In this document: one piece after another, positions 1-32,000 of the stretch
Layout of the letters: every line of letters starts with the position of its first letter
How positions within the stretch are numbered: the stretch's first letter is position 1
Assembly (NCBI GenBank): GCA_964453645.1
Contig: CAYVRJ010000011.1
Location: forward strand, 20,294 to 52,293
Source of the DNA: an uncultured Clostridia bacterium
GTDB lineage: Bacteria > Bacillota > Clostridia > Christensenellales > JAWKQI01
Length of the DNA: 32,000 bases
Direction of reading: 5' to 3'
Notes under the pieces: generated by a model
Databases searched by the model: none
The model's input: only the letters and a program-made list of their open reading frames with translations
What the model was told of the DNA's origin: nothing
Made by a program: the position numbers and the translations under genes

Positions 1-548
1 ATACCTGTTAGGCAATAGCAGCACAGCCCTTGCACTGCCGCCCAGTACACAATGGCAAGGGAAAAAGAATTTCCATCTTTAACGCTGCCCTCACGCTGCC
101 CTTGTTCAATAATCTGAGACAGATAGAGTATGGGTTTATTTGCATTGGTGCTGAGGGTTTTTACGATTTCCTGCTGGGGATTACTCATTCCAACCTGAAT
201 CATAAATAAGAACAACTGGGTGCCCTGGTGTTCGGGTTCTTGCAGCATACCCATCATCATTTGAGATATTTGCTCTACCTTTTCAATTGCCGATGATTCT
301 GCATTAAAAATACTTCCAATCGCTAGGGACGAACCATTTAGAGCCTTTTCCACCAGTGCTGCAATCAGTGCATCTTTTGAAACAAAGTGCTGATACAACA
401 AACCTTGGCTTATCCCCGCGTGTTTAGCGATTTGCGTTATGGTTACAGACAGCCCGTATCTTGAAAACAAGAAGATCGAGCTTCGTTCTATTTTTTCCTT
501 TGTTGTTTCCCGCATTTGAGAAAATTGCTGGTTTGTTCGTGGGGACAT
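1..548 (-). CDS. TetR/AcrR-family transcriptional regulator (C-terminus runs off the window)
   Basis: Not in the ORF track because it is open to position 1. Minus-strand translation from ATG 548-546 (RBS AAGGAGAAGG upstream) gives MSPRTNQQFSQMRETTKEKIERSSIFLFSRYGLSVTITQIAKHAGISQGLLYQHFVSKDALIAALVEK... This is the canonical TetR N-terminal HTH pattern. No stop occurs in this frame down to base 3. Confidence 0.8.
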   Translation of the reverse strand, partial: MSPRTNQQFSQMRETTKEKIERSSIFLFSRYGLSVTITQIAKHAGISQGLLYQHFVSKDALIAALVEKALNGSSLAIGSIFNAESSAIEKVEQISQMMMGMLQEPEHQGTQLFLFMIQVGMSNPQQEIVKTLSTNANKPILYLSQIIEQGQREGSVKDGNSFSLAIVYWAAVQGLCCYCLTG

Positions 549-560
549 GTTGCCTTCTCC

Positions 561-608
561 TTGAATGAACGTTTATTCAATTATAATTTAAGATTTATTT
601 AATGTCAA
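561..608 (-). promoter_or_regulatory. Promoter of the TetR gene with an abutting palindrome (candidate TetR operator)
   Basis: Minus strand: TTGACA (608-603), 17-nt spacer, TATAAT (585-580). Directly downstream lies TTGAATGAAC/GTTTATTCAA (561-580), a 20-bp palindrome with one mismatched pair, between the -10 and the RBS. Confidence 0.5.
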
Positions 609-754
609 GCACTTCACAGAATTTACATATTTATAAAAAATATAACAGGAAATAATTTGAGGACATCGTTACAGTTATGTGACAGTGTCTTATGAGCTGG
701 TTACTTTTCTCCCGAGTTTAAAAAGCAATGGCAAGAGTGCAATTAAAATAAAAC

Positions 755-919
755 CTATGCCAAGGTTGTCACTACGATAACGGCAAAAGCAAACTCCTTT
801 TTAGAAACTGTTCTCTTAAACCTTCCTGCAGTAGCAAACCGACCTGGCAACCATATAGCTTCTTCAACGTTATGAATGGATATTGCGATTACAAACAACA
901 GAAGAATGCCTGTGTCCAA
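755..919 (-). pseudogene. N-terminal remnant of an HXXEE-domain membrane protein gene
   Basis: The minus-strand frame reads (L)DTGILLLFVIAISIHNVEEAIWLPGRFATAGRFKRTVSKKEFAFAVIVVTTLA, then TAG (757-755). A hydrophobic helix followed by H-N-V-E-E is the HXXEE-family signature. From memory those proteins are ~150-170 aa, so only ~55 codons remain. There is no ATG, only a possible TTG at 919. Confidence 0.3.
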
Positions 920-937
920 TATAACCAACCTCTCTTC

Positions 938-1102
938 TTAAAAAGCCCACTGCTTTGATGTCACCAGCCTTTCGATAACTGCACATACCCTATCAGGGTC
1001 AAAGGCACGATCAAGGACATTTGGCACTAAGAGTAGTTTAAGCCTCTTTTCACGACGTACATCCTGCCTTAAAAATTGCGTATCATTCATTTTGTCCGTC
1101 AT
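938..1102 (-). CDS. Hypothetical 54-aa protein, translationally coupled to the MarR gene
   Basis: This ORF is below the track cutoff: MTDKMNDTQFLRQDVRREKRLKLLLVPNVLDRAFDPDRVCAVIERLVTSKQWAF. Its ATG (1102-1100) overlaps the MarR TGA (1101-1099) as ATGA. No family recognised. Its TAA (940-938) is in frame with the HXXEE remnant downstream. Confidence 0.3.
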   Translation of the reverse strand: MTDKMNDTQFLRQDVRREKRLKLLLVPNVLDRAFDPDRVCAVIERLVTSKQWAF

Positions 1103-1557
1103 ACGGTTTTGTCCATATTATTTTCCTTAAGTCTTCCCAATAAGTTATGCAGGGAAACTAAATCATCATCATTGTTAAAAAAGAATCGTTTGTCCACGGA
1201 TTCAACCGCCGATATTGCTTTTTTCAACAATAATGAGCCTGCTTTTGTGTTGATGATTTGATTTGCTCTCGTATCTTTAATCTGTGGAATCCTTTGGACG
1301 AATCCTTTTTTCTCCAGCAAGCGCAGGGTTGAAGATATCGTCATCGCATCAATCATAGAAAAGTCAGAAATTTTTTTCTGTGTGATTTTATCATCCGTTT
1401 CCTGCAATTCTTCAATGACAGCCAAAATAACATATTGGGTATGCGTTAAATCATATTGGCGAAGTGCTTCTTTCACAGCTCTTTGCCAAAGGGTGGACAC
1501 TTGCCAAAAGAGCAAGCCGATGCTCTCCTCGTGGGCGTTATACGCTGAATATTGCAT
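1099..1557 (-). CDS. MarR-family transcriptional regulator
   Basis: 152-aa ORF with the winged-helix MarR pattern (LTHTQYVILAVIEE...ITQKKISDFSMIDAMTISSTLRLLEKKGFVQRIPQIKDTRANQI). It starts 1 nt after the SRPBCC stop. Confidence 0.85.
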   Translation of the reverse strand: MQYSAYNAHEESIGLLFWQVSTLWQRAVKEALRQYDLTHTQYVILAVIEELQETDDKITQKKISDFSMIDAMTISSTLRLLEKKGFVQRIPQIKDTRANQIINTKAGSLLLKKAISAVESVDKRFFFNNDDDLVSLHNLLGRLKENNMDKTV

Positions 1558-1558
1558 A

Positions 1559-1957
1559 CTACTTTTGCGCCATAGAAAGCAAAACTTCCATACTTTTAGG
1601 AATATGTGCGGTTATACCTTTACCCATACCCTCCATTTGCTTTTCTTCACCGCCTTCGATCGTCACAGTGTGAACAATTGCATTATCGTTAATAAAATGC
1701 TCAAAAGTAACCCTAACTGGCCCAAGGTTTGATACTGTTCCAAATGAAGAAGCGGATTCAACATTTTCCAACACAAACGGCAATGACTGGCCATTCTTCA
1801 TGTGAATAATACCCGAGCTTCCATTTGCAAATTCTCCGTTTATGTCAACACCTTCAACTTCGCTGTCCCATTCCTTCCAGAGTGAAACATCTGAATAGTA
1901 GTTCCACACCCTTTGTTTGTCAAAATCTCCTGTTACTGTATGTTTGTAATGAAACAT
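1559..1957 (-). CDS. SRPBCC/START-like small ligand-binding protein
   Basis: 132-aa ORF. Its size and beta-rich aromatic pattern (VWNYYSDVSLWKEWDSEVEGV...) fit the SRPBCC (polyketide-cyclase-like) superfamily. A GGAGG RBS lies 7 nt upstream. It is the first gene of an operon with MarR. Confidence 0.6.
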   Translation of the reverse strand: MFHYKHTVTGDFDKQRVWNYYSDVSLWKEWDSEVEGVDINGEFANGSSGIIHMKNGQSLPFVLENVESASSFGTVSNLGPVRVTFEHFINDNAIVHTVTIEGGEEKQMEGMGKGITAHIPKSMEVLLSMAQK

Positions 1958-1969
1958 TGTTATTCCTCC

Positions 1970-2030
1970 ATATACTATGTTTGCTTATAATAAGTATACT
2001 TAGTATATTCCTTGGGTGATCTTTTGTCAA
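1970..2030 (-). promoter_or_regulatory. Promoter of the SRPBCC-MarR operon with three TATACT half-sites (candidate MarR operator)
   Basis: Minus strand: TTGACA (2030-2025), 17 nt, TATACT (2007-2002). The -10 is half of the palindrome TATACT-T-AGTATA (1995-2007). ATATACTA (1970-1977) forms an 8-bp inverted repeat with TAGTATAT (2001-2008). Confidence 0.45.
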
Positions 2031-2207
2031 CTGGGATATGTTGGATTAATTTGTTAAAAAATTCATCTGAGAGTAATCCCGTTGTGTCTTTTTATGGAAT
2101 GAGTTACCAGTAGACGAGCAGTGGATTCATCAACGCTGATGTTTTTTAAGCGGTATTATGCAGCACATATTATCTTAGCAAAATAAAACCGTTTTCTTTT
2201 GATGCGT

Positions 2208-2633
2208 TTATAATAATGACTTAAAAACCTTCTCAAACTGAATATCTTGTTCAGTCGTGCGTTTGGAGCTGCCCTTTAAGCGCCCACCGCTCATCCGGAT
2301 TTTCTTGGCCATATGCCGCTGCATCAGCAGGCCGTCGATGTTGTCGTTGTCATAGACTAACCCATTTTGGCTAATGGGCACTGCCCCCCGGGCAAGGCAC
2401 ATGGCGGCCAGACCATAATCCTGAGTAACTACAATATCGCCCTTTTGCACCATGTTTACGAGGGCAAAGTCAACGCTATCCGCACCTTTAGAAAAGGTGC
2501 ACGTCTGTACACCCTCTATTTCAAACACATGAGAGGTATCACAAAGGATGACACACGGTATGCCCTTTTGTTTTGCGATTCCAACGGCAATGTCCACCAC
2601 AGGGCAGCCATCGGCATCAATCAAAATCTGCAT
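2208..2633 (-). CDS. YaiI/YqxD-family protein (DUF188/UPF0178)
   Basis: 141-aa ORF beginning MQILIDADGCPVVDIAV..., the conserved N-terminus of this family. Size is typical. Confidence 0.85.
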   Translation of the reverse strand: MQILIDADGCPVVDIAVGIAKQKGIPCVILCDTSHVFEIEGVQTCTFSKGADSVDFALVNMVQKGDIVVTQDYGLAAMCLARGAVPISQNGLVYDNDNIDGLLMQRHMAKKIRMSGGRLKGSSKRTTEQDIQFEKVFKSLL

Positions 2634-2634
2634 A

Positions 2635-2826
2635 CTAGAATATCTCCTTCACCCTGCCAACCTGTCCATCTTCCAGCATCACTTTAATGCCATGGGGGTG
2701 GTTGGGGCTTTTTGTGAGAATCTTTGCAACAGTTCCCCTGGTTAATTTACCCGTGGATTGATCGTTTTTTAACACGATATTCACTTCACTGCCAATTTTA
2801 ATGTCACTTCTGTTTTGTCCGTTCAT
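2635..2826 (-). CDS. YwbE-family small protein (DUF2196)
   Basis: 63-aa ORF. KIGSEVNIVLKNDQSTGKLTRGTVAKILTKSPNHPHGIKVMLEDGQVGRVKEI matches my memory of the YwbE family. Its ATG overlaps the upstream TGA (ATGA). Confidence 0.75.
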   Translation of the reverse strand: MNGQNRSDIKIGSEVNIVLKNDQSTGKLTRGTVAKILTKSPNHPHGIKVMLEDGQVGRVKEIF

Positions 2827-3136
2827 TCATTCTCCAGCTCTTGTTCGTTCTTTTTTCCAATTACAATCTGCATATTGTCCTTTAAAACACTCTCAACGCC
2901 ACTAAAGCCGTTCCGAGCTAACATGGCATTTAACTCTTTTGGCCGATATATCTTCACATCACCTGATTTTAGCAACGGCCATACCAAATTAAAAAGGGCG
3001 CAAAGGGGTTGCTTCATGTTTAACTCTGCAATGTATAAGGCACCGCCACGTTTTAAAACTCTTTTCACTTCTTTTAAAAATAATTCGGGCGACTCAAAGT
3101 GATGAAAGGCTGCACAATATCCAATGTAGACGTTAT
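2823..3136 (-). pseudogene. Class I SAM-dependent methyltransferase, C-terminal fragment only
   Basis: Only the last ~100 codons of the 189-codon track ORF look like protein: ...IGYCAAFHHFESPELFLKEVKRVLKRGGALYIAELN..., the post-motif-II part of Methyltransf_11/25-type enzymes. The SAM-binding motif I (xLDxGxGxG) is absent. The upstream ~85 codons are Cys/Arg-rich out-of-frame read-through of the neighbouring small gene. The remnant has no usable start codon. Confidence 0.55.
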
Positions 3137-3292
3137 TTATATACTCTTTCGTTTGCGCCGCAAATAAACGACAGTTGCAACGATTGCAGCAACGACGAAA
3201 ACACCCAAACCGATATAGACAATCGGGTCGATGTGCACTGTTACAAATACGGCAGTGGGCCCGTCCGCACCACCTATGATGACTGTATCCAC
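3137..3292 (-). CDS. Small single-TM protein with an N-terminal IIGGADGPT motif
   Basis: AGGAGG lies 9 nt before GTG at 3292, giving 51 aa: MDTVIIGGADGPTAVFVTVHIDPIVYIGLGVFVVAAIVATVVYLRRKRKSI. That is a motif, one TM helix and a basic tail. I recall this pattern from small uncharacterised Firmicutes proteins. The track ORF (3137..3370) starts at an upstream ATG with no RBS. Confidence 0.5.
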   Translation of the reverse strand: MDTVIIGGADGPTAVFVTVHIDPIVYIGLGVFVVAAIVATVVYLRRKRKSI

Positions 3293-3534
3293 TTTTGTAT
3301 TCCTCCTGATAAAAATATACCACACCCAGCCATATAGAACAATACAATCGTAGAAAACATTCATGGTCAATTTTATCCATCTTTATCCTCACCTGACGCC
3401 ACTTCCATGGAAATATGGGTCATTCCCGTTTCAATGGATGCGTAAGGGATAATCGATATCACCTGAGCAGGATTTGTCAATGAAAAAATGGAAAAATACT
3501 TTTCTTTTGTCGTATTTTGTGATACCATACATAT

Positions 3535-4185
3535 ATGAGTAAAACAAAAGCAGAACTTACCCCCATTCCCAGCGAGGGAATCAAACTCGTGGGGTTTTTG
3601 TTGACGAATCACTTTCGAAAGCTGATGTATGTGAATTTAATATACATTGGCTTTTGTCTGCCCATTATCACCATCCCCCCGGCGAGCGCTGCGCTCACCA
3701 GAGTGATGGTGAAACTGGTGCGGGACGGAAATGTTTTTATGTGGGACGAATTCATTCAAGAATTTAAGACAGATTTTTTTAAAAGCATTTGGATGGTGCT
3801 GCTCGTCTGCTCCCTCTTGGGTTTTTCCATGACCATCACCTTTTTGCTCACAGGCTCCTTCATAACGTCCACCGGCACCGAAGGGTTTGCATGGATCAAC
3901 ATCATAGCCCTTGTTTTCATATATCTGGTTTTATGTTATGCCATGGCCGCACTGTCCATTGTGCAGCTTCGCACATCGGAAATTATTCGAAGTGCGTTTA
4001 TCCTAACCGTTATCGAGCCAAAGTGCACCCTAAAGCTGCTCCTCCTGCCCGGGCTGCTAAGAGTGCTGCTTCTGCTCCTGTTTCCCATTAGTTTGGTGCT
4101 CATGCCCTTTGGTTTGTTTTCCATTATCAGCTTATGGGAAAATACACTGGTCTACCCAAAGATTCAAAAACACATGATCAAGTGA
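3535..4185 (+). CDS. YesL-family (DUF624) membrane protein
   Basis: 216-aa ORF with 5-6 hydrophobic segments. The N-terminal pattern NLIYIGFCLPIITIPPASAALTRVMVKLVRDGN..WDEFIQEFKTDFFKS is typical of YesL proteins that accompany sugar ABC operons in Firmicutes. No obvious RBS. Confidence 0.65.
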   Translation: MSKTKAELTPIPSEGIKLVGFLLTNHFRKLMYVNLIYIGFCLPIITIPPASAALTRVMVKLVRDGNVFMWDEFIQEFKTDFFKSIWMVLLVCSLLGFSMTITFLLTGSFITSTGTEGFAWINIIALVFIYLVLCYAMAALSIVQLRTSEIIRSAFILTVIEPKCTLKLLLLPGLLRVLLLLLFPISLVLMPFGLFSIISLWENTLVYPKIQKHMIK

Positions 4186-5338
4186 ACGCACGTTCCACAT
4201 CTTCTAATAAATCGTCTGTGCCTTCAAGGCCGCAGTAGAGCCGAATTAAGTTTCGTGCCGAGTTTCTGTCGGCACAAACTTCATCGCTGTGCTTATACAT
4301 GGGCATGCAGCACAAGGATTCAAATCCCCCCCACGAAACACCTTTTTGGAATAACTTTAATTTGTTTGCAAACTGCAAGGTATCTTCCAAGGACATATCC
4401 AACTCAAAGCTAAACAAACCGCTGGCACCGCTCAACTGCTCTTTTGCAAGCTCTGCTTGGCTATAACTTTTAAGCGTTGGATAATTGACCCTTTTGACTT
4501 CCCTGCGCTTTTCCAGCATTTGCGCCACAGCCAGTGCGTTTTCCGAGGATTGTTTGAGGCGTGCGGGTAACGTGCGCATGGAGCGCAAAACTTGCCATGC
4601 CTCAAAAGCGCCGATAATACCCCCGTACAACTCCCTGCCCTCGTCCCGTATTTTGCGGACGATTTCGTCTCTGGCCATCAGCACCCCGGCGATCACATCG
4701 CTGTGCCCCCCATAGTATTTGGAAATGGTGTGGACGGACATATCGATACCCAAGGCCAAGGGTTTTTGATACACCCCTGCCGCCCAGGTGTTGTCGATGG
4801 CGGTGACGATATTCTTACTCTTTGCAAATGCAGCGATTTGCCTTAAATCTTGCAGCTCCATCACCGCAGAAGTGGGGCTTTCCAGATAGATCATCCTCGT
4901 GTTCTCTTTGGTCACCTCTTCAAATTCCGAAACATAAAGCCCCGAAACAAAGGTGCAGGTAATGCCGAATTGGGCTAGATTTTTCTCGATAAACGTCCGG
5001 GCAGGGCCGTATACGTTTTTAAGGGTGATCAGATGATCCCCCGGCTTTAAAGCGTACAGTAAAGCACTGGTTATCGCAGCCATACCCGATGCAAAACATA
5101 CGGAGTCGTCCGCTCCTTCCACCGCAGCAAGTTTCTTTTCAAGCAAGCGGATCGTTGGATTATCCACCCGACCGTAGATGTATTTCTCCCGATCGTTGTA
5201 ACAGTTGTACGACAAAAGGTCTTCAATCCTGTCGAACACGTGGAGCGTGGCAGTGGTCAAGGGGGGTGTAACCGCGTTATACACCTTTTCCTCTTCATAC
5301 AAATGTGTGCAAATATACTCTAAACTCATTTCTTTCAT
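4178..5338 (-). CDS. Cys/Met-metabolism PLP-dependent enzyme (cystathionine beta-lyase / gamma-synthase family)
   Basis: 386-aa ORF with RVDNPTIRLLE, FASGMAAI and the PLP-lysine motif DMSVHTISKYYGGHSDVIAGV. The subfamily cannot be set by eye. Confidence 0.85.
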   Translation of the reverse strand: MKEMSLEYICTHLYEEEKVYNAVTPPLTTATLHVFDRIEDLLSYNCYNDREKYIYGRVDNPTIRLLEKKLAAVEGADDSVCFASGMAAITSALLYALKPGDHLITLKNVYGPARTFIEKNLAQFGITCTFVSGLYVSEFEEVTKENTRMIYLESPTSAVMELQDLRQIAAFAKSKNIVTAIDNTWAAGVYQKPLALGIDMSVHTISKYYGGHSDVIAGVLMARDEIVRKIRDEGRELYGGIIGAFEAWQVLRSMRTLPARLKQSSENALAVAQMLEKRREVKRVNYPTLKSYSQAELAKEQLSGASGLFSFELDMSLEDTLQFANKLKLFQKGVSWGGFESLCCMPMYKHSDEVCADRNSARNLIRLYCGLEGTDDLLEDVERAFT

Positions 5339-5344
5339 ATCGTT

Positions 5345-6178
5345 TTATTCCTTTACAGCGCCTGCCACCATGCCACCGGCAATATATTTTTGAATATAGG
5401 CAAATGCCAACATAGTTGGTATGATGGATACTACAATTCCGGCACTCAATGCCCCCCAATTAATATCGTATTTCATGATAAAAGAATTAATAGCAATGGG
5501 TATGGTTTTTAATCCTTCCGAATCGATAAACATAATCGCTAAGAAAATCTCGTTCCAGCTCTGCACAAAGGCAAATAAAAAGGTGGAGGCAATACCTGTT
5601 GCCATGACGGGCAGAATGATGCGCACAATGGAGTGCAGTCTGGAACAGCCGTCGATCATAGCCGCTTCCTCCAGTGCGTTGGGTATTCGCTGGAAGAACC
5701 CCCGCAGGGTGATGGTGCAGTAGGGGATGAGCATGGTCATGTATAAGATGATGAGCACAGCTAATTTGTTGATCAGCCCCAGCATACCCATGAGCTCGTA
5801 CAGGGCGGGTAGCAGCACAAACATGGGGATCATTTGGGTGAACAAAAAGACCAGCATCAGCCCACTTCGCCCCTTAAACTTAAACCTGGCCAGGGTGTAT
5901 CCCCCGATGATAGCCAGCACCATAGCCAGTGCCGAACCCAGCAGGGAGACCACCAAACTATTGAGGAAGTATTGGCCGAAGTTGCCTATTTTAAAAATCT
6001 CCAAATAGTTTTCAAAGGTCCAAGGGCTGGGTAAATACTGCACGGGGAAGGTATAGATACTCTGCTTATCTTTAAACGAAGTGAGTAAGATCCACAGTAT
6101 GGGGAATACCACCACCAAAAAATAGCAGATCAGTGCCAGCACTCTTAGGGGTTTTCCTAGGGTGAATTTCTTTTTCAT
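5345..6178 (-). CDS. Carbohydrate ABC transporter permease (MalG-like)
   Basis: Six hydrophobic segments and the EAA loop LEEAAMIDGCSRLHSIVRIILP. I prefer ATG at 6178 (MKKKFTLGK..., GGGGA 9 nt upstream, 1 nt after the upstream stop codon) over the track TTG at 6202. Confidence 0.85.
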   Translation of the reverse strand: MKKKFTLGKPLRVLALICYFLVVVFPILWILLTSFKDKQSIYTFPVQYLPSPWTFENYLEIFKIGNFGQYFLNSLVVSLLGSALAMVLAIIGGYTLARFKFKGRSGLMLVFLFTQMIPMFVLLPALYELMGMLGLINKLAVLIILYMTMLIPYCTITLRGFFQRIPNALEEAAMIDGCSRLHSIVRIILPVMATGIASTFLFAFVQSWNEIFLAIMFIDSEGLKTIPIAINSFIMKYDINWGALSAGIVVSIIPTMLAFAYIQKYIAGGMVAGAVKE

Positions 6179-6179
6179 G

Positions 6180-7082
6180 TTAAAAGTCCCCCGATTCTTC
6201 AAACTTTGTGGCTTTTAAGTAGAAAATTGCATAAGCCAGCAAGATGACCATAATGATTAAACTCAAGGCCGATGCCACCCCGTAATCTTGGTTGAAGATT
6301 AGATAATCCAACATTTTTGTGGTTAAGATGTGGGAGGAACTGGCGGGTCCCCCGTTGGTCATGGTGTATATTAAGTCCGGGAAGTTCAATATCCATATCA
6401 CCCGCAGCAGGGTTGTGAGGATCAGCACCGGCTGAATGTAGGGCAGCGTCACCTGCCTAAACTTTTGAAGTGCAGAACAGCCGTCCATATCTGCCGCCTC
6501 GTACAGCTCGTCGGGCACAGACTTGAGTGCTGCTTGGATCATAATTGCAAAAAACGGTATGCCGTACCAGATGTTGGCTATAATGGTGGACGTCATGGAG
6601 AGGTTGATGTCCGACAGCCATCTCAGCGGCTCGGCGATCAGCCCGAGTCTTAACAATATGTCGTTAATTGCCCCCGATTGTCCGTTCATCAGCCAGCGCC
6701 AAATCAAGCCGATGAGGAACCCCGAGATAGCCCAGGGCACATAGACGATGCCTTGGTATAATCCACTTCCTTTAAACTTCTTTTTGAGCAGCAGGGCCAG
6801 GGCAAAACCCAAGGTAAATTGAAAAAACAGGGATACAAACACCCACAGTGCAGTGTTACCCAGTATGGTTGGAAACATTTCGTCGGAAATGACGGTTTTA
6901 AAATTGTCTAACCCCACAAACTGTCTGTCAAAAATATCCCACAGGGTGTATTTCTGAAAGGCCATGACAACACCCCTAGACAGGGGATAGTATATAAACG
7001 CCCCAATGGCCAGCAGCCCGGGCAGCAGTGTGAGCAGAATAAATTTCTTTTTCGATGTCAAGGAGAATTTTTTTGTATTCAT
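6180..7082 (-). CDS. Carbohydrate ABC transporter permease (MalF-like)
   Basis: 300-aa ORF with the EAA loop LYEAADMDGCSALQKFRQVTLP. GAGGAGG RBS upstream of the ATG. Confidence 0.85.
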   Translation of the reverse strand: MNTKKFSLTSKKKFILLTLLPGLLAIGAFIYYPLSRGVVMAFQKYTLWDIFDRQFVGLDNFKTVISDEMFPTILGNTALWVFVSLFFQFTLGFALALLLKKKFKGSGLYQGIVYVPWAISGFLIGLIWRWLMNGQSGAINDILLRLGLIAEPLRWLSDINLSMTSTIIANIWYGIPFFAIMIQAALKSVPDELYEAADMDGCSALQKFRQVTLPYIQPVLILTTLLRVIWILNFPDLIYTMTNGGPASSSHILTTKMLDYLIFNQDYGVASALSLIIMVILLAYAIFYLKATKFEESGDF

Positions 7083-7136
7083 AATGCCTCCTCATGCAAG
7101 CAAACATGCTGTTGTTTCGTATAACAGGGAGTGTTG

Positions 7137-7167
7137 AAAAGGGGCATGCTGTTACTATGCCCCTTTT
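7137..7167 (-). terminator. Intra-operon hairpin after the binding-protein gene (partial terminator/attenuator)
   Basis: Perfect 11-bp stem AAAAGGGGCAT / ATGCCCCTTTT with a 9-nt loop, 14 nt after the binding-protein stop. On the minus-strand RNA the stem ends in UUUUC. Confidence 0.5.
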
Positions 7168-7180
7168 CGATATCCTCGTG

Positions 7181-8482
7181 TTAGCCCGCTGTCACTCCCT
7201 TGGCCTTTTGATCCAGCCAGTATTCGTCCCAGCCCTTTAACACTTGTTCTTCCGTCATCGATCCGGTGAGCAGTTTTTGGAGATCGTCGTTAGCGCGCTT
7301 CATGTATTCGCCCCATCCCGCATACTGCTGGGGAGCTACTGCACAGATCCACTTTGTGGGATTGGCGTTCATCTCCATATAGGGAGCGTATGCACCTTCA
7401 CCAAAGAACGGGTCTTTGGATGCGGAGCTATAAATGGGCAACAATCCACTGTCCTTGCAGAAGCTTAAATTGTTTTCTTCGTTGGACAAGAACTCAATGA
7501 GTCTCCAAGATTCTTCGGGATATTTTGTATAAGAGGTCATACCCCATCCTGCATAACCCATGGGGCCGTAGGACTTGCCTGTGGGGCCTACGGGCAGGGG
7601 TGCGGTGGCCCAAGTGCCTTCCTTCATCTTCTCTTGGCAGGTTGCGATAACTTCCGGGTCTTGGATGAGCATCTGGGTTACGCCCGATACAAATCCTTCC
7701 ACCATTTCAGTGTACGACCAGTTTAAGGAATCGGGGGGAGAAGAGTCTTTGTACAGTGCCACATAATCCTTAAGGGCGGTGAGCGCTTCGGGTTTGGAGA
7801 AGATTGTGGTGCCATCCGTTAAGAAATACGCTTCGTTGGCATTGATCTCGCCGGTGGTGTACGCTTGAATCTGCATATCGGCATACCATTGGCCGCCGGC
7901 ACCACCTCTAAAGGAATACCCGTATTTACCCGATGCAGGGTCTACCAACTGTGCGCCCAAATCGTGCATCTCTTGGAATGTTGTGGGGGGTTTTAGCCCT
8001 TTTGCGTTAAAAGCATCTACGTTGTAGAAGAGAATGCGTTGATAAAAACCATAGGGAATTAAGTACGCCTTGCCGCCAATGCGGGTTAAGTCATCCTTTG
8101 CTACCTGAAGCAGTTTGTCTTTGGCTGCCCAATTGTTTACCCATTTGTCCATATCTTGGATAAATTTGTTGTTGATAAACTGGGTTGCTGTCTGTTCCCG
8201 CACTTCCAGTACGTCTAAGTCTTGCTTTTGCATGAGCATTTGAGCAATTTTGTCGTCTGCATTGGCCAGGGGAGGAGAAATCAGTTCGACTTTAATTCCG
8301 GGATTTTCTTCCTCAAACTTATCCAACAGTTTGCGAATGACCTCAGTTCTTGCGGGGCTGGTGAGACTTTCAATCATTTTGAGTTGAACTTCCCCTCCGC
8401 CCGCAGCACAACCACTGGCAAATCCCGCTGCAAGCCCTAATGCCAATACCAACACCAGAACCATTGCTACAAGTTTTTTCAT
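7181..8482 (-). CDS. ABC transporter substrate-binding lipoprotein (family-1 sugar-binding type)
   Basis: 433-aa ORF with a signal peptide and lipobox (LGLAAGFASGC), an AAGGAGG RBS, and the general composition of extracellular solute-binding family 1. Confidence 0.85.
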   Translation of the reverse strand: MKKLVAMVLVLVLALGLAAGFASGCAAGGGEVQLKMIESLTSPARTEVIRKLLDKFEEENPGIKVELISPPLANADDKIAQMLMQKQDLDVLEVREQTATQFINNKFIQDMDKWVNNWAAKDKLLQVAKDDLTRIGGKAYLIPYGFYQRILFYNVDAFNAKGLKPPTTFQEMHDLGAQLVDPASGKYGYSFRGGAGGQWYADMQIQAYTTGEINANEAYFLTDGTTIFSKPEALTALKDYVALYKDSSPPDSLNWSYTEMVEGFVSGVTQMLIQDPEVIATCQEKMKEGTWATAPLPVGPTGKSYGPMGYAGWGMTSYTKYPEESWRLIEFLSNEENNLSFCKDSGLLPIYSSASKDPFFGEGAYAPYMEMNANPTKWICAVAPQQYAGWGEYMKRANDDLQKLLTGSMTEEQVLKGWDEYWLDQKAKGVTAG

Positions 8483-8519
8483 TGTGACCTCCTTTTACTT
8501 GTTTGGGAAAACCTTCCCA

Positions 8520-15630: not shown

Positions 15631-16742
15631 ACGTCTTCTCCTTTTGCTGCCAACTCAACGGAGCGTTTAAAGACATCTAAAACCGAAGCACTGCCCGCCC
15701 GCATGGGATTGATGCGCAAGAAATACTCCACCCTATTTTCGTTTTCTCCGCTTAAGAATGTGCGGGATGCCTTGTAAAACATGGGGGGTATTTCATACTT
15801 GGATTCGGCACCCACCGGCCAAGTGGAAACCCCCAGCTTTGCCGCCTGTGCCATCACCCCGCTGGCGATGGGTTTTTCAAACTCCACCACCACAACTCTG
15901 GACTGCATATTGGCGATAAAGGCATTCTTTACCAGGTGTTGGCCGTTTGCCTTAAAGTCCATCATGGTTGCATAAATTTTATCTATCTCCCCCGCCTGTA
16001 TGGCCAGTGCAACAGGTGCGTTTACCAACCCCCGCAGGCATTCCATAGCCTCGTGGCCCTGCACTTTTGTGCCCCCCGAACCGGCACTCTTGGATATGGC
16101 CTCAACAATTTGAGACTTGCCCAGCACACAGCCGATCCCCTCTGCCCCCTGCAACTTAAACAGGGAGAAGGTTGTCACATCCGCACCTGCTTTGATTCCG
16201 TCGGTGTTGTCCTTAAAGATTGCATAGTTGTCGTCCACCACGGTTTTCACCCCCAACTTTGAGATGAGTTGAACCACCTCATCGAGAGAATATGAATCTG
16301 TAAGCAACTGCCTCGAGTGCTGGATCACCGCTGCCACGGGTTTTTCTTGGGTGATCACTCTTTCTAAGTTCGAAAGATCGTTAAAATCTGCAAAGACCGT
16401 TTGCAGCCCCATGCACTGGATGGTGTGTTCGGTGGTGGGATAGATGGCTGCACGGTGGAGTAAAATCTTCTCCCCCGGCGTTATCACACTCTCCAGGGCA
16501 CAGCGAATGGCTCCCGTTCCGGCACCCCGCACCAGCGCACACCCTTCAGCCCCAAAGAACTCCGCGAGCACCTTTTCGGCCCTGCACGTTTGTGCAGGTT
16601 TGCCGTTTACAGCAAGGCCCAGATCTCCCAGGGATAAAAAACTGCCGTCGGTAAACTGCTTTTGAATGCACTCCACCAGTTTGAACTGAAGGGCGATCGC
16701 CTCGTCCACGCTCAATTTTCCCAATTGTCCCGTCATACTCAC
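15621..16742 (-). CDS. yhfS: YhfS-like PLP-dependent (fold-type I) enzyme
   Basis: 373 aa. The N-terminus L.VDEAIALQFKLVECIQKQF resembles the E. coli YhfS N-terminus as I recall it. DVTTFSLFKLQGAEGIGCVLG is an S-x-x-K PLP-lysine-type motif. GTG start (an ATG lies 2 codons in). Confidence 0.7.
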   Translation of the reverse strand: MSMTGQLGKLSVDEAIALQFKLVECIQKQFTDGSFLSLGDLGLAVNGKPAQTCRAEKVLAEFFGAEGCALVRGAGTGAIRCALESVITPGEKILLHRAAIYPTTEHTIQCMGLQTVFADFNDLSNLERVITQEKPVAAVIQHSRQLLTDSYSLDEVVQLISKLGVKTVVDDNYAIFKDNTDGIKAGADVTTFSLFKLQGAEGIGCVLGKSQIVEAISKSAGSGGTKVQGHEAMECLRGLVNAPVALAIQAGEIDKIYATMMDFKANGQHLVKNAFIANMQSRVVVVEFEKPIASGVMAQAAKLGVSTWPVGAESKYEIPPMFYKASRTFLSGENENRVEYFLRINPMRAGSASVLDVFKRSVELAAKGEDVCF

Positions 16743-16763
16743 AATGTTTCCTCTTTATCTCAT

Positions 16764-18008
16764 TTAAATTAAAAATCCAAACAACCCCTGTGTAACGTTT
16801 TGAAGCAGCCAGATGCAGATCAGTGCGATTAAGCAAACGCTGATCTGAGGAATTTTTTTACTCTTGGCGTTGAGCATATATGCCCCGATGATGATGGCTG
16901 TGCCCAAGTAGCTCCCCATGGAGAGAGTTGCCACAATGCACCCCCCCAGAAGTGCGTAGTTAAGCACACTAAACCCTACCTGCCGAATGTTTTCCGCAAA
17001 CTCCTTGAGCTTTGGCCGATTTTCAAACAATCGTGCAAGGGTAAAGGTTCCCACCGTTTCCAACAGTGCAACCACTCCCCCAGCCAGCAATGCCGCCACT
17101 GGCCCACCCCAGGCAAAAAAACCTGCTGCGGTGGCCAAACCCAACCCATCCGCTGCCAACACCCCCGAAGTAACGGCAGTGAGGGACTTGATGGGCAAAA
17201 AGGAGAGTGCCCGCACCAACGATATGCTGCCTGCACCGAGGGTGTTGCTGCCAGCAGCAGCCAGCAGACTTTGGGGGCCTTCTGCCAAAAGCCCCAAATA
17301 AACTCCAAGGGCGATCAGTCCACCCATGGCAATTGTATAGGGCAAACCCCTCAACACTCTCTTTTTGTTTTGTAAAAATAAATCCACCACCGACATTTCG
17401 GGTTTGGTGCTGCCCCCAAAAAAGGCAAACAGCACGGCAACGAAAAATCCGGCTAAAATTCCATAGTCGAACCCCAAGGTGTACCCACAGGTTATGGAAC
17501 ACACTGCCGTTGCAAGGGCCACCCACTTGCCCATGGTGTTATAGATGGCGAGTACACAAACAGCCAAAAACCCAACGGTCACAACGGGTGCCAGGATCAC
17601 CGTCACCTTGCCAATCCCTATGGGCAACCCACGGAATAACTCGTGCAGAACCAAGAGACAGAGCTTGAGCAGTGCGGCAAATCCCCCGCCCAACAGTGCG
17701 GCAACAGCCGTATTCTTGCACCGTGCCCCGATTAGGTCGGTAAACAGGAATATCAAGTGAATCAAAATATAACCCGAAAGGATGGAAAAGGGCAATCCGA
17801 TCAACAGCCCTGCACCCACCGAAACGGGCAGTGCATTTTTTAACCAATCACTTCTTGGAATACTACCCTTTGCCACTTCGGCGGCATAGGTGCGGTTTCC
17901 GTCGTGAAATACCGCAATACACCGCTGGCTCATAAACGCAGCTAGGGCGCCTATGGCAAACAAAACGGACAGTGTGATTAAATTTTGGCTTCCAAAAAGT
18001 GCGTTCAA
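16764..18008 (-). CDS. yhfT: YhfT-like polytopic membrane protein (putative transporter)
   Basis: 414 aa with at least 10 hydrophobic segments, Gly/Ala-rich. The N-terminal motif RCIAVFHDGNR resembles the AVFHDG motif I recall in E. coli YhfT. TTG start 1 nt after the yhfU-like stop codon. Confidence 0.7.
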   Translation of the reverse strand: MNALFGSQNLITLSVLFAIGALAAFMSQRCIAVFHDGNRTYAAEVAKGSIPRSDWLKNALPVSVGAGLLIGLPFSILSGYILIHLIFLFTDLIGARCKNTAVAALLGGGFAALLKLCLLVLHELFRGLPIGIGKVTVILAPVVTVGFLAVCVLAIYNTMGKWVALATAVCSITCGYTLGFDYGILAGFFVAVLFAFFGGSTKPEMSVVDLFLQNKKRVLRGLPYTIAMGGLIALGVYLGLLAEGPQSLLAAAGSNTLGAGSISLVRALSFLPIKSLTAVTSGVLAADGLGLATAAGFFAWGGPVAALLAGGVVALLETVGTFTLARLFENRPKLKEFAENIRQVGFSVLNYALLGGCIVATLSMGSYLGTAIIIGAYMLNAKSKKIPQISVCLIALICIWLLQNVTQGLFGFLI

Positions 18009-18009
18009 A

Positions 18010-18357
18010 TTAGTTTACCGCCTTAGCAAAGGCGCCCACAGCGCTCTGCATTTGATCTGCGGCAAAACCAAAGGCAACCACTCCCTTTTGAACCAACTGG
18101 GCCACATCGGCCTCGTCGGCTGGTTTGCCGGGTGCGGCAATGGTCTTTGCCTTGTCCATTCCCAGCAGGGCCACTGCCATGGCAACTGCTCCCCCGCCGG
18201 TGTGGCACGCACCCAAATAGTACTCCGCCTTGTTTTGTTTGAGTGCCATTGCGGCATCCAAATCGCTCAGAATTTCTATTTCACAATTGGGTATGGCTGT
18301 TAAAACCAGCTCGGCAATGGCCTGTTTTTCCACCTGTCCGCCAATCACGATCTTCAT
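18010..18357 (-). CDS. yhfU: YhfU-like DUF2620 protein
   Basis: 115 aa. MKIVIGGQ... and YYLGACHTGGGAVAMAVALLG...VAFG match the DUF2620/YhfU pattern as I recall it (YYIGACNTGAGAAL). It starts 2 nt after the hyuA stop. Confidence 0.75.
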   Translation of the reverse strand: MKIVIGGQVEKQAIAELVLTAIPNCEIEILSDLDAAMALKQNKAEYYLGACHTGGGAVAMAVALLGMDKAKTIAAPGKPADEADVAQLVQKGVVAFGFAADQMQSAVGAFAKAVN

Positions 18358-18359
18358 TG

Positions 18360-20387
18360 CTATTTACTCTCCCACGTTATCAATATATTGTTTAAATTGT
18401 CCACTTCAAAGGCATCTCCCTCATCCACCAGCACCGTGGTATCCATCTGTTCGATGATGCAGGGGCCAACACCCTTGTATCCGCTTTTCAGTTCCTCCCG
18501 GGCAAAAACGGGCACCGTCTTATCCATACCCCGCAAGCAAACCCGCCTGGTGCCTATGGGCTTTGCGTCCCCCGAGGCACAGCCGTCTCCGCCAAGTTCA
18601 ATCTTTTGCAGCAGCCCAAACCCTGCAACTCGAATGTTTACCAGTTCCAGCGGTGCGGTTAATTCCGAAGAATATCCAAAGGACTTTTGATGCAGTTCCT
18701 TAAATTTGCGGGCAATGGCCTTATAGTCCGAGATATCCTGCTCTTCAATCTGCATGGTCAACTCGTGAGTCTGGGCGGCATAACGCAGATCCAAATACAT
18801 TGTTATCCTTTGTTTATTTTGCTCAAATCCCGACTGTTTTAAATCCCCACAGGCTTGCTCCACCAGAGTGGAGAACTCTTCACCCAACTGCAAAGAGGAG
18901 ACGTCGGATAAATTTTTAATGATACTCTTTACGTAATCGTAGCGCACATCACTCATCAACAGCCCCATAGCGGCTGTGATACCCGGATAGCGGGGAACGA
19001 TCACTTTTGTCATACCCAAGTTCTTGGCAACGTCCACTGCTTGCAGCGGCCCCGCACCGCCGCAGGCGAACAGCGCAAACTCCCGGATATCGAAGCCCCT
19101 GTTCATAGTTAAGCGGCGAATGGCGTTGCAGATGTTGTTGTTTACGATATCGATCATACCCTGGGCAGCAGCATTGGTGTTTAACTTCAAGGGTTTTGCA
19201 ATCTTTTCATCGATCCTCTTTTCGGAAAGGGAAGCGTTGATGGCAAACTTTCCGCCCAGCAAGTATTCTCGGTTTAATCTGCCCAAGTGTACGTTGGCAT
19301 CCGTTAGCGTTGGGTTTTCACCGCCCTGATCATAACACACCGGACCGGGCATTGCACCCGCCGATTGGGGGCCCATGTTGAGCATTCCCCCCCTGTCTAT
19401 GTGGGCAATGGTTCCGCCCCCCGCTCCAATGGTGACCACGTCGATGATGGGCAGGTGTACCACCGTTCCAAATTCAATCTCCTGTTCGTCCCGGGTGAGC
19501 AGTTCACCGTTGCATACGATGGCGATATCCGTGCTCGTTCCCCCGATGTCGATGGAGACCACGTTTTCTTCCCCAATTGCACTGCAAATGCCTTTTAGGG
19601 CAATGGCTGCCGCCGCAGGGCCGGAGAGCAGGGAACGGGGTGCAATCTTTTCCACGGGGAAAGCAGGGGCAACACCTCCGTTGGAGAGCATGAGTAAAAG
19701 TTCTTTTGAATACCCACGCTGTTTCACTTCATCATATAATACCGAGAGATAATTTTCAAGCAAAGGCCCCACATATGCGGCCACACTCACCGTGCTCATG
19801 CGCTCAAACTCCCGCCACTCGCAGAGCAACGTGTTAGAACAAGTGACGTATAAATCCGGAAATTCCTCCAAAATCCACTTCTGTGCCGTCAGTTCGTGCT
19901 GAGGGTTTGCGTACGAGTTAATAAAACAGATGGCGATGGCTTTGATTCCATCTTCCCATAATTTCTTCACAAGACCTATGAGCTCTTCCCGATTGAGGGG
20001 CTTAATCACGTTACCCCATCCGTCAATGCGCTCATCCACCTCCGTGCGGTACTTGCGGGTTATCAGCTCTTCGGGCTGATCCCACTGCAAGTCGTAGAGC
20101 ACACCTCTGGTGGTTCGCCGAATTTTCAGCACATCCCGAAACCCCTTTGTGGTGATTAGGGCCACACTGGAACCGTTTTTCTCGATGACTGCATTGGTGG
20201 CAACAGTGGTGCCGTGGAGGAATAAATCCACTTCTTTTAAGTCATATCCGCTTGCGTTCACAGCGTTCATAACGCCTGTGCGCTGGTTTTTGGGCGTGGA
20301 ATGCACTTTATGTACGGTGATTTCGCTGCCATTATAAAATATTCCGTCGGTGAACGTTCCGCCCACATCGATTCCGATTAGTTTCAT
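18360..20387 (-). CDS. hyuA: Hydantoinase/oxoprolinase family protein, A subunit type
   Basis: 675 aa with the N-terminal MKLIGIDVGGTFTDGIF and a second ASKHA-type motif VSIDIGGTSTDIA. Length is typical of Hydant_A proteins. Confidence 0.9.
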   Translation of the reverse strand: MKLIGIDVGGTFTDGIFYNGSEITVHKVHSTPKNQRTGVMNAVNASGYDLKEVDLFLHGTTVATNAVIEKNGSSVALITTKGFRDVLKIRRTTRGVLYDLQWDQPEELITRKYRTEVDERIDGWGNVIKPLNREELIGLVKKLWEDGIKAIAICFINSYANPQHELTAQKWILEEFPDLYVTCSNTLLCEWREFERMSTVSVAAYVGPLLENYLSVLYDEVKQRGYSKELLLMLSNGGVAPAFPVEKIAPRSLLSGPAAAAIALKGICSAIGEENVVSIDIGGTSTDIAIVCNGELLTRDEQEIEFGTVVHLPIIDVVTIGAGGGTIAHIDRGGMLNMGPQSAGAMPGPVCYDQGGENPTLTDANVHLGRLNREYLLGGKFAINASLSEKRIDEKIAKPLKLNTNAAAQGMIDIVNNNICNAIRRLTMNRGFDIREFALFACGGAGPLQAVDVAKNLGMTKVIVPRYPGITAAMGLLMSDVRYDYVKSIIKNLSDVSSLQLGEEFSTLVEQACGDLKQSGFEQNKQRITMYLDLRYAAQTHELTMQIEEQDISDYKAIARKFKELHQKSFGYSSELTAPLELVNIRVAGFGLLQKIELGGDGCASGDAKPIGTRRVCLRGMDKTVPVFAREELKSGYKGVGPCIIEQMDTTVLVDEGDAFEVDNLNNILITWESK

Positions 20388-22111
20388 GCTCTCCCCCTCA
20401 TCTGCTCTCTCAAGGTTTGGGTGGCTGCAACGTCAATTGTGCCCTCCCGTATGACAACGCCGTAACACTCCTCTGCGTGACTAAGCGTGATATATCCCTG
20501 TGTATAATCGTCCAACACCTTCTCTACATCTCTGTTCAGGGGATCGCCGTAACCACCCCCGCCGGCAACCAAGATGGTCACTTCGTCTCCGGCTTGAATT
20601 TGGTATCCCGATGCTTTTAAGGTGAGGTTTATCTCGTTTTCCTTACCCATGTTGAGTTTCAGCCCTTGGTGTAGGGCCTCTTTTCCCCCAAACAATCCCC
20701 AGGGCGGATAAATCTCCCGATCGCCTAAGGCGGTGAGTTTTGCAGTACCCCTGGTTAAAATAAAGGATTTTATAGAACCGTTGCCCCCCCTGTGCTCTCC
20801 CGGCCCACCGGAATTTTCCCGCAACGACCACTGGGTGAACAGCATGGGGTATTTGCGCTCGAACACCTCCACAGGGGTGATCCTCGCCCCACCGCCGAAC
20901 AGGGAGACCAGTCCGGCCGAACCGTCTTTGGTGGCTCTGCCCCCAAAACCGCCCTCGCTGAACAGATAGGCCACGTAATATCCGCTGGTCTCCTCGTCGT
21001 TGCCCCCAATGGTCAAGTTGATCAATCCGTGGGGACAGCCGGTGGATTTTTCGGGCACGGCCTGTGCCAATGCCCCTAGACACACCCCAATTACCTTCTC
21101 GTACACCGTTGCCGCCATGGCACTAATGGCCGCTGGCGGACAGGCGTTCACCACTGTTGCCTGGGGTATTACAAAATCTACGGGCAGGAAGCACCCGTAG
21201 TTCATGGGAATATCGGGAAATAGGGATTTAATCGTCACGATGACGGCTGAAACTGTGGAGGAATAGGTGGAATTCGCTGCACTTCTTGTTTGAGGATCGC
21301 AGTCCGAAAAGTCAAACTTCATCCTGTTGCCGCAAACTGTCATGGTAACGGCAATCTTCACAGGGTCATCGCTGTATTTGCTCTCTTTGTCCATGTATTC
21401 ATAAAACGAATACGTCCCGTCGGGCACGTTTTCGATCTCTTTTTCCAGCATAATTCTTGCGTATTCAATGGTCTTTTCCATGTATGTGAGAATGGTTTCC
21501 TTGCCGTACTTTTGGGCAAGCTCCAGTATCCTCTGTGCACCAATGTTAACAGACGAAATCTGGGAGGCTAAATCTCCCTTGCGCTCCCAAGGTAAGCGTA
21601 CATTTGCTAAAATAATGTTCTCGATTCCCTCCTGCATCACCCCTTTTGACACAATTTTAACAGGGGGTATGCGTATGCCCTCTTCAAAGTGTTCCTCCGC
21701 AACCGAAGATAAACTGCCGGGTGTCGCACCACCCACGTCGGCCCAGTGGCCTGCAATGGCTGCAAAGCCAATCCGCTCCCCTTCATAAAACACGGGGCAG
21801 ATGACCTCCACGTCGTTAAAATGGGTTCCCCCAACGAAAGGGTCGTTGTTGATAAACACATCCCCTTCACAAATATCGTTTTTATATTTTTCCACAATGT
21901 AACTGACCGAGTATTCCATCATCGTGACGAATACGGCCAGATCGGACTCCCCTTGGGCGATTAAGTGCCCATCCCTGTTAAAGAGTGCTGCGCCGATATC
22001 CCTTCCCTCTGTGATGACGGCCGAGTATGCAGAGCGAAACATGTTTATGTTCATCTCATCCGCAATGCTCTTAAAAGCGCTCTGCAATACCGAAAATGTA
22101 ATGGCATCCAT
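20384..22111 (-). CDS. hyuB: Hydantoinase B/oxoprolinase family protein
   Basis: 575 aa. MDAITFSVLQSAFKSIADEMNINMFRSAYSAVITEGRDIGAALFNRDGHLIAQ is the typical Hydantoinase_B N-terminus. 4-nt ATGA overlap with hyuA. Confidence 0.9.
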   Translation of the reverse strand: MDAITFSVLQSAFKSIADEMNINMFRSAYSAVITEGRDIGAALFNRDGHLIAQGESDLAVFVTMMEYSVSYIVEKYKNDICEGDVFINNDPFVGGTHFNDVEVICPVFYEGERIGFAAIAGHWADVGGATPGSLSSVAEEHFEEGIRIPPVKIVSKGVMQEGIENIILANVRLPWERKGDLASQISSVNIGAQRILELAQKYGKETILTYMEKTIEYARIMLEKEIENVPDGTYSFYEYMDKESKYSDDPVKIAVTMTVCGNRMKFDFSDCDPQTRSAANSTYSSTVSAVIVTIKSLFPDIPMNYGCFLPVDFVIPQATVVNACPPAAISAMAATVYEKVIGVCLGALAQAVPEKSTGCPHGLINLTIGGNDEETSGYYVAYLFSEGGFGGRATKDGSAGLVSLFGGGARITPVEVFERKYPMLFTQWSLRENSGGPGEHRGGNGSIKSFILTRGTAKLTALGDREIYPPWGLFGGKEALHQGLKLNMGKENEINLTLKASGYQIQAGDEVTILVAGGGGYGDPLNRDVEKVLDDYTQGYITLSHAEECYGVVIREGTIDVAATQTLREQMRGRA

Positions 22112-22135
22112 GTGTGTTCCCCTTTGGTTTTTTAT

Positions 22136-22176
22136 AAGAGCCTGTGAACTTATACACTACCCATCCACAGGCTCTT
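22136..22176 (-). other. Strong intra-operon stem-loop between the permease and hyuB genes
   Basis: Perfect 11-bp stem AAGAGCCTGTG (22136-22146) / CACAGGCTCTT (22166-22176) with a 19-nt loop. On the minus-strand transcript it is followed by AUAAAAAACC (no U tract). On the plus strand it is followed by TTATGTTTTT. Confidence 0.5.
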
Positions 22177-22199
22177 TTATGTTTTTAAATACGTCTGCT

Positions 22200-23492
22200 T
22201 TATTTTTTCTTGATCAAGGAGAGGATGAAGTACAGCGCTCCGCCCACTACCAAGCTGTTAATACCCGAAACGCCGATGGCAGAACCGAAGATATATCCGC
22301 CAAAGATGTTGCTGGCCGTTAAGAAATCCACCAGAATGGCCACAACCCAGCTAATCACTGCAATGGCGTTAAAATCAACGATATTTTCGGATTTGTTGGG
22401 TACGTTCTTTTTCACAAAGAAGTAGTCAATGGCAATGATGGCGCCGATGGGCGGAATCAGCATTGCTAAAATGCCCAGGTAGGCGAACAGGTTTGTGTAT
22501 ACGCCCGATGCGGCAATGATGGCACCGATCACAACGGTGATGATGGTGAACACATACTTTGGCGCCTTAAACATTTTGGAGCAAGCCAGACCGGCAGAGT
22601 ATACGTTGTTGTCTCCCGAAGTCCACGAGGAGATGAGCAGCAGCAGGAAACCAACCCACATGAGCACCGGGCCACCGGCACTAACGATAACCGTTACCAA
22701 ATCTCCCATGCCCGTGCCCTTCACGGCAACAGCACCCAAGGAGACGAACAGGAAAAAGCCCAGTCCAAAGGAGATGAGTGATGCAAGGGCAGATTTTTTG
22801 CCGGGGATACTATATCTCGTTACGTCGCTCACCAGAGTTGCACCCACTGCAAAGATTCCGATGGTGCCGGTGATCGCCAACCCAAAGGGCATAGCTTCGC
22901 CAACCGGCGCAAGTGCGCTGATGGCATCCCAGCCGCCGCCCTGGTTCACGCCCAGCGTTGCGGCATAGATAAACAATGCCAGCATGGGCAGCACAGAGAT
23001 TTTGCTGAGCATGGAAACGCCCTTAAAGCCGAACAGGGAAGACGTACCCATGACGATTGCAAACAGGATACCGCCCCAGACCGCAAAACTTCCCGGTTCT
23101 GCGCCGAACACACCCTCCAAGCTCATGACAAACACGCCCACGACCACGCCGTAGAAGATGATGTTTGCCAAAGCCATTGCAACGGAAACGATGTTCGCAC
23201 CCTTGTCTCCAAAGGCGATTCTCGACAACATCGCTGTGGACACACCCTCTTTGGCTCCGGCAACAGCCAGCGGCATGGAATATAAGCCCAGAATGAGTGC
23301 ACCGATGAAAATAGCGGCTAATGCCGAGCCAAGCGTCATTTGGGAAGCAATACTTCCCCCCGTAATTGCAGGAGTTGGGTTAATAACCCACGCCATCAAC
23401 ACGGCAACAATGGCCCACAGTCCTTTTCTTTCGGACAACGGCACAACATTGAGTTCGTTGTCTGAAAACAGTTTTGGTGTTTTTTTAGACAT
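22200..23492 (-). CDS. NCS1-family (purine-cytosine/hydantoin/allantoin-type) permease
   Basis: About 12 hydrophobic segments. The CodB-like N-terminal region reads VPLSERKGLWAIVAVLMAWVINPT...GLYSMPLAVAGAKEGVSTAMLSRIAFGDKGANI. I prefer ATG at 23492 (MSKKTPKLF, GGAGGA 8 nt upstream, 430 aa) over the track start at 23540. Confidence 0.8.
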   Translation of the reverse strand: MSKKTPKLFSDNELNVVPLSERKGLWAIVAVLMAWVINPTPAITGGSIASQMTLGSALAAIFIGALILGLYSMPLAVAGAKEGVSTAMLSRIAFGDKGANIVSVAMALANIIFYGVVVGVFVMSLEGVFGAEPGSFAVWGGILFAIVMGTSSLFGFKGVSMLSKISVLPMLALFIYAATLGVNQGGGWDAISALAPVGEAMPFGLAITGTIGIFAVGATLVSDVTRYSIPGKKSALASLISFGLGFFLFVSLGAVAVKGTGMGDLVTVIVSAGGPVLMWVGFLLLLISSWTSGDNNVYSAGLACSKMFKAPKYVFTIITVVIGAIIAASGVYTNLFAYLGILAMLIPPIGAIIAIDYFFVKKNVPNKSENIVDFNAIAVISWVVAILVDFLTASNIFGGYIFGSAIGVSGINSLVVGGALYFILSLIKKK

Positions 23493-23540
23493 ATTTTTTC
23501 CTCCTTCGCCATTTTGGCAATTAGAAAAATATAAAATCAA

Positions 23541-23903
23541 TTAATTTCCCAAAATAAGCACGTAGAGTAGGATAAAGACTGCTTCATCACTGACTCCCTG
23601 TGTGCTGACGTTATACCCCTCGTACACTTTTTTGACGATGGTTTCAATATCCTTGCGCTTTTGGCCGTGGACTTCAATTTCGTTTAAAACTTGGGGGGTA
23701 GGTTTGCTGCACTCACCTTTTAATATGCGGTTGCTGGCCAACAAAATATGGTTGATCATCGAACCCGCGTTACTCTCGGTTAGTTCCATGTTGAGATATG
23801 TGCCCAGGCCGTGTAGAATCTTCATGGTTATGTCCACACTTTGTTGTGTCACCAAACCCGCTTCTAGTAACAGATTGATCCTGTTTTGAATCCCTTCGTC
23901 CAT
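23541..23903 (-). CDS. yhfY: YhfY-like stand-alone PRD-domain protein
   Basis: 120 aa, all-helical. AGSMINHILLASNRI is the PRD-type conserved-His motif (H52), with further His at 31 and 78. Same length as E. coli YhfY. GGAGGG RBS. Confidence 0.7.
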   Translation of the reverse strand: MDEGIQNRINLLLEAGLVTQQSVDITMKILHGLGTYLNMELTESNAGSMINHILLASNRILKGECSKPTPQVLNEIEVHGQKRKDIETIVKKVYEGYNVSTQGVSDEAVFILLYVLILGN

Positions 23904-23918
23904 GTTTTACACCCTCCG

Positions 23919-24839
23919 TTAATATTTGGGCAGCATCTTATCTTCAATAATCTGCCGCTGAATCTCTACTACACGACCTACGTCGATCACTTCGTTTAAG
24001 ATATAGTGCTGATGGAGTTTTTCCTTTAAGCACACGATCACCGCTTCGGTGTCCATTTTCAACATGTCGCTGGGCAAGTTAAGTTCGATGCACTTTAATT
24101 GGGAAAAGCGCTCCTGCGCCTCATCGCCGTTCCAAACGGCCACGTCCACCTCACCCAAATCCAATTTCTTGATCAACTGGTTGTAGGGGCATTTGATAAA
24201 CTCCGCCTGTGCGTCCTTGAGCCACTGCTGGGTCATAAACATTTGGTCGATGGAGTTTGGATCCACCGCCACCCGTATGCCGTCGAAGGGTTCACCCGAG
24301 AAACCGTCTCGCAAAATGATGGCATGGCCGCCAACATAGGAACCCGATCCAAAGCCCATTGCAATCTCCAACCCCTCGTCCCGCTTCATGGCCTCCACAG
24401 CCGCCAAGTGGGAGCAAACCGCAAAATCGTATCTGCCCGCCAGCACGCCGCTAATTCTCGCATCCGATCCCCGCTGATAGGCTAAGTTAAACTCGATATC
24501 CGCACTTTCAAATTCGGTATAGAGGGCTGTTGCCAGCCCCTCGTACCGCTTGGAATAGGGAAGGGGCATTGTGCCAAAAATCGAGGAAAATCCCGCAATG
24601 TTAAACAGCTTTTTCTTGTGAATGTCCGTGATGAAGGTGCCCGTATGCCCTGTGGCTTTTAGGGCAACGCCTCCGTTTTCCTTTAAAAAAGCCAGTGCGT
24701 TTTGAACCGTTCCCCTGCCCACGCCAATGTCCTTGGCAAAGTCCTCGACCCGGGGAATCTTGTCGCCTATCTTCATACTCAAAAACATTCCGGCAATTTG
24801 CTTGACTGCAATGCCGTTGTTTGTTATTAGCTTGCTCAT
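23919..24839 (-). CDS. yhfZ: YhfZ-like DNA-binding regulator (N-terminal GntR-like HTH plus periplasmic-binding-protein-like C-terminal domain)
   Basis: 306 aa. N-terminal IPRVEDFAKDIGVGRGTVQNALAFLKENGGVALKATGHTGTFI is a winged-HTH pattern. Size and position next to the PRD gene are as in E. coli yhfZ-yhfY. Confidence 0.65.
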   Translation of the reverse strand: MSKLITNNGIAVKQIAGMFLSMKIGDKIPRVEDFAKDIGVGRGTVQNALAFLKENGGVALKATGHTGTFITDIHKKKLFNIAGFSSIFGTMPLPYSKRYEGLATALYTEFESADIEFNLAYQRGSDARISGVLAGRYDFAVCSHLAAVEAMKRDEGLEIAMGFGSGSYVGGHAIILRDGFSGEPFDGIRVAVDPNSIDQMFMTQQWLKDAQAEFIKCPYNQLIKKLDLGEVDVAVWNGDEAQERFSQLKCIELNLPSDMLKMDTEAVIVCLKEKLHQHYILNEVIDVGRVVEIQRQIIEDKMLPKY

Positions 24840-24889
24840 ACCGCACCTAAGTTCTTATATATATTTATTTTATCTTTGGAGGTTTTAAC

Positions 24890-24940
24890 AATATACAGTA
24901 AACTGTATATTCATTATATCACGGCCATCGCTTTTGTCAA
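24890..24940 (-). promoter_or_regulatory. Promoter of the yhf-like operon with an abutting 22-bp palindrome (candidate YhfZ operator)
   Basis: Minus strand: TTGACA (24940-24935), 16 nt, extended -10 TGaTATAAT (TATAAT = 24918-24913). One nt downstream lies AATATACAGT-aa-ACTGTATATT (24890-24911), with perfect 10-bp arms covering the expected transcription start. Confidence 0.55.
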
Positions 24941-24950
24941 GTTTTTTATT

Positions 24951-24988
24951 AAAATAAAAAAACCGAATCTGTTTCATCACATTCGGTT
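24951..24988 (-). terminator. Rho-independent terminator of the PF04392-type ABC operon
   Basis: Stem AACCGAAT (24961-24968) / ATTCGGTT (24981-24988) with a 12-nt loop. On the minus strand it is followed by TTTTTATTTT. It lies 35 nt after the ATPase stop. Confidence 0.65.
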
Positions 24989-25023
24989 CTGTTTAAAAAA
25001 TATATAAGGGGACTTGCCACAAC

Positions 25024-25818
25024 TTAGGACAACAGCATCTCGTCCGTCTCTTCCTGTGCCCCAGCCAACTGGGCAAATTTGCTTATGAGATCGGCTTTTT
25101 TAAGCTGTTTCTTCTCTTCCCCGGAGATATCTAAAATAATTTTTCCCAAATTCATCATGATCAACCGGTTTCCGTGGCGAATGGCATCGGACATATTGTG
25201 GGTGATCATCATTGCAGTGAGGTTATTTTCCGCAATAATTTGTTCCGTCAACTCTAAGACTTTGGCAGCAGTTGCCGGATCCAGCGCTGCCGTGTGTTCA
25301 TCCAGCAGCAAAAGCTTTGGTTTTTTCAGCGTTGCCATTAAGAGGGTGAGCGCTTGCCGCTGCCCTCCGGAGAGTAACCCAACTTTGGAAGTCATTCTGC
25401 CTTCCAATCCCAAACCAAGCTTTTTTAAATACTCGTGGTAACGCTCCCGCTCGGACTTTAAAATGCCCCATTTTAAGGTGCGCTTTTCTCCCCGGCGCAG
25501 GGCAAGGGCTAAATTTTCGTCGATGCCCATGTTTGCTGCCGTGCCCATCATTGGATCTTGAAAGATGTGTCCAATATATCCCGCACGCTTGTGTTCGGGC
25601 AGGGACGAAACGTCACTTCCGTTGATAATGATGGAACCCTCGTCGATGGGCCAAACGCCCGCCACAGCGTTGAGCATGGTGGATTTACCCGCTCCGTTGC
25701 CCCCGATGACGGTAATAAAATCACCTTCGTTTATTTTTAAATCAATGCCGCAAAGGGCTTTCTTTTCGTTAATGGTTCCTATATTAAAGGTCTTATGGAT
25801 ATTGACAAGCTCTAACAT
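25024..25818 (-). CDS. ABC transporter ATP-binding protein
   Basis: Walker A GGNGAGKST, signature LSGGQRQ, Walker B LLLLDEHTAALD. It starts immediately after the permease stop. Confidence 0.9.
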   Translation of the reverse strand: MLELVNIHKTFNIGTINEKKALCGIDLKINEGDFITVIGGNGAGKSTMLNAVAGVWPIDEGSIIINGSDVSSLPEHKRAGYIGHIFQDPMMGTAANMGIDENLALALRRGEKRTLKWGILKSERERYHEYLKKLGLGLEGRMTSKVGLLSGGQRQALTLLMATLKKPKLLLLDEHTAALDPATAAKVLELTEQIIAENNLTAMMITHNMSDAIRHGNRLIMMNLGKIILDISGEEKKQLKKADLISKFAQLAGAQEETDEMLLS

Positions 25819-26760
25819 TTACTTCACCTTCCCTTTGCCCAAACTCTTAAAGGAGTTTTTGGACTTTGCACGAAGATAAGGGATCGCAAGGAAAATTGCC
25901 ACAATGACTGCTGTGAGCAACTTTAGCATATCTGTGGGCATTTTTAACCACATGACGATGCCAATGACTAAATAATACACCACACCGCCTAAAATGACAA
26001 AAGCCAAACGAAGGGCGAAATTTACATTCTTCCCAACAATCACTTCGCCGATGATCACAGCGGCTAAGCCGATGACAATTGCACCCTGTCCCATTTTAAT
26101 ATCCGCAAACCCTTGAAATTGCGTCATCAGGGCACCGGACAGTGCAACCAATCCGTTTGATAGACACAAAGCGATGACCTTCATCACATTGATGTTAATG
26201 CCCAGCGCTTTAGCCATATTGGGGTTGCTGCCCGTGGCTCTCAGTGCACTGCCCTGCTCTGTGCCAAAGTACCAGTAGAGCAGACAAATTAATGCACCAC
26301 CAAATAAAACCACGGTCAATATGGAACCCCATACATCCCGCAAGCTCACCATCAGTGAGTACTTGTCCACATTCACTGCTTTGTTGGCTCCCCCAAGGAT
26401 TAATAGGTTCACAGACCAAAGGGAGATTTGTGTGAGGATTCCCGCTAAAATGCCGGGAATGCCCAGGACAGTGTGCAAGATTCCGGTGATGCAACCCGCA
26501 ATCACCCCGACGATTACAGCAACGACAATCGCCAGGGGAGCGGGCACACCCGAAACAATTAAAACAACAGCCACAGCCCCTCCGGTTGCAAAGGAGCCGT
26601 CGACAGTTAGATCAGCAAAATCCAGCAAACGATATGTAATGAACACACCCAAAGCCATCATACCCCAAATGATACCTTGGGCAATATTACCCGGCAGGGC
26701 AGACAGCAGGTTCACGGGGTTTAGGGATGAGAAGTACTCAAGCACATTCATAACAATCAT
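25819..26760 (-). CDS. ABC transporter permease (partner of PF04392-type binding proteins)
   Basis: 313 aa with ~9 hydrophobic segments. Located between the binding-protein and ATPase genes. Confidence 0.8.
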   Translation of the reverse strand: MIVMNVLEYFSSLNPVNLLSALPGNIAQGIIWGMMALGVFITYRLLDFADLTVDGSFATGGAVAVVLIVSGVPAPLAIVVAVIVGVIAGCITGILHTVLGIPGILAGILTQISLWSVNLLILGGANKAVNVDKYSLMVSLRDVWGSILTVVLFGGALICLLYWYFGTEQGSALRATGSNPNMAKALGININVMKVIALCLSNGLVALSGALMTQFQGFADIKMGQGAIVIGLAAVIIGEVIVGKNVNFALRLAFVILGGVVYYLVIGIVMWLKMPTDMLKLLTAVIVAIFLAIPYLRAKSKNSFKSLGKGKVK

Positions 26761-26786
26761 TTCCTTTCCTGGAGGCCTAGGTCTCT

Positions 26787-27785
26787 TTACTCTGCAATGG
26801 GTTCGTAGTTACTGGGGGGAACAATATTCAACTCTTCGCAAATTTTTGCGTTGTATAACTGAGTGAATTTGGGTGCATACCGTATTTCCATTGCTGCGGG
26901 ATCGGCACCGTTCACTAAAATCTCATACGCCATTTCACCAGTAGTATATCCAAGATCGTAGTAACTAATAGAGAGTGTGGCCACACCACATCCCTTGCAG
27001 ATGCCCTCTTCTCCAGCGATTACGGGAATCTTAGCGGGTACGCAAATGTTTTTCACGATTTCTGCGTTGGATGCAACAGCGTTGTCGGTGGGAACATAAA
27101 TCACTTCGCTGTCCGCAGCGGCAGCAGTGACAACCGATTGCAGATCATTAGAATCCGAAAAGGTGTAGTCCTTGCAGGTATATCCCATGTCTGTCAAGTG
27201 CTTGGAGATCACCTGTGCCTGATACTTGGAGTTGGGTTCTGCCGAGCAATAGAGTATGCCCACTTTTTTGGCATCGGGGAACAGTTCGTTTAACATTTTT
27301 GCCTGCTGATCCAAAGGAGCCAGGTCGGAAGTTCCCGAAACGTTTTTACCCGTAACACCCGTCCAGTCGCTGATATCCAGGGCTGTGCCGTAGTCGGTTA
27401 CTGAGGTTCCCAGAATGGGAATTTTATCCGTTGCCGTTTGTGCCGCTTGCAGGGCAGGTGTTGCATTTGCCATAATCAGATCCACATTAGAAGAGACAAA
27501 CTGGTTGGCAATCACCGCACAAGTGGGTGAATCTCCCGAAGCGTTTTGTTCGTCAAACGTGATTTGATCCCCCAACTTTTCTTTGAGGGCATCTTTAAAC
27601 CCTTGGGTGGCCGCATCCAGCGCTGGATGTTGTACCAATTGACAAATTCCAACAGTGTAGGTCTTTGCCTCAGCAGCAGGTTGGCTGTTCTCTTTAGATG
27701 GCTCAGGTGCAGCAGGTGCTCCGCACGCTGCCAAGGCCATCAGGATTACGATTGCTAGTGTCAGTGCAACAATTTTGTTTTTCAT
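26787..27785 (-). CDS. ABC transporter substrate-binding lipoprotein (ABC_sub_bind / PF04392-like)
   Basis: Signal peptide plus lipobox (LMALAACG). TYTVGICQLVQHPALDAA..GF is the typical start of this family. I prefer ATG at 27785 (AAGGAGG 6 nt upstream) over the track GTG at 27803. Confidence 0.8.
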   Translation of the reverse strand: MKNKIVALTLAIVILMALAACGAPAAPEPSKENSQPAAEAKTYTVGICQLVQHPALDAATQGFKDALKEKLGDQITFDEQNASGDSPTCAVIANQFVSSNVDLIMANATPALQAAQTATDKIPILGTSVTDYGTALDISDWTGVTGKNVSGTSDLAPLDQQAKMLNELFPDAKKVGILYCSAEPNSKYQAQVISKHLTDMGYTCKDYTFSDSNDLQSVVTAAAADSEVIYVPTDNAVASNAEIVKNICVPAKIPVIAGEEGICKGCGVATLSISYYDLGYTTGEMAYEILVNGADPAAMEIRYAPKFTQLYNAKICEELNIVPPSNYEPIAE

Positions 27786-27826
27786 TTTCATCCTCCTTAG
27801 CACTTAAAGTCGCTTACATATATTTT

Positions 27827-27907
27827 ATTCTTACATAATGTAAGAATTTTTCACATTTTGTTTGAAAACCTACAAATTAGTATAGAGATTTTAACCGAAA
27901 ATGTCAA
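27827..27907 (-). promoter_or_regulatory. Promoter and leader palindrome of the PF04392-type ABC operon
   Basis: Minus strand: TTGACA (27907-27902), 17 nt, TATACT (27884-27879). In the ~75-nt leader lies a perfect 10-1-10 palindrome ATTCTTACAT-A-ATGTAAGAAT (27827-27847). An extra CTTACATA copy sits at 27813-27820. Confidence 0.5.
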
Positions 27908-27980
27908 TCCCAGCGATCTATGTTTTCAGATCCCTCCTGTGTAATTTTTCAAAGAAATGTACCCAAAACAAACCCTTTAC

Positions 27981-28010
27981 TTGACATTTTGTGCATAATA
28001 ATGCTATAAA
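27981..28010 (+). promoter_or_regulatory. Candidate promoter of the PBP gene
   Basis: TTGACA (27981-27986), 18 nt, TATAAA (28005-28010). GGGGGA RBS before ATG 28049. Confidence 0.45.
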
Positions 28011-28048
28011 ATCTATATACGCACCCGCAAGCTTAGGGGGATTTACAC

Positions 28049-30334
28049 ATGAGCAAAAAATTGATCGTTATTTTAAGTACCATTCTGCTCTCTGCCGCAG
28101 TCATTTTAACCGGGGTGATCTTGTATCCAACGGTGTTTGGCCCATCGGATGTGCAGGGTGGGGAAAATAAAAAGCCTGTTCAGCCCGATGAATGGATGCT
28201 CCACTATTTTACCCTATTAAACGAAGGCCGTTACGAGGAACTGTACCCGAAGCTCAGCGATCACAGCCAAGGGATGATCTCCCAAGAGGATTTCGTTGAA
28301 AAGCATCAAAATATCTATGGCGGCATTGGGGCAGCCAACCTCTCTGTTACTATTAAAAAAGTTTCTGATTATACTCCCAAAGACGAGACAACAGTGAAAA
28401 CAAACGGAAAAGTGGTGGAATACACCTTAGGTTTAGATACCACTGCCGGTAAAATAACGTTAACCAACAGTGCCCGACTCACCCAAGATGAAAATGAACA
28501 ATATCGTTTGGAGTGGAGCCCGCAGTCCATCTTTCCCTCCCTCACCTGGCAGGACAAGGTGCGGGTGAACACCACAAAAGCACAGCGAGGTTGTATTTAT
28601 GATCGGAACGGCGAAATACTCGCTGGGCCGGGCATTGCCTCTGCCGTTGGTTTTGTGCCCGGCAAGATGCGCAAGGCGGCAGACGTGCAACCAACAGAGG
28701 CACCCGATGACATACCCACCCAAACGCCCAGCAAAACAAACGATCAAAAGGCTGAGAATAATAAACAACCAAAGGCCAGCGAAAAACCCAAGGAAGGCGA
28801 GAAGGCTCCGGTGGATGAAAAGCCCCCAGTGGACGAGCAACAGCCTGCTGCAAGTACAACACCTTTGGAGGATTTGCCCGATACGCCCTATTCTCTGGAC
28901 GACATTGTATTTATTGCAGAGCGGTTGGAGATGACCCCCGAGAGTATCATTAAAAAACTAAACGCTTCGTATGTGAAGGACGACACGTTTGTGTTGTTAA
29001 AAACCGTATCCAAGGAGGCGTATCCCCTCAAGGAAGAATTACTCACCATCCCCGGCATTAAGATCAGCGATACCCCCGTGCGGTATTACCCCATGGGTGA
29101 AAAGGCCTCCCACTTGGTGGGTTACATTCAGGGTATCAACGCCGAAGAGCTGGAAGCCATGAAAGATCAGGGTTACCATATGAACAGTTTGATCGGCAAG
29201 GCTGGTTTGGAAAAAATTTATGAAGAACAACTCCGCGCCTCCGACGGCTGCGAGATTATAGTCGTGGACGGGACAGGTAAGACAAAAGAGACGTTGGCAA
29301 AAAGGGAACCCTCCGACGGCCAAGACATCACCCTAACCATCGACGCACAGATACAGGATCAGCTCTACAGCTTGTTTTGCGAAGATAAGGGCAACTCAGT
29401 GGCTATGAACCCCAAGACCGGGGAAGTGCTGGCCCTTGTGAGTACGCCGTCCTACGATGCCAACGACTTTGTGTTGGGTTTGTCCTCCAGCAAGTGGGCA
29501 GCCCTCAACGAGGACGAAAACAAACCCATGTTCAACCGCTTTAAAGCAGCACTGTGCCCCGGTTCCACCATGAAGGCCATCACGGCCGCAATTGCTTTAA
29601 ACACGGGGGTCGTTGCCCCCAAGGACGATTTTGGGGCAAGCGGGCTCAAGTGGCGCAAGGACAACACTTGGGGCGGATATTATATTACCACCACCAAGGC
29701 CTACGAGGGAGCTGCCAACGTGGAGAATGCTCTCGTCTACTCGGACAACATTTATTTTGCCAAAGCTGCCATGAAGATCGGTGCAGATCGGTTTGCACAG
29801 GAGCTTGTGAACATTGGCTTCGAGGAGCGAATCCCCTTTGAATACGGGCTGTACTCCTCCATTATTTCGTCCACCGAAACCTTTACATCCGAAATACAGT
29901 TGGCGGACAGCGGGTTCGGCCAGGGGCAAATTCTCACAAACCCCATTCATTTGGCAACCATCTACGCTGCTTTTGTGAACGAGGGTAACATCATTCAGCC
30001 CACCCTGCGCTACGGCAGCTCCCCCACCTTTTGGAAGGAAGGAGCTTTTTCACCCGAAACGGCAACGACCATTAAAAACGCATTAATTCAGGTGGTGGAG
30101 CGGGGAACGGGAACCGAAGCCAAAATTGCCGGAAAGAAACTTGGCGGAAAGACGGGCACGGCAGAGATTAAACAATCCAAAGAGGATGAGACGGGCACGG
30201 AATTGGGTTGGTTTGTGCTCTTCACTGCGGACAATTCCTCGTCTCCCCTGCTGGTTGTTTCCATGGTGGAAGATGTGAAAGGCCGGGGAGGCAGCCACTA
30301 TGTGGTGCCCAAGGTGAAGGCGCTGTTTGAATAG
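28049..30334 (+). CDS. Class B penicillin-binding protein, MecA/PBP2a-like architecture (N-terminal NTF2-like domain, dimerisation domain, transpeptidase)
   Basis: 761 aa with an N-terminal TM anchor. The NTF2-like/MecA_N-type region reads WMLHYFTLLNEGRYEELYPKLS.... Transpeptidase motifs: STMK (GSTMKAITAA), SDN (YSDNIYF), KTGT (GKTGTAE). Confidence 0.9.
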   Translation: MSKKLIVILSTILLSAAVILTGVILYPTVFGPSDVQGGENKKPVQPDEWMLHYFTLLNEGRYEELYPKLSDHSQGMISQEDFVEKHQNIYGGIGAANLSVTIKKVSDYTPKDETTVKTNGKVVEYTLGLDTTAGKITLTNSARLTQDENEQYRLEWSPQSIFPSLTWQDKVRVNTTKAQRGCIYDRNGEILAGPGIASAVGFVPGKMRKAADVQPTEAPDDIPTQTPSKTNDQKAENNKQPKASEKPKEGEKAPVDEKPPVDEQQPAASTTPLEDLPDTPYSLDDIVFIAERLEMTPESIIKKLNASYVKDDTFVLLKTVSKEAYPLKEELLTIPGIKISDTPVRYYPMGEKASHLVGYIQGINAEELEAMKDQGYHMNSLIGKAGLEKIYEEQLRASDGCEIIVVDGTGKTKETLAKREPSDGQDITLTIDAQIQDQLYSLFCEDKGNSVAMNPKTGEVLALVSTPSYDANDFVLGLSSSKWAALNEDENKPMFNRFKAALCPGSTMKAITAAIALNTGVVAPKDDFGASGLKWRKDNTWGGYYITTTKAYEGAANVENALVYSDNIYFAKAAMKIGADRFAQELVNIGFEERIPFEYGLYSSIISSTETFTSEIQLADSGFGQGQILTNPIHLATIYAAFVNEGNIIQPTLRYGSSPTFWKEGAFSPETATTIKNALIQVVERGTGTEAKIAGKKLGGKTGTAEIKQSKEDETGTELGWFVLFTADNSSSPLLVVSMVEDVKGRGGSHYVVPKVKALFE

Positions 30335-30370
30335 ATACCACCCTTTATTCTTGTATCTTAAAAATAAACC

Positions 30371-30429
30371 ATGGGTATATCCCAGAAACGCACTGCCTTA
30401 AATGGCAATTTCCAGTCTGATATACCCAT
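30371..30429. terminator. Long inverted repeat in the convergent intergenic region (possible terminator structure)
   Basis: Perfect 11-bp arms ATGGGTATATC (30371-30381) / GATATACCCAT (30419-30429) with a 37-nt loop that contains a smaller TGCC...GGCA hairpin. T-rich sequence follows on the plus strand. Confidence 0.4.
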
Positions 30430-30479
30430 AGGTAATATTATATTTGTTATTTCTGGCATGGACTACGCCGTTGATACCC

Positions 30480-31922
30480 TCACTGGGTGAAATCCGAAGC
30501 ACTTTCGCTGTAAAAATCCCCTCTGGTGCCCGAAGAAATCACATAGGAGCCACCGGCCTCAAACGTGTAGGGATCGGTGGAGATATAACTGCCCTCCTCG
30601 CCAAAAGCCAACTCATCGCTAATCCATTTGCTGCCCTCGGCAATCTTTAAAATATATTGTCCCGCCGGAAAGCGAAGGACACACTTGGATTTTGGGTTGA
30701 TAAACACCGTTCTGATTTCCGCACCTTTAGCCACATTACCCGCTTCAAAGAGTTTGACACAGCTTGCCAACTCCTTTGTAGTAATGTTTAGTTCGGCAAA
30801 GTTTTTATTCAGCGGATCGCTTTGGGTGGGATTTTGAAACACTAGGTTGGAAACCGCACCGGGAACGGGTAACACATCACTTCCGTCTGTTTTCATGTAG
30901 TATACATCGTCGCCCTTATGGTGACTTTTAAAAAAGAGATAGTCCCCCACGATATTCATATTTAAAGCAAAGTGCTCTTCATTGATATACCTGTGTTCCT
31001 CTGTTGTCAGATCGTATTGTTCAATGCGCCCAAGTTCAATGTCGTTTTCATCAAAATATTCATCCGTGGCGTAATAATACCCTCCGCCAAAAGCCCCGAT
31101 TTGTTCAAATGTTCGGCTGGCATACTCCGAAGCGCTGGGTGCATCGATGGGTGCTGTGTACATATAACCAATGTCATCCATACACCATAGGGTTTTATCT
31201 TGCACCGCAACCCATCGAATCCATTTGTCCTTAATTTTTGTCTCCCCACTGCCGTCTGCACGTATGCGGTATAAATGGCCATTCACTTGAATCTGCTCGT
31301 CATACGTCTCCATTTCTTCAAATTCGTGAATGCCATACACCGTGTTTTCAACAAAAAACACATACCCGTCGCTGACCACCGCAAAGGTACAATGTCGATC
31401 CGAAAGCTTCTGCTTGCCGCTCCCGTCGGTCTTGATGCGATACGGTTTGTTTTCATCGCTGATATTGACATAATAGATATACTGCCCCATGACCTGGACA
31501 TAATGGCTGATATCGTCGGTGATCAACGTCTTTTCTCCGCTGGTTATGTGCACACGGTAAATGTTATACGCATCCTCCCTTGTGCTCACATAGTAGAGAT
31601 ATTCGTCCAGCACGTTTAAAAAAGCTGCCTGATCGTTTGTGACGATGGTACGCTGGCTGCCGTCGGGTTTCATTTTTGCAATGCTAAAGCCCTGTACGGT
31701 ATCCTCCAGCGCATAGTAAAGCCATTCCCCGTCGGTTGTTGCCAACCCCCCTCCCAAGATATTGTTGGCAGAGTTGCCGCACCTGAAATCCTCTTGCGTT
31801 TGTTTCTCTTCGGCTTTTTCCTCTTGCACAGGCATTTCTGGGGTTGCGCTTTGTACAGCGCAAGCGGACAGTAGGATGAGTACTGCCAAATACAAACCAA
31901 TTATATTTTTGTTACGTTTCAT
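30480..31922 (-). CDS. Lipoprotein with DUF5050-like beta-propeller repeats
   Basis: Signal peptide plus lipobox (LILLSAC). Recurring blade pattern (..W/YLYY......I.K/R.K.DGS....L..): GEWLYY..IAKMKPDGSQ, EYLYYV..IYRVHITSGE, QYIYYV..PYRIKTDGSGKQKL, GHLYRIRADGSGE. The C-terminal ~130 aa are not recognised. Confidence 0.65.
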   Translation of the reverse strand: MKRNKNIIGLYLAVLILLSACAVQSATPEMPVQEEKAEEKQTQEDFRCGNSANNILGGGLATTDGEWLYYALEDTVQGFSIAKMKPDGSQRTIVTNDQAAFLNVLDEYLYYVSTREDAYNIYRVHITSGEKTLITDDISHYVQVMGQYIYYVNISDENKPYRIKTDGSGKQKLSDRHCTFAVVSDGYVFFVENTVYGIHEFEEMETYDEQIQVNGHLYRIRADGSGETKIKDKWIRWVAVQDKTLWCMDDIGYMYTAPIDAPSASEYASRTFEQIGAFGGGYYYATDEYFDENDIELGRIEQYDLTTEEHRYINEEHFALNMNIVGDYLFFKSHHKGDDVYYMKTDGSDVLPVPGAVSNLVFQNPTQSDPLNKNFAELNITTKELASCVKLFEAGNVAKGAEIRTVFINPKSKCVLRFPAGQYILKIAEGSKWISDELAFGEEGSYISTDPYTFEAGGSYVISSGTRGDFYSESASDFTQ

Positions 31923-31931
31923 TCAGTGTTC

Positions 31932-32000: not shown

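Follow-up and report, generated by a model that had tools for sequence, protein, structure and literature searches.

The analysed window, a 32,000-nucleotide stretch of DNA from an uncultured Clostridia bacterium, carries on its minus strand a string of closely spaced genes in the order yhfZ-yhfY-NCS1-hyuB-hyuA-yhfU-yhfT-yhfS-yhfX-yhfW-ptsH-ptsI, after which comes an Imm5-like gene. Upstream of yhfZ is a promoter-like site (24913–24940, minus strand), recognised as a consensus match, in which all 12 positions of TTGACA-16-TATAAT are perfect and a TG extension is present; no convincing intergenic terminator was seen within the gene string. The first gene encodes a YhfZ-type regulator with HTH_41 and YhfZ_C domains (23919–24839; YhfZ_C, E = 2.9e-69) and the second encodes YhfY, a stand-alone PRD protein of 120 amino acids whose match to the PRD model is weak (23541–23903; E = 0.0068). 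Inserted between yhfY and yhfU are genes for an NCS1-family permease of the cytosine/hydantoin type (22200–23540; domain match), a hydantoinase B/oxoprolinase subunit (hyuB, 20384–22111; E = 2.6e-165) and a hydantoinase A/oxoprolinase subunit (hyuA, 18360–20387; domain match). These are followed by YhfU, a DUF2620 protein of 115 amino acids with a predicted RpiB/LacAB-like fold (18010–18357), and YhfT, a polytopic membrane protein of 414 amino acids (16764–18008), both assigned from Pfam matches and structural models; yhfT starts with a TTG codon 1 nt beyond the yhfU stop. Domain matches identify the next two products as YhfS, a PLP fold-type I enzyme (15621–16742), and YhfX, an alanine-racemase-like PLP enzyme (14482–15630), and the third is YhfW, a phosphopentomutase-like metalloenzyme (13290–14522; NF009049, 417 bits). 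The string closes with HPr (ptsH, 13018–13278; domain match, His15 in GLHARPA) and Enzyme I (EI; ptsI, 11278–12915), which has all three EI domains.

An earlier note on this DNA had singled out YhfU (beginning MKIVIGGQ) and YhfT as a pair spaced by 1 nt, and we recovered both reading frames as it described them. It had also remarked that EI and HPr stand in the operon in the company of no recognisable EIIA, EIIB or EIIC, and our model searches agree, with no match to EIIA, EIIB or EIIC models in any operon protein. It had argued, too, that a YhfW-like phosphomutase implies a phosphorylated intermediate. YhfW retains the metal-binding residues of the Bacillus cereus phosphopentomutase as well as its nucleophile position, so such an intermediate can reasonably be expected.

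Predicted fold and conservation of YhfU

By sequence, YhfU and YhfT are ordinary members of the DUF2620 and YhfT families. YhfU matches Pfam DUF2620 (PF10941) over its full length (residues 1–113; 123.4 bits against a cut-off of 25), and a Pfam scan at E up to 10 returned DUF2620 alone, with neither an EIIB model of the PF02302, PF00367 or PF03830 type nor PF02502. Its Cys51 and His52 lie within YYLGACHTGGGAVAM. Cys51 is invariant in all 44 DUF2620 homologues compared, Thr53 and the Gly run show little or no variation, and the window protein keeps every one of the invariant family positions G6, G7, K11, D32, K40, Y46 and Y47 together with the C51-x-T53-G-G-G loop. His52 is present in at least 90% of the homologues, but the proteins of Leptotrichia and Sneathia, as well as one paralogue, have Asn in its place and others have Tyr; because it varies in this way, a strict Cys-His dyad is unlikely. 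The Cys-His loop whose conservation across DUF2620 the earlier note had put forward as a check is thus upheld for its cysteine but not strictly for its histidine. The window protein is an outlier: five near-invariant residues are replaced in it (C70A, S74A, M75A, T99A and H102Q), and no relative found exceeds 56% identity to it.

The AlphaFold2 model of YhfU (pLDDT 96.2) comprises five beta-alpha units, with Cys51 ending strand 3 and preceding helix 3. When the model was compared with the PDB using Foldseek, the first 21 matches were all RpiB/LacAB isomerases (PF02502; for example PDB 6fxs, 3s5p, 1o1x and 4lfk), with query-normalised TM scores of 0.64–0.79 and a probability of 1.00; flavodoxins and receiver domains came after them, and PTS EIIB was absent from the top 50. 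Beyond the five-strand alpha/beta fold, YhfU resembles these isomerases in placing its Cys after strand 3 in a C-x-T-G-x-G loop, with a Thr two residues on. A weak hhalign alignment with the genome's own RpiB (E = 0.014) paired Cys51 and Thr53 with the catalytic Cys and Thr, respectively, of the RpiB CGTGIG loop. Unlike RpiB/LacAB, however, YhfU is 30–40 residues shorter (115 versus 153 in RpiB) and lacks the C-terminal helix, which in RpiB carries the phosphate-binding arginines; it has GGQ where RpiB has an Asp-His motif following strand 1, its gene always neighbours those for a membrane protein and a PRD protein, and it has no PF02502 match even at E 10. Searches of PDB chains with YhfU and with YhfT, each as a single sequence and as a profile, gave chance matches only (threonine dehydrogenase, IMPDH, cytochrome c6 and thymidylate synthase).

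As modelled, YhfU is a minimal, divergent RpiB-fold protein and not an EIIB-fold protein. In the EIIB fold, the phospho-Cys loop comes after strand 1. We rejected YhfU as an EIIB by fold, as its Cys follows strand 3 in an RpiB/LacAB-like model. The earlier note had itself cautioned that YhfU has no N-terminal EIIB-type Cys loop.

YhfT has no detected relative of solved structure

YhfT matches the Pfam YhfT family (PF10797) over residues 15–406 (174.7 bits against a cut-off of 26.1). The family is small: a set of 1.84 billion representatives contains 134 clusters of it at 50% identity, and no relative found shares more than 34% identity with the window protein. The window protein nevertheless retains all 24 invariant columns of a 38-sequence alignment, including D36, R39, H84, T90, D91, E317 and R342. 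The structural model (pLDDT 89, pTM 0.88) consists of about a dozen long helices and short hairpin-like helices. Its best Foldseek match had an E-value of 0.15 and a TM score of 0.20, with no EIIC or other solved fold among the matches, and no second Pfam family was found in YhfT or in any of the 38 aligned members at E up to 10. Alignment of the N-terminal half with the C-terminal half using hhalign (E = 6.8e-4, probability 27%) weakly suggests a two-fold repeat, in agreement with the repeated helix pattern of the model. The PTS EIIC families (PF02378, PF03611, PF03609 and PF03608) show no likeness to YhfT in sequence or fold. In structural terms, then, a likeness of YhfU to EIIB and of YhfT to EIIC is unsupported on both sides: the YhfU model is RpiB/LacAB-like with no EIIB in its top 50 matches, and no EIIC matched YhfT by Foldseek, Pfam or PDB profiles.

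Gene content of related yhf loci

When one genome was scanned for each species, 406 species were seen to encode a YhfU relative, and the best 80 loci were examined. YhfU and YhfT are both present in 78 of these 80, with yhfT directly 3′ of yhfU in nearly all, and YhfS, YhfX, YhfW and YhfZ each occur in 74–77; the phosphomutase YhfW belongs to the core of yhf operons. Of the 65 loci in which the pair is adjacent, 59 have a small open reading frame immediately upstream of YhfU, and this frame is PRD-like where tested. When these 59 frames were aligned with YhfY, H52, R8, R59 and E107 proved invariant; the second conserved His of the PRD-like frames is 97% conserved and is Tyr114 in the window YhfY. 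The PRD-YhfU-YhfT trio stays contiguous in rearranged operons, and one metagenomic contig carries two YhfU-YhfT pairs in a single operon.

A PTE-family Php is encoded in 67 of 77 related operons. Accessory hydrolases recur, namely amidase-like (24 loci), beta-lactamase-like (10 loci), M20 peptidase and alpha/beta hydrolase proteins, as do NagB-like and FAD-oxidase genes, whereas no kinase recurs across the 77 related operons. Canonical yhf operons contain no other transporter, and HyuA, HyuB and NCS1 are found in none of the best 80 related loci. The Escherichia coli K-12 cluster yhfZ-yhfY-yhfX-yhfW-php-yhfU-yhfT-yhfS shares with the window the YhfZ_C, PRD, DUF2620, YhfT, YhfS-like_C and YhfX-like_C families and the metalloenzyme mutase, and an E. 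coli YhfT is 29% identical to that of the window. By contrast with E. coli, the window lacks php, has NCS1-hyuB-hyuA between yhfY and yhfU, and has ptsH-ptsI appended. No close relatives of the window operon variant were found, the best matches being 56% identical for YhfU, 34% for YhfT and 38% for EI.

Among the proteins of the operon, YhfU and YhfT evolve most slowly. In a pooled mirror-tree comparison, YhfU and YhfT distances correlated at 0.91, as opposed to 0.44–0.55 with YhfS, YhfW and Php. When the loci were separated by architecture, all pairs in the main one correlated at 0.79–0.95 and the YhfU-YhfT correlation in the second was 0.49; the pooled co-variation is largely an effect of the two operon architectures.

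HPr adjoins the yhf operon in 2 of the best 80 loci, and EI in one, at which the contig breaks off after 20 codons of a typical EI N-terminus. Somewhere in the genome, EI is encoded in 42 of 43 YhfU genomes searched; in the exception, ptsH and the first part of ptsI come after the yhf operon, where the contig stops, and the genome has canonical EIIC genes. In Anaeromonas frigoriresistens, the sole detected ptsH-ptsI comes after a yhf operon, and the genome contains four canonical EIIC genes. The association of EI and HPr with yhf genes, which the earlier note had proposed to look for in related genomes, is thus rare as adjacency but nearly constant as the presence of EI in the same genome.

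EI and HPr have no other recognisable client in the genome

The PTS inventory of the window genome itself was taken from an assembly of 2.28 Mb in 19 contigs with a completeness of 92%. The single EI N-domain in the genome is that of the window. There are two HPr genes, of which the window ptsH is the sole copy with His15; the second is Crh-like, since Asn replaces His15, and HprK is encoded elsewhere in the genome. The window EI retains its phospho-His motif TSHA and catalytic Cys, and the window HPr its His15. The 'private' EI and HPr of the earlier description do both lie within the operon, but they are not extra copies: the genome has no other EI and no other HPr with His15.

Within this 92%-complete genome, no match was found to PTS_EIIC, EIIC-GAT, EII-Sor, EII-GUT, EIIA_1, EIIA_2, EIIA-man or PTS_IIB, and no PRD protein scored above the cut-off genome-wide; the eleven Pfam models used, which cover the EIIA, EIIB, EIIC, Dak-linked and PRD families, were all empty. 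DhaK, DhaL and DhaM, sought by tblastn with proteins of a sister genus, were likewise absent from the 92%-complete genome. In that sister genus, the genes for HPr and EI are the last two of a dhaK-dhaL-dhaM-ptsH-ptsI operon, and the EI is 34% identical to the window EI. With DhaKLM, the client of EI and HPr is non-canonical or not concerned with transport, as it would be here, but the window genome, unlike such systems, has no Dak1, Dak2 or EIIA-man homologue, and we rejected for this genome the DhaKLM logic on which one of the earlier options had been modelled, with DhaK, DhaL, DhaM and EIIA-man all absent.

The window EI belongs to an orphan lineage, being at most 38% identical to any EI in a large protein collection. 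YhfU is absent from all 60 genomes compared within the order, and EI is present in 13 of them, so the operon and its EI and HPr stand alone in their lineage. In the genome searched, the PEP-EI-HPr chain has no recognisable client outside the yhf operon; as EI and HPr lack any other recognisable partner, any PEP-dependent phosphorylation in this genome must pass through that operon. This whole-genome inventory is the strongest new evidence for a link to the PTS.

A candidate PEP-fed module

Several features of the operon recall the PTS Enzyme II complexes (Glc-Fru-Lac, Gat, Asc, Man and Gut): it combines EI, HPr and a PRD protein with enzymes for phosphorylated intermediates and no kinase, and the gene for a small Cys protein lies beside that for a polytopic membrane protein. 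Unlike those complexes, YhfU and YhfT have no EIIB or EIIC likeness that was found in sequence or fold, and there is no EIIA. The reading that we favour, tentatively and at somewhat less than an even chance, is that YhfY, YhfU and YhfT form an uptake and phosphorylation module fed by PEP, EI and HPr and built from non-PTS folds. Folds, conservation, gene order and genome inventory are observed, and it is each phosphotransfer step and the role of Cys51 that we infer.

In this mechanism, the operon's own EI and HPr would pass the phosphate of PEP to the module of YhfY (the PRD protein), YhfU and YhfT, which would use it either to import and phosphorylate a substrate or to phosphorylate a substrate at the membrane. 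YhfT would be the membrane-embedded subunit that binds and translocates the substrate, with YhfU docked on it as the cytoplasmic subunit. Cys51 of YhfU, in its Gly-rich loop at a helix N-terminus, would most likely be the phosphoryl carrier of such a module; less probably, it would be a catalytic base acting on the freshly phosphorylated product. YhfW, as a mutase, and the PLP enzymes YhfS and YhfX would then process that product. Here the ATP-dependent ring-opening enzyme HyuA/HyuB would stand in for the usual Php hydrolase, with the NCS1 permease as an addition. The substrate is probably an amide- or lactam-linked compound resembling an amino sugar or an amino acid. As a minimum, HPr would phosphorylate YhfY.

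We regard this PEP-fed module as the best single explanation because no kinase recurs, the phosphomutase is conserved, the PRD protein, YhfU and YhfT are strictly adjacent, and Cys51 is invariant in a helix-capping Gly loop. Also counting for it, the sole EI and sole His15-HPr of the genome lie in the operon, and 42 of 43 YhfU genomes have EI. The earlier suggestion that EI and HPr feed something in the operon, whether a transporter or a cytoplasmic phosphorylation step, is thereby strengthened by the genome inventory and the lack of a recurrent kinase, even as the structural side of the transporter option finds no support. Several observations count against the module. The predicted RpiB/LacAB likeness of YhfU, with TM scores of 0.73–0.79, puts Cys51 and Thr53 at positions that are catalytic in RpiB, and to our knowledge all characterised members of that fold are isomerases and none is a phospho-carrier. 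There is no EIIA-like protein to bridge HPr and YhfU; His52 is variable; EI or HPr adjacency is limited to 2 of 80 loci; and the separate NCS1 permease of the window operon could be the importer. Moreover, the window YhfU has lost five near-invariant residues, its YhfT is at most 34% identical to relatives, and the genome is 92% complete.

A stronger version of this proposal would make YhfY, YhfU and YhfT an eighth, non-homologous kind of PTS Enzyme II, with the PRD protein serving as EIIA, the RpiB-fold Cys protein as EIIB, or both, and with the phosphate going on to a substrate bound by YhfT, whose fold would be new to the PDB; this we consider possible and, on balance, unlikely. If true, the present genome would be its natural minimal case, with the module as the sole client of EI and HPr.

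Alternative readings

The alternative that fares best against the PEP-fed module, and one that we hold to be a serious possibility falling well short of probable, is that EI and HPr act in regulation only, as the third option of the earlier note had it. They would phosphorylate just YhfY, thereby modulating YhfZ, while YhfT would be a secondary carrier and YhfU a soluble RpiB-like isomerase or epimerase with Cys51 as its base. Consistent with this idea, YhfU is modelled with an RpiB/LacAB fold and has Cys51 and Thr53 at the catalytic positions, YhfY keeps the invariant PRD histidine, EI and HPr seldom adjoin yhf operons (2/80), and the NagB-like and mutase genes indicate sugar-phosphate chemistry that would suit an isomerase. 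However, regulation alone would leave the phosphorylated intermediate with no recurrent kinase to make it, and neither rearrangements nor a duplication have parted yhfU from its direct neighbours, yhfT and the PRD gene. As an isomerase, YhfU would also lack both the phosphate-binding C-terminal helix of RpiB and the Asp-His motif after strand 1, and EI and HPr would be kept merely to switch one regulator in a genome with no detected PTS transporter.

It is improbable, in our view, that YhfU and YhfT form instead a membrane sensor (transceptor) that reports the substrate to YhfZ together with YhfY, while the NCS1 permease does the importing here. The separate NCS1 permease in the window operon would fit such a sensor, as would the slow evolution of YhfU and YhfT and the pooled distance matrices, in which YhfZ, YhfU and YhfT co-vary with one another more than with the enzymes. 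Yet canonical operons have no other transporter to import the substrate, the pooled co-variation largely reflects the two architectures, and the source of phosphate would be left unexplained. Least credible, and very improbable, is an ordinary general PTS whose canonical EII falls in the unassembled 8% and whose EI and HPr follow yhfW by accident: the 92% completeness would allow it and A. frigoriresistens has ptsH-ptsI after a yhf operon alongside four canonical EIIC genes, but all eleven Pfam models (EIIA, EIIB, EIIC, Dak-linked and PRD) came back empty, EI is missing from most relatives, and the window EI is a fast-diverged orphan at most 38% identical to others.

Significance

After sixty years of research on the PTS, its Enzyme II families are regarded as catalogued. 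Our literature search found no functional study of YhfT, YhfU, DUF2620, other yhf genes or php. Two results stand even if the PTS reading fails: YhfT is a confidently modelled protein with no relative of solved structure, and YhfU appears to be a minimal RpiB-fold branch, invariably associated with a membrane protein. In an operon with the sole EI and the sole His15-bearing HPr of the genome, YhfU and YhfT may constitute an unrecognised phosphate-driven uptake system, for which the window genome is the cleanest natural test case among those examined. If the PEP-fed reading is true, a module combining an isomerase-like fold with a new membrane fold would extend the Enzyme II catalogue, and would give a function to DUF2620 and YhfT, two orphan families of Pfam, as well as to the yhf operon of E. 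coli.

EI and HPr in related genomes

The family contains just one other genome, that of a sister genus (G001), which carries a dhaK-dhaL-dhaM-ptsH-ptsI operon on the minus strand (locus L095, G001:C4:32000-51900, at 10315-14265). Because EI and HPr are encoded at the end of a dhaKLM operon, their client in the sister genus is likewise non-transport. In Anaeromonas frigoriresistens (locus L075), the yhf operon is succeeded by a NagB-like gene, an HPr gene and an EI gene of which only the initial 20 codons are present before the contig ends (17306-18407). A search of that genome for the EI N-domain returned none besides the partial in-operon EI; four canonical EIIC genes are present. Next to the window operon, an Imm5-like putative immunity protein gene (10725-11252, minus strand) lies 25 nt after ptsI on the same strand.

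Divergence of YhfU, YhfT and YhfY

Across the related yhf operons (L007-L086), no proteins evolve more slowly than YhfU and YhfT, whose mean corrected distances are 0.47 and 0.44, respectively; the enzymes and the regulator have values of 0.62-0.95. With no more than 34% identity, the YhfT of the window lies well beyond that range. The window YhfU has lost five near-invariant residues, a loss paralleled in the window YhfY (23541-23903, minus strand), which keeps the family-invariant His52 and has Tyr at position 114 in place of the family's second His (97% conserved). Two DUF2620-YhfT pairs occur in one operon on an ENA metagenome contig (L096, 2179-11744), in the order YhfZ-U-T-YhfS-YhfX-PRD-U-T-PTE-YhfW; in the second YhfU of this operon, His52-Thr53 is replaced by Asn-Ser. 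Immediately upstream of the promoter-like site of the window yhf operon, the same (minus) strand encodes an ABC transporter (25024-27803) made up of an ATPase, a BPD_transp_2 permease and a binding protein of the PF04392 family.

Other EI- and HPr-family genes of the genome

Elsewhere in the genome, a plus-strand gene (C6:148781-150064; L100:6782-8065) encodes a 427-aa EI paralogue consisting of the PEP-utilizers and PEP-utilizers_C domains only, without the N-terminal HPr-binding domain. At 45% identity, it is nearer to the window EI than any other EI in a collection of 5.8 billion proteins. An isomerase gene of the IF-2B/MtnA family (L100:8058-9092) begins within the paralogue's gene, and the two products may be a PEP-dependent kinase and isomerase pair. 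A second HPr-family gene (L003, C5:95589-95825) is Crh-like, because its product has Asn at the His15 position and retains the Ser46 motif. Given this gene and an HprK/P gene (L005, C9:41805-42308), the organism seems to have Ser46-type catabolite control without any PTS transporter.
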